This document shows, in pieces, positions 1 to 64,000 of a stretch of DNA of 64,000 bases. Positions within the stretch are counted from its first letter, which is position 1, and each line of letters begins with the position of its first letter. Location of the stretch: the NCBI GenBank assembly GCA_050701515.1, contig JBOGDB010000104.1; one strand, written 5' to 3'. A program made the position numbers and the translations under genes. The stretch comes from Mycobacterium sp. (lineage in GTDB: Bacteria; Actinomycetota; Actinomycetes; Mycobacteriales; Mycobacteriaceae). The notes under the pieces were generated by a model. It made no database searches. It was not told where the DNA came from and saw only the letters and a list, made by a program, of their open reading frames with translations.

Positions 1-78
1 GAGTACAGCGGTGTCGCTCACCAATCGTTGATACCCCGTCACCCGATCTTGACACTTGACGGGCGACAATGGAGGGCG

Positions 79-2133
79 ATGGACTTCTACTCCGCCTATG
101 GCCAGGGCTTCGTGCGCGTGGCCGCCTGCACCCTGCACACCACCATCGGGGAGCCCGCGGCCAACGCCGAATCGGTGCTGCGGCTGGCCCGGGCCTGCCA
201 CGACGACGGTGTCGGTTTGGCGGTGTTTCCCGAGCTGACGCTGTCGGGTTACTCGATCGAGGACATCCTGATGCAGGACGCGCTGCTGGACGCGGTGGAG
301 GACGCGTTGCTCGACGTCGTGGTGGCCTCGGCCGAGCTGCTGCCGGTGCTCGTGGTAGGCGCGCCGCTGCGCTACCACCACCGCATCTACAACACCGCCG
401 TGGTGATCCACCGGGGCCGGGTGCTGGGCGTGGTGCCCAAGTCGTATCTGCCGACCTACCGCGAGTTCTACGAAAGTCGTCAGATGGCCGCGGGCGACAA
501 CGTGCGCGGTGTGATCCGGATGGGTGGGGGAGCGACCGGCGCCGCGGTTCCGTTCGGCCCCGACCTGCTTTTCGCCGCTGCCGATCTGCCCGGCTTCGTC
601 CTCCACGTCGAGATCTGTGAGGACATGTTCGTGCCGATACCGCCCAGCGCGCAGGCCGCGCTGGCGGGCGGCACGGTGATCGCGAACCTGTCCGGCAGCC
701 CGATCACCATCGGCCGCGCCGAGGACCGCTGCCTGCTGGCCCGCTCGGCGTCGTCGCGCTGCCTGGCGGCCTACGTGTACGCCGCGGCAGGTGAAGGCGA
801 GTCGACCACCGATCTGGCCTGGGACGGCCAGACCATGATCTGGGAAAACGGGGTGCTGCTTGCCGACTCGGAGCGCTTCCCGCGGGGTGAGCGCCGCTCC
901 GTCGCGGATGTCGACACCGAGCTGCTGCGCTCGGAGCGGCTGCGGATGGGCACCTTCGACGACAACCGGGTGCACCATGACATCGCCGCGGAGTCATTCC
1001 GGCGCATCGAATTTCAGCTCGACCCGCCGAGTGGGGATATCGGTCTGCGCCGCGAGGTGGAGCGGTTCCCGTTTGTGCCCGCGGATCAGACACGACTGCA
1101 ACAGGATTGCTACGAGGCGTACAACATCCAGGTGGCCGGCCTGGAGCAGCGGCTACGCGCACTAAACTTCCCGAAGGTGGTTATCGGTGTGTCCGGCGGC
1201 CTGGACTCGACACATGCGCTGATCGTGGCCGCCCGGGCCATGGATCGGGAAAACCGCCCGCGCAGCGACATTCTGGCGTTCACACTGCCGGGCTTTGCCA
1301 CCGGTGAACGCACCAAGGGCAACGCGATCCGGCTCGCCGATGCCTTGGGCGTCACGTTCGAGGAGATCGACATCAGCGACACCGCAAAGCTGATGCTGAC
1401 CGAAATCGGCCACCCCTTCGGGCGCGGCGAGGAGGTCTACGACGTCACCTTCGAGAACGTGCAGGCCGGCCTGCGTACCGACTATCTCTTCCGCATCGCC
1501 AACCAGCGCGGCGGAATCGTGCTCGGCACCGGCGATCTGTCCGAGTTGGCGCTGGGCTGGTCGACTTACGGTGTCGGCGACCAGATGTCGCATTACAACG
1601 TGAACGGTGGCGTGCCCAAGACGCTGATTCAGCACCTGATCCGCTGGGTGGTCTCATCGGGCCAGTTTGACGACCGGGTGAACGAGGTGCTGCGGTCGGT
1701 GCTGGACACCGAGATCAGCCCGGAGCTGATTCCCACCGGGGAAGACGAGGAGATCCAGAGCAGCGAAGACAAGGTCGGGCCGTACGTGCTGCAGGACTTC
1801 TCCCTGTTTCACGTGCTGCGGTACGGCTTCCGGCCGTCGAAGATCACCTTTCTGGCCTGGCATGCCTGGAGCGACCCCAAGCGCGGCGACTGGCCCGCCG
1901 GATACCCCGAGGACAAGCGGCCTGCGTACTCGCTCAAGGAGATTCGGCACTGGCTCCAGGTATTCGTGCAGCGTTACTACTCGTTCGCCCAGTTCAAGAG
2001 GTCGGCAATCCCGAACGGGCCCAAGGTATCGCACGGCGGATCGTTGTCTCCGCGCGGCGACTGGCGGGCGCCCTCGGACATGTCCGCCAGAACCTGGCTG
2101 GATGAGATCGAACGTGAAGTACCTGAGGACTGA
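79..2133 (+). CDS. nadE: Glutamine-dependent NAD+ synthetase
   Basis: N-terminal nitrilase-fold glutaminase (FPEL, EICED) and synthetase P-loop GVSGGLDS. Start moved to ATG 79, after GGAGGG at 71-76. Confidence 0.95.
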
Positions 2134-2137
2134 GCTG

Positions 2138-2341
2138 CTAGCCGTCGGACCCTCTGGATCCGAACCCGCGCAGCTTGCCGGCGCTGACCCCGCCGTAGGC
2201 CGCCCCGGCCAGCGCTCCGACGGTCGACCACCACCACTGATCGGTCATCGCCGCCACGGTCACGCCGATGACCAGGCCGAAGATCAACGGCATCCATAGC
2301 CATCCGTTGCCTTGCTTGCTGTTCGTCTGCTTGGGGGCCAT
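2138..2341 (-). CDS. Small two-helix membrane protein, hypothetical
   Basis: Short ORF with two hydrophobic, Gly-rich stretches (WLWMPLIFGLVIGVTVAA; WWWSTVGALAGAAYGG). Start 2341 or 2350. Confidence 0.55.
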   Translation of the reverse strand: MAPKQTNSKQGNGWLWMPLIFGLVIGVTVAAMTDQWWWSTVGALAGAAYGGVSAGKLRGFGSRGSDG

Positions 2342-2449
2342 GGATTCCACGCTAGCCTGCGACGGCAGAAGCGCAGCTCAGGCGGAAATTCATTTCCTTG
2401 TCATCTTGGGGCCCATGATGCCGTCGGCGGTCCTAAGCTGTTATGTCTG

Positions 2450-3244
2450 ATGGGACTGCACGAGGTCCGGGCCGGCCCGGGGGAGCTGACGGCAGGGGCC
2501 GGCGTACCACTTCATCGTCAGGTTTTCCTTGTGTTGCACGACGAAATCGCACACGGCGCCCTCGCTCCTGGAGACTCGTTGCCCACCGAGCAAGTGCTCT
2601 GTGATCAATTCGGAGTCTCCCGCATCACCGTCCGTCGTGCCTTGGCCCACCTGGCGGACGCGGGGCTGATCGAGCGGCGTCAGGGCGTGGGATCCTTTGT
2701 ACGCGAACGTATTCCATCATCGGCTCAAGCTCCAAGTTCGGACCCTGACAAGACCCAATTCGAGACCGAGGTCGACGTGATCGACTTGGACGTCAGGCCC
2801 GTGCCGCGTGTCATCGCCGACCAACTCGGCTCGTCCGAGCAGTGCCTGCGTGTCCTCCGATTGCGTCGCGAACGTCGGACCGGTGAACCGCTGACGGTCA
2901 CCGAGGCATGGCTGCCGGCCGATCTGGCCGAGGTGATCACCGAAGCGGCACTGTCCCGGGCACCGCTGCACCGCCTGCTGTCACATGCCGGGATAGTGCT
3001 GGACCGAACCCAATACGAGATCACCGCCGAAGTAGCCGGACCTCGGAATGCCCGGTTGCTCGACACCGCGATCGGCTCGGCGTTGCTGCGGGTCAACCGG
3101 CTCAACTTCGCCGACGGAAGGCCACACCACTTCCGATCGAACCTGTTGTCGCCGAACCGAAGTCGACTGGTACTCAACCAGTCGGCGGCCCATCTGGAGA
3201 CGGGTGGGGAACTGGCGATCATGCACGACGTGCTGCGCGGCTAG
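2450..3244 (+). CDS. GntR family (HutC/UTRA-type) transcriptional regulator
   Basis: GntR wHTH motif LPTEQVLCDQFGVSRITVRRAL and a C-terminal UTRA-like domain. Start uncertain. Confidence 0.85.
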   Translation: MGLHEVRAGPGELTAGAGVPLHRQVFLVLHDEIAHGALAPGDSLPTEQVLCDQFGVSRITVRRALAHLADAGLIERRQGVGSFVRERIPSSAQAPSSDPDKTQFETEVDVIDLDVRPVPRVIADQLGSSEQCLRVLRLRRERRTGEPLTVTEAWLPADLAEVITEAALSRAPLHRLLSHAGIVLDRTQYEITAEVAGPRNARLLDTAIGSALLRVNRLNFADGRPHHFRSNLLSPNRSRLVLNQSAAHLETGGELAIMHDVLRG

Positions 3245-3846
3245 CGGGTGGTTCCCACGCCGGGGACGAAGCGGCCGACACTGGCGGTGTAGTCGCGGTA
3301 GATCTCACCGTGCTTCGTCAACAGGTAAGGCTCCTCGACGACGCGCACCTGGACCTCGATCGTCACGACCAATAGCGCGAAACCGACGATCGCCACTACG
3401 TTCGGCGTGATCAGCGCGATGCCCAGCCCGAATATCAGCATCGCGGTGAAGATCGGGTTGCGCACCAGTCCGAACACACCCTTGCGGACCAACGTCGTCG
3501 TCTCGGTGGGATCTACGCCGATCCGCCACGAGTCGCCCATGTCGATCTGCGCGTAGACCGCGGCGGCGATGCCCACCACCGCCAGCACGATCCCAACGAT
3601 GTGAATCCAGTTGGCCGCCAGGTTGTTCAGCGGAGAGACCACGTCAACCAGCTGCAGGGCCGGCGCGGCGAGCGCCGCGGTCAGCGCGGCCACGAAGCCC
3701 ACGCCGGCGAACCATTCCACCGAACCGACGCGGCCGCTGACCCCGCGGAAACCGGTCGATCCGGTGCGACGACGTTGTAGCCAGCTTCGCCAACCGAATC
3801 CGAGCAAGCCGAAGAGGGCGAAAAGCACAAGGGAGACAACGGGCAT
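3241..3846 (-). CDS. Isoprenylcysteine carboxyl methyltransferase (ICMT/PEMT) family membrane protein
   Basis: Motifs MGDSWRIG, GVFGLVRNPIF and EEPYLLTKHGEIYRDY. RBS AAAGGA lies 6 nt before ATG 3846. Confidence 0.85.
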   Translation of the reverse strand: MPVVSLVLFALFGLLGFGWRSWLQRRRTGSTGFRGVSGRVGSVEWFAGVGFVAALTAALAAPALQLVDVVSPLNNLAANWIHIVGIVLAVVGIAAAVYAQIDMGDSWRIGVDPTETTTLVRKGVFGLVRNPIFTAMLIFGLGIALITPNVVAIVGFALLVVTIEVQVRVVEEPYLLTKHGEIYRDYTASVGRFVPGVGTTR

Positions 3847-3857
3847 GATGATTCCTT

Positions 3858-4472
3858 TCACTGACAACATGTGTCGCCGCGCCACGCGTCGATGCCTTCC
3901 CGCACGGCGATCCCGGCGATGATGATCGCGGCGAGCGGATCGGCCCACGCCCAGCCCAGCAGGGCGTTGAGTAGCAGGCCGGCGAGCAGGGCGGCGGACA
4001 AGTACGTGCACAACAGCGTCTGCTTGGAATCCGCAACGGCCGAAACGGATCCGAATTCGCGGCCGGTCCGTCGTTGCGCCCAGGACAGCACCGGCATCAC
4101 CACCAGGCTGGCGGCGGCCAGGCCGATGCCGACCGCTGATGGCCTGGCCTCGCCCACGCCCAGCAGTGAAATCACGGCATCGACGGTGACGTAGGCCGCC
4201 AGCGCGAAGAACGAGAACGCGATGAACCGCAGTGCCGCCTTCTCCCGGGTTTCGGGATCTCTTGCGGAGAACTGCCACGCAACCGCGGCCGCCGATGCCA
4301 CCTCGATCACCGAATCCAAACCGAAGCCGATCAGCGCCGACGACGACACCCGCGTGCCCTCGGCCAACGCCACCACCGCTTCGACAATGTTGTAGGTGAT
4401 GGTTGCGACGACCAACCATCGAATGCGGCGCGCGAGAACATCGCGGCGCGCAAGCGGTTGTGCGGCGGTCAT
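3858..4472 (-). CDS. Cation diffusion facilitator-like metal transporter (TM domain only)
   Basis: Motifs FGLDSVIE, ADSKQTLLC and WADPLAA. Start overlaps the ArsR stop (TGATG). C-terminus TCCQ. Confidence 0.85.
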   Translation of the reverse strand: MTAAQPLARRDVLARRIRWLVVATITYNIVEAVVALAEGTRVSSSALIGFGLDSVIEVASAAAVAWQFSARDPETREKAALRFIAFSFFALAAYVTVDAVISLLGVGEARPSAVGIGLAAASLVVMPVLSWAQRRTGREFGSVSAVADSKQTLLCTYLSAALLAGLLLNALLGWAWADPLAAIIIAGIAVREGIDAWRGDTCCQ

Positions 4473-4801
4473 CAGCAGCAGGCGTCGGCTTCGGCGGCCG
4501 GGCAGCAGGCCGGATCGACGGTGAGCACCAGGCCGAGCAGATCGCCGAGGGCGTGACCGATCCGGTCGTCGGCCAGTTCGTAGCGGCTGCGCCGGCCCTC
4601 GGGCTCGGCGACCACCAGGCCGCAGCCGCGCAGGCAGGCCAGGTGATTGGACAGGATCTGCCGGGACACCCCGATCTTGTCGGCTAGCTCGGAGGGGTAG
4701 CCGGGCGCGTCGCGCAGCATCAGCAGGATCTCGGCGCGGGTGGGATCGGACAGCGCGCATCCGAACCGGGACAGGGCGTCGCTGTGGGTCACCGTCTGCA
4801 T
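4472..4801 (-). CDS. cmtR: ArsR/SmtB metalloregulator, CmtR-like (Cd/Pb sensor)
   Basis: ALSDPTR...SNHLACLRGCGLV matches CmtR as I recall it; Cys-rich C-terminal tail (ACC...ACC). Confidence 0.75.
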   Translation of the reverse strand: MQTVTHSDALSRFGCALSDPTRAEILLMLRDAPGYPSELADKIGVSRQILSNHLACLRGCGLVVAEPEGRRSRYELADDRIGHALGDLLGLVLTVDPACCPAAEADACC

Positions 4802-4808
4802 GACCGGA

Positions 4809-4828
4809 ACAGTACATCAGATTCTGTA
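4809..4828 (-). promoter_or_regulatory. Leaderless promoter (-10 TACTGT) with overlapping TACA-N8-TGTA palindrome, candidate CmtR operator
   Basis: On the minus strand TACTGT lies 7 nt before ATG 4801. The palindrome spans 4813-4828. Confidence 0.5.
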
Positions 4829-4852
4829 TTCAGGGAAGGGTGAACTATCCGC

Positions 4853-5686
4853 TCAGATCCGGCCGTCGAGCCGCAGCTCGGGATGCACCCAGTCCGGCGA
4901 CCGTCGCTCCTTGAACGCCCGGTAGCCCTCGGCCGCCTCCGCGCCGCTGTAGGAGGCCTGCATGCCGATCCGGTCGAATAGTCCCAGGTAGTTGTCCAGG
5001 CTGGCCTTCACCACACTCCTGGCGGCCGGCGCGGTCCGACAGCACTGGGCCAGCACGTCGCGGGCGGCGGCCGGCAATTCGTCGTGTGGCACCACCCGGG
5101 CGACCATGCCCCAATCCGCTGCCTCCTGGGCACTCAGTGTCCGGCCGGTCAGCATCAGGTCGCGGGTGCGGACCGGGCCGATCAGGCGGGCCAGCATCTG
5201 GCTGTAGTAGGTATCGGCAATACCCCGGAACAGCTCGGGCACCCGGAACGTCGCGCGGTCGCTGACCACGGCCATGTCGCTGCACAGGGCGATCTGCAGC
5301 CCGCCGCCCTGACACAGCCCGTTGACCGCCGAGACCACCGGTTTTACCGACTGGCGCAGCTTCTCGAACGGTGTGACATCCATTCCGAGCGCTGCCCCGA
5401 AGGTGAGCCAGTTGTCCCCGTCTTCCCTGCCGCCGCCGCCCATGTCGCCGCCGGGGGCGAAAACGTCGCCGGTGCCGGTGATCAGCAGGCCGGCCAGATC
5501 CGGGTCGGCCTCGACGCGACCGACCGCGTACCTGATGCCGAAGTACATCGCCGGCGTCATCGCGTTGCGCGCCTCCGGCCGGTCCAGCGTGCATATTGCG
5601 AACGGCCCTTCGCGCGTGAAGGTCAAGAACTGCGAGCCCAGCCAATCACCGTCGGGCGGGCGCGGGCTGGGGTCAGTTGTCGGCAT
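4853..5686 (-). CDS. Enoyl-CoA hydratase/isomerase family protein
   Basis: Crotonase motifs FAPGGDM and AVNGLCQGGG. Confidence 0.9.
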   Translation of the reverse strand: MPTTDPSPRPPDGDWLGSQFLTFTREGPFAICTLDRPEARNAMTPAMYFGIRYAVGRVEADPDLAGLLITGTGDVFAPGGDMGGGGREDGDNWLTFGAALGMDVTPFEKLRQSVKPVVSAVNGLCQGGGLQIALCSDMAVVSDRATFRVPELFRGIADTYYSQMLARLIGPVRTRDLMLTGRTLSAQEAADWGMVARVVPHDELPAAARDVLAQCCRTAPAARSVVKASLDNYLGLFDRIGMQASYSGAEAAEGYRAFKERRSPDWVHPELRLDGRI

Positions 5687-5697
5687 GGGACCTACGC

Positions 5698-6564
5698 CTA
5701 CCTGGTGGCGACGGCGCCGTCAATCGCGTCGGCGAACGGCGCGCAGTCACCCGCCCCCAATACCAGCGTCGCCAGCGCACCCGCCGCGCAGGCGCGCCAC
5801 AGCGCCTCTTCGTGACCGGTCGGCCATCCCGCGGCCAGCACACCGGCGAACACATCGCCCGCGCCGGTGGTGTCGACGGCGTCGACTGCTGGTGCCGGCA
5901 CGTCGAAGCGCTCGTCGTCGCCGAGATAGCTGGCGCCGCGCGCACCCCGGGTGATCACCAGATGGCGTACCGGCCAATGCCAGTCACGCGCCTCTGATTC
6001 GTTGACCACGACGACGTCGGCCAGCTCGGCCAGCGCAGTCAGGTCATGTGTTGCCGCACCTGGCGGTGACGCGTTGACGATCACGACGGCACCGGCGTTT
6101 CGGGCCAACTGCGCGGCGGCGACGGCCGTGGCGACCGGGATCTCCAGCTGCAGCAGCAACACGTCGCTGTCGGCGACGACGGCCTGGACCGCGGGGGAGT
6201 CCACGGTCAGCAGGGCATTGGCGCCCGGCGCGACGACGATGGTGTTCTCGGCGGCGGCGTCGACCACGATGACCGCCGATCCGCTGGGCCCGGGCGCGCG
6301 GACGACCGCGTCCACACCGACCCGGTTGGCCTGCAGGTGGGCCCGCAGCTGGTCGGCCGCCGGGTCGTCGCCCAGGGCCGCGACGAGTTGCACGTGCGCT
6401 CCGGCGCGCGCGGCGGCCACCGCCTGATTACCGCCCTTACCGCCGGGAATCGAGTGCACCGAGGAGGCCAACACCGTTTCGCCCGGATGGGGCAAGGCGG
6501 CGACGTTGAAGACCTGGTCCGTGTTGACGCTGCCCACCACGCACACCCGCGCCGCCATAGTCAA
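5698..6564 (-). CDS. rbsK: Ribokinase (PfkB family)
   Basis: [14 protein letters not shown] and DTTGAGDVF signatures. Confidence 0.9.
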
Positions 6565-6618
6565 AAGTTAGACCAGCGCGCCCGTCAGCGCCCCACTCAG
6601 GTTCGATACGCTGGAATA

Positions 6619-7866
6619 ATGAGTTTGCAAGCACCGCCGCTTCGCGACTTGCGCGCGCAGGTGCACGACGCCGCGCGCCGGGCCCGCGTGGCCGCCCGCA
6701 CTCTGGCCACGCTGAACACGGAGACCAAGGACCGCGCCCTGCATGCGGCCGCCGACGCCGTGCTCGCGCGCATGCACGACATCCTCGCCGCCAACGAGGA
6801 GGACCTGGAGGCCGCCCGCGCCGCGGGGACACCGGCCGCCATGCTGGACCGCCTCGCGCTCAACCCGCAGCGTGTCGACGGCATCGCCCAAGGCCTGCGT
6901 CAGGTCGCCGGTCTGCCCGATCCGATCGGCGAACTGGTGCGCGGCCGCACCCTGCCGAACGGCCTGCAGCTGCGCCAGCAGCGGGTACCGCTCGGTGTGG
7001 TCGGCATGGTCTACGAGGGCCGGCCCAACGTCACCGTGGACGCGTTCGGACTGACGCTGAAGTCCGGCAATGCCGTGCTGTTGCGCGGCAGTTCGTCCGC
7101 GGTGCGCTCCAATGCGGCACTGGTATTGGCGTTGCGGACCGCGCTGCTGGCCGAGCAGCTGCCCGAGGATGCGGTGCAACTGCTGCCGGCCGACGACCGT
7201 GCCAGCGTCACCCATCTGATCCAGGCGCGCGGCCTTGTCGACGTGGTGATCCCGCGCGGTGGGGCCGGGCTGATCGATGCGGTGGTGCGCGACGCAATGG
7301 TGCCGACCATCGAGACCGGAGTCGGCAATTGCCATGTGTACGTGCATGAGTCGGCCGATCTGGATGTCGCCGAACGAATTCTGCTGAACTCCAAGACCCG
7401 CCGCCCCAGCGTGTGCAATGCCGCCGAGTCACTGCTGGTCGACGCGGCGATCGCCGACCGCGCGCTGCCCCGATTGATGCGCGCGCTGCAGGATGCCGGC
7501 GTCACCGTGCACACCGACCCCGACGAGGACGATCTGCGTGCCGAGTTCCTGTCGATGGACATCGCGCTGGCCGTGGTGGACGGGCTGGACGCCGCGATCG
7601 ACCACGTCAACGAATACGGCACCGGCCACACCGAAGCCATCGTGACGACGAACCACGCTGCGGCGCAACGGTTCACCGAACGAGTCGACGCGGCAGCGGT
7701 GATGGTCAACGCTTCGACGGCGTTCACCGACGGCGAGCAGTTCGGCTTCGGCGCCGAGATCGGCATCTCCACCCAAAAGCTGCACGCTCGCGGACCGATG
7801 GGTCTACCAGAATTGACTTCAACCAAGTGGATCGTGTTCGGCGACGGGCACACCCGACCTGCCTGA
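6619..7866 (+). CDS. proA: Gamma-glutamyl phosphate reductase
   Basis: Motifs [24 protein letters not shown] and [10 protein letters not shown]. Start ATG 6619 follows a TACGCT -10-like box. Confidence 0.95.
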
Positions 7867-7882
7867 TGACAGGAGCAACACA

Positions 7883-8758
7883 GTGAGCGTCCCCGCGCGC
7901 CCGGTACCGCTGTTCGCAGACATCGACGATGTGGCCCGACGGCTGTCCGAAACCGGCTATCTGCCCGACACCGCAACGGCCACCGCGGTGTTCCTCGCCG
8001 ACCGGCTGGGTAAGCCGCTGTTGGTGGAGGGCCCGGCCGGCGTCGGCAAGACCGAATTGGCCCGCGCGGTCGCGCAGGCCACCGGCTCGGGCCTGGTGCG
8101 GCTGCAGTGCTACGAGGGTGTCGACGAGGCCCGCGCGCTCTACGAGTGGAACCACGCCAAGCAGATCCTGCGGATCCAGGCCGGGTCCGGCGATTGGGAC
8201 CAAACCAAGACCGACGTCTTCTCCGAAGAGTTCCTGTTGTCGCGTCCGCTGCTGACCGCCATCCGCCGCAGCGAGCCCACCGTGCTGCTGGTCGACGAGA
8301 CCGACAAGGCCGACATCGAAATCGAGGGTCTGCTGCTCGAGGTGCTCAGCGATTTCGCGGTGACGGTCCCCGAGCTGGGCACCATCACCGCCGAGCGCGC
8401 GCCGTTCGTCCTGCTCACCTCCAACGCCACCCGCGAGCTGTCGGAGGCGCTCAAGCGGCGTTGCCTGTTCCTGCACATCGACTTCCCCGATCCCGACCTG
8501 GAGCGCCGCATCCTGCTGTCGCGGGTGCCCGAACTGCCCGAGCACCTGGCCGACGAACTGGTGCGCATCATCGGCGTGCTGCGCGGCATGCAGCTGAAGA
8601 AGCTGCCGTCGGTGGCCGAAACCATCGACTGGGGGCGCACCGTGCTGGCGCTCGGGCTGGACACCATCAGCGACGAGACCATCGCGGCCACCCTCGGGGT
8701 GGTGCTCAAGCACCAGTCCGATAATCAGCGTGCCAGCGGGGAGCTGAGGCTGAACTGA
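7883..8758 (+). CDS. MoxR-family AAA+ ATPase (Rv2426c-like)
   Basis: Walker A EGPAGVGKT, Walker B LLVDETDK, and ALKRRC. Confidence 0.9.
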   Translation: MSVPARPVPLFADIDDVARRLSETGYLPDTATATAVFLADRLGKPLLVEGPAGVGKTELARAVAQATGSGLVRLQCYEGVDEARALYEWNHAKQILRIQAGSGDWDQTKTDVFSEEFLLSRPLLTAIRRSEPTVLLVDETDKADIEIEGLLLEVLSDFAVTVPELGTITAERAPFVLLTSNATRELSEALKRRCLFLHIDFPDPDLERRILLSRVPELPEHLADELVRIIGVLRGMQLKKLPSVAETIDWGRTVLALGLDTISDETIAATLGVVLKHQSDNQRASGELRLN

Positions 8759-10200
8759 TGGCCGTCCGTCGCACCCGCCCGCCGCAACCACTGGCGCCAA
8801 ACGGCATCCCGGGGCACCTGGTGGAGTTCGTGGAAGCCCTGCGCGGGCAGGGGATTTCGGTGGGGCCATCGGAAACCGTCGACGCCGGCCGGGTAATGGC
8901 CACTCTGGGACTCGGCGACCGGGAGGTGCTGCGCGAGGGCATCGCGTGCGCGGTGCTGCGCCGCCCCGACCACCGCGACACCTACGACGCCATGTTCGAC
9001 CTGTGGTTCCCGGCCGCACTCGGATCGAAGACGGTGCTGGATGACGACGATGACAGCGGTGCGCCCGACGGTCTCCCGCCCGAGGACGTCGAGGCGATGC
9101 GGGCGGCGTTGCTCGACCTGTTGGCGGACAACCCCGACCTGGAGAACCTCGACGAGCGGCTGGCGGCGATGATCGCGCAGATTGTCGAGGCCTACGGCCG
9201 CTACAGCTCCAGCCGTGGCCCGTCGTACTCGTCGTATCAGGCGCTCAAGGCGATGGCCCTGGACGACCTCGAGGGACGGCTGCTGGCCGGGTTGCTGGCG
9301 CCCTACGGCGACGAACCCACACCGACCCAGGAGCAGATCGCCAAAGCAATTGCTGCGCAGCGTATCTCGCAACTGCGCAAGATGGTGGAAGCGGAGACCA
9401 AGCGCCGCACCGCCGAACAGCTGGGCCGCGACCATGTGCAGATGTACGGCATACCGCAGCTGGCCGAGAACGTCGAATTCCTGCGCGCGTCCGGTGACCA
9501 GCTTCGTCAGATGCGCCGAGTGGTTGCCCCGCTGGCGCGCACCCTGGCCACCCGGCTGGCCGCGCGTCGCCGCCGGTCCCGGGCCGGCGAGATCGACCTG
9601 CGCAAGACGCTGCGCAAGTCGATGTCGACCGGTGGCGTCCCGATCGACGTGGTGCTGAAGAAGCCGCACCCGGCCCGGCCCGAGCTGGTGGTGCTGTGCG
9701 ACGTCTCCGGCTCGGTGGCCGGCTTCAGCCACTTCACGCTGCTGCTGGTGCACGCGTTGCGGCAGCAGTTCTCCCGCGTTCGCGTCTTTGCGTTCATCGA
9801 CACCACCGACGAGGTCACCGAGCTGTTCGGCCCCGACGCCGACCTGGCCGTCGCGGTGCAGCGCATCACCCGCGAAGCGGGCGTGTACACCCGTGACGGC
9901 CACTCCGACTACGGCAACGCGTTCGTCTCGTTCCTGGACAAGTACCCGAACGTGCTGTCGCCGCGCAGCTCGCTGCTGGTGCTCGGCGACGGACGCAACA
10001 ATTACCGCAACCCGGAAACGGACCTGCTGGAGCACATGGTCACCGCGAGCCGGCACGCGCACTGGCTCAACCCGGAGCCCAGGCACCTGTGGGGCAGTGG
10101 CGACTCGGCGGTGCCGCGCTATCAGGACGTGATCACCATGCACGAATGCCGGTCGGCCAAGCAGCTGGCGGTGGTGATCGACCAGCTTTTGCCCGTCTAG
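8758..10200 (+). CDS. vWA (CoxE-like) domain protein (Rv2425c-like)
   Basis: MIDAS-like CDVSGS, LGDGRNN and WLNPEP; translationally coupled to the MoxR gene. Confidence 0.9.
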   Translation: MAVRRTRPPQPLAPNGIPGHLVEFVEALRGQGISVGPSETVDAGRVMATLGLGDREVLREGIACAVLRRPDHRDTYDAMFDLWFPAALGSKTVLDDDDDSGAPDGLPPEDVEAMRAALLDLLADNPDLENLDERLAAMIAQIVEAYGRYSSSRGPSYSSYQALKAMALDDLEGRLLAGLLAPYGDEPTPTQEQIAKAIAAQRISQLRKMVEAETKRRTAEQLGRDHVQMYGIPQLAENVEFLRASGDQLRQMRRVVAPLARTLATRLAARRRRSRAGEIDLRKTLRKSMSTGGVPIDVVLKKPHPARPELVVLCDVSGSVAGFSHFTLLLVHALRQQFSRVRVFAFIDTTDEVTELFGPDADLAVAVQRITREAGVYTRDGHSDYGNAFVSFLDKYPNVLSPRSSLLVLGDGRNNYRNPETDLLEHMVTASRHAHWLNPEPRHLWGSGDSAVPRYQDVITMHECRSAKQLAVVIDQLLPV

Positions 10201-10215
10201 GTAACCGCCGGCCCT
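10180..10215 (+). repeat. 36-bp direct repeat, copy 1 (vWA gene 3' end plus 15 nt)
   Basis: gaccagcttttgcccgtctaggtaaccgccggccct is 35/36 identical to 11146-11181. Confidence 0.95.
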
Positions 10216-10226
10216 TCGCCCGGCTC

Positions 10227-11131
10227 ACTGTGCGGTTTCGTACGGGACATGCCGTGACGGCGTACGAATCGGCACGGTCGCGACGGTGTCAGCACCGATC
10301 TATCCCGGGGTGTACGTACCGCGAGGCGTTGACCTCTCGGCAGTCCAACGATCTCGGGCCGCATGGTTGTGGTCTCGCCGACGAGGCGTCGTCGCCGGGT
10401 TGTCTGCAGCCGCGCTGTTGGGCGCGAAATGGATCGAGCCGGGACTACCCGCCGAGCTTGTCCACGAAAACAGGCGTGCACCACCGATGATGATCATTCA
10501 TACCGACGAGCTCGCGACCGGCGACACACAGTTGCTCAACGCCGCGAAGGTGACGACGGCTGCCCGCACCGCTTTCGATATCGGCAGGCGCCTCGCGCTC
10601 GAACCCGCTGTTCAGCGCATCGACGCCCTGATGAACGCGACCGACGTCAAGGTCGGCGACGTCGAGGCGGTGGCCGAACTACACCCCGGCGTGCGCGGCC
10701 TACGGCAGCTGCATCGGACAATGCCGTTGGTCGACGGTGGCGCCGAGTCACCCTACGAATCGCTGACGCGTCTGTTGTTGATCCGGGCCGGCTTTCCGGC
10801 GCCGCAGACCCAGATTCCTGTCCTTGACGAGTACGGAGTTGTCATCGCCCGCATCGACATGGGATGGCCCGAATTCCTCGTCGGTGTCGACTTCGAGGGT
10901 GCGCATCACTGGACCGATCCAAAACAGCGGACCTGGGACGTCGAGCGATACACGCGATTACCTGAGCTCGGTTGGCAGGACATCAGGGTGACGAGCGGCA
11001 TGCTGTACAGAAGTCCGAGCGTCATAGTCAGCCGCGTCGGCGCGGCCCTCATCGCGCGCGGGTGCCCCAAGACGTGGTGAGTGTGCGGATTTGTACACAC
11101 CAACGGCGTGTTGCGTACGAAACCGCACAGT
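10227..11131. mobile_element. Candidate mini mobile element: DUF559-like nuclease gene between REP-like hairpins with perfect 18-bp terminal inverted repeats
   Basis: actgtgcggtttcgtacg (10227-10244) is the exact reverse complement of cgtacgaaaccgcacagt (11114-11131). Each end also pairs with a degenerate inner arm (10261-10278, 11080-11097). The unit is flanked by 36-bp direct repeats. Confidence 0.6.
10286..11080 (+). CDS. AbiEi-antitoxin-like / DUF559 (Vsr-like PD-(D/E)XK) protein, possibly N-terminally truncated
   Basis: Motifs AWLWSRRRGVVAGLSAAALLGAKW, TTAARTAFD, ESPYES and RIDMGW...VDFEG. Confidence 0.75.
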   Translation: MSAPIYPGVYVPRGVDLSAVQRSRAAWLWSRRRGVVAGLSAAALLGAKWIEPGLPAELVHENRRAPPMMIIHTDELATGDTQLLNAAKVTTAARTAFDIGRRLALEPAVQRIDALMNATDVKVGDVEAVAELHPGVRGLRQLHRTMPLVDGGAESPYESLTRLLLIRAGFPAPQTQIPVLDEYGVVIARIDMGWPEFLVGVDFEGAHHWTDPKQRTWDVERYTRLPELGWQDIRVTSGMLYRSPSVIVSRVGAALIARGCPKTW

Positions 11132-11145
11132 CGACGGACACGGTT

Positions 11146-11181
11146 GACCAGCTGTTGCCCGTCTAGGTAACCGCCGGCCCT
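11146..11181 (+). repeat. 36-bp direct repeat, copy 2
   Basis: gaccagctgttgcccgtctaggtaaccgccggccct still reads DQLLPV-stop. Confidence 0.95.
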
Positions 11182-11199
11182 CCCGTAAGCTGCCTAAAC

Positions 11200-11841
11200 G
11201 TGGCTAATCGACGCAGGCTGGGTGTGATGGGCGGGACGTTTGATCCCATCCACAACGGCCACCTGGTCGCCGCCAGCGAGGTGGCCGATCTGTTCGGTCT
11301 CGACGAAGTGGTGTTCGTGCCGACCGGTCAGCCGTGGCAGAAACACCATCGCGATGTCACCGCCGCCGAAGACCACTATCTGATGACGGTGATCGCCACC
11401 GCCGCCAATCCCCGGTTCTCGGTCAGCCGGGTCGACATCGACCGCGGCGGGCCCACCTACACCAAGGACACGCTGGGCGATCTGCAAGCGCTCAACCCGG
11501 ACGCCGACCTGTACTTCATCACCGGTGCCGACGCGTTGGCGACGATCCTGTCGTGGCAGAACTGGGAGGACATGTTCGCCACGGCCCGGTTCGTCGCGGT
11601 GAGCCGGCCCGGCTACGAGCTGGACGGAAAGCACATCGAGAAGGCGCTCAAGGAGCTGCCCGAGGGCGCGCTCACGCTGGTCGAGGTGCCTGCCCTGGCG
11701 ATCTCCTCGAGTGACTGCCGCAAGCGCGCCGAGGAGAACCGTCCGATCTGGTACCTGGTGCCCGACGGCGTGGTGCAGTACGTGTCCAAGCGCGGCCTGT
11801 ACCGTAGCCCCGCCCTGGCGATGCAGGACCAGCAGCGATGA
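11200..11841 (+). CDS. nadD: Nicotinate-nucleotide adenylyltransferase
   Basis: [11 protein letters not shown] and ISSS motifs. Probably leaderless (TAAGCT upstream of GTG). Confidence 0.95.
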
Positions 11842-12212
11842 CCGCCACCGAGGACGCCGTCGAGATGGCGACGGTTGCCGCACGGGCGGCCTCGGCCAAA
11901 CTCGCCGACGACGTCGTGGTGATCGACGTGTCCGGCCAGCTGGTGATCACCGACTGCTTCGTTATCGCTTCGGCCACCAACGAGCGTCAGGTCAACGCCG
12001 TCGTCGACGAGGTCGAGGAGAAGATGCGGATCGCCGGCTACAAGCCGGCGCGCCGAGAGGGCGCCCGGGAAGGCCGGTGGACGCTGCTGGACTACGTCGA
12101 CATCGTGGTGCACATCCAGCATCAGGACGAACGCAATTTCTATGCGCTGGACCGGTTGTGGCGGGACTGTCCGGTGGTTCCCGTTGAACTGGACTCGGGG
12201 GAGTCGGCGTGA
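11838..12212 (+). CDS. rsfS: Ribosome silencing factor
   Basis: W[11 protein letters not shown] and [11 protein letters not shown]; conserved position after nadD. Confidence 0.95.
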
Positions 12213-12892
12213 TGAGAGTCCGCCGCCTGGTGATGCTGCGGCATGGTCAGACCGAGTTCAACGCCGGCAGCCGCATGCAGGGTCAGCTCGACACCGAGCT
12301 GAGCGACCTCGGACGCGATGAGGCCGTCGCCGCGGCCGAGGTGCTGGCCAAGCGGCAACCGCTGTTGATCCTCTCGTCTGATCTGCGACGCGCGCTGGAC
12401 ACCGCGGTGACCCTCGGCGAGCGGTCCGGTCTGCCGGTGATCGTCGACACCCGGCTGCGCGAGACGCATCTCGGGGACTGGCAGGGGATGACCCATGTCG
12501 AGGTTGACACGGCCGCGCCGGGAGCGCGGCTGGCGTGGCGGAACGACGCCCGGTGGGCGCCGCACGGCGGGGAGAGCCGGGTCGACGTCGCGGCGCGCGC
12601 CATGCCGCTGATCGCGGAATTGGTGGCCGAACAACGCGAATGGGGGACCGACGAACCGGAGCGGCCGGTGGTGCTGGTGGCACATGGCGGGCTGATCGCC
12701 GCGCTCACCGCGGCGCTGCTGAAGCTACCGGTGGACAACTGGCCCGCACTGGGTGGAATGGGCAACGCCAGCTGGGTGCAGCTATCGGGTCACCGTCAGA
12801 CAGATGGGGCTACCGAAGCGGAACTCGACGAGGTTCGGTGGCGGCTCGACGTGTGGAACGCCTCGGCACAGGTCGCCAACGATGTCCTTTGA
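12209..12892 (+). CDS. gpgP: Histidine phosphatase, glucosyl-3-phosphoglycerate phosphatase (Rv2419c-like)
   Basis: RHGQT phosphohistidine motif and VAHGG; synteny. Confidence 0.85.
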
Positions 12893-13622
12893 GAAGCGGC
12901 GCACGGCCCTCCTCATCTTTTGCGACTCGCTGTCGTATTACGGCCCCAGCGGAGGGTTGCCATCAGATGATCCGCGCATCTGGCCCAATATCGTTGCCAA
13001 TCACCTGGGTTGGGAACTCGAGCTGATCGGCCGGATCGGCTGGACCTGCCGCGATGTGTGGTGGGCCGCGACGCAGGACCCACGTGCCTGGGCCGCCCTG
13101 CCGCGGGCCGGGGCGGTCATCTTCGCGACCGGCGGCATGGATTCACTGCCCTCGCCGCTGCCGACCGCGCTGCGCGAACTCATCCGCTATGTGCGCCCGT
13201 CGTGGCTTCGGCGCTGGGCGCGTGACGGCTACGGCTGGGTGCAACCCAGGTTCTCGCCGGTCGCACGGGCGGCGCTGCCGCCACAGCTTTCGGCTGAATA
13301 CCTCGAAATGACCCGTGGAGCAATCGATTTCAATCGGCCGGGCATTCCGATCGTCGCCTCGTTGCCGTCGGTACACGTTGCCGAGACCTACGGCAAGGCG
13401 CATCATGGCCGAGCCGGCACGGTGAAAGCAATCACCGAATGGGCGGAGCAGCATGATATTCCGCTGGTCGACCTGAAAGCCGCTGTGGGCGAGCACATCA
13501 TCGGCGGCCGAGCCAATCCCGACGGTATCCACTGGAATTTCGAGGCGCATCAGGCGGTTGCCGAGCTGATGCTGAAGGGCCTGCAGGAGGCCGGCGTTTC
13601 TCAACAGGATTCGCGGGGGTAG
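12882..13622 (+). CDS. octT: Diglucosylglycerate octanoyltransferase (SGNH family, Rv2418c-like)
   Basis: SGNH motifs CDSLSYYGP and DGIHW; synteny with gpgP. Start ATG 12882. Confidence 0.85.
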
Positions 13623-13624
13623 CC

Positions 13625-14467
13625 ATGGCCGTCGTGGTGGTGACCGATTCGTCGTCGCGCCTGCAGCCGGATGAGTTGAAGCAGTGGGAGATTCGGCAGG
13701 TACCGCTGCACGTACTGGTCGACGGAAGCGACCTGCGCGACGGCGTGGATACCGTGCCTTATGACATTCACGAACGCCCCAATGTAACCACCGCGGGCGC
13801 CACGCCTGCAGAGCTGGCCGACACCTACCGCCAGGCGCTGCACGACAGCGACGCCGACGGAGTGGTCGCGGTGCACATTTCGGCAGCGTTGTCGAGCACC
13901 TTCAGCTCGGCGGTGCAGGCCGCCCGTGAGTTCGGCCCGGCTGTGCGGTTGGTCAACTCCAGGTCGGCGGCGATGGGTGTGGGCTTCGTGGCACTGGCCG
14001 CGGCGCGGTCGTCGGCGTCCGGCGACGACCTGGATGCCGTTGAAGCCGCGGCTCGTTCGGCCGTCCCGCGCGGGGACGCGTTCATCGTGGTGCACCGGCT
14101 GGATAATCTGCGGCGCAGCGGCCGAATCGGCCGGGGGGCGTCGTGGTTGGGTACGGCGCTGTCGTTGAAACCGCTGTTGTGCCTTGACGTGGACGGCCGT
14201 TTGGTGCTGGCTCAGCGGATCCGCACCGTGACGAAGGCGCATGCGGCGATGATCGACCAAGTCGCGGACATCGTGGGCGAGAGGCGAGCGGCAATCGCGG
14301 TGCACCATGTCGACAACCATGACGCCGGCGACGAGGTAGCCGCGGCGCTGACGACGCGATTGCCCCAGGTTGAGCGGCTGACGGTCAGCGACATGGGACC
14401 GGTTCTCTCCATCCACGTCGGCGGCGGAGCGGTCGGCGTGTGCGTACAACTGCTGGAAGACTCGTGA
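13625..14467 (+). CDS. DegV family fatty-acid-binding protein
   Basis: VVTDSS, HISAALSST, LRRSGRI and SLKPLL. Confidence 0.9.
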   Translation: MAVVVVTDSSSRLQPDELKQWEIRQVPLHVLVDGSDLRDGVDTVPYDIHERPNVTTAGATPAELADTYRQALHDSDADGVVAVHISAALSSTFSSAVQAAREFGPAVRLVNSRSAAMGVGFVALAAARSSASGDDLDAVEAAARSAVPRGDAFIVVHRLDNLRRSGRIGRGASWLGTALSLKPLLCLDVDGRLVLAQRIRTVTKAHAAMIDQVADIVGERRAAIAVHHVDNHDAGDEVAAALTTRLPQVERLTVSDMGPVLSIHVGGGAVGVCVQLLEDS

Positions 14468-14479
14468 CCGCGAAGGTAA

Positions 14480-15538
14480 TCAGCACGCGGCGCGGCCGGT
14501 GACCGGCGGCAGGTCCGCCAGCGTCACGATGCCGGGCGTCGCCGCGACAACCGCCGGGACGGCGTTGGTCACCGGCAGGGCGGTATAGATCATGCCCAGG
14601 CCCATGAAGCCGGGCTCGGTCCAGTCCTTCGGCGGCAGACAGTGCAGCACCGTGCGCATATTGGGCAGCCCGAAGACCTGGATGACGTGACCGTGCTCGA
14701 GCGGCTTGGGCGGTGTCACGTGATCACCCATGGTCCAGTTGAAGCCCACACTGACCACGTTCTTGTCGCCGACCCAGCCGCGGTGATAACCGTAGACACC
14801 GCCCACCGTGCCCTTGGGGATCTGCATGAAGCCGAGATCGGTGTGGCCGGTGGCGGGGGTGAAGGTGACGTCGAACGTCATCCGGTCCAGCTTTGCGCCG
14901 ATGGCGTCGGCCATCATCGCCGCCGACTCGGCGAACACCTCGCTTTCCCGCCGGACGCCCTCGGCCAGGCCGGGGGTATCGGGGTCCTGGGAGAAGCCCA
15001 TCGCCGTTTGGGTGCCGGCCGACTCATAAGTGGAGCAGTCCACCGACTCGGTGATCCTGATCTCGTCGACCCGCTCACAAGACCCGCTGAGCACCATGCC
15101 GACCATGTTGGTCATGCCCGGATGAGCGCCACTGCCGAAGATCGTCGAATTGCCCTTTTCGCAGGCCTTTCGGATGTGATCGAGGTCCTCGGGGGTCTGT
15201 TTGCCGCCGGTGATCCAGGCAGCGCTGGAGCAGACGTTGACGCCGGACTCCAGTAGCCGAGTCAGCTCGTCGATGTCGGGCCACAGCGGGTTGTAGCAGC
15301 AGGCGTCCGGCCTCAAGTCGATCAGCGCATCGATGTCGTTGGTGGCCGTCACTCCGGTGGGCTCGGGCCAGCCCGACAGTTCGGCGGCATCCACCCCGAC
15401 CTTGTCGGCGCCGTGCGCGTAGACGCCGACCAGCTCCATGTCGGGCCGGCCGATGATGGCGTGCAGCGACCGGCGCCCGATGTTTCCGGTGGTCCACTGG
15501 ATCACCCGAAGCGGCCGGTCGGAAGTAGATGTGCTCAT
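14480..15538 (-). CDS. Dihydrodipicolinate-reductase-like NAD(P)-dependent oxidoreductase
   Basis: Rossmann start VIQWTTGNIG and GSGAHPG. It is the C-terminal 352 aa of the 949-aa ORF. Confidence 0.8.
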   Translation of the reverse strand: MSTSTSDRPLRVIQWTTGNIGRRSLHAIIGRPDMELVGVYAHGADKVGVDAAELSGWPEPTGVTATNDIDALIDLRPDACCYNPLWPDIDELTRLLESGVNVCSSAAWITGGKQTPEDLDHIRKACEKGNSTIFGSGAHPGMTNMVGMVLSGSCERVDEIRITESVDCSTYESAGTQTAMGFSQDPDTPGLAEGVRRESEVFAESAAMMADAIGAKLDRMTFDVTFTPATGHTDLGFMQIPKGTVGGVYGYHRGWVGDKNVVSVGFNWTMGDHVTPPKPLEHGHVIQVFGLPNMRTVLHCLPPKDWTEPGFMGLGMIYTALPVTNAVPAVVAATPGIVTLADLPPVTGRAAC

Positions 15539-15647
15539 GCGGTAGACCCTAATTGGGTGGCTCCACAGTCGGGAGTTGATCCACAGCCTGCGCTGCCCGC
15601 CGCTCGTTGGTTCAGTCTGGACGGCCGCCGTGCCTACCGTCGGGGGC

Positions 15648-16463
15648 ATGGCAACCGAACCGCCCGCCGAGCTGCTGCACCGCCGGCTCGGTGAAGAACT
15701 CGATATGAGCAAGGACGGCGACGACGACAACCCCGCTACCTCGTTGTCGCGTTGGCTGCCCGAGGCCAAGGCCGGTGACCGGCCGGAGTGGCTGGCGGCC
15801 ATCCGCGCCGATCCCGGCCGCGCCGGCGTCATCGCGCTGGGAATCGTCGGTGTGATCGCGATTCTTGTCACTGTCTTCACCGTGGTTCGGGACAAACCGC
15901 CACCCGTGGTGTCAGCGAAATTGCCGCCCGTGCAAATGGTTTCGTCGGCAAGTCCGACGCCGAGCGCGGCCACCGGAAAACCAGACGAGCCGGTCGTGGT
16001 GAGTGTGGTGGGCCTGGTACACAAGCCCGGCCTGGTGACGTTGACACCGGGCGCGCGGATCGCGGACGCGCTCGCCGCCGCCGGAGGCGCGCTTGACGGC
16101 GCCGACATGATCGGTCTGAACATGGCGCGCCGCGTCACCGACGGCGAGCAGATCATCGTCGGCATCGCCGCACCGCCCGGGGAGCCGACCTCGATGGGCA
16201 GCTCCGTCAAGTCCGAATCGGGCGCTGCGCCGAGCCCGTCCACAGCCAACGGAAGTGCCGCGCCGCCAGAAGGTTTGGTGGACTTGAACGCCGCGACCTT
16301 CGAGCAGCTCGACACCCTGCCCGGTGTCGGCCCGGTGACCGCCGAGGCCATCATCGCCTGGCGGGACGCCAACGGACCGTTCACCAGCGTCGACCAACTC
16401 GCCGATGTCGACGGCATCGGTCCCGCGCGCCTGGAGAAGCTACGCGCCCAGGTCCATGTGTGA
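15648..16463 (+). CDS. comEA: ComEA DNA-binding protein (TM, SLBB, HhH)
   Basis: PGARIADAL and LDTLPGVGPVTA...VDGIGPARL. TACCGT lies 7 nt before the ATG. Confidence 0.9.
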   Translation: MATEPPAELLHRRLGEELDMSKDGDDDNPATSLSRWLPEAKAGDRPEWLAAIRADPGRAGVIALGIVGVIAILVTVFTVVRDKPPPVVSAKLPPVQMVSSASPTPSAATGKPDEPVVVSVVGLVHKPGLVTLTPGARIADALAAAGGALDGADMIGLNMARRVTDGEQIIVGIAAPPGEPTSMGSSVKSESGAAPSPSTANGSAAPPEGLVDLNAATFEQLDTLPGVGPVTAEAIIAWRDANGPFTSVDQLADVDGIGPARLEKLRAQVHV

Positions 16464-18013
16464 CCGCCGTAGACCGGCGCGGGCTTCGGCTGGACCTGCG
16501 TCTGGTACCGGCGGCGCTGACCAGCTGGGCCGTCACCGCCGCCGGAATCCTCTGGCCGGTCGGCGGCGTCATCGTCGCGCTGCTGGTGGCGATGGCCGTC
16601 ACGGTCGGTGCGGCGGCCTGTGGTAGCGGTGGCCGAGGGCTCGGTGCCGCGGTGCGGACGGCGGGCGCCGGCACGGTCGGCGTCTTGTTGGCCGGACTCG
16701 GCTTCGCCGTCGCGGTGCAACTTCGCGTTGACGACCTGCGCCACCATCCGATCGTCGACCGCTATGGCACGGTCGCCGCCGTCATCGTCACGCCGAGCGA
16801 GTCGCCACGGTCGCTGGGCGGTGGCCGGATGATGTTTCGCGGTTCGCTGCGGTTCGTTGGCCCCGATGAAATGTCGGGCCGGGTGGTGGTTTTCACGTCC
16901 GTCCTGGGATTCGGTGAGCTGACCGCGGGGCAACCGGCCGCATTCACCGCCCGCATCACCAGGCCGAGCCGGCGCGATCTCACCGTCGCGGTGTTGTCGG
17001 CAACCGGCGAGCCGACGTTGGGCGAGGCGGCCGGGATACAGCGGGCGGCGCACCGGGTGCGGACCACGTTCACCGACGCGGCGCGCTCGGCTCTGCCCAC
17101 CGTCCAGGCGGCGATGCTGCCCGCCCTGGTGCTCGGCGACACCTCGGCGCTGACCAGCCAGACGACGGCGGAGTTCCGGGCATCGGGGCTGACCCATCTC
17201 ACCGCGGTATCCGGAGCCAACGTGACGATTGTCTGCGGGGCGGTGCTGTTGTCGGCCGGGTTGGTCGGCCCGCGGGTGGCCGTCGCATTGGCCGCGGTGG
17301 CGCTGATCGTATTCGTCGTCGTCGTGCAACCGTCGGCGAGTGTGTTGCGCGCGGCGGTGATGGGCGGCATCACGCTACTGGCGATGCTGTCGCATCGCCG
17401 CCGGCAGGCGCTTCCCGCTCTGTCGGCGACGGTCATCGTGTTGATGATCGCAGCGCCGGAGCTTGCCGTTGATGTCGGCTTCGCCTTGTCGGTGTCGGCG
17501 ACCGCCGCCTTGATCGTGATTGCGCCGGCGTGGTCACGGCGACTGGTGGGCCGGGGCTGGCCCAAGCCGCTGGCCGATGCGGTCAGCGTTGCCGTGGCCG
17601 CGCAACTCGTCACGGCGCCACTCGTCGCCGCCATCTCCGGCACCGTCAGTGTGGTGGCGGTGGCCGCCAACTTGGCGGTGACTGCCGTCATCATCCCGAT
17701 CACCGTGGTCGGCACCGCGGCCGCGGCACTGTCCGCGTTGTGGCCGGCCGGCGCCGAGCTGCTGATCCGGTTCACCGGACCCGAGCTGTGGTGGTTGTTG
17801 AAGGTCGCCCACTGGGCCGCGGGCGTTCCCGGCGCATCCGTGCCGGTCCCCGCCGGGCCACTCGGCGCGTTCACGGTCGCCGGGGCCGGGCTGGCCGCCG
17901 TCATGCTGTGGCGGTGGCGCTGGGTCCGGCTCGGGTTGTGCGGTGTGGCGGTGTGCCTGTTGGGCTGGACGGTGTCGGGACTGTCGGCCAGCCATGACAC
18001 CATCGGGTGGTGA
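16460..18013 (+). CDS. comEC: ComEC/Rec2 competence membrane protein (no C-terminal beta-lactamase domain)
   Basis: [21 protein letters not shown] and many TM helices. Confidence 0.9.
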
Positions 18014-18981
18014 GCCAATCGCTTCCGGGATTGCACCTGGTTCTTGGGGACGAGGAATTTCTTGTCGAGCGGGCGGTAGCGGACGTCCTTGGTGCCGCCC
18101 GCAAACAGGCGGGCACCGACGACGTGCCGGTGAACCGGATGCGGGCCGGCGAGGTCAGCACCAGCGAGCTGGCCGAGCTGCTGAGTCCTTCGCTGTTCGC
18201 CGACGAGCGGGTGGTGGTGTTGGAAGCCGCCGCCGAAGCCGGCAAGGAGGCGGTTGCCCTCATCGCGACGGCCGCGGCGGAGCTGCCGCAGGGCACGATC
18301 CTCGTCGTCGTGCACTCCGGCGGTGGGCGGGCCAAAGCGCTGGCCGGTCAGCTCAAGGACCTCGGCGCGCAGATACACCCGTGCGCCCGGATCGTCAAAG
18401 CCTCCGGGCGGGCGGATTTCGTCCGCGCCGAGTTCCGCGCGCTGCGGGTCAAGGTCTCCGACGACACCGTCACCGCCGTGCTCGACGCCGTCGGCTCCGA
18501 CATCCGTGAACTCGCGTCGGTGTGCTCACAGCTGACCGCCGACACCGACGGGCGGGTGGACCCCGCCGCGGTGCGCCGCTACTACAGCGGCAAGGCCGAG
18601 GTGAAGGGGTTCGACATCGCCGACAAGGCCGTTGTGGGTGACATCGCGGGCGCCGCCGAGGCGCTGCGCTGGGCGATGATGAGCGGCGAGCCGCAAGTCG
18701 TATTGGCCGATGCGCTGGCCGAGGCGGTGCACACCATTGCGAGGGTCGGGCCGCTGTCGGGTGACCCGTACCGGCTGGCGGCCGAGCTGGGTATGCCGCC
18801 GTGGCGGGTGCAGAAGGCGCAGAAGCAGGCGCGCCGCTGGTCGCGGGAGTCGGTCGCGAAGGCGATGCAATTGGTGGCGACGCTGAACGCCGACGTCAAG
18901 GGTGCCGCGGCAGACGCCGATTACGCGCTGGAAGCGGCGGTCCGGAAGGTGGCCGAGCTGGTTGCGGACGGGGCCCGCTAA
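18007..18981 (+). CDS. holA: DNA polymerase III delta subunit
   Basis: [15 protein letters not shown] and [13 protein letters not shown]; synteny comEC-holA-rpsT. Confidence 0.9.
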
Positions 18982-18985
18982 CCGC

Positions 18986-19246
18986 TCAGAGCTTGTTGAG
19001 GGTGCGCGTCAGCGCCGACTTCTTGTTCGCCGCCTGATTCTTGTGGATCACGCCCTTGCTGGCGGCCTGGTCCAGCTTGCGATTGGTCGACACCAGCAAC
19101 TCGGCGGCCTTCTTCTTGTCGCCGGCCTCGGCAGCCTCACGGAACGCGCGCGCAGCCGTGCGAAGCGACGACTTCACCGACTGGTTGCGCAGTCGGGCGC
19201 GCTCGTTGGTGCGGATGCGCTTTTCCTGCGACTTTATGTTGGCCAC
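18986..19246 (-). CDS. rpsT: 30S ribosomal protein S20
   Basis: [10 protein letters not shown] and [14 protein letters not shown]. Confidence 0.97.
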
Positions 19247-19403
19247 GCGCTAGTTCCTTCGTAAATCTCGGTTGGATTGCCCTGAGGTCTGCCAGTGCCC
19301 GGCAGCTGCAGCGACTGTTCAGGTTACCAGCGCGGTCGCCGATCTCCCAAAAGAGAAGCCCACTGGCCTGCCTAAACGGCCGAGGTGGTGCAGCATGGCA
19401 TGA

Positions 19404-21134
19404 GTGAGCCTTCGAAGCCTGCCGGCCGAAACCGTTCGGTCGGCCCGCAAACCGCAGCCGGCCACCACCTACGAGCGGATCTTCGACGGCTATAACAACC
19501 TGGGTACCTACTCCGGCGCGTTCGACGAGATGTTCGACGCGCAGGGCAACGTCCGCGGCCCGTACAAAGGCATCTACGCCGAGCTTGCCCCGTCGGATGC
19601 CTCCGAATTGGAAGCCCGCGCCGAAGCACTGGGCCGCGCGTTCATCGATCAGGGCATCACGTTCTCGCTGTCCGGCCAGGAGCGTCCGTTTCCGCTGGAT
19701 CTCGTGCCGCGGGTGATCTCTGCCGCCGAATGGTCGCGGCTTGATCGTGGCATTACCCAGCGGGTCAAGGCGCTGGAGCATTACCTCGACGACATCTACG
19801 GCGACCAGGAGATCCTGCGTGACGAGGTCATCCCGCGCCGGCTGGTCACCTCCTGCGAGCACTTCCACCGCGAGGCCGCGGGCATCGTTCCGCCCAACGG
19901 GGTCCGTATCCACGTCGCGGGCATCGACCTCGTCCGCGATGAGCAGGGCAGCTTCCGGGTGCTGGAGGACAACCTGCGCTCGCCGTCCGGGGTCTCCTAT
20001 GTGATGGAGAACCGGCGCACGATGGCGCGCGTCTTCCCGAACCTGTTCGCCACCCACCGGGTGCGCGCGGTCGGCGACTACTCGTCGCACCTGCTGCGGG
20101 CGCTGCGCAACGCGGCGGCGTCAAACGAGGCCGACCCGACGGTCGTCGTGCTCACTCCCGGCGTCTACAACGCGGCCTACTTCGAGCACTCGCTGCTGGC
20201 CCGGCAGATGGGCGTCGAACTCGTGGAGGGACGCGACCTGTTCTGCCGCGACAACACCGTGTACGTGCGAACCACCGAGGGTGAACGACAGGTCGACGTC
20301 ATCTACCGCCGGATCGACGACGCGTTTCTCGACCCGATGCAGTTCCGTCCCGACTCGGTGCTCGGGGTCGCCGGCCTGCTCAACGCGGCGCGGGCGGGCA
20401 ACGTGGTGATCTCCAGTGCGGTGGGCAACGGCGTCGGCGACGACAAGCTGGTCTACACCTATGTCCCGGCGATCATCGAGTACTACCTGGGCGAGAAGCC
20501 GCTGCTGGCGAACGTCGATACGTTCCGCTGCTGGCTGGACGACGAGCGCGAGGAGGTGCTGGACCGGGTCGACGAGTTGGTCGTCAAGCCGGTCGAGGGC
20601 TCCGGCGGCTACGGCATCGTGTTCGGCCCGGCGGCGTCGGAGAAGGAACTGGCCGCGATCTGCAAGAAGATTCGCAACGATCCGCGCGGCTGGATCGCGC
20701 AGCCGGTGGTGCAACTGTCAACGGTGCCGACCCAGATCGACGACCGGCTCGCACCCCGCCATGTCGACCTGCGGCCGTTCGCGGTCAACGACGGCGACGA
20801 TGTGTGGGTGCTGCCGGGCGGGCTGACCCGGGTCGCGCTACCGGAAGGATCGCTGGTGGTCAATTCCAGCCAGGGCGGCGGCTCCAAGGACACCTGGGTG
20901 CTGGCGTCGCGGGCGTCGGTCGCCGACCGCGAACTGGGCGCCGCCGAGGTGGTGCGGTCTCTACCCAAGGCGCCCAAGGGGCCCAAGGCCGACAAGGACA
21001 AGGAGCGGTCGACGTCTGCGCAGCAGCAACAGCAGTCGCAGGTGCACTCACCGGGTCTGCAGCAGAGCCAGCAACAGCAACAGCAGGCGGCTGATGGACT
21101 TCCGATGAGCGCTCGCGCGAAGAGGAGACGATGA
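19404..21134 (+). CDS. Circularly permuted type 2 ATP-grasp protein (Rv2411c-like)
   Basis: VLEDNLRSPSG, IYRRIDD, PRHVDLRPF and NSSQGGGSKDTW; low-complexity K- and Q-rich tail. Confidence 0.9.
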   Translation: MSLRSLPAETVRSARKPQPATTYERIFDGYNNLGTYSGAFDEMFDAQGNVRGPYKGIYAELAPSDASELEARAEALGRAFIDQGITFSLSGQERPFPLDLVPRVISAAEWSRLDRGITQRVKALEHYLDDIYGDQEILRDEVIPRRLVTSCEHFHREAAGIVPPNGVRIHVAGIDLVRDEQGSFRVLEDNLRSPSGVSYVMENRRTMARVFPNLFATHRVRAVGDYSSHLLRALRNAAASNEADPTVVVLTPGVYNAAYFEHSLLARQMGVELVEGRDLFCRDNTVYVRTTEGERQVDVIYRRIDDAFLDPMQFRPDSVLGVAGLLNAARAGNVVISSAVGNGVGDDKLVYTYVPAIIEYYLGEKPLLANVDTFRCWLDDEREEVLDRVDELVVKPVEGSGGYGIVFGPAASEKELAAICKKIRNDPRGWIAQPVVQLSTVPTQIDDRLAPRHVDLRPFAVNDGDDVWVLPGGLTRVALPEGSLVVNSSQGGGSKDTWVLASRASVADRELGAAEVVRSLPKAPKGPKADKDKERSTSAQQQQQSQVHSPGLQQSQQQQQQAADGLPMSARAKRRR

Positions 21135-22111
21135 TGTTGGCGCGCAACGCCGAATCGCTGTACTGGATCGGCCGCTACGTCGAGCGTGCCGACGACACCG
21201 CGCGCATCCTCGATGTCACCGTTCACCAACTCCTCGAAGATTCCAGCGTCGATCCGGACCAGGCGTCGCGAACACTGCTGCGGGTGTTGGGCATCGATGC
21301 ACCCGAACACGAGCTGGACGTGTGGTCACTGACCGACCTGGTCGCGTTCAGCCGGGACAACCACGGGGGCTGTTCGATCGTCGACTCGATCTCGGCCGCC
21401 CGCGAGAATGCCCGCGGTGCACGCGAAGTCACATCAACCGAGATTTGGGAGTGCCTCAACAGCACATACAACTCGCTGGCCGAGCGCGAGCGCGCCGCCA
21501 AACGGCTTGGGCCACACGAATTCCTGTCGTTCGTCGAGGGTCGTGCGGCAATGTTCGCCGGGCTGGCGGACTCGACGCTGTCGCGAGACGACGGTTACCG
21601 GTTCATGGTGCTCGGCGGTGCGATCGAGCGGGTGGACATGACCGTGCGGCTGCTGCTGTCCCGGGTTGGCGACAGCGCATCCTCGCCCGCGTGGGTCACG
21701 CTGCTGCGATCCGCCGGTGCGCACGACAGCTATCTGCGCACCTACCGCGGCGCGCTCGACGCCGGCCGGGTCGTCGAGTTCATGCTGCTGGACCGCCTGT
21801 TCCCACGGTCCGTCTTCTATTCGCTGCGACTGGCCGAACACAGCCTCGACGAACTCATGAATCGGCCGCACGACCGGCTCGGCGCCACCGCCGAAGCGCA
21901 GCGGCTGCTCGGACGGGCCCGCAGCGAACTGGAGTTCCTCCGCCCCGGGCCACTTCTGGAATCGCTCGAGCAGCACCTCGCCGGGCTGCAGCGGACCTGC
22001 CATGAAGTCGGCGAAGCTTTGGCGCTGCAATACTTTCACTCCGCACCCTGGGTGGCTTGGCACGATGCCGGTCGCAATGGCTCGCTGGTCATCGAGGAGG
22101 GTGAGATTTAA
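21131..22111 (+). CDS. Alpha-E domain protein (Rv2410c-like)
   Basis: MLARNAESLYWIGRYVERA, with a second ER motif IERVDMTVR. Confidence 0.9.
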   Translation: MMLARNAESLYWIGRYVERADDTARILDVTVHQLLEDSSVDPDQASRTLLRVLGIDAPEHELDVWSLTDLVAFSRDNHGGCSIVDSISAARENARGAREVTSTEIWECLNSTYNSLAERERAAKRLGPHEFLSFVEGRAAMFAGLADSTLSRDDGYRFMVLGGAIERVDMTVRLLLSRVGDSASSPAWVTLLRSAGAHDSYLRTYRGALDAGRVVEFMLLDRLFPRSVFYSLRLAEHSLDELMNRPHDRLGATAEAQRLLGRARSELEFLRPGPLLESLEQHLAGLQRTCHEVGEALALQYFHSAPWVAWHDAGRNGSLVIEEGEI

Positions 22112-22142
22112 TGACGAGCGTCTCGCGCGAGGAACAGCACTG

Positions 22143-22982
22143 ATGTGGCGCATGCGGGTTGTGCACTCGACGGGCTATGCCTACAAGTCACCGGTGACCG
22201 CATCGTTCAACGAGTGCCGCCTGACGCCGCGGTCCGATTCCCGGCAGAACGTCATCCTCAACCGGGTCGAGACCGTTCCCGCGACGCGCTCCTACCGCTA
22301 CGTCGACTACTGGGGCACCGCGGTGACCGCCTTCGACCTACACGCACCGCACACCGAGTTGGAGGTCACCTCGTCGTCGGTCGTGGAGACCGACACGGGA
22401 GAGCTTCCCGAGGCAAAGGTCGGTTGGGACGATCTGCACACCGAATCCATGGCTGACCGGTTCGACGAGGTGCTCAGCGCCACCCACTACACACCGCAGA
22501 GCAAGCGAATCGGACGCGTCGGCGAGCGCATCGCCAAATACCACGATCCGCAGGAAGCCGTCGTCGCCGCCGCTCATTGGGTGCACAGTGAGCTGAACTA
22601 TGTCGCGGGAACCACCGGTGTGCATTCGTCGGGTCTGGACGCGCTGCGCGAAGGCAAGGGCGTCTGCCAGGACTTCGCCCACTTGTCGTTGATCCTGATG
22701 CGCAGCATGGGAATTCCGTCACGGTATGTCTCGGGGTACTTGCATCCCAACCGCAAAGCCGTGGTCGGAGACACCATCGACGGCCAGAGCCACGCGTGGA
22801 TCCAGGCCTGGACCGGTGGATGGTGGAACTACGACCCCACGAACGACGCCGAGATCAACGAGCAGTACATCAGTGTCGGTGTGGGCCGCGACTATTCGGA
22901 TGTGACGCCACTGAAGGGCATCTATTCCGGTGAGGGGTCGACCGACCTCGACGTCGTCGTCGAAATCACCCGGCTGGCCTAA
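22143..22982 (+). CDS. Transglutaminase-like protein (Rv2409c-like)
   Basis: Catalytic Cys-His-Asp in GVCQDFAH, SHAW and YDPTN. Confidence 0.9.
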   Translation: MWRMRVVHSTGYAYKSPVTASFNECRLTPRSDSRQNVILNRVETVPATRSYRYVDYWGTAVTAFDLHAPHTELEVTSSSVVETDTGELPEAKVGWDDLHTESMADRFDEVLSATHYTPQSKRIGRVGERIAKYHDPQEAVVAAAHWVHSELNYVAGTTGVHSSGLDALREGKGVCQDFAHLSLILMRSMGIPSRYVSGYLHPNRKAVVGDTIDGQSHAWIQAWTGGWWNYDPTNDAEINEQYISVGVGRDYSDVTPLKGIYSGEGSTDLDVVVEITRLA

Positions 22983-22994
22983 GAGTTGGGCCCG

Positions 22995-23858
22995 CTACCC
23001 ACCTGACCGGGTGACGCTCACGCCCGGGTGCACCTCGACGCGATGCAGGTCGTCGCCCAGTTCGATCTGCCGGTTGAACGCGGAGGCGGCCAACGCGCGC
23101 CAATCGTCTTCCTGACCTGGCGCGATGCCGGGCACGTAGTGGGTGAGGATGAGGATGCCCACGCCGGCGCGGGTGGCGGTGGCGGCGGCCTCCTCGACCG
23201 AAGAGTGGTAGTCGCAGATGTCGCGGATGCGCTGCTGGCCCAGGGCCTCGATCTGGTCCTTGCGGATCACGGTGTGCACGAGCGCGCCCGCGCCGGCGGC
23301 CAGCCCGTCGAGGCTGGTGCACGGCACGGTGTCGCCGGCCAGCACCACCGACGCGTCCGCGTGTTCGACCCGGAACCCGATCGTCGGAGCCACCGGCCGG
23401 TGATCGGTCGGCGCCACCCGGATCCGCACGCCGTCGCGGTCCCAGACCGAGCCGTCGGTGTACTCGTGCACCTCGACCGGCGGCGGCCCGGTCAGGTCGG
23501 CGTGATGTGCGATCCGGTAACCGATGTCGTACCCGAATGCCTTCAGCGTGGCGTCGACGACCTCGGCGGTGCCCGGCGGACCGATGATCGGCAGCGGCGG
23601 CGGGTCGGGGACGAACGTCGTCACCCATCGGGTGATGATCACGTCGCCGAGATCGGCGATGTGATCGCTGTGCAGGTGCGTGAGCAGCAGCGCCGTCAGG
23701 CCGTTGGCGCCCACACCGACGGCGGCGGCCCGCTGCTGCACGCCGCGCCCGCAGTCGACGAGAAACGTCTGCCCGCCGGCGCGCACAAGCGTGGACGGCC
23801 CGGCACGGTTTGCGTCGGGAATGGGGCTGCCGGTGCCGAGCAGGGTGACTTCGATCAT
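22995..23858 (-). CDS. Ribonuclease Z-like metallo-beta-lactamase (Rv2407-like)
   Basis: LLGTGSP, THLHSDH, AGDTVPC and LTHYVP. Confidence 0.85.
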
Positions 23859-23979
23859 GGCGTAATACCTACCGCCTCGTTCGCCGGGTGTGGCGCTTTC
23901 GTCACAAACAATGAAGTCGCTTTCGCAGTGACCGACTTCGACATAACCTGGTGTGAACTGGCTCACGATGGAGGCGAGG

Positions 23980-24408
23980 ATGCGAATCGCGGACGTGTTG
24001 CGGACCAAGGGCGCCTCGGTTGCGACGATCACCCCGGAGACCTCGGTCTCGGGGCTGCTCACCGAGCTTGCGGTGCACAACATCGGCGCCATGGTGGTGG
24101 TTTCGCCCGATGGCCTGGCTGGCATCGTCTCGGAGCGCGACGTGGTGCGCAAACTGCACGAACATGGCGCCGGCCTGCTGACCCTGCCGGTGTCCGAGAT
24201 CATGACGACATTCGTGGCGACCTGCGCACCAAGCGACACGGTCGACCACCTCAGCGCGCTGATGACCAACAAGCGGGTGCGGCACATCCCGGTGCTGGAG
24301 AACGACCGGCTGGTCGGGATCGTCAGCATCGGCGACGTGGTGAAGCAGCGGATGGAGGAGCTGGAGACCGAGCAGCAGCAGCTGCAGGACTACATCACCC
24401 GTGGCTGA
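23980..24408 (+). CDS. CBS domain protein (Rv2406c-like)
   Basis: GIVSERDVV and RVRHIPV...[10 protein letters not shown]. Confidence 0.9.
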
Positions 24409-25009
24409 CATCGGTGTGCGGCCCGCCCGGAAGGCCGACGTCCGGGAGGTGGCCGGTGTGCTGGCGCGGGCGTTCTACGACGACCCGGTGATGATGTGGA
24501 TGCTGCCCGAGGACAAGGCCAGGACAAAGGCGCTGCCCCGGATGTTCGCGACCTTGACCAGGCATCACTTCCTTTCTCGTGGCGCTTCCGAAGTTGCTAG
24601 TCGCGGCGGGGACTTCGGGGCCGCGACGCTGTGGGATCCGCCCGGCCAGCGGAAGTCGTCGCGCTGGGAACAGCTTGTGATGATGCCCGCCATGATGTGG
24701 GCATTCCGATCTCGCTCCCAGGCGTCACAGACCGTCATGGAGGTCATGGAGGAGAACCATCCCGAGGAACCGCACTGGTATCTGATGGTGATCGGCAGCG
24801 ATCCCTCGGTCCGCGGCGCGGGCTTCGGGCAGGCCCTGATGCGCTCGCGCCTGGATCGCTGCGACGCCGAGCATGCGCCGGCCTACCTGGAAGCCACCAA
24901 ATCGGACCTGGTCCCGTACTACGGCCGGTTCGGCTTCGAGGTCACCGGCGAGATCAAGATTCCCGATGGCGGACCCACCATGTGGGCGATGTGGCGGGAC
25001 CCGAGGTAG
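24401..25009 (+). CDS. GNAT family N-acetyltransferase
   Basis: PHWYLMVIGSDPSVRGAGFG, PAYLEAT and YYGRFGF. Confidence 0.85.
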   Translation: MADIGVRPARKADVREVAGVLARAFYDDPVMMWMLPEDKARTKALPRMFATLTRHHFLSRGASEVASRGGDFGAATLWDPPGQRKSSRWEQLVMMPAMMWAFRSRSQASQTVMEVMEENHPEEPHWYLMVIGSDPSVRGAGFGQALMRSRLDRCDAEHAPAYLEATKSDLVPYYGRFGFEVTGEIKIPDGGPTMWAMWRDPR

Positions 25010-25010
25010 A

Positions 25011-25598
25011 TCAGCTCCACGAGTATTCGGCGCGCAGCCGGCCGGCGACGATCTCGAAGGTCTCGCGTTGCAGGATCGCCCCTTCCCGGCGAATGCTCTC
25101 CTCGGGCACATCCAGCACCCGATCCAGGCACACCCAGCTCGCGCGTTCTTCGTAATCCCAACTGCCCGAACCGATGGCGACCCAATCGCGGTCGTCGCGG
25201 TGGTGCTCCTGACTGGACAGCATCAGGCCGAGCAGGGTGCGACGGTCGCGGCCGACCACTAACACCGGGCGATCCTTACCCCGCGCTGGATCGTCCTCGT
25301 AAACCACCCAGGTCCACACCACCTCGCCGGGATCCGCGCGCCCGTCCAGATCCGGCGCGTACACCAGCTTGCGGGCGCGTTGCGCGGTGGGAACGCTGTT
25401 CTTGGTCACCGGGCGGCCGGTCGTGATGGCGGTCGATTCGTCGGTGGTGCCGGTGATGGCGTCGAGGCCCATCTTGATGCCTTGCTGGATGCCGCGCTGC
25501 AGCCCCTCGGGCGGCTGGAACTGCCGGATGAACTTCGGCGCCTCGTTGAACACCAGGTTCTCCGCGAATTGCTGCAACGTCTTCCACTGCGACGCCAT
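25011..25598 (-). CDS. PemK/MazF-like domain protein (Rv2405-like)
   Basis: PGEVVWTWVVYEDDPARGKDRPVLVVG. Confidence 0.8.
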   Translation of the reverse strand: MASQWKTLQQFAENLVFNEAPKFIRQFQPPEGLQRGIQQGIKMGLDAITGTTDESTAITTGRPVTKNSVPTAQRARKLVYAPDLDGRADPGEVVWTWVVYEDDPARGKDRPVLVVGRDRRTLLGLMLSSQEHHRDDRDWVAIGSGSWDYEERASWVCLDRVLDVPEESIRREGAILQRETFEIVAGRLRAEYSWS

Positions 25599-25704
25599 GT
25601 TCGCAGCATAGGTGAAGCGGGCCGCGCGCGATTGTGTCGCGCTCAGCGTCGCTCGATACCCTGGAAGGGCCTCGCACGCCCGCTAGACAAATCCTGACCA
25701 GGAG

Positions 25705-27564
25705 ATTCCCATCAGCAGTTTGGCCGACCAGACCTTCACGGCGCCGGCGCAGATTCGGAACTTCTGCATCATCGCCCACATCGACCACGGCAAGTCGACG
25801 CTGGCCGACCGAATGCTGCAGCTCACCGGTGTCGTCGACGAACGGTCGATGCGGGCGCAGTACCTGGATCGGATGGATATCGAGCGGGAGCGTGGCATCA
25901 CCATCAAGGCCCAGAACGTGCGCCTGCCGTGGCGGGTAAAGGGTGAGGCCGGTACTTCCGATTATGTTTTGCATCTCATCGACACGCCCGGCCATGTCGA
26001 CTTCACCTACGAGGTGTCGCGCGCGTTGGAGGCCTGCGAGGGCGCGGTGCTGCTGGTGGACGCCGCCCAGGGCATCGAGGCGCAGACGCTGGCCAACCTG
26101 TATCTGGCGCTGGACCGCGACCTCGCCATCATCCCGGTGCTGAACAAGATCGACCTGCCCGCCGCCGACCCAGACCGTTACGCCGCGGAAATCGCTCACA
26201 TCATCGGCTGCGAACCCACCGACGTGCTGCGGGTTTCCGGAAAAACGGGCGACGGCGTCGCCGACCTGCTCGACCACGTGGTAGGTCAGGTGCCGCCGCC
26301 GACCGGCGAACCGGATGCGCCGACGCGGGCGATGAACTTCGACTCGGTCTACGACACTTACCGTGGCGTGGTCACCTATGTGCGCGTCATCGACGGCAAG
26401 ATCACCCCGCGCGAGCGGATCAAGATGATGTCGACCGGCGCCACCCACGAGCTGCTCGAGGTCGGCATCGTCTCACCCGAACCGAAACCCGCCGACGGCC
26501 TCGGCGTCGGCGAGGTGGGCTACCTCATCACCGGCGTCAAGGACGTCCGGCAGTCGAAGGTCGGCGACACCGTGACTACGGCACGCCACGGCGCCACCGA
26601 GGCGTTGACCGGCTACCGCGAACCCAAGCCGATGGTGTACTCCGGGCTGTATCCGGTCGACGGTTCCGACTACCCCGACCTGCGTGACGCGCTGGACCGA
26701 TTGCAGCTCAATGACGCCGCGCTGACCTACGAGCCGGAGACGTCGGTGGCGCTCGGGTTCGGATTCCGTTGCGGATTCCTGGGCCTACTGCACATGGAGA
26801 TCTCCCGCGAGCGACTGGAACGCGAATTCGACCTGGACCTCATCTCCACTTCGCCGAACGTTGTCTACCGGGTGGTGCTGGACGACGGCACCGAAAAGGT
26901 CGTCACCAATCCGTCCGACTGGCCGACCGGCAAGATCCGCACCGTCTTCGAGCCGGTGGACAAGACCACCATCATCGCGCCCAGCGAGTTCATCGGCACG
27001 ATCATGGAGCTCTGCCAGTCCCGGCGCGGCGAGCTCGGCGGCATGGACTACCTCTCACCAGAGCGCGTCGAGCTGCGTTACACCATGCCGCTCGGCGAGA
27101 TCATCTTCGATTTCTTCGACTCGCTGAAGTCGCGCACCCGCGGCTATGCCAGCCTCGACTACGAGGATGCGGGCGAACAGGAAGCGGACCTGGTCAAGGT
27201 CGACATCCTGCTGCAGGGTGAGGCGGTCGACGCATTCAGCGCCATCGTGCACCGTGACGAGGCCGCCGAATACGGCCGCAAGATGACGGGAAGGCTCAAG
27301 GAGCTGATTCCGCGGCAGCAGTTCGAGGTGCCCGTGCAGGCCGCCATCGGCTCGAAAATCATTGCCCGGGAGAACATTCGCGCCATCCGCAAGGATGTGC
27401 TTTCCAAGTGCTACGGCGGCGACATCACCCGCAAACGCAAGCTGCTGGAGAAGCAAAAGGAAGGCAAGAAGCGGATGAAGACCATCGGGCGGGTGGACGT
27501 GCCGCAGGAGGCCTTCGTCGCGGCATTGTCGACCGACGGCGGCGGCGACAAGGCAAAGAAGTAA
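25705..27564 (+). CDS. lepA: Translation elongation factor 4; start codon uncertain (ATT 25705, ATC 25711 or TTG 25720)
   Basis: [35 protein letters not shown] and C-terminal [18 protein letters not shown]. Confidence 0.95.
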
Positions 27565-27627
27565 TCGCCTAGCCCGCAATTGTGTTGTCAAACCCCGTTT
27601 CGGCAGCCGGTCGTCCACAATGACGGG

Positions 27628-28335
27628 GTGATCGCGACGGGACGGGCCTTTCGGGCCATCGGCGGTGTGCTGGCGGCCTCGGTACTGCTCTCCGGGTGCG
27701 TGAGCACCGTCGCCGGTTCGGCGGTGCGCGACCAGAACGCGGTGCCGGTCGATGTGCCGCCGCTGGACGAGTCGGCGCTGGACGGCGCGCTGCTGTCGAT
27801 CGGTGTGGTCAACGGCATCATGGGCTCAACCCAGATGAAGGTCAGCGGCGAGCTGGACGACATGACGGACTACTCCGAGCAGGTGTCCGATCCCGATTGC
27901 CTCGCCACGATCTTCGGTGCCCAGGAGCCGGTCTATGCCGACAGCGGCTGGACGGCCATGCGGGATCAGGTCGCCCGCGAACCCGAGGACGACAACGATC
28001 ACTGGGTCGAGCAGACCGCCGTGCTCTACCCGTCGGCCGAAGATGCGCGGGGGCTCTTCGACAAGGTCAAGTCGATATGGGAAAAATGTTCGGGGTCCTC
28101 GATCTCGGTCGACACCGAGAGTTCCAGCTCGCTGTGGGAGATCGAGGACGTCACTGCCGAGGACAGTGTGATCACCCAGATGACGAAGCAGGAAGATGCC
28201 GACGGGTGGGAATGCCAGCACGCCCTTGCGGTGGCCTCGAACCTCACCGCCGAAACCTGGGCCTGCGGATACATCATCATCGACGAAGCCGCCGCCATTG
28301 CCGTCGACATGGTCACCAAGGCCGCCAAGAAGTAG
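27628..28335 (+). CDS. PknH-like extracellular sensor-domain lipoprotein (LppR-like)
   Basis: Lipobox LLSGC and four Cys; synteny after lepA. CACAAT precedes GTG 27628. Confidence 0.8.
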   Translation: MIATGRAFRAIGGVLAASVLLSGCVSTVAGSAVRDQNAVPVDVPPLDESALDGALLSIGVVNGIMGSTQMKVSGELDDMTDYSEQVSDPDCLATIFGAQEPVYADSGWTAMRDQVAREPEDDNDHWVEQTAVLYPSAEDARGLFDKVKSIWEKCSGSSISVDTESSSSLWEIEDVTAEDSVITQMTKQEDADGWECQHALAVASNLTAETWACGYIIIDEAAAIAVDMVTKAAKK

Positions 28336-28350
28336 CGAGGCTTCGGCATT

Positions 28351-29691
28351 ATGCAGGTATCGATCATCGAGACGTCCGGGCTTGGCGACCGCAGCTACGT
28401 CGTGACCGAAGGCGACACGGCGGTGGTCATCGATCCGCAGCGTGACATCGACCGCGTGCTCGAGGTCGTCGGCGACGCCCGCATCACGCACGTGCTGGAA
28501 ACCCATATCCACAACGACTACGTGACGGGTGGGCTCGAGCTGTCGCGGTCGCTGGGTACCGAATACGTGGTGCCCGCCGGGGACGACCTCGGCTATGGGG
28601 CACGCAGAGTCCGCGACGGCGACACCATCGACGCCGGCCCAATCACGCTGCGGGTCATACATACTCCCGGCCACACCCATCACCACGTCAGCTATGAGTT
28701 GCGCGACGCATCGGGCACCACCGTGGGGGTTTTCACCGGTGGCTCCATGCTGTATGGCAGTTCCGGCCGTACCGACCTGCTCGGCGCCGATGACACGGTG
28801 GCCTTGACGCGGGCGCAGTATCACTCCGTCCGGCGCCTTGCCGACGTGCTCCCGGCCGACGCGGAGGTATACCCGACCCACGGCTTTGGGAGCTTCTGCT
28901 CCGCCACGCCCGTTACCGAGGACTCGTCCACGATCGGGCATCAACGCGACACCAACCCGGCGTTGACCAAGGACGAGCAGAACTTCGTCGATGACTTGCT
29001 GGCCGGCCTGTCGGCATACCCCGATTACTACGCACACATGGGCGTGATCAACACCAATGGTCCTGCGGCCGTCGACCTTTCGATGCCCAAGGTCATCGAA
29101 GCCGATGAGCTCCATCGCCGCCTTGAAGCAGGGGAGTGGGTCGTCGACCTTCGCCATCGCGTCGCGTTCGCCGCCGGACACTTGACGGGCAGCTTCGGAT
29201 TCGAAATGTCCGGATCGTTCGTGACATATCTCGGCTGGCTGCATCCCTGGGGTACACCGCTGACGCTGATCGGAGAAGACGACGATCAAATCGCAGAGGC
29301 ACGACGCGAACTCATCCGGATCGGTGTCGACGTCATCGCCGGTGCCGCAGATATCCACACCGTCGGGGCCGCGGCCGAACAGCGCACATATCGGGTGGCC
29401 GACTTCGCCGAGCTGGCCGATGCGATCGGCCGCGACGAGCTGACCGTCCTCGACGTGCGCCAAACAGACGAATTCGACGAATCCCGCATACCGGGCGCGG
29501 TCAACATCCCGCTTCACGAACTGGCCGACCGGATCGGCGAACTCCCCGCCGGGCAGGCGTGGGTGCACTGCACGACCGGCTACCGCGCGTCGATCGCGGC
29601 CTCCGTCCTGGACAGGCACGACCGGGATGTGGTGCTGATCGATGACGAGTTCGAAGCGGCCGAAGACCTGGACTTGACAGCCGATCGGTAG
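28351..29691 (+). CDS. MBL-fold persulfide dioxygenase-rhodanese fusion (CstB-like), copy 1
   Basis: ETHIHND, TPGHT, YPTHGFGSFCS; C-terminal rhodanese with VHCTTGYRA. Confidence 0.8.
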   Translation: MQVSIIETSGLGDRSYVVTEGDTAVVIDPQRDIDRVLEVVGDARITHVLETHIHNDYVTGGLELSRSLGTEYVVPAGDDLGYGARRVRDGDTIDAGPITLRVIHTPGHTHHHVSYELRDASGTTVGVFTGGSMLYGSSGRTDLLGADDTVALTRAQYHSVRRLADVLPADAEVYPTHGFGSFCSATPVTEDSSTIGHQRDTNPALTKDEQNFVDDLLAGLSAYPDYYAHMGVINTNGPAAVDLSMPKVIEADELHRRLEAGEWVVDLRHRVAFAAGHLTGSFGFEMSGSFVTYLGWLHPWGTPLTLIGEDDDQIAEARRELIRIGVDVIAGAADIHTVGAAAEQRTYRVADFAELADAIGRDELTVLDVRQTDEFDESRIPGAVNIPLHELADRIGELPAGQAWVHCTTGYRASIAASVLDRHDRDVVLIDDEFEAAEDLDLTADR

Positions 29692-29700
29692 AGACTAATC

Positions 29701-30312
29701 TCAGCCGATGTTTCTGGCGAGCGCGGATTCGCCGGGCCCGGTGAGGTCTTCGAGGGCGTCGGGTCGTGCGGCCATCGCCATCAGGATCGCTTCGGCGGGC
29801 CCGCGGACCTCGGGCCCGCTGCCGTGGCTCCAGTCCAGATCGGTGGCGACCAACCGCACGCCGCGGGAGCGCTTCGCGCCCCGCACCGCCGGCACGGTGA
29901 GCGCATAGTCCAGCACGGCGCGCAGCCGCTCTGGAGGAATGGCGCGCGGTATGCGGAGAGGTCGGCGGATGTCCTGCTGATGAATCATGCCGTCCACGAG
30001 CGCGATCATGCCGCCGAAACCCGCGGTCAGGCCGCGAGGACGGATGGAGGCACGCGCTAGCTCGGTGAGCTGCTCGGGTGAGCGGGTGGCGTTTTCTGCC
30101 ACACCGACGGCATTGACGCGGTGGGGCAGGAATCCGCCCTTGGCGAAACGCTTCACCAAGCCCCAGCGGCTGAGCTCCTCGTAGCTGAGCACGTGGGCAG
30201 CGACGTCCCGTACTCGCCACTGCTCACACAGGCTGGGCTGCTCCCATTGATCGGGTGACAGTCCGGCGAGCAGGTCGGCGAAGTCTTGACGTTCCTCGCA
30301 GGCCATCTGCAT
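29701..30312 (-). CDS. Mycothiol-dependent maleylpyruvate isomerase (DinB/MDMPI) family protein
   Basis: PSLCEQWRVRDVAAH and IHQQDIRRPL. RBS GGAGG precedes ATG 30312. Confidence 0.85.
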   Translation of the reverse strand: MQMACEERQDFADLLAGLSPDQWEQPSLCEQWRVRDVAAHVLSYEELSRWGLVKRFAKGGFLPHRVNAVGVAENATRSPEQLTELARASIRPRGLTAGFGGMIALVDGMIHQQDIRRPLRIPRAIPPERLRAVLDYALTVPAVRGAKRSRGVRLVATDLDWSHGSGPEVRGPAEAILMAMAARPDALEDLTGPGESALARNIG

Positions 30313-30350
30313 CGTCGATGCCTCCTGATTGCTCGACGCCATCGGATGCC

Positions 30351-30845
30351 TCAGTCCTGTTGATTGGCTTGGCTTTTCGCCAGATCAGCAAAGCGCTTCA
30401 GCGTGCCGGTCCAGCCGTCCGGGTGGTCGAAGACCGCCCGCATCTGTTCGGTGGCGTCGCGGTAGCGCTCCAGGTTGCGGTGGCACAGATCCACGCGGGT
30501 GCGACCGGAGCCGTCATCGGTGAAAGTCACCTCGACTTCGGTTTCGAAATCCGGATCGAACTGCCAGTTCGCGCCGATCTGCCACAGCAGCACGACTTTA
30601 CGTGGCGGATCCCACGCTGCGACCCGGCCCCATTGGCAGTCGCTGCCGTCCACACCACGCTCGAACCACCGCCCGTTGGTGCCGGGTTCGAGGACCACCC
30701 CGGCGATGTCTGCGCTACCGATGGAATGTTCCTTCGGCCAGAATTCCGTCATTCTGGTGGTGAACAATTCGAAGGTCCGCGCCGGTGGCAGCGGTACGCT
30801 CACCGATCGGACAACCTCTACTACTGCGGCGGATTCGGTGCTCAT
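30351..30845 (-). CDS. SRPBCC (Aha1-like) ligand-binding protein
   Basis: F..RMTEFWP, WDPPRKVVLLW, TEVEVTF and GWTGTL. Confidence 0.85.
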   Translation of the reverse strand: MSTESAAVVEVVRSVSVPLPPARTFELFTTRMTEFWPKEHSIGSADIAGVVLEPGTNGRWFERGVDGSDCQWGRVAAWDPPRKVVLLWQIGANWQFDPDFETEVEVTFTDDGSGRTRVDLCHRNLERYRDATEQMRAVFDHPDGWTGTLKRFADLAKSQANQQD

Positions 30846-30854
30846 CGATACTCC

Positions 30855-31199
30855 TCACTTGTCGTTGTCGTCGTCGGAATGGGCTTGGGCCTCGGCCTCG
30901 GCGGCCGCAAGGATCGCGAAGTTGTCCAGGGTGGTTTCCCAGAATCGGTCGAAGTAGTCACGCACGGCCATCAGCCCCGCTTGGTTGATGCGATACAGAC
31001 GACGGGTGCCTGCTACCGACTCCACGACCAGCTCCGCGTCCTTGAGCACGCGGAGGTGTTGCGACACCGCCGGTCGCGACACCGGCAGCTGATCGGCCAG
31101 CACGCCAACGGCGATCGGGCCGGCCAGCAGCTTCTCCAGGATGGATCGCCGGGTCCGATCCCCGAGCGCGTCGAGAACCGTGTCCGCCGAAGTTGCCAT
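30855..31199 (-). CDS. ArsR family regulator (SRPBCC-associated type)
   Basis: ALGDRTRRSIL and SRPAVSQHLRVLK; acidic tail. Confidence 0.9.
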   Translation of the reverse strand: MATSADTVLDALGDRTRRSILEKLLAGPIAVGVLADQLPVSRPAVSQHLRVLKDAELVVESVAGTRRLYRINQAGLMAVRDYFDRFWETTLDNFAILAAAEAEAQAHSDDDNDK

Positions 31200-31213
31200 A
31201 ACAGTAAGTGTGT

Positions 31214-31243
31214 ACGAACGGTAAGTCTGCGTCAACCGTTCGT
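31214..31243. promoter_or_regulatory. Perfect 9-bp inverted repeat (ACGAACGGT-N12-ACCGTTCGT) over the ArsR promoter
   Basis: Arms at 31214-31222 and 31235-31243. A minus-strand TTGACG -35-like hexamer overlaps the spacer and the 31235 arm. Confidence 0.6.
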
Positions 31244-31252
31244 GAGTACTTG

Positions 31253-31855
31253 CTAATTCTTGGGGCGCGCGGCTTGGATGACTGCGTCGGTGGCACGACG
31301 GATATGGTCGGCAGCGCGATCGGGGTCGGGTTGGCCGGTGTCGAGCCAGGCGATGACCGCCTCAAGCGTCACGGTAGGGACCAGTCGTGCCGCCCACTGT
31401 CGCCAGGGCCCAGGCGGGATCCGCTCGGCGAGGTTGCTCTGGGCGATCTCGATCGCTGCCGAGCGGATTCCGTCGGTCACATCGCGGAATTCCGGCTCTC
31501 GTGCCGCGTGACGGAACAACAGCCGGAACCCGTCCGGATCGGCTGCGGCGGCGCGCAGCAAGAGCGCAATGGTGCCTTCGTGAAAGTCGTCGATGCCCAC
31601 GGTGTCGGCGAGCCGAGCGCAGGCCCGGTCCAGGACCGCGCGGTATAGGTCGGCTTTCGACGCGAAGTGGCGGTAGAGGATCACATGGCTGACGCCGGCT
31701 TCCGTGGCGATGTCATCTAGGCCAGTGGCGGTGAATCCCGCGCGGGCAAAGGCGCGAGTGGCTGCGTCGAGGATCTGCTCGCGCCGCTCGGCACGAGCCA
31801 GCCGCCGGATTGGCTCCGGGCGACTTGTCGCATGTTGCCGAGCCTGCGGCGTCAT
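31253..31855 (-). CDS. TetR/AcrR family regulator
   Basis: HTH GLDDIATEAGVSHVILYRHFASK. Confidence 0.9.
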   Translation of the reverse strand: MTPQARQHATSRPEPIRRLARAERREQILDAATRAFARAGFTATGLDDIATEAGVSHVILYRHFASKADLYRAVLDRACARLADTVGIDDFHEGTIALLLRAAAADPDGFRLLFRHAAREPEFRDVTDGIRSAAIEIAQSNLAERIPPGPWRQWAARLVPTVTLEAVIAWLDTGQPDPDRAADHIRRATDAVIQAARPKN

Positions 31856-31926
31856 CGGACTCCCTCTTGTTTAAGGGCAACTATACAACTAGTCTTGTTT
31901 ATACTGGTTTAAACATCGGAGTCGAC

Positions 31927-33102
31927 ATGGCCACCATCGCGCAGCTGCCCTTCGAACAGGCGGATCCGTTACAGGTCGCGCCCCGGCTACATCAGCTGCA
32001 GGCGCAAGGCACGGTCCACCGCATTCGCACCGAGGTGGGCGATCCGGCGTGGCTGGTTACCGGTCATCCGGATGTCCGGCGGCTGCTCGACGACGATCGA
32101 CTCGGACGCGCTCATCCCGCACCGGAGACCGCGGCCAGGTCGGGCGAGTCGGCATTGTTCGGCGGGCCGTTGGGCAACTTCGCCACCGAACACACCGACC
32201 ACGCGCGGATGCGTGCCCTGCTGCAGCCGCACTTTGCGCCGAAGCACATGCGGGCACTGCGCCCGAGAGTCGAGACCCTCACCACGCGCCTGCTCGATGA
32301 GCTCACCCAACATGGACCACCTGCCGATTTGCATGCATCCCTGGCGGTGCCGCTGCCGATACTGGTCATTTGCGAGCTGCTCGGGGTGCCGTATGAGGAC
32401 CGCAAGCAGTTCCGCGGCTGGAGCTACGACGCCGCCAACACCCGCGACCACACCCGCTCCGAACAGGGGTTGGCCGAGCTGTATGCCTATGGGCAGCGGC
32501 TCGTCGCCGACAAGCGGCGCGAGCCCGGCGACGACGTGATTTCCCGTCTGTGCGCAACCGAGGGCGTCTCCGACGACGAAGTCGCCGAGCTTTCGATGGT
32601 ATTGCTGTTCGCCGGACACGAGACCACTGTTGTCCAAATCGGTCTCACCGCAATGCTTTTGCTGGCCAACCCCGGCCAGTGGCAGGCGCTGGTCGACGTG
32701 CCGGAGTTAGTGCCGAACGCGGTCGAGGAAACGCTGCGGGCTTCGCGCAGAGGCGGCGGTCAGATGCCGCGCTACGCGCGGAAAGACTTCGAAATCGGCG
32801 GAGTCACCATCAAGGCAGGCGATCTGGTGCTGCTCGAACTCGGCGCGGCCAACCATGACCCGGCAGTTTTCGAGAAACCTGAACGAGTGGACATCAACAG
32901 ACCGGCCACGAGCCACGTGACCTTCGGTTACGGCGCTCGGTACTGTCTCGGCGCGCCCCTGGCCCGGATAGAGCTGCGAGTGGTGTTCTCCCAACTGGTT
33001 TCCCGCTTTCCGACACTGCGGCTCGCGGTCGACGTGGCGGCACTGACGGTGCGCGCCGACGAATTGGCCGGCGGACTGACAGAACTCCCGGTGCGGTGGT
33101 GA
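31927..33102 (+). CDS. Cytochrome P450 (CYP105/107-like)
   Basis: I-helix FAGHETT, EETLR, and heme motif FGYGARYCLG. Confidence 0.92.
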   Translation: MATIAQLPFEQADPLQVAPRLHQLQAQGTVHRIRTEVGDPAWLVTGHPDVRRLLDDDRLGRAHPAPETAARSGESALFGGPLGNFATEHTDHARMRALLQPHFAPKHMRALRPRVETLTTRLLDELTQHGPPADLHASLAVPLPILVICELLGVPYEDRKQFRGWSYDAANTRDHTRSEQGLAELYAYGQRLVADKRREPGDDVISRLCATEGVSDDEVAELSMVLLFAGHETTVVQIGLTAMLLLANPGQWQALVDVPELVPNAVEETLRASRRGGGQMPRYARKDFEIGGVTIKAGDLVLLELGAANHDPAVFEKPERVDINRPATSHVTFGYGARYCLGAPLARIELRVVFSQLVSRFPTLRLAVDVAALTVRADELAGGLTELPVRW

Positions 33103-33109
33103 ACGTGCG

Positions 33110-34360
33110 CTACTCGTCGGGACTGTGCATCTCTTGCGAGTGGGTTTCATACATCCGCACGGCAACGATAAGGCCGGAGACCACTGTGATGGCGGCGGCG
33201 GCCCACACCGCGGCGCGCAGCCCCCAGAGGTCGGCGGCGATGCCTCCGACGATCGCGCCGGCGGCATAACCGCTGTCGCGCCACAGTCGGTAGATCCCGA
33301 CGGCGCGGGCCCGCCAGAGCGGATGGGCCACATCGCCGATCGCGGCCAACAGTGTGGGGTAGACCATGGCGGTGCCGGCGCCCAGCAGGGCGGAGGCCGC
33401 GATCCAACCGGTGAAGGCGTCGACGCTGGCGATCAGCGCTAGCGCCGCGGCCTGAGTGAGCATCCCGGCCGTGATGAGGTGCTTGCGGCCCCAGTGGTCG
33501 GACAGCGCACCGGTGACGATTTGTCCCGCCCCCCAAACGGCCGGGTACACCGCCACCAGAATCCCGATGCGTTCGACGGACATACCGGTGGTAGCGAACA
33601 AGATCGGGAACAGGCCCCACGACATTCCGAAGTTGAGGTTGTTGACGAGACCGGCCTGACTGGCCGAAGAAAGGGCCGGCTCGGTGAAGCTTGTGCGGGT
33701 GAAGATCTCCCGGTTCGACGGCCCGCCATGGCTTGCCGCGTGTTGCTCGGCCTCCAGGCGCGCGTGCCCGCGAGTCTCTCGGACGAATACCACGCTCAGG
33801 CCCAGGCCGATCAGGGCGTAGGAAAGGCCGAGCAGAAACGGCGCCGGCCGCAAGCCGTGGTGGGCGGCGAGGTAGCCGGCGACAACCGCGGTCAGGGCCA
33901 CGGCGCCGTAACCCGCGGCTTCGTTGAAACCCATGGCCAGGCCGCGTTGGCGCGGACCCACGAGGTCGATCTTCATGACGACGGTGGTCGACCAGGTGAG
34001 TCCTTGGTTGATCCCCAGCAACACGTTGGCGGCGACGACCCAGCTCCATGATGGCGCCCAGATCAGCAGCAGCGGAACAGGAATCGCGATCAGCCAGCCC
34101 ACCACCAGCACCGGCTTTCGGCCAAATCGATCCGACCATGTGCCGGCGAAGTAGTTGGTGGCGGCCTTGGTGATCCCGAATGCCAGCACGTAGGTGAGCA
34201 GGAAGGTATAGCCGGTCAGGTGGAAGTGCTGCTCGGCCAGCAGCGGTAACACGGTTTGTTCCTGACCGACCATTCCGCCGACGAGCGCGTTGACCGCGAC
34301 GAGCAGGCTGAATTGAGCCAGGTTGGCGCGCAATCCAAGCTGTGGAGGGGTTGTGCTCAT
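33110..34360 (-). CDS. MFS transporter
   Basis: MFS motif A SDRFGRK and SDHWGRK, about 12 TM helices. ATGA overlap with the upstream gene. Confidence 0.9.
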   Translation of the reverse strand: MSTTPPQLGLRANLAQFSLLVAVNALVGGMVGQEQTVLPLLAEQHFHLTGYTFLLTYVLAFGITKAATNYFAGTWSDRFGRKPVLVVGWLIAIPVPLLLIWAPSWSWVVAANVLLGINQGLTWSTTVVMKIDLVGPRQRGLAMGFNEAAGYGAVALTAVVAGYLAAHHGLRPAPFLLGLSYALIGLGLSVVFVRETRGHARLEAEQHAASHGGPSNREIFTRTSFTEPALSSASQAGLVNNLNFGMSWGLFPILFATTGMSVERIGILVAVYPAVWGAGQIVTGALSDHWGRKHLITAGMLTQAAALALIASVDAFTGWIAASALLGAGTAMVYPTLLAAIGDVAHPLWRARAVGIYRLWRDSGYAAGAIVGGIAADLWGLRAAVWAAAAITVVSGLIVAVRMYETHSQEMHSPDE

Positions 34361-35724
34361 GCGCCAGTTGTTAGTCGACCGCCGGTGGCCCGGACCCAGT
34401 CCTGAGGGCCGCCGTCGAGCACCGCCAGATCGCGGTGTCCGGCTCGCTGCAGCAGGCTGGCCGCGCTCATCGAGCGTTCCCCGTGGCCGCACATCACGAC
34501 GGTCGGCTGGTCGGGCAGATCGTCGGCCCGGGAGGCGATCTCGCCGAGTTCGATGTGCATGGCGCCCGGCAGGTGGCCGCCGAGGTATTCAGAATCTTGC
34601 CGGATGTCCAGGACAAGTCGACCGTTGAGCAGGTTTGGCGGAGTCAACGCGATATGGGTCGTTTCGTGGCCGGCCGCGGTCCACGCTGCCATCGATCCGT
34701 CGAGTTCGCCGACGACGTTGTCGTAGCCGATTTTAGCTGCTTGCCAAGCGATCTCGGCGGCGTCCTGGTCGGAGTCGCGCACGATCACAAGTGGACGCTC
34801 GGCGGGCGCCAGCCAGCCCAGCCAGCTGGCGAACACCGAACGTAAGGGGTTCGAGATGGCGCCCGGTATATGCGCGGCACCGAACCGGTCGATGGGGCGT
34901 GCGTCAATGAGTACAGCACCGTCGACAAGCTGCGCCCGAACCGCATCGACACTCAGCGGGGCCAGCGTGGGTTCGCCGTCCAGCAGAGCCGGGCCGACGC
35001 GGTTGATCTCGCCGAGCCGGCGGAAATACGGCGGATAGCTGCCCAGCGAACCGAGAAGCTCTGCGACGAAGGCATTTTCATCGGGCGCTCGCAGCAGCGC
35101 GTTGGTGGCGAGTTCGTGGCCGATCGTGCTGGTGCGTTCCACGCCGGACGGTGCCGAGCAGAAGGACCCGGCGCCATGCGTCGGCCATACCCCGACGTGA
35201 GCGGGCAGGGCGGCCAGTCGGCGTAGGGAAACGTACTGGGCCCGGGTGAGCTCCTCGGTGCGTTCATTGGACACCAGGTCGGTGCGGGCCGCAGACCCGA
35301 CGATCAACGACCCGCCGGTGAACACTCCGACCTCGCGGTCGCCGTCGAGCAACAGAAACGCGAGGTGCTCGTGGGTATGGCCGGGTGTGAGCAGGGCGCG
35401 CAAGCGCAGGCCGCCGAGGTCGACCTCGTCGCCGTCGTGCAGCCCGGTGTGGGCGAACTCGCGGTCGCCGAGCGCCGACGCGAGCAACCGGGTTTGGCCC
35501 GTCGCACTGAGCTGGTATGCGCCGGAGAGGAAGTCGGCGTGCAGATGTGTGTCGGCGGCGTACGCCACGGTCAGGCCACGCCGCGCAGCGGCCGCATGGA
35601 CGGACCGCAGGTCTCGGCTCACGTCGACCGCCAGCGCCCGACCGTCACCGAGGTCGACGAGATAGGCGGTGTTGCCCAGCCCTTCATCGACCAGTGGGAC
35701 CAAGTCGATACCGGAAACTGTCAT
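34357..35724 (-). CDS. MBL-fold persulfide dioxygenase-rhodanese fusion (CstB-like), copy 2
   Basis: DTHLHADF, TPGHT, PTHGAGSFCS; C-terminal rhodanese VMCGHGERS. Confidence 0.85.
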   Translation of the reverse strand: MTVSGIDLVPLVDEGLGNTAYLVDLGDGRALAVDVSRDLRSVHAAAARRGLTVAYAADTHLHADFLSGAYQLSATGQTRLLASALGDREFAHTGLHDGDEVDLGGLRLRALLTPGHTHEHLAFLLLDGDREVGVFTGGSLIVGSAARTDLVSNERTEELTRAQYVSLRRLAALPAHVGVWPTHGAGSFCSAPSGVERTSTIGHELATNALLRAPDENAFVAELLGSLGSYPPYFRRLGEINRVGPALLDGEPTLAPLSVDAVRAQLVDGAVLIDARPIDRFGAAHIPGAISNPLRSVFASWLGWLAPAERPLVIVRDSDQDAAEIAWQAAKIGYDNVVGELDGSMAAWTAAGHETTHIALTPPNLLNGRLVLDIRQDSEYLGGHLPGAMHIELGEIASRADDLPDQPTVVMCGHGERSMSAASLLQRAGHRDLAVLDGGPQDWVRATGGRLTTGA

Positions 35725-36215
35725 TTCCTCCCTCCGTATGTCGGCTGAGGACGCCGGCCAAGAACAGTGTTGTAGATGAACGATGGAATGCAGAAGTGGG
35801 TGATGCTGGCCAGCGCGCCCACCAGAATGAGCGCCGCGCCGAGCGCCAAACCCAAGATGTTGGAACCGAGGGAAAACGCCCAACCGGTCGCCAACACCCA
35901 CGCCGTCGCGACACCGAAGACGAATCGTCGTTGTCGCCCCGATTTCGGGAACGGCCCCGTACCGGTCAGGTAGCGAAACCCGTAGTTGTAGAGCAGATCG
36001 AACGGGTGAAACGGGAGGAGTATGCCGACGGACGTGATCGCCGCGAGCACCCATAGCACCCCCGGTGACATCAGCGCGACACCGATAACCGTGACCAGTG
36101 TGCCGAGGGTGTACGTCCACCGCAACCACGGCGCCAGACTCTCGAGCATCTCATCGTCGAGTCCGCAAAAGCCTTGAGCTTCAAGGCGACTCCGAACGGT
36201 CGGGTTGACAGTCAT
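35721..36215 (-). CDS. DUF4395-like membrane protein
   Basis: Four TM helices, RQRRFVFG and C-terminal FCIPSFIYN. ATGA-coupled to the CstB-like gene. Confidence 0.7.
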   Translation of the reverse strand: MTVNPTVRSRLEAQGFCGLDDEMLESLAPWLRWTYTLGTLVTVIGVALMSPGVLWVLAAITSVGILLPFHPFDLLYNYGFRYLTGTGPFPKSGRQRRFVFGVATAWVLATGWAFSLGSNILGLALGAALILVGALASITHFCIPSFIYNTVLGRRPQPTYGGRK

Positions 36216-36232
36216 GTCCGACTCCCTTTCGA

Positions 36233-37003
36233 TCAGGCCGGTGGGGGAGTGCCGTCGGGTACGGCCTGGCCGCCGTGCCGATGGAGCCCGGGTACGAGCA
36301 TCGGGACTCGGCGGCGATAGTCGTGGTACTGATCGCCGAGCGCCGCCGCGAGGTCACGCTCTTCGAGCTGCAGCGCGATCAGGATGTAACCCGTTGTCGC
36401 GACGGCGAAGAGCAGATGGCCTGCGGTCATCTTCGGCGTGGCCCAGAACGCGATGAAGAAGCCCAGCATGATCGGATGGCGCACGACGCGGTAGAGCAGC
36501 GACGTGCGGAACCCGAGTTCGGTGTACGGCTGGCCGCGCCAAGCCAGGTACACCTGGCGCACGCCGAACAGATCGAAGTGGTTGATCATGAACGTCGACA
36601 ACAGGACCATCGTCCAGCCCAGTCCGAACAGGACCCACAGGATGATCTGGCCCGGCGCCCACGTCACGTCCCAGACGACGGTCGGCATCGTGCGCCACTG
36701 CCAGAACAGCAGGAACAGCAGCAGGCTCGATATCAGCACATAGGTGCTGCGCTCAATTGTCTTGGGTACCAACCGCGTCCATTGACGCTTGAACGCCGGC
36801 CGCGCCATCACACTGTGCTGCACGGCGAACAGCCCGAGCAGAAACACATTGACGACCACCGCTACCCCAATCGACGCGGCGACGCCGTTATCGATGCTGC
36901 GGGGCACCACAAGGTTGCCCATAAAGCCGATCGCGTAGAGGAATGCGGCAAGAAAGACAAGGTAACTGCCGGCGCCGTAACTGATCGTGAGAATGCGGTT
37001 CAT
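36233..37003 (-). CDS. mddA: Methanethiol S-methyltransferase (ICMT-fold)
   Basis: [42 protein letters not shown] and LEERDL. Confidence 0.8.
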
Positions 37004-37049
37004 CGTGTCCTCCGTTGTCCATGCCGTTTGAGATCGTCTGGCGGTGTTA

Positions 37050-37077
37050 TAGTGTTTAATAGATTGCTTGAACACTA
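37050..37077. promoter_or_regulatory. 28-bp palindrome, candidate ArsR-rhodanese operator
   Basis: TAGTGTTTAA-N8-TTGAACACTA, arms 9/10 complementary, in the AT-rich divergent intergenic region. Confidence 0.7.
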
Positions 37078-37122
37078 GAACGATGGAATGCTGAAGTCAA
37101 CAGGAATCTCGGGGAAGGTCCG

Positions 37123-37794
37123 GTGATGGCGGATCGGGCGGCCAAGGATGCGCTCTATGACGGATTCGCCGCGGTGGCGAAGGGCTTTGCGAGTGGTCGG
37201 CGCGCGGAGATCATCGATGTGCTGCAGCAGGGCGAGCGGTCGGTGGAGGATCTGGCCGCCGCGATTGAGCAGAGCACCGCGAACACCTCCCAGCACCTGC
37301 GTCAGCTGGCCCACGCGGGTCTGGTCCGGAGCCGTCGCGACGGTTCGCGCATCATCTACTGCCTGACCAGTCCCGAGGTCGGTCAGGCGTGGGCCACGCT
37401 GAGCGCGCTCGCAGTCGATTACCTGGCCGATATGAAGCGTCTGATTGCGGACTACCTCGGCGACCGCGACGGCCTGGAGACGATCGGCCGCGCGGAGCTG
37501 GCGAAGCGATTGCGACGCGACGACATCGTCGTGCTCGACGTGCGCCCGGAAGCGGAGTTCCGCGCGGGGCACATCGAGGGTGCCCGTCAGATCCCGCCGG
37601 GCGAGCTGCAGCAGTTGCTGGCGGCGCTGCCCGACGATCGCGAGATTGTCGCGTATTGCCGGGGTCCGTACTGTGTCTACGCCGACCAGGCCGTCCGTGC
37701 CCTCGCCGCCCGCGGACGTCGCGCGCTGCGGCTCGAAGATGGCTTCCCGGAGTGGGCACGGGCCGGCTTGCCGGTCGCATCAGGCCCGCACTGA
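37123..37794 (+). CDS. ArsR family regulator fused to a rhodanese domain
   Basis: ArsR HTH (ANTSQHLRQL) followed by VLDVRPEAEF..GHIEGA and AYCRGPYC. Confidence 0.9.
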   Translation: MMADRAAKDALYDGFAAVAKGFASGRRAEIIDVLQQGERSVEDLAAAIEQSTANTSQHLRQLAHAGLVRSRRDGSRIIYCLTSPEVGQAWATLSALAVDYLADMKRLIADYLGDRDGLETIGRAELAKRLRRDDIVVLDVRPEAEFRAGHIEGARQIPPGELQQLLAALPDDREIVAYCRGPYCVYADQAVRALAARGRRALRLEDGFPEWARAGLPVASGPH

Positions 37795-37801
37795 CGTGCC
37801 G

Positions 37802-38335
37802 CTAGCCCTGCGACCGAATTGATGCCAGCGCCCCGAGAGCGGCCAGCGCGTCGAGTGTGTCGTCCGCGTTCGGGGTTGCCTCCGGATCGGCGATCCACTG
37901 CAGCATCAACCCGTCGCACACTGCCATCAGCACCGATGCGATCGCGGCGAGGTTGTCGGGGACGGACATGCCGATGTCGTTCATGTGTTGGGTAGCCGTG
38001 CGCACGGCCGACTCACGCACCCCGGCATATCCGGCGGCCAGCCGTTCTCGCAGCTCATCCGACCTCAACGCGGGAGCATACGACTCGATGCATGCATGCA
38101 CCGACGACCGCAGTTCGCCAAAGGAGTCGATCGCGGCGTGCAGAATCGCGGAGAGTTGATCGCCCGCGGCCAGGCCGGCCGCCATTTCGAATGCGTTCTC
38201 GACCCTCTGATTCCACATCCCGAAACATTGCCCCAAGGCCTCGTTGACCAGCGCATCCTTGCCACCGAAGTGGTAATTGATCGAGGCGACGTTCAGCCCC
38301 GCCGCGCCCGCGATGCTGCGCGACGACGTGGCGGC
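37802..38335 (-). pseudogene. TetR family regulator lacking its 5' end
   Basis: The frame upstream of the track ORF reads AATSSRSIAGAAGLNVASINYHFGGKDAL (HTH). Helix 1 and the start codon are absent. Confidence 0.8.
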
Positions 38336-39365
38336 GCTCGCGCCCGCCGCCTGCTCATGCCGGCGTTCAACGGGGCATCGTTACGTGCATACCGCGACCT
38401 CGTCGCTGAAATCGCCCGGGCCGAGGTCGACCGGTGGGCTGCCGCCACGGAAGTGCCTGCGCTCGACCGGATGAACGCGCTGACCCTCGAGGTGATCATG
38501 CGGGTCGTGTTCGGCGTGACCGACGAGCGCACCCGCGAGCAGCTCACGCCTCGATTGCCGCATCGTCGACATCAGCCCAATCGTGTTACTGGGCTGGGTG
38601 ATTCCGAGCCTGAACCGCTTCGGGCCGTGGAAACGCTTCTTCGACAACCAAGCCGAGATCGACAAGCTGCTCTACGCCGAGATCTCCCAACGCCGGTTGG
38701 CGCCGGACCTCCATGAGTGCACCGACGTGTTGTCCCGATTGCTACACGACGGCAGTGAAACTGGTGATGCACCGCTTACCGATAGCGAGCTTCGCGACCA
38801 ACTGGTCACCCTGCTCCTGGCCGGGCATGAAACCACCGCAGCCGCGTTGGCGTGGACGCTGTATGAACTTGCCAACCATCCCGACTTGCAGGATATGGCG
38901 TACGTCGCTGCCCGTGACAACGACGACAAGTTCCTCGAGGCCGCTCTCAAAGAGAGCATGCGCCTGCATCCCGTGATTGCCGCCGCCGCACGCAAACTCA
39001 CCCGCGACCAAGTCATCGGTGGCTGGCACCTACCGGCGGGCATCGTCGTCACGACGTCGATCCTGCTTGCTCACCAACGTGCTGACAACTACCCGGACAC
39101 CTGGACGTACCGGCCCAGCCGGTTCCTCGAGAACGAGGTCGAACCCAATACCTGGCTGCCTTTCGGTGGCGGTGTGCGTCGCTGCATCGGCGCTGGGTTT
39201 TCGATCATGGAGGGCACCGCCGTCCTGCGCGAGATCCTTACCCGCTATGTGCTTGCGGCCGGCGATAAACTCGAACGCGGCCGGGTCCGCAACATCACCA
39301 ACGTTCCACGCGGGCGGGCCCGCATCGCCATCACACCGAGAATCCGCATTTCCACTCATATCTAG
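38336..39365 (+). pseudogene. Cytochrome P450 pseudogene (5' deleted, frameshift near 38558)
   Basis: Begins at ARARRLLMPAFNG. A frame change follows LTPRL. LLAGHETT, ESMR and PFGGGVRRCIG lie in the second frame. Confidence 0.85.
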
Positions 39366-39398
39366 ACGCCCGAACACGTTGTGGGAGAAGGAGACAAG

Positions 39399-40028
39399 AT
39401 GGTTCAGACACAAGCTCGCACCGAGCGGTGGCATCGGTATTGGGACAAGAAGTCTCGCTCGTACGACCGCGAAATGCGGTTCATGGAGAGAGCGCTCTTC
39501 GGCGATTCCCGGCGCTGGGCCTGCTCGCAAGCCAGCGGCGACGTTCTCGAGGTCGCCGTCGGCACCGGGCTCAACTTCGACGCGTACCCAGCGGAGGTAC
39601 GGCTGTCCGGAATCGACCTCAGCGAGCAGATGCTCGAAATCGCCCGCGCCCGCGCCGCCGAACTCGGGCGCGAGGTCGACCTGCGGCAGGGCGACGCACA
39701 TGCGTTGCCCTGCGGTGACGCCACCTTCGACACCGTTGTGTGCACATTCGGGCTGTGCGCCATCCCCGACATCGACGCGGCGCTCGACGAAATGACCCGC
39801 GTGCTGAGGACCGGCGGGAGGCTGATTCTGGTCGACCATGTCGCCAGCTCGTCGAGGGTGGCCCGTGGTGTGCAACGTGCCCTGGAAGTCGTCACGGTTC
39901 CGATGGCCAGCGAGCACTTTCTGCGCCGTCCGCTGTCCAAGCTCGAGCGGCGGCCCTTCACCATCGAGCGGGCCGAACGATTCAAGCTCGGATTGATTGA
40001 ACGCGTCGTCGCCCGTAAGCAGACGTGA
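39399..40028 (+). CDS. Class I SAM-dependent methyltransferase
   Basis: VLEVAVGTG, GIDLS, GDAHALP and FDTVV; RBS AAGGAG. Confidence 0.9.
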   Translation: MVQTQARTERWHRYWDKKSRSYDREMRFMERALFGDSRRWACSQASGDVLEVAVGTGLNFDAYPAEVRLSGIDLSEQMLEIARARAAELGREVDLRQGDAHALPCGDATFDTVVCTFGLCAIPDIDAALDEMTRVLRTGGRLILVDHVASSSRVARGVQRALEVVTVPMASEHFLRRPLSKLERRPFTIERAERFKLGLIERVVARKQT

Positions 40029-40038
40029 CAGGTGTGAC

Positions 40039-42033
40039 CTACATCGGCGCGTTGGCGGGCTGGAACACCCCGGAGCTGTCCGATTCGTCCTCGGCGCGGA
40101 TGACGTGCACCACCGCGTTGATCAGGGCCAGGTGGGTGAACGCCTGCGGGAAGTTGCCGAGGTGCCTGCCGGTGCGTGGTTCGATCTCCTCGGCGTACAG
40201 ATGCAGCGGGCTGGCGAAGGACAGCAGACGTTCGCACAGATGCTTGGCCCGGCTCACCTCACCGATCTCCACCAGCGCCGACACCAGCCAGAACGAGCAG
40301 ATGGTGAAGGTGCCCTCCTCGCCGGAGAGCCCGTCGTCGGTCTCCTCGACGCGGTAGCGCAGCACCAACCCTTCCTCGGTGAGCTCGTCGGCGATGGCCA
40401 GCACGGTGGCGCGCACCCGCGGGTCGTCGGAAGGCAGGAACCGGGTCAGCACCGCCAGCAGCAGTGAGGCGTCCAGCCCGTCGTGGCCGTAGCGCTGGAC
40501 CAGCACGCCGCGGGAATCGACGCCGTTGGCCAGCACGTCGGCCTTGATCTCCTGGGCGATCGCGCGCCACTGCTGGGCGTAACTCTTCTCGCCCTGAAGC
40601 TCGGCCAGCTTGGAGCCGCGATCCAGGGCCACCCAACACATGATCTTCGACGAGGTGAAGTGCTGCGGTTCGCCGCGCACCTCCCAGATCCCGCGGTCGG
40701 GTTCCTTCCAGTGCTTTATCGCTTCTTCCACCTGTTGCTTCAACACCGGCCACAGGGTGTCGGAAATCTGCTCGCGCGACTTGGCGTGCAGGTACACCGA
40801 GTCGAGCATGGTGCCCCAGATGTCGTGCTGACGCTGGTTGTAGGCACCGTTGCCGATCCGCACCGGACGGGCGTTGTCATAGCCGGACAGGTGGTGCAAC
40901 TCCTCTTCGACCAGGCTGCGTTCGCCGCCAACGGCATACATCACCTGTAGTGGATGGCGTTCACCGTTGTTGGCACCGGATACGTCGGCGATGAACGCGA
41001 AGAAGTCGTCGGCCTCGCGATCAAGCCCGAGTGTGTACAAACCCCACAGCGCGAATGTGGAGTCGCGCACCCACGCGTAGCGGTAATCCCAATTTCGTTC
41101 GCCCTGCGGGGTTTCCGGCAACGATGTGGTCGGCGCCGCCAGCAGGGCGCCGGTTGGCGAGTATGTCAGTCCCTTCAGCGTGAGCGCACTGCGCTGCAGG
41201 TAGGACCGCCACGGGTGGTCCGGGAAGTCCCCGATGTTGATCCACTGCCGCCAGCACTCACTGGTCTGCCACATCTTGTCGGCCGCCTCGTCATAGGTCT
41301 GCGGCACCGGGTGCTTGGACCAGCTCAGTGCGACGAAAACGTTGTCGCCTTCCTTCATTCGCGTACGCGCCCGCGCCTCGCGGCCCTCCAACCCGATGCG
41401 CAGGTTGGTGGTCAGCCGCATCGTCGGGTGCGAGTCCGGATCCTTGCTCCCCCGTGCGATCGCCTCGCCGTATGCCTGGGCGGAGTACTCCCAGGTACCG
41501 CTCACTCGGTGATAGTCGAACGAGGCCTCGCAGTTCATCACCAGTTCGACTGTGCCGCTGACACATCGCACGGTGCGCAGCAGGATGTGCTCGGCGTCCC
41601 AATCCATCGGGGTGCGGCGGTGGGTGCGCGACCGCGATTCGATGTCATGCCACGGGCCCATCACCAACGCGTCGCGCACAATCACCCAGCCGGTATGGGT
41701 CTGCCACGTGGTCTCCAGGATCAGGCTGCCGGGAAGGTAGCGACGGGCGGCCGGCACCGAGACGCCGTAGGGCCCCAGCCGGAAGTGTCCGGCGCTGCGG
41801 TCCAGAATCGCGCCGAAAACGCTCGGCGAGTCCGGGCGCGGCACGCACAGCCACTCCACCGAACCGGCAGACGAGATCAGGCAAGTGGTCTCACAGTCCG
41901 AGAGGAATGCGTAATCGGCGATCGGCGGGAACGGGTTCCGCAACGACCCGCTCGGCGCGTACGGCACCGGTGCCGTCACGGTGAACGACGTGGCGTCGGC
42001 CCCGTCGGCGGGTTCGGTCTGTTGCAGGACCAT
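40039..42033 (-). CDS. Glycoside hydrolase family 15, trehalase (Rv2402-like)
   Basis: WDYRYAWVRDS, GIWEVRG and GNFPQAFTH. Confidence 0.9.
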   Translation of the reverse strand: MVLQQTEPADGADATSFTVTAPVPYAPSGSLRNPFPPIADYAFLSDCETTCLISSAGSVEWLCVPRPDSPSVFGAILDRSAGHFRLGPYGVSVPAARRYLPGSLILETTWQTHTGWVIVRDALVMGPWHDIESRSRTHRRTPMDWDAEHILLRTVRCVSGTVELVMNCEASFDYHRVSGTWEYSAQAYGEAIARGSKDPDSHPTMRLTTNLRIGLEGREARARTRMKEGDNVFVALSWSKHPVPQTYDEAADKMWQTSECWRQWINIGDFPDHPWRSYLQRSALTLKGLTYSPTGALLAAPTTSLPETPQGERNWDYRYAWVRDSTFALWGLYTLGLDREADDFFAFIADVSGANNGERHPLQVMYAVGGERSLVEEELHHLSGYDNARPVRIGNGAYNQRQHDIWGTMLDSVYLHAKSREQISDTLWPVLKQQVEEAIKHWKEPDRGIWEVRGEPQHFTSSKIMCWVALDRGSKLAELQGEKSYAQQWRAIAQEIKADVLANGVDSRGVLVQRYGHDGLDASLLLAVLTRFLPSDDPRVRATVLAIADELTEEGLVLRYRVEETDDGLSGEEGTFTICSFWLVSALVEIGEVSRAKHLCERLLSFASPLHLYAEEIEPRTGRHLGNFPQAFTHLALINAVVHVIRAEDESDSSGVFQPANAPM

Positions 42034-42100
42034 GCGGACATCATCGGCTCCCGACCGCCCCGGCGTCTACTTGTCGCCGGGCGTGTCCGGGATTGCCGAC

Positions 42101-43324
42101 TCAGCGGCGGGCATACCCGGGCACGCGCTCCGGCAAAGGTCCGATTGCGATCGCGTACCCGACGAGCCGCCGCAGCGCGGCAATTTTGCTGACCATCCGC
42201 ACCGCCAGCGGCGGTTTAACGTCTCTATCAGCGGAGACGGCAACCGCTATGACCTTGGCGTGAATGATGCGCTGGACGCCCTGCGCCAGGGCGGCCGGGC
42301 CCCACCGGCGCGCCTGGACCCGGGCCAGCCGCCGCCTCGATACCCGTCCGGCCTGCAGCGGTCCGGCGAGTATCCGGGCAGCCGCGACCGCGTCGGCTAC
42401 CGCGAGGTTGATGCCGACCCCACCCACCGGCGACATCGCGTGCGCCGCGTCCCCGATCAGCAGCATTCCGTCGACGTACCACCGCCTCAGCCGATTGAGC
42501 TGCACATCGAGCAGTTTGACGTCGTCGAAGGATGTCAACGCGTCCACCCGGCCGGCCAGCCACGGCACCAATGACACCACCCCGCGGTGAAGCTCGTCGA
42601 TGCCGCGGGCGCGCAGCGCGGCGTCGCGGCCCTTCGGGATCACATACGCGCACTGGAAGTAGTCGCCGCGATCGATGGCGATGCATGCGTGCCCGGTGCC
42701 AAGCACACCGGAAAGGCCGTGCGGGTCCTCCGGATTGCGCGGCAGCCGGAACCACCACACGTCCATCGGCGCGCCAAAGCTGCGCGGTTGCAGGCCCGTA
42801 GTCGTGCGCAGGGTCGAAGAGCGACCGTCGCAGGCCACCGTCAGATCGGCGTGCATCGTTTGGGTTTCTCCCGCCGCATCCCGGTAGCTGACGCCGATCA
42901 CCCTGTCCCCGCTGCGAATCGGCGCGAGCACCTCGGTGCTGCGGAGCAATCGAAACGTCGGTTCGGCCTCTGCGGCTGTCGCCAACAGCTCGAGGAAGTC
43001 CCACTGCGGTACCAACGCGATGTGCTTGTGCGCTCCCGGGAGCCGACTAAGGTCGATATTGACCGGTGCGCCTTGGATTTTGAACCCGAGCGTATCGATT
43101 TCCCGGTGCGGCAGTCGCGCGAACTGACCGCCCAGGCCCAGCTCGTCGAGTAGCCGCAACGTGCTGGCATGCACCGTGTCGCCGCGAAAGTCACGTAGGA
43201 AGTCGGCGTGCTTCTCCATCACCGTTACACCGACGCCGGCGCGGGCGAGTAGCAGGCCGAGCATGATTCCCGCTGGACCGCCGCCCGCGACGACACAAGT
43301 GGTTCTGTCCGCCTCGTCCGGCAT
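42101..43324 (-). CDS. FAD-dependent oxidoreductase (UbiH-like)
   Basis: GGGPAG, ACDGRSS and IGDAAHAMSPVGGVGINLA. Confidence 0.9.
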   Translation of the reverse strand: MPDEADRTTCVVAGGGPAGIMLGLLLARAGVGVTVMEKHADFLRDFRGDTVHASTLRLLDELGLGGQFARLPHREIDTLGFKIQGAPVNIDLSRLPGAHKHIALVPQWDFLELLATAAEAEPTFRLLRSTEVLAPIRSGDRVIGVSYRDAAGETQTMHADLTVACDGRSSTLRTTTGLQPRSFGAPMDVWWFRLPRNPEDPHGLSGVLGTGHACIAIDRGDYFQCAYVIPKGRDAALRARGIDELHRGVVSLVPWLAGRVDALTSFDDVKLLDVQLNRLRRWYVDGMLLIGDAAHAMSPVGGVGINLAVADAVAAARILAGPLQAGRVSRRRLARVQARRWGPAALAQGVQRIIHAKVIAVAVSADRDVKPPLAVRMVSKIAALRRLVGYAIAIGPLPERVPGYARR

Positions 43325-43356
43325 TCGGCCATCTTCGCATCGAATAGTCTGGCCGG

Positions 43357-43551
43357 GTGGATGGGTTCCTCAACTGGTGGGACGGGGTTGAGCTCTGGCT
43401 CTCCGGCCTGCCGTTTATCGCCCAGACCGCGGTCGTGATGCCGGTGGTGTTGGCACTGGCGTACGGGATGGCTGTGCTGCTCGACGGGGCGTTGGGCAAC
43501 GGGATCCGGCTGCTGCGTCGGATCCGGCGCCAAAACCAGGACCGCGGGTGA
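43357..43551 (+). CDS. Small membrane protein (Rv2401A-like)
   Basis: WWDGVELWLSGLPF; synteny upstream of subI. Confidence 0.75.
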   Translation: MDGFLNWWDGVELWLSGLPFIAQTAVVMPVVLALAYGMAVLLDGALGNGIRLLRRIRRQNQDRG

Positions 43552-43556
43552 CCGGG

Positions 43557-43634
43557 ATGCCCCGATCACGGGTGACGTTGGTGCTGGTCATCCTGGTGAT
43601 CTTGGTGATCGTCATGTGGCTGATTACTCGTTAA
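43557..43634 (+). CDS. 25-aa single-TM small protein (not in ORF track)
   Basis: MPRSRVTLVLVILVILVIVMWLITR, with GC3-rich codons, 5 nt after the Rv2401A-like stop. Confidence 0.55.
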   Translation: MPRSRVTLVLVILVILVIVMWLITR

Positions 43635-43687
43635 GTCGGCTAAGCCCCAACTCAGCGATACTCGGTGACTCTGTTATTCTTCGCGCC

Positions 43688-43780
43688 ATGCACGCAGCGT
43701 CCGGCAGCACCGAGGGCCATATCTTGGCACTCATTGCCGTGGGTAATTGCGCTGTTGCAGACGTCGACTGTTGTCGCTGA
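43688..43780 (+). CDS. Leaderless Cys-rich leader peptide upstream of subI (Ms4533A-like attenuator)
   Basis: MHAASGSTEGHILALIAVGNCAVADVDCCR; -10 TATTCT lies 7 nt before the ATG. Confidence 0.8.
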   Translation: MHAASGSTEGHILALIAVGNCAVADVDCCR

Positions 43781-43847
43781 CTCCACACCCGTCCGCGGTT
43801 TGGTGTCGGTAGCGGCTGTCTCCGTGCGCTCAAGTACTGATACTTCG

Positions 43848-43893
43848 CCTTGCCGTCGTGATGGGACCTATACCCATCGGTTCTCCGGCAAGG
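43848..43893 (+). promoter_or_regulatory. Nested hairpin abutting and partly pairing the subI Shine-Dalgarno
   Basis: CCTTGCCG (43848-55) pairs with CGGCAAGG (43886-93); inner GATGGG (43860-65) pairs with CCCATC (43873-78). Confidence 0.6.
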
Positions 43894-43904
43894 AAAGGCC
43901 ACCA

Positions 43905-44930
43905 ATGAACATCCGCAAGACATGGCTTCATGCCGCCGCCCTCGCCACCACCGCGGCCCTGCTGGCCGCCTGCGGCGGCGGCTCCAGCGACATTCCCGGG
44001 GCCGACCCTCAGTCGGGTGCCGAAACCGCCCTGACGCTGGTCGCCTACGCCGTGCCTCAGCCGGGCTGGAGCAAGATCATTCCGGCGTTCGCCGCCACGG
44101 AGGAGGGCAATGACGTCGCGGTCACCGCTTCCTACGGCGCCTCCGGTGACCAGTCACGTTCCGTCGTCGACGGCAAGCCCGCCGATATCGTCAACTTCTC
44201 GGTGGAACCGGACCTCACCCGCCTGGTCGAGGCCGGCAAGGTGGCCGAGGACTGGAACGCCGATGTCACCAGGGGCATCCCGTTCGGGTCGGTGGTTTCG
44301 CTGGTGGTCCGCGACGGCAACCCGAAGAACATCAAAGATTGGGACGACTTGCTGCAGCCGGGGCTGGAAGTCGTCACCCCGAGCCCGCTGAGTTCCGGCT
44401 CGGCCAAGTGGAATCTGTTGGCGCCCTACGCCGCGAAGAGCAACGGCGGCCAGAACCAGCAGGCCGGACTGGATTTCGTCAACAAGCTGGTGACCGAGCA
44501 CGTCAAGACGCGCCCCAGCTCGGGACGGGAAGCCACCGATCAGTTCCTGCAGGGCACCGGCGACGTGCTGATCAGCTACGAGAACGAGGCGATCTACGTC
44601 GAGCGGCAGGGCAAGCCGGTCGAGCACGTCATCCCCCCGCAGACGTTCAAGATCGAGAACCCGGTCGCCATCGTGACCTCCACTGCCCACCTGGACCAGG
44701 CGACCGCACTGAAGAATTTCCTCTACACCCCCGAGGGTCAGAAGATCTGGGCGCAGGCGGGGTTTCGGCCGGTCGACCCGTCCGTTGCGGAGGACTTCGC
44801 GACGGATTTCCCGACGCCGCAGAAGCTGTGGAGCATCGCCGACCTCGGCGGATGGAGTGCTGTCGATCCTGCGTTGTTCGATAAGGACAACGGAAGCATC
44901 GCGAAGATCTACAAGCAGGCGACTGGATGA
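43905..44930 (+). CDS. subI: Sulfate ABC transporter substrate-binding lipoprotein
   Basis: Lipobox LLAAC, SYGASGDQSR, SSGSAKWN and DVLISYENEA. Confidence 0.93.
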   Translation: MNIRKTWLHAAALATTAALLAACGGGSSDIPGADPQSGAETALTLVAYAVPQPGWSKIIPAFAATEEGNDVAVTASYGASGDQSRSVVDGKPADIVNFSVEPDLTRLVEAGKVAEDWNADVTRGIPFGSVVSLVVRDGNPKNIKDWDDLLQPGLEVVTPSPLSSGSAKWNLLAPYAAKSNGGQNQQAGLDFVNKLVTEHVKTRPSSGREATDQFLQGTGDVLISYENEAIYVERQGKPVEHVIPPQTFKIENPVAIVTSTAHLDQATALKNFLYTPEGQKIWAQAGFRPVDPSVAEDFATDFPTPQKLWSIADLGGWSAVDPALFDKDNGSIAKIYKQATG

Positions 44931-45766
44931 TAGCTGCTCTGGATCCCGAGGGGCCTCGGGGCTTTTTCAAGAGCCGATACGGCAGCACGTCGCTGCGGGT
45001 CGGTGTCGCGACCACCTGGCTTTCCATCATCGTGCTGCTGCCGTTGGCCGCGATCGTGTGGCAGTCCGCAGGCGGGGGGTGGCACGAGTTTGTCGACGCG
45101 GTGACGTCGAACGCGTCGCTGGCGTCGTTCCGGGTCACGCTGACCATCTCGTTCTCGGTCGCGGTGATCAACCTGTTCTTCGGCCTGCTGGTGGCCTGGG
45201 TGCTGACGCGAGACGAGTTCCCGGGCAAACCGCTGGTGGACGCGATCATCGACCTGCCGTTCGCGCTGCCCACAATTGTGGCCAGCCTGGTGATGCTGGC
45301 CCTCTACGGGCCCAGCAGTCCGGTCGGGATCCACCTGCAGCACACCAAGTGGGGCGTGGGCATCGCGCTGCTGTTCGTCACCCTGCCGTTCGTGGTGCGA
45401 TCGGTGCAGCCGGTGCTGCTCGAATTGGACCGCGAGATCGAGGAGGCCGCGGCGTCGTTGGGGGCCAACAACCGCACCATCTTCACCCTCGTGATCCTTC
45501 CGGCGTTGCTGCCGTCATTGCTTTCCGGTGCGGGCCTGGCGTTTTCCCGCGCCATCGGGGAGTACGGCTCGGTCGTGCTGATCGGTGGCGCCGTCCCCGG
45601 CGAGACCGAGGTGTCGTCGCAGTGGATCCGGACGTTGATCGAGAACGACGACCGCACCGGCGCCGCCGCTGTCTCGATTGTGCTGCTCGCGATTTCGTTT
45701 GCCGTGCTGTTCATACTGCGCAGCATCGGGTCGCGAGCGGCCAAGCGTGAGGAATTGGCGCAGTGA
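44927..45766 (+). CDS. cysT: Sulfate ABC permease
   Basis: IIDLPFALPTIV and EEAAASLGA. Confidence 0.93.
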   Translation: MIAALDPEGPRGFFKSRYGSTSLRVGVATTWLSIIVLLPLAAIVWQSAGGGWHEFVDAVTSNASLASFRVTLTISFSVAVINLFFGLLVAWVLTRDEFPGKPLVDAIIDLPFALPTIVASLVMLALYGPSSPVGIHLQHTKWGVGIALLFVTLPFVVRSVQPVLLELDREIEEAAASLGANNRTIFTLVILPALLPSLLSGAGLAFSRAIGEYGSVVLIGGAVPGETEVSSQWIRTLIENDDRTGAAAVSIVLLAISFAVLFILRSIGSRAAKREELAQ

Positions 45767-46575
45767 ACCCATCGCCAGCCGTTCGCTACCTCGCCCGTTA
45801 CGTCGCGCTGGGCTACCTGCTCCTGCTGCTGATCGTTCCGGTTGGGCTGATCCTGTGGCGCACGTTCTCGCCCGGGGTCGGCGTGTTCTTCGAGTCCATC
45901 AGCACCCCGGCCGCCGTGTCGGCGCTACACCTGTCGCTGCTGGTGGTCGCGATTGTGGTACCGCTCAATGTGCTGTTCGGTGTGCCGACCGCGCTTGTGC
46001 TGGCGCGCAATAGATTCCGCGGCAAGACCCTGCTGCAGGCGGTCATCGACCTGCCGTTCGCGGTGTCACCCGTCGTCGTGGGCGTGGCTCTGATCCTGTT
46101 GTGGGGATCGGCAGGCGCCCTCGGGTTCGTGGAGAACGACCTCGGGTTCAAGATCATCTTCGGTTTTCCGGGCATCGTGCTGGCCAGCATCTTCGTCACT
46201 GTGCCGTTCGTCATTCGCGAGGTCGAACCGGTGCTGCACGAGTTGGGCACCGACCAGGAGGAAGCCGCCGCGACGTTGGGGTCCAGCTGGTGGCAGACGT
46301 TCTGGCGGATCACCCTGCCGTCCATCCGGTGGGGCCTGATGTACGGCGTCGTGCTCACGGTCGCACGCACCCTCGGTGAGTTCGGCGCCGTGATCATGGT
46401 GTCATCCAACCTGCCGGGGACGTCGCAGACCCTGACGCTGTTGGTGTCGGATCGGCACAACCGCGGCTACGAATACGGCGCGTACGCCATCTCAACGTTG
46501 CTCATGACGGTGGCGGTGATCGTGCTGATCGTCCAGGTGGTCCTCGACGCCCGCCGCCCGAAAACGGACAATTAG
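45763..46575 (+). CDS. cysW: Sulfate ABC permease
   Basis: [19 protein letters not shown] and [10 protein letters not shown]. Confidence 0.93.
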
Positions 46576-46594
46576 GCCTCAGGAGAACGCTGAC

Positions 46595-47659
46595 ATGACG
46601 AATGCGATCACGGTGCGGGGCGCGAACAAGCACTACGGGGACTTCGCCGCGCTGGACAACGTCGACTTCGACGTGCCGTCCGGCTCGCTGACCGCACTGC
46701 TGGGTCCCAGCGGGTCGGGGAAGTCGACGCTGCTGCGCACCATCGCCGGCCTGGATCAGCCCGACACCGGGACGATCACCATCAATGGCCGCGACGTGAC
46801 GCACATTCCGCCGCAACGGCGCGGCATCGGCTTCGTGTTCCAGCACTATGCGGCGTTCAAGCATCTGACGGTCCGGGACAACGTCGGCTTCGGTCTGCGC
46901 ATCCGCAAGCTGCCGAAGGCCGAGGTCAAGGAGAAGGTGGACAACCTGCTCGAGGTGGTCGGCCTGAGTGGTTTCCAGACTCGCTATCCGAACCAGCTGT
47001 CGGGCGGCCAGCGCCAGCGCATGGCGCTGGCGCGCGCGCTCGCGGTCGACCCACAGGTGCTGCTGCTCGACGAACCATTCGGCGCGCTGGACGCGAAGGT
47101 CCGCCAGGATCTACGGGCCTGGTTGCGCCGGCTGCACGACGAGGTGCACGTCACCACCGTGCTGGTCACCCACGACCAGTCCGAAGCGCTCGACGTCGCC
47201 GACCGGATCGCGGTGCTGAACAAGGGCAGCATCGAGCAGATCGGTTCCCCGACAGACGTTTACGACAAACCGGCCAACGCGTTCGTGATGTCTTTCCTTG
47301 GTGCGGTGTCGTCGCTCAACGGCAACTTGGTTCGGCCGCACGACATTCGCGTCGGCCGCACCCCCGACATGGCGATCGCGGCCAGCGACGGTTCGGTACA
47401 GGAGACCGGCGTGCTCCGGGCCAGCATCGACCGAATTGTCATGCTGGGCTTCGAGGTTCGCGTCGAGCTCACCAGCGCGACGAACAACACGCAGTTCACC
47501 GCGCAGATCACCCGCGGCGACGCCGAGGCGCTGGGCCTCAAAGAAGGTGACACCGTCTACGTTCGGGCCACCCGGGTGCCGTCGCTGCCGGGCGGCGGCG
47601 ACGTACCGAAGGCCGACACGGCCGACGAGGACGAGGCGCTGACGAACGCGGGAGGTTAG
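46595..47659 (+). CDS. cysA: Sulfate ABC ATP-binding protein
   Basis: [17 protein letters not shown] and LLLDEPF. Confidence 0.93.
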
Positions 47660-48360
47660 GCCGCCGACCGGGCGGCCAGCGCCTGATCGAAGCGATCCAA
47701 CACGGTTTCGGCCACCAACGGGTGCGCGCCCAACGGTTCGGCCATCGCAATCCCGTTGGCGTGCGCGAAGTTCGCCACCCGGTCGGTGATCCGCCCGTGC
47801 GCCAGGAACCACGGCGCAATTACAAGGCGGTTGGCGCCACGGCGGCGCAACCGATGCGCGGCGGCTGCAATAGACGGTCGCGGCCCGGTGGCGAATGCGG
47901 TGATCGCGCCCGCCCAACGGGTTTCGGCCGCCAGCGCCGGTGCGATGCGCGCCGTCCGCGCGTTGACCGCGTCCCATGACGAGCCGACGGCGACCACCAG
48001 CACGCCAAGTTCCGGATCGTCGTGCGAGACGCTGGCCGCGGCGAGCCGCTGATGCATGACCTGCACCAGCCGCTCGTCCTCACCCAGCACATCGGCCTGC
48101 AGCACATGCGCTCCGGCATCGGCGATCAGCGCCGGGATGTCCACCCGGGCGTGATAGGCGCTGGCCAGCAGCAGCGGCGTGACGACGGCACCGGGCGCAC
48201 GGGCGAGCACGTCACGCAGATTCGGCGACGTCTGCTCGCAGAACGCCGGGCGCACGTCCAGCTCGGGGCGCAGCCTGCGGATCTCCTCGGCCACGGCGTG
48301 CACCGTTACCGGGGATCGCGGATCGGCGCTGCCGTGCGCCGTCAGGACGAGTGGCTTCAC
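47656..48360 (-). CDS. Sirohydrochlorin chelatase (CbiX/SirB, Che1-like)
   Basis: AHGSADP and [15 protein letters not shown] 48360 overlaps the cysH stop. Confidence 0.88.
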
Positions 48361-49055
48361 GAAGCGTGCAACCCGCATTCCGTCTTCGTCAGACCGGCCC
48401 AACGGCCGCTGCGCGGGTCGGCGCCCTCTGCGGGCTTGGCAGTGCAGGGCGCGCATCCGATCGACGGATAGCCTTCGAACACAAGGGGATTGACCAGGAT
48501 GTCGTTCGCGTCGATGTAGGCCTGCATCTCCTCATCGGTCCATGCCGCGATGGGATTGATCTTCACCAGATCGAACGCCTTGTCCCAGCTGATCAGTGGC
48601 GCGTTGGCCCTGGTGGGCGCCTCGACGCGACGAAGGCCGGTCACCCACGCGGAGTATCCGCGCAACGCCTTGCCCAGCGGCTCGACCTTGCGCATCCGGC
48701 AGCATTCGTTGGGTTCGCGGGCGAACAGGTCCTTGCCGAACAGCTCGTCCTGCTTGGCGACGCTGTTCTCCGGGGTCACATTGACCACGTTGATGTCGTA
48801 GACCGCTTCGGCGGCGTCGCGCGTCCCGATGGTCTCGACGAAGTGGTAGCCGGTGTCCAGGAACAGCACGTCCACCCCGGGTCGTACCTTGGCGGCCAGC
48901 GACACGAGCACCGCGTCCTGCATGTTGGAGGCCACCACGTAATCGCCGCCGAAGTTCTCGTCCGTCCAGCGCAGAAGGTCGTCCGCGTTGGCGCCCTCGA
49001 GTTCGGCCGCGCCACGCTCGGCCAGCTGCTGCAGCTCTGTCTCGGTCATCGTCAC
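48357..49055 (-). CDS. cysH: APS/PAPS reductase
   Basis: LDTGYHF, CCRMRKVEPL, GYPSIGC and ECGLH. Confidence 0.95.
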   Translation of the reverse strand: MTMTETELQQLAERGAAELEGANADDLLRWTDENFGGDYVVASNMQDAVLVSLAAKVRPGVDVLFLDTGYHFVETIGTRDAAEAVYDINVVNVTPENSVAKQDELFGKDLFAREPNECCRMRKVEPLGKALRGYSAWVTGLRRVEAPTRANAPLISWDKAFDLVKINPIAAWTDEEMQAYIDANDILVNPLVFEGYPSIGCAPCTAKPAEGADPRSGRWAGLTKTECGLHAS

Positions 49056-50722
49056 CTCAGGTCCGCCTCGTCTGCTCGTACCGCCCACGTAGCGAAACGC
49101 TCTCCGTGCTCTCGTTGTTTCACGAAGTTGCGAACAACTCGGTCGATGTAGTCGCCCAGCTCGGTCGACAGCACCTTGTGCTGGCGCAACTTGCGACCGA
49201 AGCCGCTGTCCAGGCCAAGGCTGCCGCCCAGATGCACCTGGAAGCCCTCGACCGATCCGCCGTGGCCGTCATCGATCATCTGGCCCTTGAATCCGATGTC
49301 GGCGACCTGAATGCGGGCGCACGAATTGGGGCAGCCGTTGATGTTCACCGTGATCGGCACGTCGAGCTGGGCGTTGATGTCCTCCAGCCGCTTCTCCAGC
49401 TCGGGCACCAGCACCTGCGCGCGGCCGCGGGTCTCGGCGAACGACAGCTTGCAGTACTCGATGCCGGTGCAGGCCATCAGGTTCTTGCGCCAGTGCGACG
49501 GCGTCGACGGCAGCCCCAGCGCGTCCAGGCCGGCGACCAGCTCGTCGAGCTTGTCGTCGGGAACGTCGAGGACGATCAGCTTCTGATACGGCGTGAACCG
49601 CACCCGGTTAGAACCCGCGGCCTCGGCCAGATCGGCGACCTTGGTCAGGATGGTTCCGGAAACCCGGCCCGCGATCGGGGCGACGCCGACGGCGTTCTTC
49701 CCGTTCTTGAGTTTCTGGATGCCGACGTGGTCGATCGGGTGCTTGACCGGCTCGGGAGCGGGGCCGTCGATCAGTTTGCGCCTCAGGTATTCCTCTTCGA
49801 GAACCTGGCGGAATTTCTCGACACCCCAGTCCTTGATCAGGAACTTCAGCCGGGCCTTCGAACGCAGTCGCCGGTAGCCGTAGTCGCGGAACACCGACGT
49901 CACGCCCTCCCAGACGTCGGGTACCTCCTCCAGCGGCACCCAGGCGCCGACCCGCTGGGCCAGCATCGGGTTGGTGGACAGGCCACCGCCCACCCACAGA
50001 TCGAGCCCTGGACCGTGCTCGGGGTGGTTGACGCCGATGAACGCGACGTCGTTGACCTCGTGGGCGACGTCCTGCAGGCCCGAGATCGCGGTCTTGTACT
50101 TGCGTGGCAGGTTCGAGAATTCCGGCGTGCCGATGTAGCGGCGGACGATCTCGTCGACCGCCCAGCTCGGATCCAGCACTTCGTCGAGCGACTCGCCGGA
50201 CAGCGGCCCACCCAGCACCACCCGGGGGCAGTCGCCACAGGCCTCGGTGGTCTGCAGGCCGACCGCGGCGAGTCGCTCCCAGATCTCGGGAACGTCCTCG
50301 ATGCGGATCCAGTGGTACTGCACGTTCTCGCGGTCGCTGATGTCGGCGGTGTCGCGGGCGAACTCGGTGGAGATCTCGCCGAGCGTGCGCAGCGCGGTGG
50401 TGGTCAGCGCCCCGCCGTCGCAGCGCACCCGCATCATGAAGTACTTGGCCTCCAGAACGTCGGCGTTCTCATCACCGGTCCAGGTGCCGTCGTAGCCCTG
50501 CTCGCGCTGGGTGTACAGGCCCATCCAGCGCATCCGGCCGCGCAGGTCCTGCTTGTCGATGCTGTCGAAGCCCCGTTTGGAGTAGATGTCGAGGACGCGG
50601 GCCCGCACGTTGAGGGCGTCGTCATCCTTCTTGAACTGTTCGTTCGGATTGAGCGGCTCGCGATAGCCGAGCGCCCACTGACCCTCGCCGCGTGGGCGCT
50701 TGACCGGCTTTGCGGTGGTCAT
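49052..50722 (-). CDS. sirA: Ferredoxin-dependent sulfite reductase
   Basis: WMGLYTQR, EACGDCPR, ACTGIEYC and NGCPNSCAR. Confidence 0.93.
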   Translation of the reverse strand: MTTAKPVKRPRGEGQWALGYREPLNPNEQFKKDDDALNVRARVLDIYSKRGFDSIDKQDLRGRMRWMGLYTQREQGYDGTWTGDENADVLEAKYFMMRVRCDGGALTTTALRTLGEISTEFARDTADISDRENVQYHWIRIEDVPEIWERLAAVGLQTTEACGDCPRVVLGGPLSGESLDEVLDPSWAVDEIVRRYIGTPEFSNLPRKYKTAISGLQDVAHEVNDVAFIGVNHPEHGPGLDLWVGGGLSTNPMLAQRVGAWVPLEEVPDVWEGVTSVFRDYGYRRLRSKARLKFLIKDWGVEKFRQVLEEEYLRRKLIDGPAPEPVKHPIDHVGIQKLKNGKNAVGVAPIAGRVSGTILTKVADLAEAAGSNRVRFTPYQKLIVLDVPDDKLDELVAGLDALGLPSTPSHWRKNLMACTGIEYCKLSFAETRGRAQVLVPELEKRLEDINAQLDVPITVNINGCPNSCARIQVADIGFKGQMIDDGHGGSVEGFQVHLGGSLGLDSGFGRKLRQHKVLSTELGDYIDRVVRNFVKQREHGERFATWAVRADEADLR

Positions 50723-50727
50723 CGTGT

Positions 50728-50744
50728 GGCTCCTTCGTGGAGCC
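50728..50744 (-). promoter_or_regulatory. Hairpin GGCTCC-acgaa-GGAGCC sequestering the sirA Shine-Dalgarno
   Basis: Perfect 6-bp stem. Its 3' arm carries the GGAG of AAGGAG and ends 5 nt before ATG 50722. Confidence 0.65.
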
Positions 50745-50831
50745 GGCCTTGGGACGCGCTCATCACCGGGGGCTGTCCGGCGGCGCAGATCCGGCGGCCA
50801 GCTGAAAGTACAGGTGGGCAGGTCTACGACA

Positions 50832-50927
50832 TCAAGGCAGACAACAACAGGTACAAACGCGCTTGAAGTCGACATGCCGCCGCGCCACCAGCGAGATGCG
50901 GTGGGGGAAGGTGCGGGCGGCGTTCAC
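50832..50927 (-). CDS. Leaderless poly-Cys leader peptide upstream of sirA (Ms4527A-like attenuator)
   Basis: GTG start, MNAARTFPHRISLVARRHVDFKRVCTCCCLP; -10 CACAAT lies 7 nt upstream. Confidence 0.85.
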   Translation of the reverse strand: MNAARTFPHRISLVARRHVDFKRVCTCCCLP

Positions 50928-51021
50928 GTCGCCAATTGTGCCACGGACACCGACATATGCCCTAACCGGGGGAAAATTGCGCTCACGCGGAGCAAAGACC
51001 CCTTTCTGGGACACTGGCCGC

Positions 51022-52227
51022 ATGACCGTTTGCGCCGCACCAGCGCGGCTGCCCGGCCTCGTGCCAACGCCCGGCCGGCCTTTCGGCATCTACATTCATG
51101 TGCCGTTCTGCGCCACCCGCTGCGGTTATTGCGACTTCAACACCTATACCCCCGCCGAGCTGGGCGGAGCGAACCCCGAGGGCTGGCTGGCGGCGCTGCG
51201 CGCCGAGCTGGGCCTGGCGACGGGGCGGCTGGGCACGCCGACAGGGTCTGATGTCGCCGGCCGAGCGGCTCCGGAAGTGCAGACGGTGTTCGTCGGTGGT
51301 GGTACGCCGTCGCTGCTGGGCGGGGCCGGCCTGGCGGCGGTGCTGGACTGCGTCCGCGGGCATTTCGACCTGGCCCCGGGTGCCGAGGTGACCACCGAGG
51401 CCAACCCGGAGTCGACGTCGCCGCAGCTCTTCGCGCAGTTGCGGGCGGCCGGCTACACCCGGGTGTCGTTGGGCATGCAGTCGGCAGCCCCGCACGTGCT
51501 GGCCGCGTTGGACCGGGTGCATTCACCCGGGCGCGCGCCCGCGGCGGCCGGCGAAGCCCTGGCGGCGGGGTTCGATCACGTCAGCATCGACCTCATCTAC
51601 GGCACGCCGGGGGAGTCCGACGACGACCTGCGGCGCTCGGTCGATGCTGCCGTCGAGTCGGGCGTCGATCATGTCTCCGCCTACGCGCTGGTCGTCGAGG
51701 ACGGCACCGCGCTGGCCCGCCGGGTGCGGCGCGGCGAGATCGCTACACCCGACGACGACGTGTTGGCGCATCGCTACGAGCTCGCCGATGCCCGTTTGGC
51801 GCAGGCCGGTTTCGGCTGGTACGAGGTCTCCAACTGGAGTCGCCCGGGTGGCGAGTGCCGGCACAATCTGGGCTACTGGGATGGTGGCGAATGGTGGGGC
51901 GCCGGACCCGGTGCGCACGGCTACGTCGGGTCGACGCGTTGGTGGAATGTCAAGCATCCCAACGCATATGCGCAGTCGCTGGCCGAAGGGCGGCTGCCGG
52001 TAGCCGATTTCGAGGGGCTCGACGCCGACGCGATGCACACCGAGGACGTGATGCTGCGGCTGCGGCTGCGGCGCGGGCTGCCGGTCGACGACCTGGGCCA
52101 GGCCGAGCGTGCGCGGGCGGGGACCGCCATCGCTGAGGGCTTGCTGGTGCTCGACGCCGACCGGCTGGTGCTCACCGACCGCGGCCGGCTGCTGGCCGAC
52201 GCCGTCGTACGCACGCTGCTCGGCTGA
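51022..52227 (+). CDS. hemW: Radical SAM heme chaperone (HemN-like)
   Basis: HVPFCATRCGYCDF, GGGTPS and YEVSNW...CRHN. Confidence 0.9.
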   Translation: MTVCAAPARLPGLVPTPGRPFGIYIHVPFCATRCGYCDFNTYTPAELGGANPEGWLAALRAELGLATGRLGTPTGSDVAGRAAPEVQTVFVGGGTPSLLGGAGLAAVLDCVRGHFDLAPGAEVTTEANPESTSPQLFAQLRAAGYTRVSLGMQSAAPHVLAALDRVHSPGRAPAAAGEALAAGFDHVSIDLIYGTPGESDDDLRRSVDAAVESGVDHVSAYALVVEDGTALARRVRRGEIATPDDDVLAHRYELADARLAQAGFGWYEVSNWSRPGGECRHNLGYWDGGEWWGAGPGAHGYVGSTRWWNVKHPNAYAQSLAEGRLPVADFEGLDADAMHTEDVMLRLRLRRGLPVDDLGQAERARAGTAIAEGLLVLDADRLVLTDRGRLLADAVVRTLLG

Positions 52228-52262
52228 AACCGCGTTGAACCGCCGTAGCAGGCCGCGCTTTC

Positions 52263-53640
<1,378 letters not shown>

Positions 53641-53674
53641 CCCGCGGTTGAGGCGGGCGCAGTACCGTCGGCTC

Positions 53675-54058
53675 ATGGCATTCGACCCCGGCGCCGTCGG
53701 TCGCGCGTTCTCCGAGCACCGGTTCGACGAGGCGCTCGGACACCTCGCCAAGGATGTGCGCTGGACGATCGTGGGCTACATGGTCCTTGAGGGTGCCGAT
53801 GCCGTCCGGCGGACGTGCGGTGAGACGTTGGAAAGCCTGGAGGGCACCACGACCGCGTATGACCGCTGCGTCGTGGCGGCCGGATCCGACGTTGTCGCGG
53901 TCGACACCTTCGCTCGCTACAGCGGCCCCGGCGGCGTGACGGCCGTCGCCAGTTGTGACATCTACGAGTTCGCCGGCGAGGAGATCACGGCGATCACGTC
54001 GTATGCGGTGGAGGTCGACCCCGAGTCCGCCGGCGCTCAGCCGCCGCCGCGAGGGTAG
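53675..54058 (+). CDS. NTF2/SnoaL-like protein
   Basis: LAKDVRWTIVG...LEGADAV and CDIYEF; 127 aa. Confidence 0.75.
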   Translation: MAFDPGAVGRAFSEHRFDEALGHLAKDVRWTIVGYMVLEGADAVRRTCGETLESLEGTTTAYDRCVVAAGSDVVAVDTFARYSGPGGVTAVASCDIYEFAGEEITAITSYAVEVDPESAGAQPPPRG

Positions 54059-55681
54059 CTAACCGGCGATCTGCTGGGCGATCGCCTTCTTGTCGACCTT
54101 GCCGACCGCGGTAGTGGGCAGCGCGGTCATCGGCGCCAGCACGTCGGGCCGGGCATGGGCGGCCACACCGCGCTCATCGAGGTGAGTGTTCAATTCCGCC
54201 AAGGTGATCGCTGGGCCGGTGAAAACAACGGCCGCGCAGATCTTCTCGCCGAGATGCTCATCGTGTACAGGCACCGCCGCTGCCGACCAGATCGCCGGAT
54301 GGGTCAGCAGGTGCTCCTCGAGGTCGAGCGCGGACACCGTTTCGCCACCGCGGTGGATGACGTCTTTGACCCGCCCTGTCACCTCTAGATAGCCGTTCTC
54401 GAAGCGGCGCACCCGATCGCCGGTCCGGTAGAAGCCGTCCGGGCTGAACGACCGCTCGGTGTCCCGCTCGGCGTTGAAGTACCCGTTGAGTGTGTAGGGC
54501 CCGCGCACCAGCAGTTCGCCCTCGTCTCCCGGCGGCACGTCGCAGCCCGATTCGTCGACCACCCTGAGTTCGTCATGCGCCGACAGCGGGCGGCCCTGGG
54601 TGTTGTCGACGATGTCGGTTGGGTCGCCGAGGCGGGTGTAGTTCAGCAGGCCCTCCGCCATCCCGAAGACCTGTTGCAGGCCGGGAGTCAGCGCGCCGCG
54701 GATGAGACGGGCATCGCCCGGGACGAGCTTGGCGCCGCCCACCTGAAGCAGTCGCAACGTCGTCGGTCGCACCGATTCCCATTCGCAGGCCTGTGCCCAG
54801 AGCTTGGCCAGTGCGGGTACCAGCGCGGTGACGGTGACACCGTGTTTGACGATCGTCGCGAAGGCCGACTCCGGGCTGTGATCGGTGCCGAAAACGATCG
54901 TGGCGCCGACGGTCATGGCACCGAGGATGCCCGGGCACGCCAGCGGGAAGTTGTGCGCGGCCGGCAGCGACACCAGGTAGACATCGTCGCCGGCGAGCCC
55001 GCACAGTTCGGCGCTCGCGGTGAAGTTGTAGACGTAGTCGTCGTGGGTGCGGGGGATGAGCTTGGGCGGGCCGGTGGTGCCTCCGGACACCAGCAGCAGC
55101 GCGGGTGCGGCCGGGTCCACCTCGATCGAAGGGGCAGCGCCGGTGGCGGATTCGGCGCACAGGTCGGTATCGGTAATGATCCGGAGCGGATGGGTCGCCA
55201 CGAGTTGCTCGGCCATGGCGCGGTAGTCGAATCCGCCGCCGGTCTCGGCGATCACCAGCGCGACCGCTCCGCTCACCTCCGCGAAATGACTCAGTTCCGC
55301 CAGCCGGTGACCGGGCAGGCACATCACCGGGATGGCGCCGGCGCGCAGCAGCCCGCACAATGCGACCGGGAACCGCCGCGAGTTCGGCAGTTGCAGCAAC
55401 ACCCTTTCCCCGGGCGCGATGCCCATCGCGGTGACATGGACGGCCGCACCGTCGGCGAGTGCATCGAGATCGGCGTAGCTGTGCTCGCCGGTGGCATCGA
55501 CGACGGCGGTGCGCGCGGGCCAGTTTTCCGCGGCGGTTCTCAGCACCGAATCGACGCGCCGCCCGGTCCAGTACCCGGCGGCGCGGTACGCCGCCGCACG
55601 GTCGGCGGGAAACGGCACGAAACCGGTCGGCAACCCCGGTTGTACAGCGGATTCTGGCGTCGTGCCAGTGGTCCCCGTCAC
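54059..55681 (-). CDS. mbtA: Salicyl-AMP ligase
   Basis: SGGTTGPPKLIPRTH, VFGMAEGL and YRTGD. RBS GAGGGG precedes GTG 55681. Confidence 0.92.
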   Translation of the reverse strand: MTGTTGTTPESAVQPGLPTGFVPFPADRAAAYRAAGYWTGRRVDSVLRTAAENWPARTAVVDATGEHSYADLDALADGAAVHVTAMGIAPGERVLLQLPNSRRFPVALCGLLRAGAIPVMCLPGHRLAELSHFAEVSGAVALVIAETGGGFDYRAMAEQLVATHPLRIITDTDLCAESATGAAPSIEVDPAAPALLLVSGGTTGPPKLIPRTHDDYVYNFTASAELCGLAGDDVYLVSLPAAHNFPLACPGILGAMTVGATIVFGTDHSPESAFATIVKHGVTVTALVPALAKLWAQACEWESVRPTTLRLLQVGGAKLVPGDARLIRGALTPGLQQVFGMAEGLLNYTRLGDPTDIVDNTQGRPLSAHDELRVVDESGCDVPPGDEGELLVRGPYTLNGYFNAERDTERSFSPDGFYRTGDRVRRFENGYLEVTGRVKDVIHRGGETVSALDLEEHLLTHPAIWSAAAVPVHDEHLGEKICAAVVFTGPAITLAELNTHLDERGVAAHARPDVLAPMTALPTTAVGKVDKKAIAQQIAG

Positions 55682-55722
55682 GTGTGAACCCCCTCGGGGT
55701 AGGCGTGTTCCGTGCCCCGAAT

Positions 55723-55756
55723 ATAGGGTAGCCTTCACAAAATTAGGACACCCTAA
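55723..55756. promoter_or_regulatory. Two overlapping IdeR boxes between divergent mbtA and mbtB
   Basis: ATAGGGTAGCCTTCACAAA (55723-41, 14/19) and, on the minus strand, TTAGGGTGTCCTAATTTTG (55738-56, 13/19). Confidence 0.8.
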
Positions 55757-55770
55757 TCAATGGAGGCATT

Positions 55771-58700
55771 GTGGCAGATGCTGCTGCTGCGAATTCGCAG
55801 ACCGTCCGTGAGGAGGTCGCCGAACTTCTCGGTGTCAGCGTCGATGCTGTCGATACCAACGGGGACCTGATTGGCCAGGGGCTGGATTCCATCCGGATGA
55901 TGTCGCTGGCCGGTCGCTGGCGGAAGCGCGGTGTGGACATCTCGTTCGCCGATCTGGCCGCCGAACCGTCCGTGCAGGCGTGGTCTGCGCTGATGTCCAC
56001 GGCGATCGCGGCCGCCGTCGAGCCCGGCACCGAGCCCACGGAGCCGGATTGGCTTGCCGGGGCGCCCTTTCCGCTCGCACCGATGCAGCACGCGCTGTGG
56101 GTTGGTCGGCAAAGCGATCAGCAACTCGGTGGCGTCTCGGCGCACCTATACGTCGAATTCGACGGTAGTGCCGTCGACCCGGACCGGCTGTCCGCGGCGG
56201 CGACCGAGCTGGCCGCGCGGCACCCGATGCTGCGGGTCGAGTTCCTACCCGACGGCACACAGCGCATCGACCCGGCGCCGACGGAGTTTCCCGTCGCCGT
56301 CCATGACCTGCGCGACGAGGCCGCCGGGGACGTCGCAGAATTGCTCGCCGCCACCCGACATGCCAAGTCGCACCAGCAGCTGACCGGGCAGGTGCTCGAA
56401 CTGACGCTGTCGCTGCTGCCGGGGGAACGCAGCCGTCTGCACGTCGATCTCGACATGCAGGCCGCCGACGCAATGAGTTACCGCACGCTGATGGCTGACC
56501 TGGCGGCGCTCTACCGCGGACAGCACCTCCCGCCGCTCGGCTACTCCTACCGCGAATACCGCCAGGCGGCGTCCCTGCGCAACCCGGCCGCCGACGCGGA
56601 CCACGACTGGTGGTCGAACCGAATTCCCGATCTGCCCGATCCGCCGCGACTGCCGCTGGTTCCCGTTGCCGATCAGGCGGACCCGCACCGGACGACCCGG
56701 CGCTGGCACCGGCTGGACACCTCGACCCGCGACGCGCTGTTCGCCGCCGCGCGCAGCCGGGGCATCACCCCGGCGATGGCGCTGGCCGCCTCGTTCGCCG
56801 AGGCGCTGGCCGGCTGGTCGGCCGAACCCCGCTTCCTGCTCAACGTCCCACTTTTCGGCCGCGAACAGCGCCACGCCGACGTCGATCGGCTGGTCGGGGA
56901 CTTCACTTCATCGCTGTTGCTCGACGTCGACCTGGGTCAGGCCGGCACCGCCGCCGCACGAGCGCGGGCGGTGCAAGAAACCTTCCAGGCCGCGGCCGCG
57001 CATGCCGACTATCCCGGGCTGTCGGTACTGCGTGACCTCGGCCGCCATCGCGGATCCCAGGTGCTGGCACCGGTCGTGTTCACCAGCGCGCTAGGCCTCG
57101 GCGAGTTGTTCGGCGACGATGTGACGGCGGCCTTCGGTTCGGCGGTCTGGATCAATTCGCAAGGCCCCCAGGTGCTTCTCGACGCGCAGGTCACCGAATT
57201 CGACGGCGGTGTGCTGATCAACTGGGACGTTCGCGAGGACGCCTTCCGGCCCGGTGTCATCGACGCGATGTTCGAGCGCCACGTCGACGAGTTGCAACGT
57301 CTCGCCAAGAACGAGACGGATTGGGACTCCCCGGCGGCACCGCTGCTCACCGAATCTCAGCGCGCGGTCCGCGAGGCGGCCAACTCCACAACCGCTGCGC
57401 CCAGCGGACATTCGTTGCATCACGGCTTCTTCGCCTCCGCGGTGGCCCACCCGGCAGCCACCGCCGTAATCGGCCCGGGCGGAACGCTGACGTATGCGCA
57501 GTTGCGGGAGCAGGTGCTGTCGGTCGCCGCTGCCCTGATTGTCGCCGGTACCAAGTCCGGCGACACCGTGGCGGTGATGGGGCCCAAGAACGCCGAGCAG
57601 GTCACCGCGATGCTGGCCGTCCTGGCCGCCGGCGCGGTTTATGTTCCGGTCGGGATCGACCAGCCGGCCGAACGCGCGGAGCGAATGCTGCGCAACGGCG
57701 ACGTCCGCATGGCGCTGTTCTGTGGCGATGGGCCGCCGACGTGGCTGCCAGCGCTTACCGTGTCCGAGGCGCTCAGGGTGGGACGGCGTGCCACCGGATT
57801 CAGCCCGGCGGCAACCGATCCCGCAGAGCTCGCGTACGTATTGTTCACGTCGGGATCGACGGGCGAGCCCAAGGGTGTGGAGGTCACCCACGATGCCGCG
57901 ATGAACTCCATCGAGTTCCTCAACGGCCACTTCGACATCGGGCCCACTGACCGGAGCCTTGCCCTATCCACGCTGGAGTGCGACATGTCGGTGCTCGACG
58001 TGTTTGGCACATTGACGGCCGGCGGCGCGATCGTCATCGTCGACGAGGAGCAACGCGGCGACCCCGACCAGTGGGCCCGGCTGATCGACACCCACCGCGT
58101 CACCGTGCTGAACTTCCTGCCCGGCTGGTTGGAGATGCTGCTCGAGGTCGGTGCAGGCAGGCTGACGTCGGTACGGGTGGTGCCGACCGGCGGCGACTGG
58201 GTGGATCCGGCGATGGCGCGCCGGCTGCGGGTCGAGTCGCCGAATGTGCGGTTCGCCGGTCTGGGTGGTGCGACTGAAACCGCGGTGCACGCCACCATCT
58301 GCGAGGTCGAAGACGCGCCGCCGGACTGGACCGCGGTGCCGTACGGCAAACCGTTCACGAATATCGCTTGCCGCGTGGTGAATTCGGCCGGCCAGGACTG
58401 CCCGGACTGGGTGGCGGGGGAGTTGTGGGTAGCGGGTCGCGGTATCGCCCGAGGCTATCGGGGACGACCGGATCTGACCGGCGAACGGTTCGTCGAATGC
58501 GCCGGCCGGACCTGGTATCGCACCGGCGACCTGGCCCGCTATTGGCCGGACGGAACGCTCGAGTTCGTCGGCAGGGCCGACCACCGGATCAAGGTAAGTG
58601 GGTATCGCATCGAACTCGGTGATGTCGAGGCCGCGCTGCGCCGAGTGCCGGGTGTCTGTGGCGCAGTCGCGGCTGTCGTGGACGACATGCTGGCCGCTGC

Positions 58701-59232
58701 GGTGGTGACCGACCGGCCGGGGCTGAGCGAGGTCGACGTGAGCCGTGTTGCCGCGAAAGTCATTCCACTGCATATGGTTCCGCGGCATATTGAAATCGTC
58801 GATCGGATCCCGTTCACCGTCGGCGGCAAGATGGATCGCCGCGCCGTCGCGCGAGTGTTGGCCGAAGCCGTCAATGGTGAGCAGCCCGAGCGCCGCGAAC
58901 CGTCGAGTGTGCTTGAGTCGGCACTCGCGCAAATCATCGCAGCGTTGCTCGGTGTCGCCGGGATCGGGGTTGACGACGACTTCTTCAAGCTGGGCGGCGA
59001 TTCGGTGCTGGCGACGACGGCGGTCGCGCGTGTGCGCGAATGGCTGGACACGCCGACGGTCATGGTCGCCGACATCTTTGCGGCCCGAACGGTTTCCGCG
59101 CTGGCGCACTTGCTGACAGCACGCGAGCCGGCCAGCGACCGGCTGGAACGAGTCGCCGAGCTGTATCTGGAAGTCGCCGATATGGACACCGCCGATGTGC
59201 TCTCGGCCCTCGATGCGGCATCGGCCCGGTAG
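55771..59232 (+). CDS. mbtB: Phenyloxazoline synthase NRPS (ArCP-Cy-A-PCP)
   Basis: GLDSIRMM (ArCP), DMQAAD (Cy), FTSGSTGEPKG (A) and LGGDSVLA (PCP). Confidence 0.93.
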   Translation: MADAAAANSQTVREEVAELLGVSVDAVDTNGDLIGQGLDSIRMMSLAGRWRKRGVDISFADLAAEPSVQAWSALMSTAIAAAVEPGTEPTEPDWLAGAPFPLAPMQHALWVGRQSDQQLGGVSAHLYVEFDGSAVDPDRLSAAATELAARHPMLRVEFLPDGTQRIDPAPTEFPVAVHDLRDEAAGDVAELLAATRHAKSHQQLTGQVLELTLSLLPGERSRLHVDLDMQAADAMSYRTLMADLAALYRGQHLPPLGYSYREYRQAASLRNPAADADHDWWSNRIPDLPDPPRLPLVPVADQADPHRTTRRWHRLDTSTRDALFAAARSRGITPAMALAASFAEALAGWSAEPRFLLNVPLFGREQRHADVDRLVGDFTSSLLLDVDLGQAGTAAARARAVQETFQAAAAHADYPGLSVLRDLGRHRGSQVLAPVVFTSALGLGELFGDDVTAAFGSAVWINSQGPQVLLDAQVTEFDGGVLINWDVREDAFRPGVIDAMFERHVDELQRLAKNETDWDSPAAPLLTESQRAVREAANSTTAAPSGHSLHHGFFASAVAHPAATAVIGPGGTLTYAQLREQVLSVAAALIVAGTKSGDTVAVMGPKNAEQVTAMLAVLAAGAVYVPVGIDQPAERAERMLRNGDVRMALFCGDGPPTWLPALTVSEALRVGRRATGFSPAATDPAELAYVLFTSGSTGEPKGVEVTHDAAMNSIEFLNGHFDIGPTDRSLALSTLECDMSVLDVFGTLTAGGAIVIVDEEQRGDPDQWARLIDTHRVTVLNFLPGWLEMLLEVGAGRLTSVRVVPTGGDWVDPAMARRLRVESPNVRFAGLGGATETAVHATICEVEDAPPDWTAVPYGKPFTNIACRVVNSAGQDCPDWVAGELWVAGRGIARGYRGRPDLTGERFVECAGRTWYRTGDLARYWPDGTLEFVGRADHRIKVSGYRIELGDVEAALRRVPGVCGAVAAVVDDMLAAAVVTDRPGLSEVDVSRVAAKVIPLHMVPRHIEIVDRIPFTVGGKMDRRAVARVLAEAVNGEQPERREPSSVLESALAQIIAALLGVAGIGVDDDFFKLGGDSVLATTAVARVREWLDTPTVMVADIFAARTVSALAHLLTAREPASDRLERVAELYLEVADMDTADVLSALDAASAR

Positions 59233-59234
59233 CG

Positions 59235-59981
59235 ATGATCGACGAAAGCACCGGGATCCGGTTCGAGGCCTGGGTCAAACGATTCCCGGGCGTCAGGCCC
59301 GGCGGTGCCACCGTGGTGTTCCCGCACGCCGGCGGTGCGGCAGCCGCGTATCGCACCTTCACAACAGCATTGGCGCGCAACGGCACCGACGCCTACCTGG
59401 TGCAATACCCGCAGCGCGCCGACCGTCTTACCCATCCCGCCGCAGCGACGATCGAGGACCTCGCAACCGACCTCTTCCACGCCGGCGACTGGAAGAAGGT
59501 GGGGCCGCTGAAACTGTTCGGTCACTGCATGGGCGCGGTGGTGGCCTTCGAGTTCGCCCGCATCGCCGAGAGTGCGGGCCTGACCGTGCAGCAGCTCTGG
59601 GCGTCTGCGAGCCAGGCGCCGTCGGCCGTCGCGGGCGGACCGCCGGCTCCCACCACCGACCGCGAACTGCTCGCCGACATGGTCGATCTCGGCGGTACCG
59701 ATCCCCGTCTGCTCGCGGACGCGGATTTCGTCGACTTGCTGCTGCCCGCAGTGCGGGCGGACTACCAGGCCTTCAACCGCTACTCCTGCGGCCGCTACGT
59801 AGCGATCGGCGCCGACCTCCATACACTCGGCGGACGCAGTGACCATCGGATCTCAGAAGACATGCTGCAGGAGTGGAAGTTCCACACCGCCGGCGCCTTC
59901 ACACTGTCGCTGTTTGACGGCGGACACTTCTACGTCAACGACCACGTCGATGCCGTGGCCCAGCTGATCGATGAGTGCTAG
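59235..59981 (+). CDS. mbtT: Stand-alone thioesterase of the mycobactin cluster
   Basis: FPHAGG, QYPQRADR, GHCMG and DGGHFY. Confidence 0.85.
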   Translation: MIDESTGIRFEAWVKRFPGVRPGGATVVFPHAGGAAAAYRTFTTALARNGTDAYLVQYPQRADRLTHPAAATIEDLATDLFHAGDWKKVGPLKLFGHCMGAVVAFEFARIAESAGLTVQQLWASASQAPSAVAGGPPAPTTDRELLADMVDLGGTDPRLLADADFVDLLLPAVRADYQAFNRYSCGRYVAIGADLHTLGGRSDHRISEDMLQEWKFHTAGAFTLSLFDGGHFYVNDHVDAVAQLIDEC

Positions 59982-61323
59982 CGGCGGCGCGCAGGCCGGC
60001 GATCCCATTGTGATCGCCGGCATGGCGCTCGAGGCACCCGGCGGCGTGGAGACCGCGGACGACTACTGGTCACTTCTCGCCGAGCAGCGCGAGGCGCTGG
60101 TGCCGTTCCCGGCGGACCGCGGATGGTCGGTACGCGACGTGCTCGACGGCTCGCGCCGCGACGGCTTCAAGCCGATCCGCGACCTCGGCGGGTTCCTCAC
60201 CGGCGCAGGAAACTTCGACCCCGGCTTCTTCGGGATCTCGCCACGCGAGGCGGTCGCGATGGATCCACAACAGCGCGTCGCCCTGCGACTGGCGTGGCGC
60301 GCGTTGGAGAACAGCGGCATCAATCCCGACGACCTGGCGGGCCATGACGTCGGCTGTTACATCGGGGCATCGCTCACCGGATACGGGCCTGAGCTCGCCG
60401 AATACTCCAGCCATACCGGGCATCTGATGACCGGCACGTCGCTCGGGGTGATCTCTGGACGCATTGCCTTCACCCTCGGCCTGGCCGGTCCCGCGTTGAC
60501 CATCGACACGTCGTGCTCGTCAGCCCTGGTCGCATTCCACCTCGCGACGCAGGCGCTGCGAATCGGTGACTGCGACCTCGCGCTGGCCGGCGGGGTGTGC
60601 GTGATGGGGTCGCCCGGCTACTTCGTGGAATTCTCCAAACAGCATGCGCTGTCCGATGACGGGCACTGCCGCCCCTACAGCGCGCACGCCAGCGGCACGG
60701 TATGGGCCGAGGGCGCAGCGGTTTTCGTCCTGCAGCGCCGGTCGGGGGCGCTGCGGGATGGCCGCCGCATCCTCGCCGAGGTTCGGGCCACCTGCATCAA
60801 CCAGGATGGCCGCAGCACCGGTTTGACCGCGCCGAGTGGCCCCGCCCAGGAACGACTGTTTCGACGCGCCATCGAACAGGCCGGAGTCCGACCCGTCGAC
60901 ATCGGAATGATCGAGGGCCATGGCACCGGCACCCGAATCGGCGACCGCACCGAGTTGAGATCGCTGGCCGCCACGTATGGCGCGACCGAGCCTGGGCGCG
61001 GCGCAATGCTCGGATCGGTCAAGTCCAATCTCGGGCACACTCAGGCTGCGGCCGGGGCACTCGGCCTCGCGAAGGTCGTCATCGCCGGGGACCGGCAGAC
61101 GATCCCGCCGATGCTGCACGTCGACGAGTACAGCCGCGAGATCGATTGGGAAGCCCAGGGGTTGCGGCTGGCCGACAAGCTGCTCCGATGGCCCGCCCGT
61201 GACGGAGGCCGGCTGGCGGCAGTGTCGGCGTTCGGGATGAGTGGCACGAACTCGCACGTGATCGTGTCGATGCCCGCCGCGCACGCAAGGAGCAAAACAA
61301 CCGACGGGGAGTACGCCGAATGA
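59971..61323 (+). CDS. mbtC: Polyketide synthase KS subunit
   Basis: MDPQQR, DTSCSS, EGHGTGT and KSNLGHTQ. Confidence 0.92.
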   Translation: MSASGGAQAGDPIVIAGMALEAPGGVETADDYWSLLAEQREALVPFPADRGWSVRDVLDGSRRDGFKPIRDLGGFLTGAGNFDPGFFGISPREAVAMDPQQRVALRLAWRALENSGINPDDLAGHDVGCYIGASLTGYGPELAEYSSHTGHLMTGTSLGVISGRIAFTLGLAGPALTIDTSCSSALVAFHLATQALRIGDCDLALAGGVCVMGSPGYFVEFSKQHALSDDGHCRPYSAHASGTVWAEGAAVFVLQRRSGALRDGRRILAEVRATCINQDGRSTGLTAPSGPAQERLFRRAIEQAGVRPVDIGMIEGHGTGTRIGDRTELRSLAATYGATEPGRGAMLGSVKSNLGHTQAAAGALGLAKVVIAGDRQTIPPMLHVDEYSREIDWEAQGLRLADKLLRWPARDGGRLAAVSAFGMSGTNSHVIVSMPAAHARSKTTDGEYAE

Positions 61324-64000
61324 TGTCTCCGCTGACTTTCCCCGACGGACGCGTCCCCGTCCTGTTGAGCGCGCATGACGAGGATCTCATCAAGGGCGAC
61401 GCCGAGGTGATCCTGCGCTACCTGGACCGGTCACCCGGCGTCGAATCCGTCGCCGCGACCCTGCTGCGCACCCGTCGGACCCGTCGCCACCGAACGGTGA
61501 TCCGGGCCACCGATCGAACCGAGCTCGCCGACGGGCTGCGGGCAATTGCCGCCGGCCGGGAGCATCCGCTGGTAGCCAGGTCGTCCGAAAGTGCGTGCTC
61601 GCGACTGGCATTCGTGTTCCCCGGCCAGGGCACGCAATGGCCGGGAATGGGTGCGCAGGCCTACGACCGGCTGCCCGCCTACCGCGCCGAGGCCGATCGC
61701 TGCGCCGCCGCGTTCGCCGAGCACGGCGGCGCCTCCCCTCTGCCGTACCTGACCGGCGAATGCGGCGCGCAGACGTTCTCCCAGATCGAGACGCAAGGTG
61801 CTCAGTTCACCCACGCGGTCGCGCTGGCCGAGGTCTGGCGGAATTGCGGTGTCCGGCCCGACATCACGGTCGGTCACAGCCTCGGCGAAATCGGCGCGGC
61901 CTACGTAGCGGAAATGATCTCACTGCCCGATGCGGTCGCGGCAGTCGCCGCGCGGGCCCATGTCGTCGACCTACTGCCCGGCACGTACGGCATGACGGTG
62001 CTCGGTATCTCCGCCGCCGAAGCGCAGGAGCTCATCGCCGCGACCGACGGATGGCTCGAGCTGTCGGCAGTCAATTCCGATTCGTCGGTCGTGGTGTCGG
62101 GGGACCGCGACGCGGTTACCGCCATCACCGACACCGTCGACGGCCGCGGGCAGCTCGCCCGGCAGATCGCCGTCGACTATCCGGGCCACACCAGCGCGCT
62201 CGAACCGCTCCGCGACGAACTGCGATCGCGGTTGCCGCGCACCCGATTCACCGACGCCCCCATCCAATTCATCGGATCCACGACCGTCGCCGTCGTCGAT
62301 GCAAACACCGACTTCGCCGACTACTGGTGTGAAAACCTGCGCAACACGGTGCGTTTCGATCGCGCAATCGACTCGGCACTCGGCGGTGGCGCAGGCGCCT
62401 TCATCGAGATGTCGGCTCATCCCTCGCTCCTGTATGCGCTCGCCGACCTGGCCGACGACGCCGCCGTGCTGGCCGGGTCCGGTCGACGCGATGAACCGCT
62501 GACCGAGGTGCTGTCCGCCAACATCGCCGCTGCCGCGGTCACCGACCCCGGCTACCGATGGACCGACCTAGTCGACGTCTCGCAGCGGCCGCTGAGCGAG
62601 TTCCCGAATGCGCCGATGAAGGCGGTGCACATGTGGGTCGTGCCCGATCCGCTGCCACCACCGCCGAAGCTGACCATCGCCCTCGAAACCTGGGTGCATA
62701 CGTCACTCCCCGCGCTCGCGGTGTCCTTGTCGACACGCCGCATTGCGGTGCTCGACCGTGGTGCGGACACCGCGCTCTGCACAACGTTACGCGCGGCGAT
62801 CGAGCGCTATCCCGGTGTGTCCGCGGCACCGGCGGCAGACGCCGACACACTCGTGGTGGTCGCGCCGCCGCTGGACCAATCGGATGCGGTTCGAGCTATC
62901 GATGACCTCGCCGCATCGGTCGGTGCCGGGCTGCTGAACTACGTAGACGCCATCGGCCCACGGTGCCGCGAGGTGTGGTTGGTGACGGCCGGGGGAGAGC
63001 AGGTGCGGCCCGGCGAGTCGGTGCCATTGCCCGCCCAGGCCGCGCTGGCCGCCATGCACCGCAGTATCGGACTCGAACATCCCGACCAAACCTTCCGTCA
63101 CCTCGACCTTCCGACATGGGACGAAGCGACGGTGCCGCTGGAAACCATCATCGATGCGTTACTGACCGACACAAGCGAGGTCGCGCTGCGCGAATCTGCG
63201 GCCGGGCCGGTGCTGTACCGGCGCGAGGTGCGCGAACAGGTTCGGGGCGAACTCTCCGCACCACGCTGGCCGCTGGAGTCAGGCGTACTGGACAACGTCG
63301 TGATCGCCGGCGGCACCGGTGCCATCGGCCTGCACTATGCGCGCTATCTGGCCGAACGCGGTGCCGGACGCATCGTGCTGCTTGGCCGGCGCGGTGTCGA
63401 CGAAGCGGTGCTCGACGAACTGCGGAACGGTTCCGACACCGAGATCATCGCTGTCCCATGTGATCTCACCGACAGCGACCACGTCTCTGCGGTCGCTGCG
63501 GAGTTCGCAGCCGACGGCGCATCCCTGCTGATCCACGCCGCCGGAACGGCCACGCTCGCCACCCGAGAACGCATCAATGCAGCGTCGCTGATTGCCAACA
63601 CGGCAGCCAAGACCGTCGGCCTCTCGCACGTCGTCGACACGTGGCCGTTAAAGTCAGACGCCCGAATCCTGTTGTGCTCATCTGTGATCGGGGTGTGGGG
63701 AGGGAAGGGCGGCGCGGCCTACGCGGCGGCTAACCGAATCCTTGACGTGACGGCCGGGCAACTGCGCGCGATGGGATTGCGCTGCTTCGCGGTGCGGTGG
63801 GGGCTGTGGGAGGGGCGCGGCATCGTCGACGACGCCGAGGCCGCCCGTGTGGAGCGCGCGGGCCTGCGGCCGATGCCCGCCGTGCCCGCAATCGAGGCCA
63901 GCCTGTTCGATTATCCCGTCGACCCGCTGGTTCTCGCCGCTGACGCCGACCGCCTGCGAATGTTCGTCAGCAGTCAAGGCGCGACCGATCCGGAGCCGAC
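61320..64000 (+). CDS. mbtD: Polyketide synthase AT-KR subunit, partial (runs off window; absent from ORF track)
   Basis: Same reading frame at FPGQGTQW (61617), GHSLG (61872), GGTGAIG (about 63309) and the KR catalytic YAAAN; DYPGH AT motif. Confidence 0.9.
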   Translation, partial: MMSPLTFPDGRVPVLLSAHDEDLIKGDAEVILRYLDRSPGVESVAATLLRTRRTRRHRTVIRATDRTELADGLRAIAAGREHPLVARSSESACSRLAFVFPGQGTQWPGMGAQAYDRLPAYRAEADRCAAAFAEHGGASPLPYLTGECGAQTFSQIETQGAQFTHAVALAEVWRNCGVRPDITVGHSLGEIGAAYVAEMISLPDAVAAVAARAHVVDLLPGTYGMTVLGISAAEAQELIAATDGWLELSAVNSDSSVVVSGDRDAVTAITDTVDGRGQLARQIAVDYPGHTSALEPLRDELRSRLPRTRFTDAPIQFIGSTTVAVVDANTDFADYWCENLRNTVRFDRAIDSALGGGAGAFIEMSAHPSLLYALADLADDAAVLAGSGRRDEPLTEVLSANIAAAAVTDPGYRWTDLVDVSQRPLSEFPNAPMKAVHMWVVPDPLPPPPKLTIALETWVHTSLPALAVSLSTRRIAVLDRGADTALCTTLRAAIERYPGVSAAPAADADTLVVVAPPLDQSDAVRAIDDLAASVGAGLLNYVDAIGPRCREVWLVTAGGEQVRPGESVPLPAQAALAAMHRSIGLEHPDQTFRHLDLPTWDEATVPLETIIDALLTDTSEVALRESAAGPVLYRREVREQVRGELSAPRWPLESGVLDNVVIAGGTGAIGLHYARYLAERGAGRIVLLGRRGVDEAVLDELRNGSDTEIIAVPCDLTDSDHVSAVAAEFAADGASLLIHAAGTATLATRERINAASLIANTAAKTVGLSHVVDTWPLKSDARILLCSSVIGVWGGKGGAAYAAANRILDVTAGQLRAMGLRCFAVRWGLWEGRGIVDDAEAARVERAGLRPMPAVPAIEASLFDYPVDPLVLAADADRLRMFVSSQGATDPEP

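Follow-up and report, generated by a model that had tools for sequence, protein, structure and literature searches.

The window, a 64,000-nt stretch of a 4.4-Mb draft genome of Mycobacterium sp. in 334 contigs (C104:2987-66986), contains a 930-bp insert (10216-11145) between a CoxE-like vWA gene and nadD. The insert consists of a hairpin, one ORF and an inverted hairpin, and lies between the copies of a 36-nt direct repeat. The locus combines an insertion, a duplication, hairpin ends, membership of a cassette family and a young landing, and is a rare fresh footprint of movement for this family. The 36-bp repeat is best read as the footprint of a recent insertion of the hairpin-ended cassette by a putative staggered break and fill-in, with a nuclease of the family as the preferred agent, a reading to which we give an even chance. 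The features of the locus are listed in Table 1.

Table 1. Coordinates of the features at the vWA-nadD locus (positions in the window)
Feature	Coordinates	Strand	Description
vWA (CoxE-like) gene	8758..10200	+	Pfam VWA_CoxE, E=2e-59; last 18 coding nt and stop inside the left repeat
Left copy of 36-bp duplication	10180..10215	+	Functional vWA 3' end and 15 nt of spacer
Junction segment, 11 nt, TCGCCCGGCTC	10216..10226	+	Between left repeat and left hairpin; absent from empty sites
Left terminal hairpin	10227..10278	+	Outer arm 10227-10244; loop with GACATGCCG at 10246-10254; inner arm 10261-10278
ORF, 264 aa	10286..11080	+	AbiEi-like half and C-terminal Vsr/DUF559-like PD-(D/E)xK nuclease fold (predicted)
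Right terminal hairpin	11081..11131	+	Outer arm 11114-11131; loop motif on the minus strand
Junction segment, 14 nt, CGACGGACACGGTT	11132..11145	+	Between right hairpin and right repeat; no conservation among copies
Right copy of 36-bp duplication	11146..11181	+	Non-coding relic of the vWA end
nadD	11200..11841	+	Pfam CTP_transf_like

The two copies of the repeat are identical at 35 of 36 positions, the sole mismatch being T at 10188 and G at 11154. The left copy comprises the last six vWA codons (DQLLPV), the TAG stop (10198-10200) and a further 15 nt from the spacer; all of this recurs in the right copy, immediately upstream of nadD. In a local-alignment shuffle test of the pair the observed score was reached by 0 of 3000 shuffles, and the 36-mer occurs twice in the 4.4-Mb assembly, both times flanking the insert. 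An earlier note on this DNA had reported a repeat of this position, identity and coding content, and both the sequence and the shuffle test confirm it. The note had also stated that removal of the insert and one repeat copy restores a vWA-nadD junction; the product of this deletion does resemble the junction of relatives. The vWA C-terminus DQLLPV* is kept among relatives, as is the nadD-upstream motif CCCGTAAGCTG (TAAGCT at 11187-11192), which begins directly 3' of the right repeat. No promoter or terminator was found at the locus with a strict scan, which also gave no consensus promoter upstream of nadD.

The vWA-nadD locus was examined in 36 genomes of the same genus and then in 15 selected genomes. 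The 930-bp cassette was absent from all of these relatives, the only cassette at the locus being that of G036, which is a different one with 60% amino-acid identity. Spacer length is hypervariable among relatives (11 bp to ~9 kb); the spacer is occupied by solo hairpins at empty sites and by a 6.5-kb filler in G024, which contains metabolic genes only and no integrase. The relatives most similar at the locus have a short spacer, one repeat copy and no cassette, and every short-spacer relative examined has one copy (spacer lengths of 32 nt in G028, 11 nt in G178, 69 nt in G016, 102 nt in G113 and 109 nt in G323). The G028 junction (...GACCAGCTGCTGCCCGTCTGA GCGCACCCGCCCCT CCCGTAAGCTGG...) matches one repeat copy base for base and continues into the nadD-upstream motif. 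The earlier note had suggested looking in relatives for an empty site with a single repeat copy; such junctions were found in the five genomes named above and in others, and the arrangement that it had set against its own reading, both repeat copies in the absence of the cassette, was seen in none of the relatives examined. Exact-pattern scans of metagenome and genome collections returned no empty allele or other record of the same species, and exact look-ups with the vWA and nadD proteins gave no match either. At the mismatch position the relatives share the G of the right copy, so it was the coding left copy that changed, synonymously, from CTG to CTT after the duplication.

Both terminal hairpins are ~52 nt long, are predicted by folding and are conserved in the cassettes of relatives across many species. 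The loop motif GACATGCCG is present on the left and its complement on the right, which places the two hairpins in opposite orientation. Their outer arms form a perfect inverted repeat (18/18), which widens to 59 nt at 76% identity. Matching outer arms are also perfect elsewhere (25/25 in G036, 22/22 in G323 and up to 57 nt in others), and compensatory changes were found at 7 of 11 predicted stem pairs in 24 copies. The right hairpin adjoins the TGA stop of the ORF (11078-11080). The 11-nt segment outside the left hairpin may be either the outer end of the element or filler. No Rfam match was obtained for 10000-11400. The hairpin ends are a feature that the earlier note did not mention.

The ORF was analysed with profile and structure searches. 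NCBIfam and PDB sequence searches gave no hits. Pfam PF18741 (REase_MTES_1575) scored 28 bits on the ORF against a gathering threshold of 38.2, below the cut-off, and PF04480 (DUF559) scored at most 13.9 bits against a threshold of 20.6, in paralogs only. The PADLOC AbiEi models matched the ORF with E=2e-8 and a full-length relative with E=4e-9; no gene for an AbiEii partner was found inside or beside the cassette. In the AlphaFold model of the closest full-length relative (mean pLDDT 72), the C-terminal domain matched the catalytic domain of I-Bth0305I (PDB 3r3p; probability 0.99, TM(target) 0.72) and the DUF559 structure 3hrl (TM 0.61), with weak Foldseek E-values in both cases. Residues D218, D229/E231 and H234/H235 are invariant or nearly so. 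The label 'DUF559' used in the earlier note agrees with this predicted fold and lies under the Pfam thresholds.

Alignment with three relatives revealed a 110-nt deletion in the 5' end of the ORF (junction 10292/10293), which removed the ATG and 28 codons; a GTG at 10286 is a possible new start. The remaining 260 codons have dN/dS values of 0.14-0.20 relative to the relatives, which indicates that the gene was functional through most of its history. From the sequence, either the deletion would be recent or the shortened protein would still work from the GTG start, and the start codon and 28 codons may have been lost after the landing or may already have been missing on arrival.

The cassette is a member of a large Mycobacterium family in which an AbiEi-like domain is fused to a PD-(D/E)xK, Vsr/DUF559-like nuclease. 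Searching the source genome with tblastn gave 15-17 diverged paralogs (28-71% identity); at least seven members, counting that of the window, carry paired hairpins of their own type (the others on C281, C321, C227, C153, C45 and C1), and an intact paralog with the hairpin type of the window is located on C281. More than 3,554 homologs were found in the database, all of ~290 aa among the matches listed, and those with names are 'hypothetical' or 'DUF559' proteins of Mycobacterium or Mycolicibacterium. No description of these cassettes was found in the literature on DUF559, on AbiEi with inverted repeats, on mycobacterial REP or on hairpin sequences; the family is large and apparently undescribed.

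A search for flanking duplications of 20-40 bp, which the earlier note had proposed for the paralogs, was extended to ~110 other cassettes (17 paralogs, 19 subfamily loci and 80 loci from named genomes) and returned only hairpin-derived repeats. Such repeats, inverted or direct, were present between the flanks at 53 of the 80 named-genome loci, some being perfect over 26-57 nt. A fixed target-site duplication is thus not demonstrated as a property of the family, although the old age of most cassettes could hide duplications through decay. The copies are diverged (at most 78% nucleotide identity) and mostly occupy orthologous loci, which indicates that movement is rare.

The closest cassettes are 77-78% identical to that of the window; in DNA, none exceeds 77% identity among 301 genomes of the genus, the source genome included, and the best proteins are ~80% identical to the cassette ORF among the matches listed. 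The closest copies all lie at one orthologous locus, termed T2 (GlpR / cassette / acetyltransferase-MoeA), and the T2 site of the source genome is empty (C106, around position 2960). In a maximum-likelihood tree the cassette of the window groups (95/92) with G140 and the five T2 cassettes and branches outside the T2 clade; the cassette tree agrees with a local species tree that is poorly resolved. One cassette lineage is present at three different loci in three lineages, which implies either that it relocated or that multiple copies were lost differentially. As a separate observation, cassette divergences track flank divergences at T2/C106.

The dS to the nearest cassettes is 0.84-1.15, compared with a difference of 1/36 between the repeat copies, so that the arrival at vWA-nadD postdates the lineage split by a wide margin. 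Judged by sequence divergence, the landing is recent, whereas the cassette lineage is old, was under purifying selection and was sited elsewhere until recently. The donor could be another place in the same lineage or another organism. The same values bear on the reading of the cassette as an old resident lost from relatives, or as an assembly artefact of a metagenome-derived draft. The number of contigs and the hypervariable spacer leave some room for this, but a 35/36 repeat with one non-coding copy is incompatible with old residence given a dS of at least 0.84, the single copy in every short-spacer relative examined speaks against it, and an assembler would be unable to create both junctions without reads containing them. 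We consider this reading very improbable.

Three further candidates at these loci were tried and rejected. C106 was considered as the donor site, but the cassette branches outside the T2 clade and there is no footprint at the site; relocation from there is one possibility. The end of the acetyltransferase gene seemed to be duplicated in degenerate form around the T2 cassettes, but the alignment did not score above shuffles (1667 of 3000 and 2782 of 3000 reached its score). The motif CCAGCTG is common to both targets, may be due to chance (rough p ~0.07) and is missing at other loci.

Under insertion by staggered break and fill-in, the cassette would have entered the 33-bp vWA-nadD spacer region, the target strands being broken 36 nt apart and the single-stranded overhangs being filled in after joining. 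Through the fill-in, spacer and vWA 3' end would have been doubled while the vWA frame and the sequence upstream of nadD stayed intact; a stagger of 36 nt would explain both the duplication and the intactness of the two neighbours. The agent would be a family nuclease whose cuts fall at the hairpins and the target or close to them, probably supplied in trans by the intact C281 paralog, a proposal that we hold tentatively, at somewhat below even. The earlier note had considered mobilisation by the nuclease of the cassette itself; this is doubtful because the ORF lacks its N-terminus, and the C281 paralog, having the same hairpin type, could act in trans. Counted against a staggered break made by the family nuclease are the truncated ORF, the 11- and 14-nt segments between the repeats and the hairpins, the absence of a duplication at ~110 cassettes and the rarity of movement.

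Several of these points would be expected if host repair alone were responsible. A cassette fragment, freed by breakage at the palindromic hairpins or taken up, would then have been captured at a chance staggered double-strand break by Ku/LigD fill-in end joining, or inserted by template switching at a stalled fork, with the nuclease uninvolved. Fill-in and templated additions are established at mycobacterial NHEJ junctions. The uniqueness of the 36-bp duplication among ~110 cassettes, the resemblance of the unconserved junction segments to filler and the truncation of the ORF in the window all favour such a capture. Against it, a random fragment would be unlikely to end within ~11-14 nt of both hairpins, as the captured piece does, and this spacer and other gene ends have repeatedly received hairpin elements, the spacer also a second, unrelated cassette (G036), which argues for a targeted process. 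Capture by host repair is possible but on the unlikely side.

The earlier note had inferred that a small element was inserted at this position and had likened its repeats to attL/attR. The first part holds, as does its statement that there is no integrase or transposase within the element, whose sole ORF has the AbiEi-like half and the nuclease fold. The likeness to attachment sites would require a tyrosine or serine recombinase encoded elsewhere to have integrated a small circle whose 36-bp attP had the same sequence as the vWA 3' end. Regeneration of a gene end by duplication is indeed seen at many att sites, but the 930 bp hold no recombinase, the 36-mer has no further occurrence in the genome, the metabolic genes filling the G024 spacer come without an integrase and core repeats of this kind are absent from the other family cassettes examined. 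We regard site-specific integration as highly improbable and retain the staggered break with fill-in as the preferred explanation. Most cassettes are old and at conserved loci, so that their mobility can only be guessed at; at the vWA-nadD locus, by contrast, the insertion is clean and young, empty sites are known, the junctions are exact and the duplication can be measured, which makes the mechanism (agent, cut site and stagger) directly testable. The hairpin ends and the vWA-nadD target form a concrete substrate pair for biochemistry.

Hairpins related to those of the cassette are also found away from it. In the source genome, ~45 hairpins share a GACACGCCG loop and have covarying stems; most of them lie at the ends of genes, and the main stem types are GAGCGTGCGTGTC and GCAGACGCAAAAG. 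Solo copies of the hairpin type of the window number ~3 (C250, C281:4838 and C130). All matches in the genome to the hairpin arm are hairpins and none is an IS end. The TRIT ('tuberculosis Rho-independent terminator') is a hairpin family confined to Mycobacterium, conserved in sequence and placed at the ends of genes, where it overlaps stop codons; M. tuberculosis has 147 copies (PMC3152330). Processing of TRIT by RNase III has since been proposed (PMC13714241). The TRIT papers examined mention neither an associated protein gene nor mobility. The cassette hairpins resemble TRIT in their conserved loops (GACACGCCG), their position at gene ends and the abutment of the right hairpin on the ORF stop. 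They belong to a TRIT-like repeat family that fits the published description, and may be TRIT hairpins themselves.

TRIT hairpins are conserved across mycobacteria, including M. tuberculosis; their origin is unexplained, and it is disputed whether they act as terminators or as substrates of RNase III. In the cassettes, a very large family of genes with a nuclease fold is flanked by hairpins that agree with the published account of TRIT. In the broadest reading, the AbiEi-PD-(D/E)xK cassettes would be a hitherto unrecognised class of mycobacterial mobile DNA, in which the nuclease recognises its cognate hairpins, moves the cassette by staggered cleavage and seeds solo hairpins of the TRIT type at gene ends. 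As a whole this is quite unlikely. If it were true, staggered cleavage would leave long duplications that regenerate gene ends, and the 36-bp repeat would be the first fresh footprint of it.

The cassette was compared with known systems. In the REP/REPIN-RAYT elements ('REPtrons') of Proteobacteria, one enzyme gene, for an HUH Y1 (IS200/IS605-like) transposase, lies between inverted hairpin repeats, whose relatives are found singly at the ends of genes. The cassette shares the gene framed by inverted hairpins, the solo relatives at gene ends and the paralogs carrying differing cognate hairpin types, whereas its enzyme is AbiEi-like with a Vsr-like PD-(D/E)xK domain and not HUH Y1, according to the Pfam, PADLOC and fold searches. 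In terms of solo copies, the comparison sets the few of the hairpin type in the window beside the ~45 hairpins of the wider GACACGCCG-loop family. We know of no 36-bp target duplication in REP/RAYT systems.

Long target duplications are produced by some insertion sequences and MITEs, for example the IS1634 family and IS1549 of M. smegmatis. The cassette resembles these in its terminal inverted repeats, the empty site in relatives and the long direct duplication of the target. It differs in having no DDE or other transposase, no near-identical copies and no duplication seen at its other copies, and the genome contains no parent IS that shares its ends.

Free-standing homing endonuclease genes such as that of I-Bth0305I (3r3p) are likewise single, selfish-looking nuclease genes, and the cassette protein is predicted to have the same C-terminal fold. 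In homing, the gene is copied into a cleaved homologous allele, and the process is not known to duplicate the target; the cassette, in contrast, has a 36-bp target duplication and hairpin ends. AbiEi is the antitoxin-repressor of type IV AbiE systems and binds inverted repeats. The N-terminal half of the cassette protein matches the AbiEi models, but the cassette differs from AbiE systems in its lack of AbiEii, its fusion to a nuclease fold and the palindromes on both sides of the gene.

Further nuclease-gene paralogs of the draft genome (G000) were located on contigs C45, C321, C227, C153 and C1 (loci L045-L048). Each nuclease gene was framed by its own hairpin modules of 33-60 nt, which were in direct orientation on the first four contigs and inverted on C1. 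Of the 20 relatives checked, none had the C45 cassette, whose two hairpin modules are both element-borne. The C321 cassette was found in two of the 20 relatives checked, G302 and G085 only.

Approximately 45 copies of a REP-like hairpin family, in which the loop GACACGCCG is conserved and the stems covary, were found genome-wide in G000. The two main stem types were GAGCGTGCGTGTC and GCAGACGCAAAAG, and most of the hairpins were directly preceded by stop codons. These hairpins fit the published account of TRIT, a mycobacterial gene-end hairpin family (PMC3152330). Example sites are listed in the table together with the window features.

Positions of spacer features in the window and of example hairpins in G000
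Feature	Sequence	Position	Counterpart loci
vWA-nadD spacer	Window	10201-11199	L002-L030, L049-L067
Motif upstream of nadD	Window	11182-11202	
GACACGCCG-loop hairpin	C78		
GACACGCCG-loop hairpin	C251		
GACACGCCG-loop hairpin	C167		
GACACGCCG-loop hairpin	C36		
GACACGCCG-loop hairpin	C112		
GACACGCCG-loop hairpin	C186		
GACACGCCG-loop hairpin	C1	76653	

The spacer between vWA and nadD is a hot spot whose length varies across relatives, between 11 bp and about 9 kb. Depending on the species, it contained PE-PPE-type hydrolase genes, a methyltransferase, GntR, a cyclase or a 6.5 kb metabolic block. Solo hairpins occupied it in G113, G323 and G140, and a nuclease cassette differing from that of the window was found in G036. 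In G178 (70% complete) the proA-moxR-vWA-nadD stretch was present twice in diverged form, on contigs C18 and C19 (L050 and L067); this assembly probably combines two strains in a single bin. The motif CCCGTAAGCTG-N-GTG upstream of nadD was kept across species. Its TAAGCT looks like a -10 box positioned for a leaderless GTG start of nadD; a strict promoter scan made no call at this motif.

At the GlpR/acetyltransferase locus, the orthologous site of the closest cassettes, a short sequence retained in G016 (L109) resembles a footprint left where a cassette was lost. In four genomes (G140, G028, G094 and G178; L106-L108 and L113) this site held a solo hairpin of a different type, and in G269 (L112) an insert of about 500 nt appears to split a hairpin of that type.

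In Mycobacterium sp. URHB0044 (L131, at a contig end) the nuclease gene was flanked on both sides by 238 nt direct repeats, 100% identical and each containing two hairpins. This arrangement may be a tandem array, or it may have been produced by the assembly at the end of the scaffold. One cassette (L165) was enclosed by 100% identical inverted repeats of 300 nt, which resemble a different mobile element present twice. Short hairpin arrays of about three repeats, spaced by about 95-115 nt, were located 3' of the nuclease gene in L190 and L194.

What the first reader, a model, noticed from the sequence alone, without database searches (positions are those of the whole stretch)
10227..11131. Four-arm REP-like architecture with perfect 18-bp terminal inverted repeats
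Seen: the outer arms are exact reverse complements (actgtgcggtttcgtacg). The inner arms are degenerate (15/18 and 14/18), so each end can fold as a local hairpin or the two ends can pair with each other. Known: REP hairpins flanking an HUH transposase define REPtrons. Inference: this could be an analogous REP-associated system built on a PD-(D/E)XK nuclease.
Basis: partly seen in the sequence, partly recalled or inferred. Interest (0 to 1): 0.7.

Follow-up and report, generated by a model that had tools for sequence, protein, structure and literature searches.

The report
Hairpin-bounded nuclease gene cassette in Mycobacterium
A 930-bp cassette (a DNA-binding nuclease gene, now 5'-truncated, between two inverted copies of a 57-nt hairpin repeat) has inserted between two housekeeping genes. 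The same gene-plus-matching-hairpin layout recurs across mycobacteria, like the REP/RAYT repeat-and-enzyme partnership but with an unrelated enzyme.

Summary
The outer 18-mers (10227-10244 and 11114-11131) are exact reverse complements, and the inner arms match 15/18 and 14/18. They form two inverted copies of a 57-nt hairpin around ORF 10286-11080.

The ORF encodes an AbiEi-like DNA-binding module fused to a Vsr/DUF559-like nuclease. A 110-bp deletion has removed its start codon and about 29 codons.

The 930-bp insert sits between a VWA_CoxE gene and nadD. A 36-bp duplication of the VWA gene's 3' end flanks it. None of 24 related species has the cassette there.

The genome holds 18 paralogues. 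Many are flanked by their own, different hairpins, and the two largest hairpin families (16 and 14 copies) each frame one paralogue. Across Mycobacteriaceae, 33 of 48 intact loci have matching flanks. Protein and hairpin similarity co-vary.

The window-type hairpin occurs in 76 of 81 genus genomes. One genome has about 25 solo copies beside a single cognate gene.

The REPtron analogy is therefore supported as architecture. It is not a RAYT system. No nuclease activity on the hairpins is shown, and several genomes keep hairpins without the gene. I found no published description. Earlier notes from this scan report the same layout in other Actinobacteria.

The parts
8758..10200 (+). Upstream host gene, VWA_CoxE family. 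Its last 7 codons plus stop form the first 21 nt of the duplicated 36-mer.
   Evidence: Pfam PF05762, 201 bits; ORF list.
10180..10215 (.). Direct repeat copy 1 (36 bp): GACCAGCTTTTGCCCGTCTAGGTAACCGCCGGCCCT.
   Evidence: Repeat family D1. It occurs only twice in the genome. The single difference from copy 2, CTT against CTG, is a synonymous Leu codon (read).
10216..11145 (+). The 930-bp insert: spacer, hairpin, truncated gene, hairpin, spacer.
   Evidence: No DNA match to the cassette lies at the VWA|nadD junction in any of 24 same-genus species. No family protein is encoded in the 20 junctions fetched. Copy 2 plus the downstream sequence reads like an intact empty site when compared with L027.
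10225..10280 (-). Upstream hairpin, one copy of the 57-nt repeat, oriented on the minus strand. Outer arm 10227-10244, loop 10245-10260, inner arm 10261-10278.
   Evidence: Pair I5. Covariance model R1 hit, 60.9 bits (contig position C104:13211-13266).
10276..10292 (+). Remnant of the conserved leader (GTCGCGACGGTGTCAG). The deletion junction lies between 10292 and 10293. 110 bp present in the orthologues are missing: the rest of the leader, the ATG and about 29 codons.
   Evidence: Pairwise alignments to L047, L049 and L052. Full-length relatives are 290-291 aa.
10286..11080 (+). ORF of 264 aa with a GTG start created at the deletion junction. It encodes an AbiEi-like DNA-binding module, N-terminally truncated, plus a Vsr/DUF559-like PD-(D/E)XK nuclease domain.
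   Evidence: ORF list. Pfam hits, all sub-threshold. The conserved D, (E/D)x(D/E)G, H and R positions are retained. Model pLDDT 93. Fold matches: Rv2827c at probability 0.99 and I-Bth0305I catalytic domain at probability 1.0.
11078..11133 (+). Downstream hairpin, second copy of the 57-nt repeat. Its first three bases are the TGA stop of the ORF. Inner arm 11080-11097, loop 11098-11113, outer arm 11114-11131.
   Evidence: Covariance model R1 hit, 70.1 bits (C104:14064-14119). Arm mismatches.
11146..11181 (.). Direct repeat copy 2 (36 bp, 35/36 identical to copy 1). It is followed by the conserved CCGTAAGCTG motif upstream of nadD.
   Evidence: Repeat family D1. Comparison with empty sites in relatives.
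11200..11841 (+). Downstream host gene, nadD-like cytidylyltransferase.
   Evidence: Pfam PF01467, 93 bits.

Best explanation
The four arms are the two ends of a roughly 1-kb cassette that is widespread in Mycobacteriaceae. The intact cassette reads: 57-nt hairpin, ~40-nt leader, ~290-aa gene, 57-nt hairpin in inverted orientation.

**The gene.** It encodes an AbiEi/Rv2827c-like winged-helix DNA-binding module fused to a Vsr/DUF559-like PD-(D/E)XK nuclease.

**The hairpin.** The most conserved part of each hairpin is a ~30-nt block at the very end of the cassette: the loop motif CGGCGTGTYG plus the outer arm CGTACGAAACCGCACAGTCG. Identical-type solo hairpins are scattered in intergenic DNA. 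Each protein subfamily carries its own hairpin variant.

**The window copy.** It inserted between the VWA_CoxE gene and nadD with a 36-bp duplication of the target. It later lost 110 bp, including its start codon and part of the DNA-binding module, so it is probably crippled.

**Shown:** the anatomy, the insertion, the family-wide gene-hairpin pairing, the dispersed solo copies and the protein fold.

**Inferred mechanism:** the winged-helix module reads the conserved 30-nt block. The nuclease nicks or cuts at the hairpin, either as an extruded cruciform or as single-stranded DNA at a fork. Recombinational repair templated by another hairpin-bearing locus then copies hairpins, and sometimes the gene between them, into new or existing hairpin sites. 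This would be a REP/RAYT-like partnership run by a homing-type nuclease rather than an HUH transposase.
For: **Anatomy and insertion**
- Repeats and ORF.
- The cassette is absent from the VWA|nadD junction in 24 same-genus species.
- The cassette has clean edges at a second site. glpR|rimJ is empty in the own genome (C106:2961|2962) and holds a 1070-bp insert in L047.

**The same hairpins travel with the gene**
- Orthologues at 78-80% identity in a different context (glpR|rimJ) carry the same upstream and downstream hairpins.
- 35 window-family loci lie in 13 different flank contexts.

**Family-wide pairing**
- The own genome has 18 paralogues. Their flanks carry cognate hairpins.
- 7 of 18 have a strict hairpin within 200 bp (P = 4e-8).
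- The two biggest hairpin families (16 and 14 members) each frame a paralogue, at C136 and C153.
- 33 of 48 intact loci from Mycobacterium, Mycolicibacterium, Mycolicibacter and Mycobacteroides exceed the 99th percentile of 600 control genes for flank similarity.
- Protein identity and downstream-hairpin similarity correlate (Spearman 0.47; Mantel 0 of 999 permutations).

**Dispersal**
- Covariance model R1 hits 76 of 81 genus genomes.
- G044 has one gene plus about 25 solo copies with unrelated flanks.
- Genomes with the gene have a median of 19.5 hits against 8 without (Mann-Whitney P = 2e-5, uncorrected for phylogeny).

**Protein**
- Model pLDDT 93.
- Fold matches: Rv2827c/AbiEi for the N-terminal ~210 aa; I-Bth0305I homing endonuclease, PvuRts1I/AbaSI and NGO0050 (DUF559) for the C-terminus.
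- Catalytic-type residues are invariant.
Against: - No biochemical or read-level evidence of cutting, excision or transposition was obtained.
- No near-identical cassette pairs occur within a genome. The closest own paralogue is 71% identical, so no recent burst is visible.
- The gene and the repeat do not strictly co-occur. G002, G063, G082 and G098 hold 4-6 high-scoring hairpins but no flanked cognate gene.
- The long target duplication is unique to this copy among 19 loci tested. No solid target duplication is seen for solo hairpins.
- PD-(D/E)XK nucleases cannot religate, so any mobility must lean on host repair.
- Covariation in the stem is modest: 80% of cells pair and the central stem is often mispaired.
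- The window copy lacks part of its DNA-binding domain.
Confidence: 0.6

Rival explanations
1. The gene is a free-standing homing-type selfish nuclease that targets pre-existing hairpins. On this view the hairpins are host elements, for example I-shaped terminators or REPs, that arose and spread by other means. The gene merely lands in or beside the hairpin variant its protein recognises, as some IS elements target REPs.
For: - The nuclease domain's best structural match is a homing endonuclease (I-Bth0305I).
- The same VWA 3' intergenic region was hit independently by a member 60% identical in M. kyogaense (L075).
- Hairpins persist in genomes without the gene.
- Orthologous intergenic sites carry hairpins of different families in different species.
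- Solo hairpins often sit just after stop codons.
- REP-targeting IS elements, including IS1558 in M. tuberculosis, are documented (PMC1525189).
Against: - Both ends of the cassette are complete hairpins, not halves of one split hairpin.
- The degenerate inner arms are conserved between orthologous cassettes in different sites, so they belong to the cassette.
- Every solo hairpin shows the same asymmetric conservation as a cassette end.
- The two most abundant hairpin families each have exactly one framed gene.
Confidence: 0.25
2. The hairpins are cis-regulatory sites of a chromosomal repressor-nuclease. The upstream hairpin would be the operator of an AbiEi-like autorepressor. The downstream one would be a terminator. 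Solo copies would be relics of decayed cassettes, analogous to solo LTRs, or extra regulon sites. No repeat mobilisation would be involved.
For: - The N-terminal two-thirds resemble Rv2827c/AbiEi (weak Pfam AbiEi_1 and AbiEi_4 hits). From general knowledge, AbiEi antitoxins autoregulate by binding inverted repeats in their promoters.
- The upstream hairpin ends about 40 nt before the ATG, and the downstream hairpin starts at the stop codon.
- The solo hairpins' variable 5' arm fits a deletion scar formed between an outer arm and a degenerate inner arm.
Against: - A conserved nuclease domain is not needed for autoregulation.
- There is no AbiEii toxin partner next to the gene.
- About 25 solo copies per single gene, in unrelated intergenic sites, would require as many past cassette insertions.
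- Presence or absence of whole cassettes with clean edges shows mobility of some kind.
Confidence: 0.1
3. The inverted hairpins are the crossover sites of a programmed inversion that flips the nuclease gene.
For: The ends are inverted repeats (59 nt at 76%, with 18 nt exact). 'DUF559 domain-containing protein' is 14-fold enriched among predicted programmed-inversion targets in a published survey (PMC9881135).
Against: No recombinase gene is adjacent. Inversion would not change the coding sequence. In other subfamilies the two hairpins are direct, not inverted. No read evidence was obtainable.
Confidence: 0.03
4. Chance similarity or an assembly artefact.
For: The assembly is fragmented into 334 contigs.
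Against: The 18-mer exceeds all 300 shuffles. The same architecture is present in dozens of independent assemblies. The contig is 75.9 kb, and the 36-bp copies differ at one base.
Confidence: 0.01

Closest known systems
REP/REPIN-RAYT systems ('REPtrons') of Proteobacteria (PMC3116915, PMC3337134)
   Same: A usually single-copy gene is framed by inverted copies of a short palindromic repeat. That repeat is also scattered in many extragenic copies. Enzyme subfamily and repeat variant go together. Inheritance is long-lived and largely vertical.
   Different: The enzyme is an AbiEi-like winged-helix module plus a Vsr/DUF559-like PD-(D/E)XK nuclease, not an HUH/Y1 transposase. The hairpin head is (C/T)GA(G/C)TGTG, not GTAG. 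Solo units are single 57-nt hairpins rather than REPIN doublets. The gene has many paralogues per genome (18 here), each with its own hairpin type. No mobilising activity has been shown.
I-Bth0305I, a Vsr-like (EDxHD) homing endonuclease (PDB 3r3p)
   Same: The catalytic-domain fold matches (probability 1.0, TM 0.72 normalised to the target). Both are selfish-gene-like and show insertion polymorphism.
   Different: I-Bth0305I is intron-encoded in a phage recA gene. It has a different DNA-binding part and no flanking hairpin repeats.
AbiEi antitoxin / M. tuberculosis Rv2827c (PDB 1zel), type IV toxin-antitoxin
   Same: The N-terminal ~210 residues share the fold (probability 0.99). A palindromic site lies just upstream of the gene.
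   Different: There is no AbiEii nucleotidyltransferase partner. A C-terminal nuclease domain has been added. The palindromic site is repeated downstream of the gene and elsewhere in the genome.
BoxC / PIT / TM(ECO) G/C-rich repeats (PMC4666352). Earlier notes of this scan pair them with small YcjD-type DUF559 genes.
   Same: Short intergenic palindromic repeats of unknown origin which, according to unverified scan notes, bracket DUF559-type nuclease genes.
   Different: The TMECO consensus CCCTCNCCC...GGGNGAGGG...GGGNGAGGG is absent from this genome and from all the hairpins aligned here. The protein here is about 290 aa with an AbiEi-like module, not a ~120-aa stand-alone DUF559.
REPs of M. 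tuberculosis and REP-targeting IS elements (Tobes and Pareja 2006, PMC1525189)
   Same: Mycobacterial REP sequences are on record: 64 in strain CDC1551, one of them hit by IS1558.
   Different: That work does not link the REPs to any nuclease gene. I could not compare sequences, because the paper gives none.

Membership tests
REPtron (REP + RAYT) | The gene encodes an HUH/Y1 (IS200/IS605-like) tyrosine transposase. | tested here: not met
   Pfam gives only sub-threshold REase_MTES_1575, DUF559 and AbiEi hits. The fold matches Rv2827c plus Vsr-like nucleases.
REPtron (REP + RAYT) | The gene is flanked by inverted copies of a palindromic repeat. | tested here: met
   The same holds in orthologues at other sites.
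REPtron (REP + RAYT) | The same repeat is dispersed in many extragenic copies. | tested here: met
   The own genome has 3 solo copies, one of them cut by a contig end. G044 has about 25, and 76 of 81 genus genomes have hits. The own-genome population is small.
REPtron (REP + RAYT) | The repeat population depends on the presence of the gene. | tested here: inconclusive
   All 12 gene-bearing genomes have at least 15 hits, with median 19.5 against 8 (P = 2e-5). However, G002, G063, G082 and G098 keep 4-6 strong hairpins without a flanked gene. There was no phylogenetic correction.
REPtron (REP + RAYT) | A conserved GTAG (or CGTC) tetranucleotide at the REP 5' end. | tested here: not met
   Alignment A2: the hairpin head is (C/T)GA(G/C)TGTGC.
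Vsr / DUF559 PD-(D/E)XK nucleases | Vsr-like fold of the catalytic domain. | tested here: met
   Fold search: 3r3p at probability 1.0, 3hrl at 0.93, and 4oq2/4par, on a model with pLDDT 93.
Vsr / DUF559 PD-(D/E)XK nucleases | Conserved acidic and histidine catalytic positions: D ... (E/D)x(D/E)G ... H. | tested here: met
   D218, G232, H235 and R248 are invariant across 34 sequences. The window copy reads IDMGW ... VDFEGAHH.
Vsr / DUF559 PD-(D/E)XK nucleases | Score above the Pfam gathering threshold. | tested here: not met
   The window protein scores 28 bits on PF18741 (cut-off 38.2) and has no PF04480 hit. Six own paralogues do pass PF04480.
AbiE type IV toxin-antitoxin (AbiEi antitoxin) | Winged-helix plus AbiEi C-terminal domain fold. 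| tested here: met
   1zel (Rv2827c) at probability 0.99 for the full-length orthologue P0004. The window copy lacks the first ~29 residues.
AbiE type IV toxin-antitoxin (AbiEi antitoxin) | An adjacent AbiEii nucleotidyltransferase toxin gene. | tested here: not met
   The neighbours are VWA_CoxE and nadD. In the orthologues they are glpR and an acetyltransferase.
Classical IS / MITE | Terminal inverted repeats plus a recognised transposase (DDE, serine, tyrosine or HUH). | tested here: not met
   Terminal inverted repeats are present, but there is no transposase domain.
Classical IS / MITE | A target-site duplication of constant length at each copy. | tested here: not met
   36 bp in the window only. 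The 18 other loci give at most 9-12 nt, imperfect and at varying distances from the ends.
BoxC / PIT / TM repeat family | The three-block G/C-rich triplex motif CCCTCNCCC N3-6 GGGNGAGGG N3 GGGNGAGGG. | tested here: not met
   Zero hits in the genome, even with a two-block pattern, and none in the aligned hairpins.

The most novel reading that the evidence does not exclude
The REP-like hairpin families of Mycobacteriaceae, and by the scan's notes of many Actinobacteria, would be created, moved and homogenised by their cognate AbiEi-Vsr nucleases. This would be a second repeat-and-enzyme partnership, independent of HUH enzymes. The nuclease would make staggered cuts around its site and host repair would do the copying. 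The 36-bp duplication seen here would be the footprint of such a staggered cut.
Probability: 0.3. Interest if true: 0.85.

Novelty: new variant of a known kind. Interest (0 to 1): 0.68.

Why it matters
- **An enzyme candidate for orphan repeats.** REP-like palindromes are abundant in mycobacterial intergenic DNA, but no enzyme has been tied to them. This family offers a concrete, testable candidate.
- **A second route to a repeat-and-enzyme partnership.** If the partnership is real, such systems have evolved more than once, here on a nuclease that cannot religate DNA. That would imply a mechanism dependent on host repair.
- **A functional lead for a large protein family.** More than 3500 'hypothetical/DUF559' proteins would gain one.
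- **Explanations for genome features.** It could account for some assembly breaks, variable intergenic hot spots and stop codons donated by repeats.
- **What this window adds.** It provides a comparatively fresh insertion with intact edges and empty-site comparators.

Tried and rejected
- **Known RNA family:** Rfam gives nothing for the hairpins.
- **BoxC/TM repeat:** the motif is absent.
- **Strand-specific RNA or ssDNA hairpin:** G-T wobble is not biased to one strand (5% against 7%). Covariation is only modest.
- **My early reading that the two hairpins are direct repeats:** corrected. In the window family they are inverted, judged by their loops.
- **Long target duplication as a family signature:** not found in 18 other loci.
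- **The ~1-1.4-kb inserts at VWA|nadD in seven relatives as diverged cassettes:** no protein similarity.
- **Counting solo copies per hairpin family by blastn-short:** too strict to be useful, because the loops differ.
- **NCBIfam:** no family matched.
- **Literature:** searches for DUF559 with AbiEi, for REP-associated with Actinobacteria, for RAYT or REPIN with Mycobacterium, and for the hairpin sequences themselves gave no description.
- **Stringent cognate-gene threshold (E <= 1e-100):** it misclassifies at least G052 and G015, which have flanked genes at 60% and 55% identity. This makes the co-occurrence test approximate.
Full report
**1. The observation**

The window lies in contig C104 of a 4.42-Mb, 334-contig assembly that is 93% complete. 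Its relatives are named Mycobacterium or Mycolicibacterium.

- The outer 18-mers 10227-10244 and 11114-11131 are exact reverse complements.
- The inner arms pair 15/18 (10261-10278) and 14/18 (11080-11097) with them.
- The inverted repeat extends to 59 nt at 76%.
- An exact 18-nt inverted repeat was never reached in 300 shuffles of the stretch (maximum 16).

So there are two ~52-57-nt hairpins, one at each end of ORF 10286-11080.

**2. What surrounds it**

A 36-bp direct repeat, matching at 35 of 36 positions, brackets the whole unit at 10180-10215 and 11146-11181. It occurs nowhere else in the genome. It consists of the last seven codons and the stop of the upstream VWA_CoxE gene plus 15 nt. 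The one difference is a synonymous Leu codon.

In 24 other species of the genus, the VWA-to-nadD gap ranges from 11 bp to 6.6 kb. None has a DNA match to this cassette there. In the 20 junctions I fetched, none encodes a family protein. The second repeat copy plus the sequence downstream of it reads like an intact empty site.

The 930 bp at 10216-11145 are therefore an insertion accompanied by a 36-bp target duplication.

**3. The gene**

Pfam gives only sub-threshold hits: REase_MTES_1575 and DUF559 at the C-terminus, AbiEi_1 and AbiEi_4 at the N-terminus. NCBIfam gives nothing.

More than 3500 homologues exist. They are named 'hypothetical' or 'DUF559 domain-containing' and are typically 290-291 aa. 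The best non-self match is 80% identical.

An AlphaFold model of the closest full-length orthologue has pLDDT 93 and pTM 0.88. By fold search:
- The N-terminal ~210 residues match M. tuberculosis Rv2827c, an AbiEi antitoxin homologue (probability 0.99).
- The C-terminus matches the catalytic domain of the Vsr-like homing endonuclease I-Bth0305I (probability 1.0), the PvuRts1I/AbaSI nuclease domains, and the DUF559 protein NGO0050.

The conserved D, (E/D)x(D/E)G, H and R positions are invariant in 34 sequences and are kept in the window copy.

Compared with orthologues, the window copy has a clean 110-bp deletion. It runs from just after the conserved leader motif GGTGTCAG (junction 10292|10293) to codon ~30. 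It removes the native ATG and much of the first helices of the DNA-binding module. The present GTG start is a by-product of the junction. The copy is probably crippled, although the remaining 264 codons are open.

**4. The hairpins belong to the gene**

The nearest orthologues (78-80% identity) sit in another context, between glpR and rimJ-moeA. They carry the same hairpins: one ends ~40 nt before the ATG, and one begins at the TGA stop.

That site is empty in the own genome (C106:2961|2962), against a 1070-bp insert in L047.

Thirty-five loci of this subfamily fall in 13 different flank contexts. In M. kyogaense, a member 60% identical lies 5 nt after the stop of the same VWA gene, without any duplication. 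This is an independent hit in the same intergenic region.

Aligned and oriented by their asymmetric loops, 42 hairpins show a constant pattern:
- The loop's 3' part plus the 3' arm (CGGCGTGTYG-CGTACGAAACCGCACAxTCG) is highly conserved.
- The 5' arm is variable, especially at positions 10-15.

In a cassette the conserved block is outermost at both ends. Pairing holds in 80% of cells, with a few covarying pairs. Rfam has no match.

**5. A family-wide rule**

The own genome has 18 paralogues at 28-71% identity. Most have a strong hairpin right after the stop and often a similar one upstream, but with different stems for different paralogues.

A de novo scan found 200 strict hairpins in the genome. 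Seven of the 18 genes have one within 200 bp, where 2% is expected (P = 4e-8). The two largest hairpin families, with 16 and 14 members, each frame one paralogue: C136, a bona fide DUF559, and C153.

Similarity between a gene's upstream and downstream flanks exceeds the 99th percentile of 600 control genes for 33 of 48 intact loci from four genera of Mycobacteriaceae.

Protein identity and downstream-hairpin similarity co-vary (Spearman 0.47; Mantel 0 of 999). One caveat applies: orthologous loci share descent, which inflates this figure.

Different hairpin families still share the outer CGAGCGTG...CACGCTCG and often the loop motif.

**6. Dispersed solo copies**

A covariance model of the window-type hairpin hits 76 of 81 genus genomes, with 0-58 hits each. 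Palindromes are often counted on both strands.

It has one cognate gene downstream of groEL2, framed by two hairpins. It also has about 25 solo 57-nt hairpins with unrelated flanks. Some of these donate the TGA stop of the upstream gene, for example carA.

The own genome has only seven window-type copies. Four of them frame the two cognate genes, and one is cut by a contig end.

Genomes with a cognate gene all have at least 15 hits, with a median of 19.5 against 8 (P = 2e-5, uncorrected). The link is not strict, however:
- G052 and G015 turned out to have flanked genes at 60% and 55% identity, which my threshold missed.
- G002, G063, G082 and G098 keep 4-6 high-scoring hairpins with no flanked gene.

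I compared nine G044 solo sites with their orthologous sites in the own genome. Four are empty. Three hold a hairpin of a different family. Two hold ~1.1-kb inserts that are not among the 18 paralogues.

**7. Interpretation**

*Shown:* a ~1-kb cassette bounded by hairpins. It shows presence/absence polymorphism, carries cognate hairpin variants, has dispersed solo copies, and encodes a protein built of a DNA-binding module and a Vsr-like nuclease.

*Inferred:* the protein reads the conserved 30-nt block and nicks or cuts at the hairpin, and host repair spreads hairpins and cassette.

*Rivals:*
- A homing-type gene that merely targets host hairpins.
- An autoregulated repressor-nuclease whose solo sites are relics.
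- An inversion switch. DUF559 genes are 14-fold enriched among predicted inversion targets in PMC9881135.

The 36-bp duplication is unique among 19 loci tested and remains unexplained. A staggered double cut is the simplest reading.

**8. Comparison with what is known**

The layout parallels REP/RAYT REPtrons, but the enzyme, the repeat head and the paralogue number differ. It fails the defining RAYT feature.

It is not the BoxC/TM repeat family. Mycobacterial REPs are on record, but without an associated gene.

I found no paper describing this pairing. Subscription journals were not searchable.

Earlier notes from this scan report the same AbiEi-DUF559-plus-palindrome layout in at least 25 other actinobacterial genomes. 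One check there found that the repeat does not strictly go with the gene. My results agree on both counts.

**9. Verdict**

The mechanism is untested. This is a new variant of a known kind.

Noticed in passing
window 10200-11200, compared with loci L027-L046: The VWA_CoxE-to-nadD intergenic region is a hot spot across the genus. The gap ranges from 11 bp to 6.6 kb in 24 species. Several gaps contain other palindromic repeats, for example GTGACGCCAGCGTCAC tandem units and GTGCCCGCCTC...GAGGCGGGCAC hairpins. A conserved CCGTAAGCTG motif precedes nadD.
   Followed up: partly
own genome C136:12609-13599 (outside the window): The most abundant hairpin family of the genome (GCGATTTCGGCGTGAT..., 16 strict copies) frames a distant 18th paralogue. 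That paralogue is a bona fide DUF559 by Pfam (44 bits).
   Followed up: partly
own genome C153:2300-3204 and C1:76633-77723: Two distant paralogues (28-30% identity) are framed by hairpins of the family GAGCAGACGCAAAAGCCCC (14 strict copies) and of a GCGAGCGTGCGTGT type. Their loops carry the same CGGCGTGTCG motif as the window hairpin.
   Followed up: partly
L122 (G044), L024 (G002) and own genome C5:14241-14395: The carA|carB intergenic site holds a window-type hairpin in two species; the hairpin's TGA serves as the carA stop codon. In the own genome the same site holds two hairpins of a different family. This suggests site reuse or conversion between hairpin families.
   Followed up: partly
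own genome C130:4167-4204: A contig ends inside a window-type hairpin (21 nt identical to the window's right end). These repeats may contribute to assembly breaks. Many homologues in public metagenomes also sit on ~1.0-1.4-kb contigs.
   Followed up: no
L065:1762-2856: This locus has very long inverted similarity between its flanks (local alignment score 142.5). This suggests a large palindromic duplication around the gene.
   Followed up: no
L125 (G044) against own genome C83:14022-14026: One solo hairpin is flanked by an imperfect ~10-nt direct repeat (TTACCCGTCG and TTACCGTCG) where the own genome has an empty site. This may be a short target duplication. It was not seen at the other solo sites.
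   Followed up: partly
own genome C281:4834-4891: A third window-type hairpin lies ~600 bp beyond the upstream hairpin of the C281 paralogue.
   Followed up: no

Follow-up and report, generated by a model that had tools for sequence, protein, structure and literature searches.

The closest described systems place a repressor beside an enzyme acting on reactive sulfur. In the Staphylococcus aureus cst operon (CstR, CstA, CstB, SQR, TauE) and in the Streptomyces coelicolor ScCsoR-ScPDO-TauE-rhodanese circuit (PMC7533328), the repressor gene lies alongside and a transporter gene follows the enzyme gene, as in the locus described here. Streptomyces ScPDO has measured persulfide dioxygenase (PDO) activity and oxidises GSSH. 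In the BigR/SqrR/YgaV operons (bigR-blh; ygaVP), an ArsR winged-helix repressor likewise stands beside a PDO-type gene, and the promoter region carries a palindromic operator. BigR and SqrR carry their two sensing cysteines in the DNA-binding domain. The ygaVP operon combines an ArsR regulator with a rhodanese (PMC9774250). The methyltransferase MddA reportedly methylates both methanethiol and H2S, detoxifying the two compounds (PMC11445057).

We analysed a 64,000-nucleotide stretch of a Mycobacterium sp. genome (assembly GCA_050701515.1, contig JBOGDB010000104.1; hereafter the window), in which an mddA gene heads a putative sulfur operon. We found no paper that links mddA with a rhodanese or with DUF4395, or that describes this combination of genes, in line with the original prediction, whose author knew of no such description.

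Results

Four tightly spaced genes face an ArsR-rhodanese gene

The locus comprises the following features:
33110-34360, minus strand: MFS transporter of the 12-TM type (416 aa), last gene of the operon
34357-35724, minus strand: metallo-beta-lactamase (MBL) domain with a non-catalytic and a catalytic rhodanese domain (455 aa)
35721-36215, minus strand: DUF4395 subfamily protein (DUF4395v), a four-helix membrane protein (164 aa)
36233-37003, minus strand: mddA, membrane SAM-dependent methanethiol/H2S S-methyltransferase (256 aa), first gene of the operon
37046-37081, no strand: candidate operator, an inverted repeat inside the divergent gap
37072-37100, minus strand: possible mddA promoter
37123-37794, plus strand: ArsR/SmtB winged-helix regulator fused to a rhodanese

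The four minus-strand open reading frames are co-oriented and free of internal stops, and the ArsR-rhodanese gene diverges from them across a gap of 119 nt. A GGAGG Shine-Dalgarno sequence is found 5 nt upstream of the mddA ATG. Between the mddA stop and the DUF4395 start lie 17 nt, the only junction without overlap; at the two others (DUF4395/MBL-rhodanese and MBL-rhodanese/MFS) the genes overlap by ATGA, so that the coordinates bear out the layout first proposed. A consensus scan showed no terminator-like sites at the operon gene junctions, and its single match, against 2.5 expected by chance, lies within the MFS gene. From gene spacing and by analogy, we infer both co-transcription and the inducer. 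The operon is undamaged although neighbouring TetR and P450 genes are broken in this genome.

As had also been noted, SQR and TauE are missing. None of the 71 Pyr_redox_2 matches in the genome falls on the contig of the window, and the genome has a single TauE gene, located on another contig (C137). The lack of a nearby SQR to make persulfide from sulfide is an observation against the reading that we favour below.

The regulator matched HTH_5 (42 bits) and Rhodanese (63 bits). The active-site loop of its rhodanese domain is C179-R-G-P-Y-C184; both cysteines are invariant in 21/21 homologues from several phyla, and across the same homologues no conserved cysteine was found in the DNA-binding domain. 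The palindrome GTTATAGTGTTTAA-N8-TTGAACACTAGAAC lies midway across the divergent gap, with 42-43 nt separating it from either start codon. Its core, AGTGTTYAA-N8-TTRAACACT, occurred once in the window (0 expected from 100 shuffles) and, at 0 mismatches, once in the genome, and related palindromes with TTCAA/TTGAA half-sites precede the ArsR-rhodanese genes of relatives. Read from the sequence, the possible mddA promoter consists of a -35 TTGACT (37100-37095), a 17-nt spacer and a -10 TAGTGT (37077-37072) within the right palindrome arm, and a possible arsR-rhodanese -10, TATAGT (37048-37053, plus strand), lies within the left arm; the stricter rule of the consensus scan returned no promoter.

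The MBL-rhodanese is a Gly-type relative of CstB and ScPDO

Profile searches assigned one MBL and two rhodanese domains to the third protein of the operon, which matched two PDB entries over its full length: 3tp9 (E 3.9e-75) and S. aureus CstB, 3r2u (E 6.6e-46). The HxHxD motif, the GHT histidine, the HG.GS.C motif and the rhodanese cysteine are retained (key residues H60, H62, D64, H116, G138, H183, C189 and C412), and Gly138 replaces the usual aspartate metal ligand of PDOs. The absence of this canonical ligand is a further observation against the favoured reading. The same glycine is present in ScPDO, as read from translated primers in the supplement of PMC7533328 (THVHNDY, TGGSLL, MFF); these translations match Gly-type proteins of presumed Streptomyces genomes, encoded beside TauE, a CsoR-like regulator and a YgaP-like rhodanese. 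The window enzyme shares only about 37% identity with the ScPDO-type clade, so that the activity of ScPDO is evidence by analogy. The window enzyme forms a clade of its own (THLHADF / FTGGSLIVGSAARTD). The label CstB-like was therefore appropriate for the end-to-end 3r2u match but not in the sense of a canonical CstB: on its residues, the protein has the CstB/ScPDO-like persulfide dioxygenase-sulfurtransferase architecture in a Gly-type form, within a subfamily that includes the active ScPDO.

DUF4395v is a divergent membrane protein found fused to rhodanese in other loci

The window DUF4395 scored 48 bits against PF14340 (cut-off 24.5), compared with 149 bits for the housekeeping DUF4395 of the genome (contig C108), which is flanked by a thioredoxin and a tandem-rhodanese/DUF1416 pair; by sequence, the window protein is a divergent subfamily distinct from that copy. 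We found 407 DUF4395v homologues, the best 120 of which are 64-86% identical. A 20-sequence alignment (A1) showed an invariant HPFD motif (70-73) and an invariant Cys142 (FCIPS), both predicted at the cytoplasmic face. The AF2 model (pLDDT 78) gave no PDB match at E<0.7. In four loci from three phyla (L072, L076, L078, L079), DUF4395v is fused to a catalytic rhodanese, and DsrE-like genes adjoin it in other loci. Of the proposed role as membrane partner, the partnership with rhodanese is supported by these fusions, and the role itself stays putative.

The MFS protein (PF07690, MFS_1, 168 bits) reached no cut-off of an NCBIfam model, another point against the favoured reading. No other protein of the module is as conserved: identity is 85-90% among mycobacterial clusters and 51-62% in the modules of Chloroflexota and Pseudomonadota.

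A conserved core is joined by mddA in some lineages

The identification of mddA was confirmed by an equivalog-level match (NF045656, 373 bits, cut-off 270, profile positions 2-238 of 238). Stand-alone genes are the usual state of mddA: in the family sample it was present in 13/121 genomes, and inside the cluster only in the window genome. The window MddA is 75-80% identical to the mddA products of homologous clusters and 64-70% to stand-alone copies in the family; the MddA tree did not separate clustered from stand-alone copies.

The neighbourhood search for mddA, DUF4395 and PDO-rhodanese that accompanied the original prediction was positive: ArsR-rhodanese, mddA, DUF4395, MBL-rhodanese and MFS genes stand side by side in at least 12 other mycobacterial or actinobacterial genomes, and subsets of the set recur, rearranged, in other phyla. 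ArsR-rhodanese, MBL-rhodanese and MFS are shared by 6/6 orthologous loci from six other genera, all of which lack mddA, and by a presumed Streptomyces. The loci without mddA comprise L011-L016, L025, L030 and all Chloroflexota versions, four of which have ArsR-rhodanese facing DUF4395-MFS-MBL-rhodanese. In Gammaproteobacteria (L039, L051), an mddA above cut-off adjoins DUF4395v in a different gene order. In Betaproteobacteria (L038, L041), DUF4395v is adjoined by an ArsM-like methyltransferase (NF008823, 226 bits, below the cut-off of 263), together with ArsR-rhodanese, a canonical PDO and an MFS orthologue, and the module is next to merRTPA-like genes. Collectively, comparative genomics supports a real functional unit whose apparent conserved core is regulator, MBL-rhodanese and MFS, with mddA as a peripheral add-on; the methyltransferase link appears to recur independently, as MddA in Gammaproteobacteria and as the ArsM-like enzyme in Betaproteobacteria. 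The neighbourhood result partly supports the original interpretation, which the peripheral position of mddA corrects. That mddA is dispensable for the module, and that the MddA tree leaves clustered and stand-alone copies mixed, are also observations against the favoured reading.

Discussion

We interpret the operon, with moderate confidence, as a persulfide-responsive detoxification operon in which S-methylation is joined to oxidation and export. Our best explanation is an operon dedicated to reactive-sulfur stress, the mycobacterial form of a widespread but undescribed module that centres on an ArsR-rhodanese repressor. In unstressed cells, a dimer of this regulator would sit on the central palindrome and block both divergent promoters. 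When sulfane sulfur (persulfide or polysulfide, formed on sulfide accumulation) rises, Cys179 would become persulfidated and probably bridge to Cys184, releasing the repressor from DNA; mddA-DUF4395-MBL/rhodanese-MFS would then be expressed as one translationally coupled message. MddA would convert H2S to methanethiol and then to dimethylsulfide, which would diffuse away, and the MBL-rhodanese would oxidise low-molecular-weight thiol persulfides to sulfite, from which Cys412 of the C-terminal rhodanese would form thiosulfate with a further persulfide. The MFS protein, in the place of TauE in cst- or ScPDO-type operons, may export the oxidised product. DUF4395v could be the membrane partner of the rhodanese domain, accepting or handing over sulfane sulfur through the invariant Cys142 and His70 at the cytoplasmic membrane face; alternatively, it may conduct sulfur species across the membrane. 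The operon offers a testable role for MddA and for the DUF4395 membrane protein family.

It is unlikely, though the leading alternative, that mddA is a passenger and that ArsR-rhodanese, (DUF4395), MBL-rhodanese and MFS make up the functional unit; mddA would have been inserted next to the promoter in a single actinobacterial lineage and have travelled with it, with methylation and oxidation mechanistically uncoupled. The mddA-free cores, the undecided MddA tree and the 17-nt gap agree with this, as does the close relatedness (70-80% identity) of almost all loci with a linked mddA, which may stem from a single event. However, the mddA-DUF4395v adjacency recurs in Gammaproteobacteria at 50-60% identity, a different methyltransferase family fills the same slot in Betaproteobacteria, and the operon is intact beside broken neighbours.

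We give slightly less credence to a sulfur acquisition or salvage operon, in which the MFS and/or DUF4395 would bring thiosulfate or an organosulfur compound into the cell, the rhodanese and MBL domains would release assimilable sulfite or sulfide, and MddA would dispose of surplus methanethiol. YeeE/YeeD-type small membrane proteins paired with sulfur carriers import thiosulfate, the housekeeping DUF4395 accompanies a CysA2-like thiosulfate sulfurtransferase, and the MFS transport direction fits either way; predicted subI-cysTWA and sirA-cysH genes also lie 6-13 kb from the operon in the window. Elsewhere, however, the cluster occurs in unrelated contexts (for example, beside PEPCK in M. moriokaense), and proximity to cys genes is therefore not conserved. 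Both the kind of regulator and the palindromic repressor logic are reminiscent of stress sensors. The assimilation operons of the window presumably use Cys leader peptides, and PDO chemistry uses up reduced sulfur instead of supplying it.

Least probable of all is a module that detoxifies chalcogens or metalloids (selenium, tellurium, arsenic, thio-arsenic). Here the methyltransferase would volatilise species of the selenide, telluride or As(III) type, the MFS would export a methylated or conjugated product, and the rhodanese domains would handle selenium or act as reductases. The betaproteobacterial ArsM-like enzyme beside mer genes, several weak NCBIfam matches of the rhodanese domains to seleno-protein-related families (TsoB, TsoR, LYCAU) and the metalloid sensors of the ArsR family fit it, but the ArsM-like match is sub-threshold and the window enzyme a bona fide MddA equivalog, the DNA-binding domain of the regulator has no cysteine at the location of As(III)/metal sites in the ArsR family, the loops CGHGERS and CRGPYC are what we take to be the six-residue sulfurtransferase type rather than the CX5R arsenate-reductase type, the partners are PDO-type enzymes and, elsewhere, DsrE, and the cluster holds no ars genes.

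The persulfide-responsive detoxification operon proposed here shares with cst the MBL, pseudo-rhodanese and catalytic rhodanese enzyme, and with ScPDO the glycine at the Asp-ligand position. It differs from both systems in having an ArsR-rhodanese fusion instead of the CsoR-family CstR, an MFS instead of TauE, no SQR or CstA, and two extra genes, mddA and DUF4395. The logic is similar to that of ygaV-ygaP, with ArsR and rhodanese in one polypeptide, a fusion type for which we found no functional study in the literature. Unlike in BigR/SqrR, the invariant cysteine pair lies in the rhodanese loop. DUF4395-rhodanese fusions likewise recall the rhodanese and small helical membrane protein pairing or tether of YeeE/YeeD-type sulfur handling and are architecturally analogous to E. 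coli YgaP, a membrane-anchored rhodanese (PMC3551814), although the four helices of DUF4395 match neither YgaP-TM nor the YeeE family. Like the MddA proteins of Pseudomonas deceptionensis, Mycobacterium tuberculosis and Bradyrhizobium, that of the window is a membrane protein, and the sizes agree. The papers that we read place none of the characterised mddA genes in a persulfide-type operon; the window gene, in contrast, is the first of one and faces a sulfur-type repressor that probably controls it.

Layout of the locus and its host genome

The original prediction had described four co-oriented genes, joined by a 17-nt gap and two ATGA junctions and divergent from an ArsR-rhodanese gene. This layout was confirmed in every particular: 17 nt separated the mddA stop codon from the DUF4395 start codon, and the other two junctions of the operon were ATGA overlaps.

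Genes of the operon and the divergent regulator gene
36233-37003, minus strand: mddA, 256 aa, intact ORF
35721-36215, minus strand: DUF4395 protein of a divergent subfamily (DUF4395v), 164 aa, intact ORF
34357-35724, minus strand: MBL-fold protein with two rhodanese domains (MBL-rhodanese), 455 aa, intact ORF
33110-34360, minus strand: MFS transporter, 416 aa, intact ORF
37123-37794, plus strand: ArsR winged helix-rhodanese fusion gene, 119 nt from mddA and in the opposite direction

The sole terminator-like hairpin of the operon region lay inside the MFS gene, and such sites were rarer than in shuffled sequence. GC content stayed high throughout the region, between 0.61 and 0.70, without a compositional break. 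The host genome is a 4.4-Mb draft in 334 contigs (93% complete), and its relatives are mycobacteria. It had also been stated that the locus contains neither SQR nor TauE, which was correct since profile searches placed the single TauE gene of the genome and all of its 71 Pyr_redox_2 matches on contigs other than that of the window. No curated NCBIfam model matched the MFS transporter at or above its cut-off.

Two broken genes adjoin the intact operon (37802-39365): a TetR gene without the N-terminal HTH, and a P450 gene that lacks its 5' part and is spread over two frames. These genes and the small genome size (4.4 Mb vs 5.1-6.5 Mb in the genus sample) suggest ongoing gene loss around a sulfur operon that is itself intact. 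Just beyond the operon, a triad of genes encoding ArsR (HTH_20/HTH_5), SRPBCC/AHSA1 and DinB-like proteins was found at 29701-31235 (minus strand). This triad also occurred with the cluster in the compared loci L026, L028, L029, L030 and L035, with part of it in L015 too, and may be a further linked unit.

A conserved core and a recurrent five-gene set

MBL-rhodanese orthologues (54-72% identity) were present in six of the genomes in a sample of 121 from the same GTDB family. At all six loci an MFS orthologue followed the MBL-rhodanese gene and an ArsR-rhodanese gene faced or abutted the pair, and mddA and DUF4395v were absent from every one of them. The mddA gene was found in 13/121 genomes, and the copies of five sampled genomes stood alone. 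The conserved core is therefore made of the regulator, the MBL-rhodanese and the MFS transporter.

A DUF4395v search returned 407 homologues, the best 120 of which were 64-86% identical, and a scan of one genome per species gave 55 loci. Within 7 kb of DUF4395v, ArsR-rhodanese genes were found in 25/55 loci, MFS genes in 22/55, MBL-rhodanese genes in 19/55 and MddA genes in 16/55. The neighbourhood search for mddA, DUF4395 and PDO-rhodanese (persulfide dioxygenase-rhodanese) proposed alongside the prediction recovered all five genes side by side in at least 12 actinobacterial loci, including those of Mycolicibacterium moriokaense, M. tusciae, sp. P9-22, Mycobacterium sp. ACS1612 as well as MAGs; M. 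pyrenivorans carried the first three genes of the set. Identities to the window proteins in the five-gene loci were 70-80% for MddA, 67-78% for DUF4395v, 76-81% for the MBL-rhodanese and 83-90% for the MFS transporter. The regulator gene was co-directional in most of these loci and its product only about 50% identical to that of the window; MAG MFD04944 (L026), the closest relative of the window, had the same divergent arrangement as the window. Two mycobacterial loci (L025, L030) had the set without mddA, and in four Chloroflexota loci an ArsR-rhodanese gene faced DUF4395v, MFS and MBL-rhodanese genes.

The mycobacterial five-gene cluster was also found, at 67-79% protein identity, on MAG contigs labelled 'Gemmatimonadales' (L021, GCA_034377365.1) and 'Sericytochromatia' (L023/L035, GCA_050262635.1). 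Transfer of the cluster across phyla, considered because of the roughly 70% identity to these contigs, was dropped. They are probably mis-binned mycobacterial DNA, since L021 grouped with M. pyrenivorans on branches of 0.02-0.03 in the MddA tree and the Sericytochromatia contig carried typical mycobacterial neighbour genes. The cluster is not common plasmid cargo, as a plasmid search gave only two weak matches, of which one was on a plasmid of Rhodococcus antarcticus. This 99.6-kb plasmid (NZ_CP110617.1; locus L018, G043:C3) carries a distant DUF4395v-like gene (35% identity) and, at a distance of 6 kb, an MBL-rhodanese paralogue (7613-8089 and 14360-15601).

MddA and the methyltransferase link

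The operon MddA scored 373.4 bits on NF045656, the NCBIfam equivalog for methanethiol S-methyltransferase (cut-off 270 bits), covering profile positions 2-238 of 238, and was the only copy in the genome above this cut-off. MddA is reported to methylate H2S and MeSH, forming DMS, and mddA is predicted in 5-76% of soil bacteria in the metagenomes cited in the same study (PMC11445057).

Most forks of the MddA tree were without support and clustered copies were not separated from stand-alone ones, so the mycobacterial cases may go back to a single event. Loci outside the mycobacteria indicate that the methyltransferase link goes beyond a single accident of inheritance. An MddA above the equivalog cut-off (347 and 321 bits) adjoined DUF4395v in two gammaproteobacterial loci; in one of them, L051, the order was DUF4395v then MddA, with MFS and ArsR-rhodanese genes divergent and no MBL-rhodanese gene. 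In two betaproteobacterial loci (L038 and L041), DUF4395v was adjoined by a class-I ArsM-like methyltransferase gene (226 bits, below the cut-off of 263), followed by genes for an ArsR-rhodanese, a canonical PDO (THIHADH, LTGDTLFVG) and an MFS orthologue. We consider it unlikely that mddA is an uncoupled passenger of the operon.

In the betaproteobacterial MAG locus L041 (3835-6619 and 6956-12044), the module of DUF4395v, ArsM-like methyltransferase, ArsR-rhodanese, PDO and MFS genes stood directly after merR-merT-merP-merA-like genes, called from N-terminal sequences and sizes only. These neighbours suggest carriage on a resistance island.

The MBL-rhodanese, a Gly-type relative of persulfide dioxygenases

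Two solved structures, 3tp9 (E 3.9e-75) and 3r2u (E 6.6e-46), were matched by the MBL-rhodanese along its whole length, the latter being the S. aureus PDO-rhodanese CstB. It displayed the architecture of a type III PDO, with an MBL domain, a rhodanese-like domain lacking the catalytic cysteine (loop RDSDQD) and a C-terminal catalytic rhodanese (loop C412-GHGERS). The residues kept were H60-x-H62-x-D64, H116 (GHT), H183 and C189 (HGAGSFC) and Cys412, C189 and C412 being the only cysteines of the protein. The Asp of the "[ST]GD" motif is the third iron ligand in ETHE1-type enzymes; here it was replaced by Gly138 (FTGGS), as it was by Gly in every orthologue and in the paralogue encoded in the window. 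The earlier description of the protein as CstB-like therefore stood for its architecture and its full-length match to 3r2u, but not for the canonical metal ligand.

The family fell into three clades: a canonical Asp-type clade (LTGDxLFIGDVGRPD), a paralogue clade (THIHNDY / FTGGSMLYG) and the operon clade (THLHADF / FTGGSLIVGSAARTD). No canonical Asp-type CstB/PDO was found in this genome. Of the 93 full-length representatives closest to the operon protein in a library clustered at 50% identity, 51/93 were Gly-type and 33/93 Asp-type. Inspection of eight presumed Streptomyces genomes placed the Gly-type protein beside TauE, a CsoR-like repressor and a YgaP-like rhodanese, the gene organisation published for S. 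coelicolor SCO0618-0621 (PMC7533328). The S. coelicolor enzyme, ScPDO, oxidises glutathione persulfide (GSSH) in vitro, and the primers in the supplement of that study, when translated, give THVHNDY, TGGSLL and a start of MFF (PMC7533328). These primers and the gene organisation match the Gly-type proteins, which makes ScPDO Gly-type, and so the missing Asp does not exclude dioxygenase activity. Having at first been read as a sign of a non-dioxygenase MBL domain, the substitution was given less weight because ScPDO bears the same Gly. As identity between the operon enzyme and the ScPDO clade is only about 37%, we infer by analogy that it may act as a persulfide dioxygenase.

A second MBL-rhodanese gene of the window (28351-29691, plus strand) encodes a protein 39% identical to the operon enzyme and of the ScPDO-type Gly clade (THIHNDY / FTGGSMLYGSSGRTD / PTHGFGSFC). 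Its immediate predecessors are an lppR-like PknH_C lipoprotein gene and lepA, and it has no regulator, TauE or rhodanese gene as a neighbour.

DUF4395 proteins are tied to rhodanese domains

The operon DUF4395 protein scored 48.4 bits on PF14340 (gathering threshold 24.5 bits). A different DUF4395 protein, at about 145 bits, was present in 106/121 family genomes, including this one (149 bits, contig C108), and pairwise BLAST of this housekeeping copy against the operon copy gave no significant match. The low score of the operon copy in a genome that also holds a high-scoring DUF4395 assigned it to the divergent subfamily DUF4395v. An alignment of 20 DUF4395v sequences revealed invariant HPFD (70-73) and Q95-R96 motifs, with Cys142 (in FCIPS) as the only invariant cysteine. 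The AF2 model had four long helices (pLDDT 78), and HPFD and Cys142 are predicted by the positive-inside rule to lie at the cytoplasmic face. Comparison of the model with the PDB gave generic helical-bundle matches only (best E 0.79, TM 0.2-0.4), so no structural analogue could be named.

In four loci (two Bacteroidota, one Acidobacteria and one Anaerolineaceae), DUF4395v was fused at its C-terminus to a rhodanese with a catalytic Cys; DsrE-like genes adjoined DUF4395v in others, and the housekeeping gene of this genome lay between a thioredoxin gene and a tandem-rhodanese (CysA2-like)/DUF1416 pair. DUF4395 proteins therefore show a consistent link to rhodanese sulfurtransferases. The proposed role of DUF4395 as a membrane partner was supported by these fusions and gene contexts, and sharpened, with the rhodanese domain as the likely partner. 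In the literature searched, DUF4395 was mentioned only incidentally, once in each of two papers; the rhodanese fusions and the conserved linkage to rhodanese-bearing proteins give it a first functional context, to which an invariant Cys and an invariant His, predicted to lie at the cytoplasmic face of the membrane, are added.

The housekeeping row on C108 (L080, 3202-6278), beside glnR, comprises LmeA, thioredoxin, DUF4395, tandem rhodanese and DUF1416 genes and is conserved.

The regulator and its candidate operator

The regulator contained an ArsR/SmtB winged-helix domain (HTH_5, 42 bits; NF033788, 70 bits vs a cut-off of 55) and scored 34 bits on the BigR model NF040642, against a cut-off of 155. 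In regulators of the BigR/SqrR type the sensing cysteine pair sits in the ArsR fold. Across 21 ArsR-rhodanese proteins of the compared loci no such pair was conserved in the ArsR domain, the lone C80 was not conserved, and the only invariant cysteines were the pair of the rhodanese loop, YC179RGPYC184. The fusion looks like a persulfide sensor and is a candidate for a hitherto undescribed type. Our literature searches returned no study of ArsR-rhodanese regulators and nothing on M. tuberculosis Rv0324, presumably a regulator of the same type, together with rhodanese.

An inverted repeat with 14-nt arms (37046-37081) was centred exactly midway between the two start codons. The window contained one copy of its core (0 expected), and the genome had no further copy at zero mismatch; relatives carried palindromes with identical TTCAA/TTGAA half-sites ahead of their regulator genes. 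The -10-like hexamers, one in each arm, were read by hand and are weak, because a consensus promoter scan found no promoter at the operon. The only other core-like site of the genome, with 2 mismatches, was at 3630-3653 of contig C214.

A candidate persulfide-responsive detoxification operon

We consider it reasonably probable that the genes form a persulfide-responsive detoxification operon, all functions being deduced from sequence and gene neighbourhood. The ArsR-rhodanese would sense sulfane sulfur via its rhodanese loop and release the palindrome; MddA would methylate H2S and MeSH to DMS, the Gly-type PDO-rhodanese would oxidise persulfide, the MFS transporter would act as exporter in place of TauE, and DUF4395v would serve a rhodanese domain at the membrane. 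That the same genes form a sulfur-salvage operon appears quite improbable. A chalcogen or metalloid methylation system, to which the ArsM-like substitute methyltransferase and the mer neighbours point, is similarly improbable, given that the MddA here is an equivalog, the rhodanese loops are of the sulfurtransferase type and the partners are PDO and DsrE proteins.

What stands out in the operon is its link to MddA, the connection of DUF4395 with rhodanese domains, the type of sensor and the Gly-type PDO branch. The physiological role of MddA has so far been argued from tolerance phenotypes; its position at the head of an operon that lies opposite a sulfur-type repressor and also encodes a putative persulfide-oxidising enzyme and a putative exporter provides a concrete hypothesis, in which DMS formation from H2S and MeSH would be part of a reactive-sulfur stress response. 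That a large branch of the 'type III PDOs', with the characterised ScPDO among its members, is Gly-type and without the textbook Asp ligand bears on annotation rules and metal-site enzymology.

More tentatively, and with rather less confidence, ArsR-rhodanese, DUF4395, Gly-type PDO-rhodanese and MFS proteins might constitute a widespread, uncharacterised reactive-sulfur system with a rhodanese-loop sensor, DUF4395 as conduit or acceptor and a methyltransferase slot. If so, the regulator would define a new class of persulfide sensor, using a rhodanese CX4C loop instead of cysteines of the DNA-binding domain, and DUF4395 would be a membrane acceptor or conduit of sulfane sulfur that docks rhodanese domains. 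The S-methyltransferase slot, which either MddA or an ArsM-like enzyme could occupy interchangeably, would join the volatilisation of sulfide and methanethiol to persulfide oxidation, and persulfide stress would be the physiological trigger of bacterial DMS production from H2S in soils.

The combination had been thought undescribed, and in agreement with this our literature search found no paper linking mddA with rhodanese. Its parts and logic (repressor, PDO-sulfurtransferase, exporter) are common to the known cst, BigR and ScCsoR systems. Unlike the S. aureus cst operon, with its CstR/CsoR-type regulator, SQR and TauE, the locus has an ArsR-rhodanese and an MFS transporter, and no TauE or Pyr_redox_2 gene on its contig. 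The sensing Cys pair of BigR and SqrR belongs to the ArsR fold, whereas the invariant pair of the operon regulator is in the rhodanese loop.
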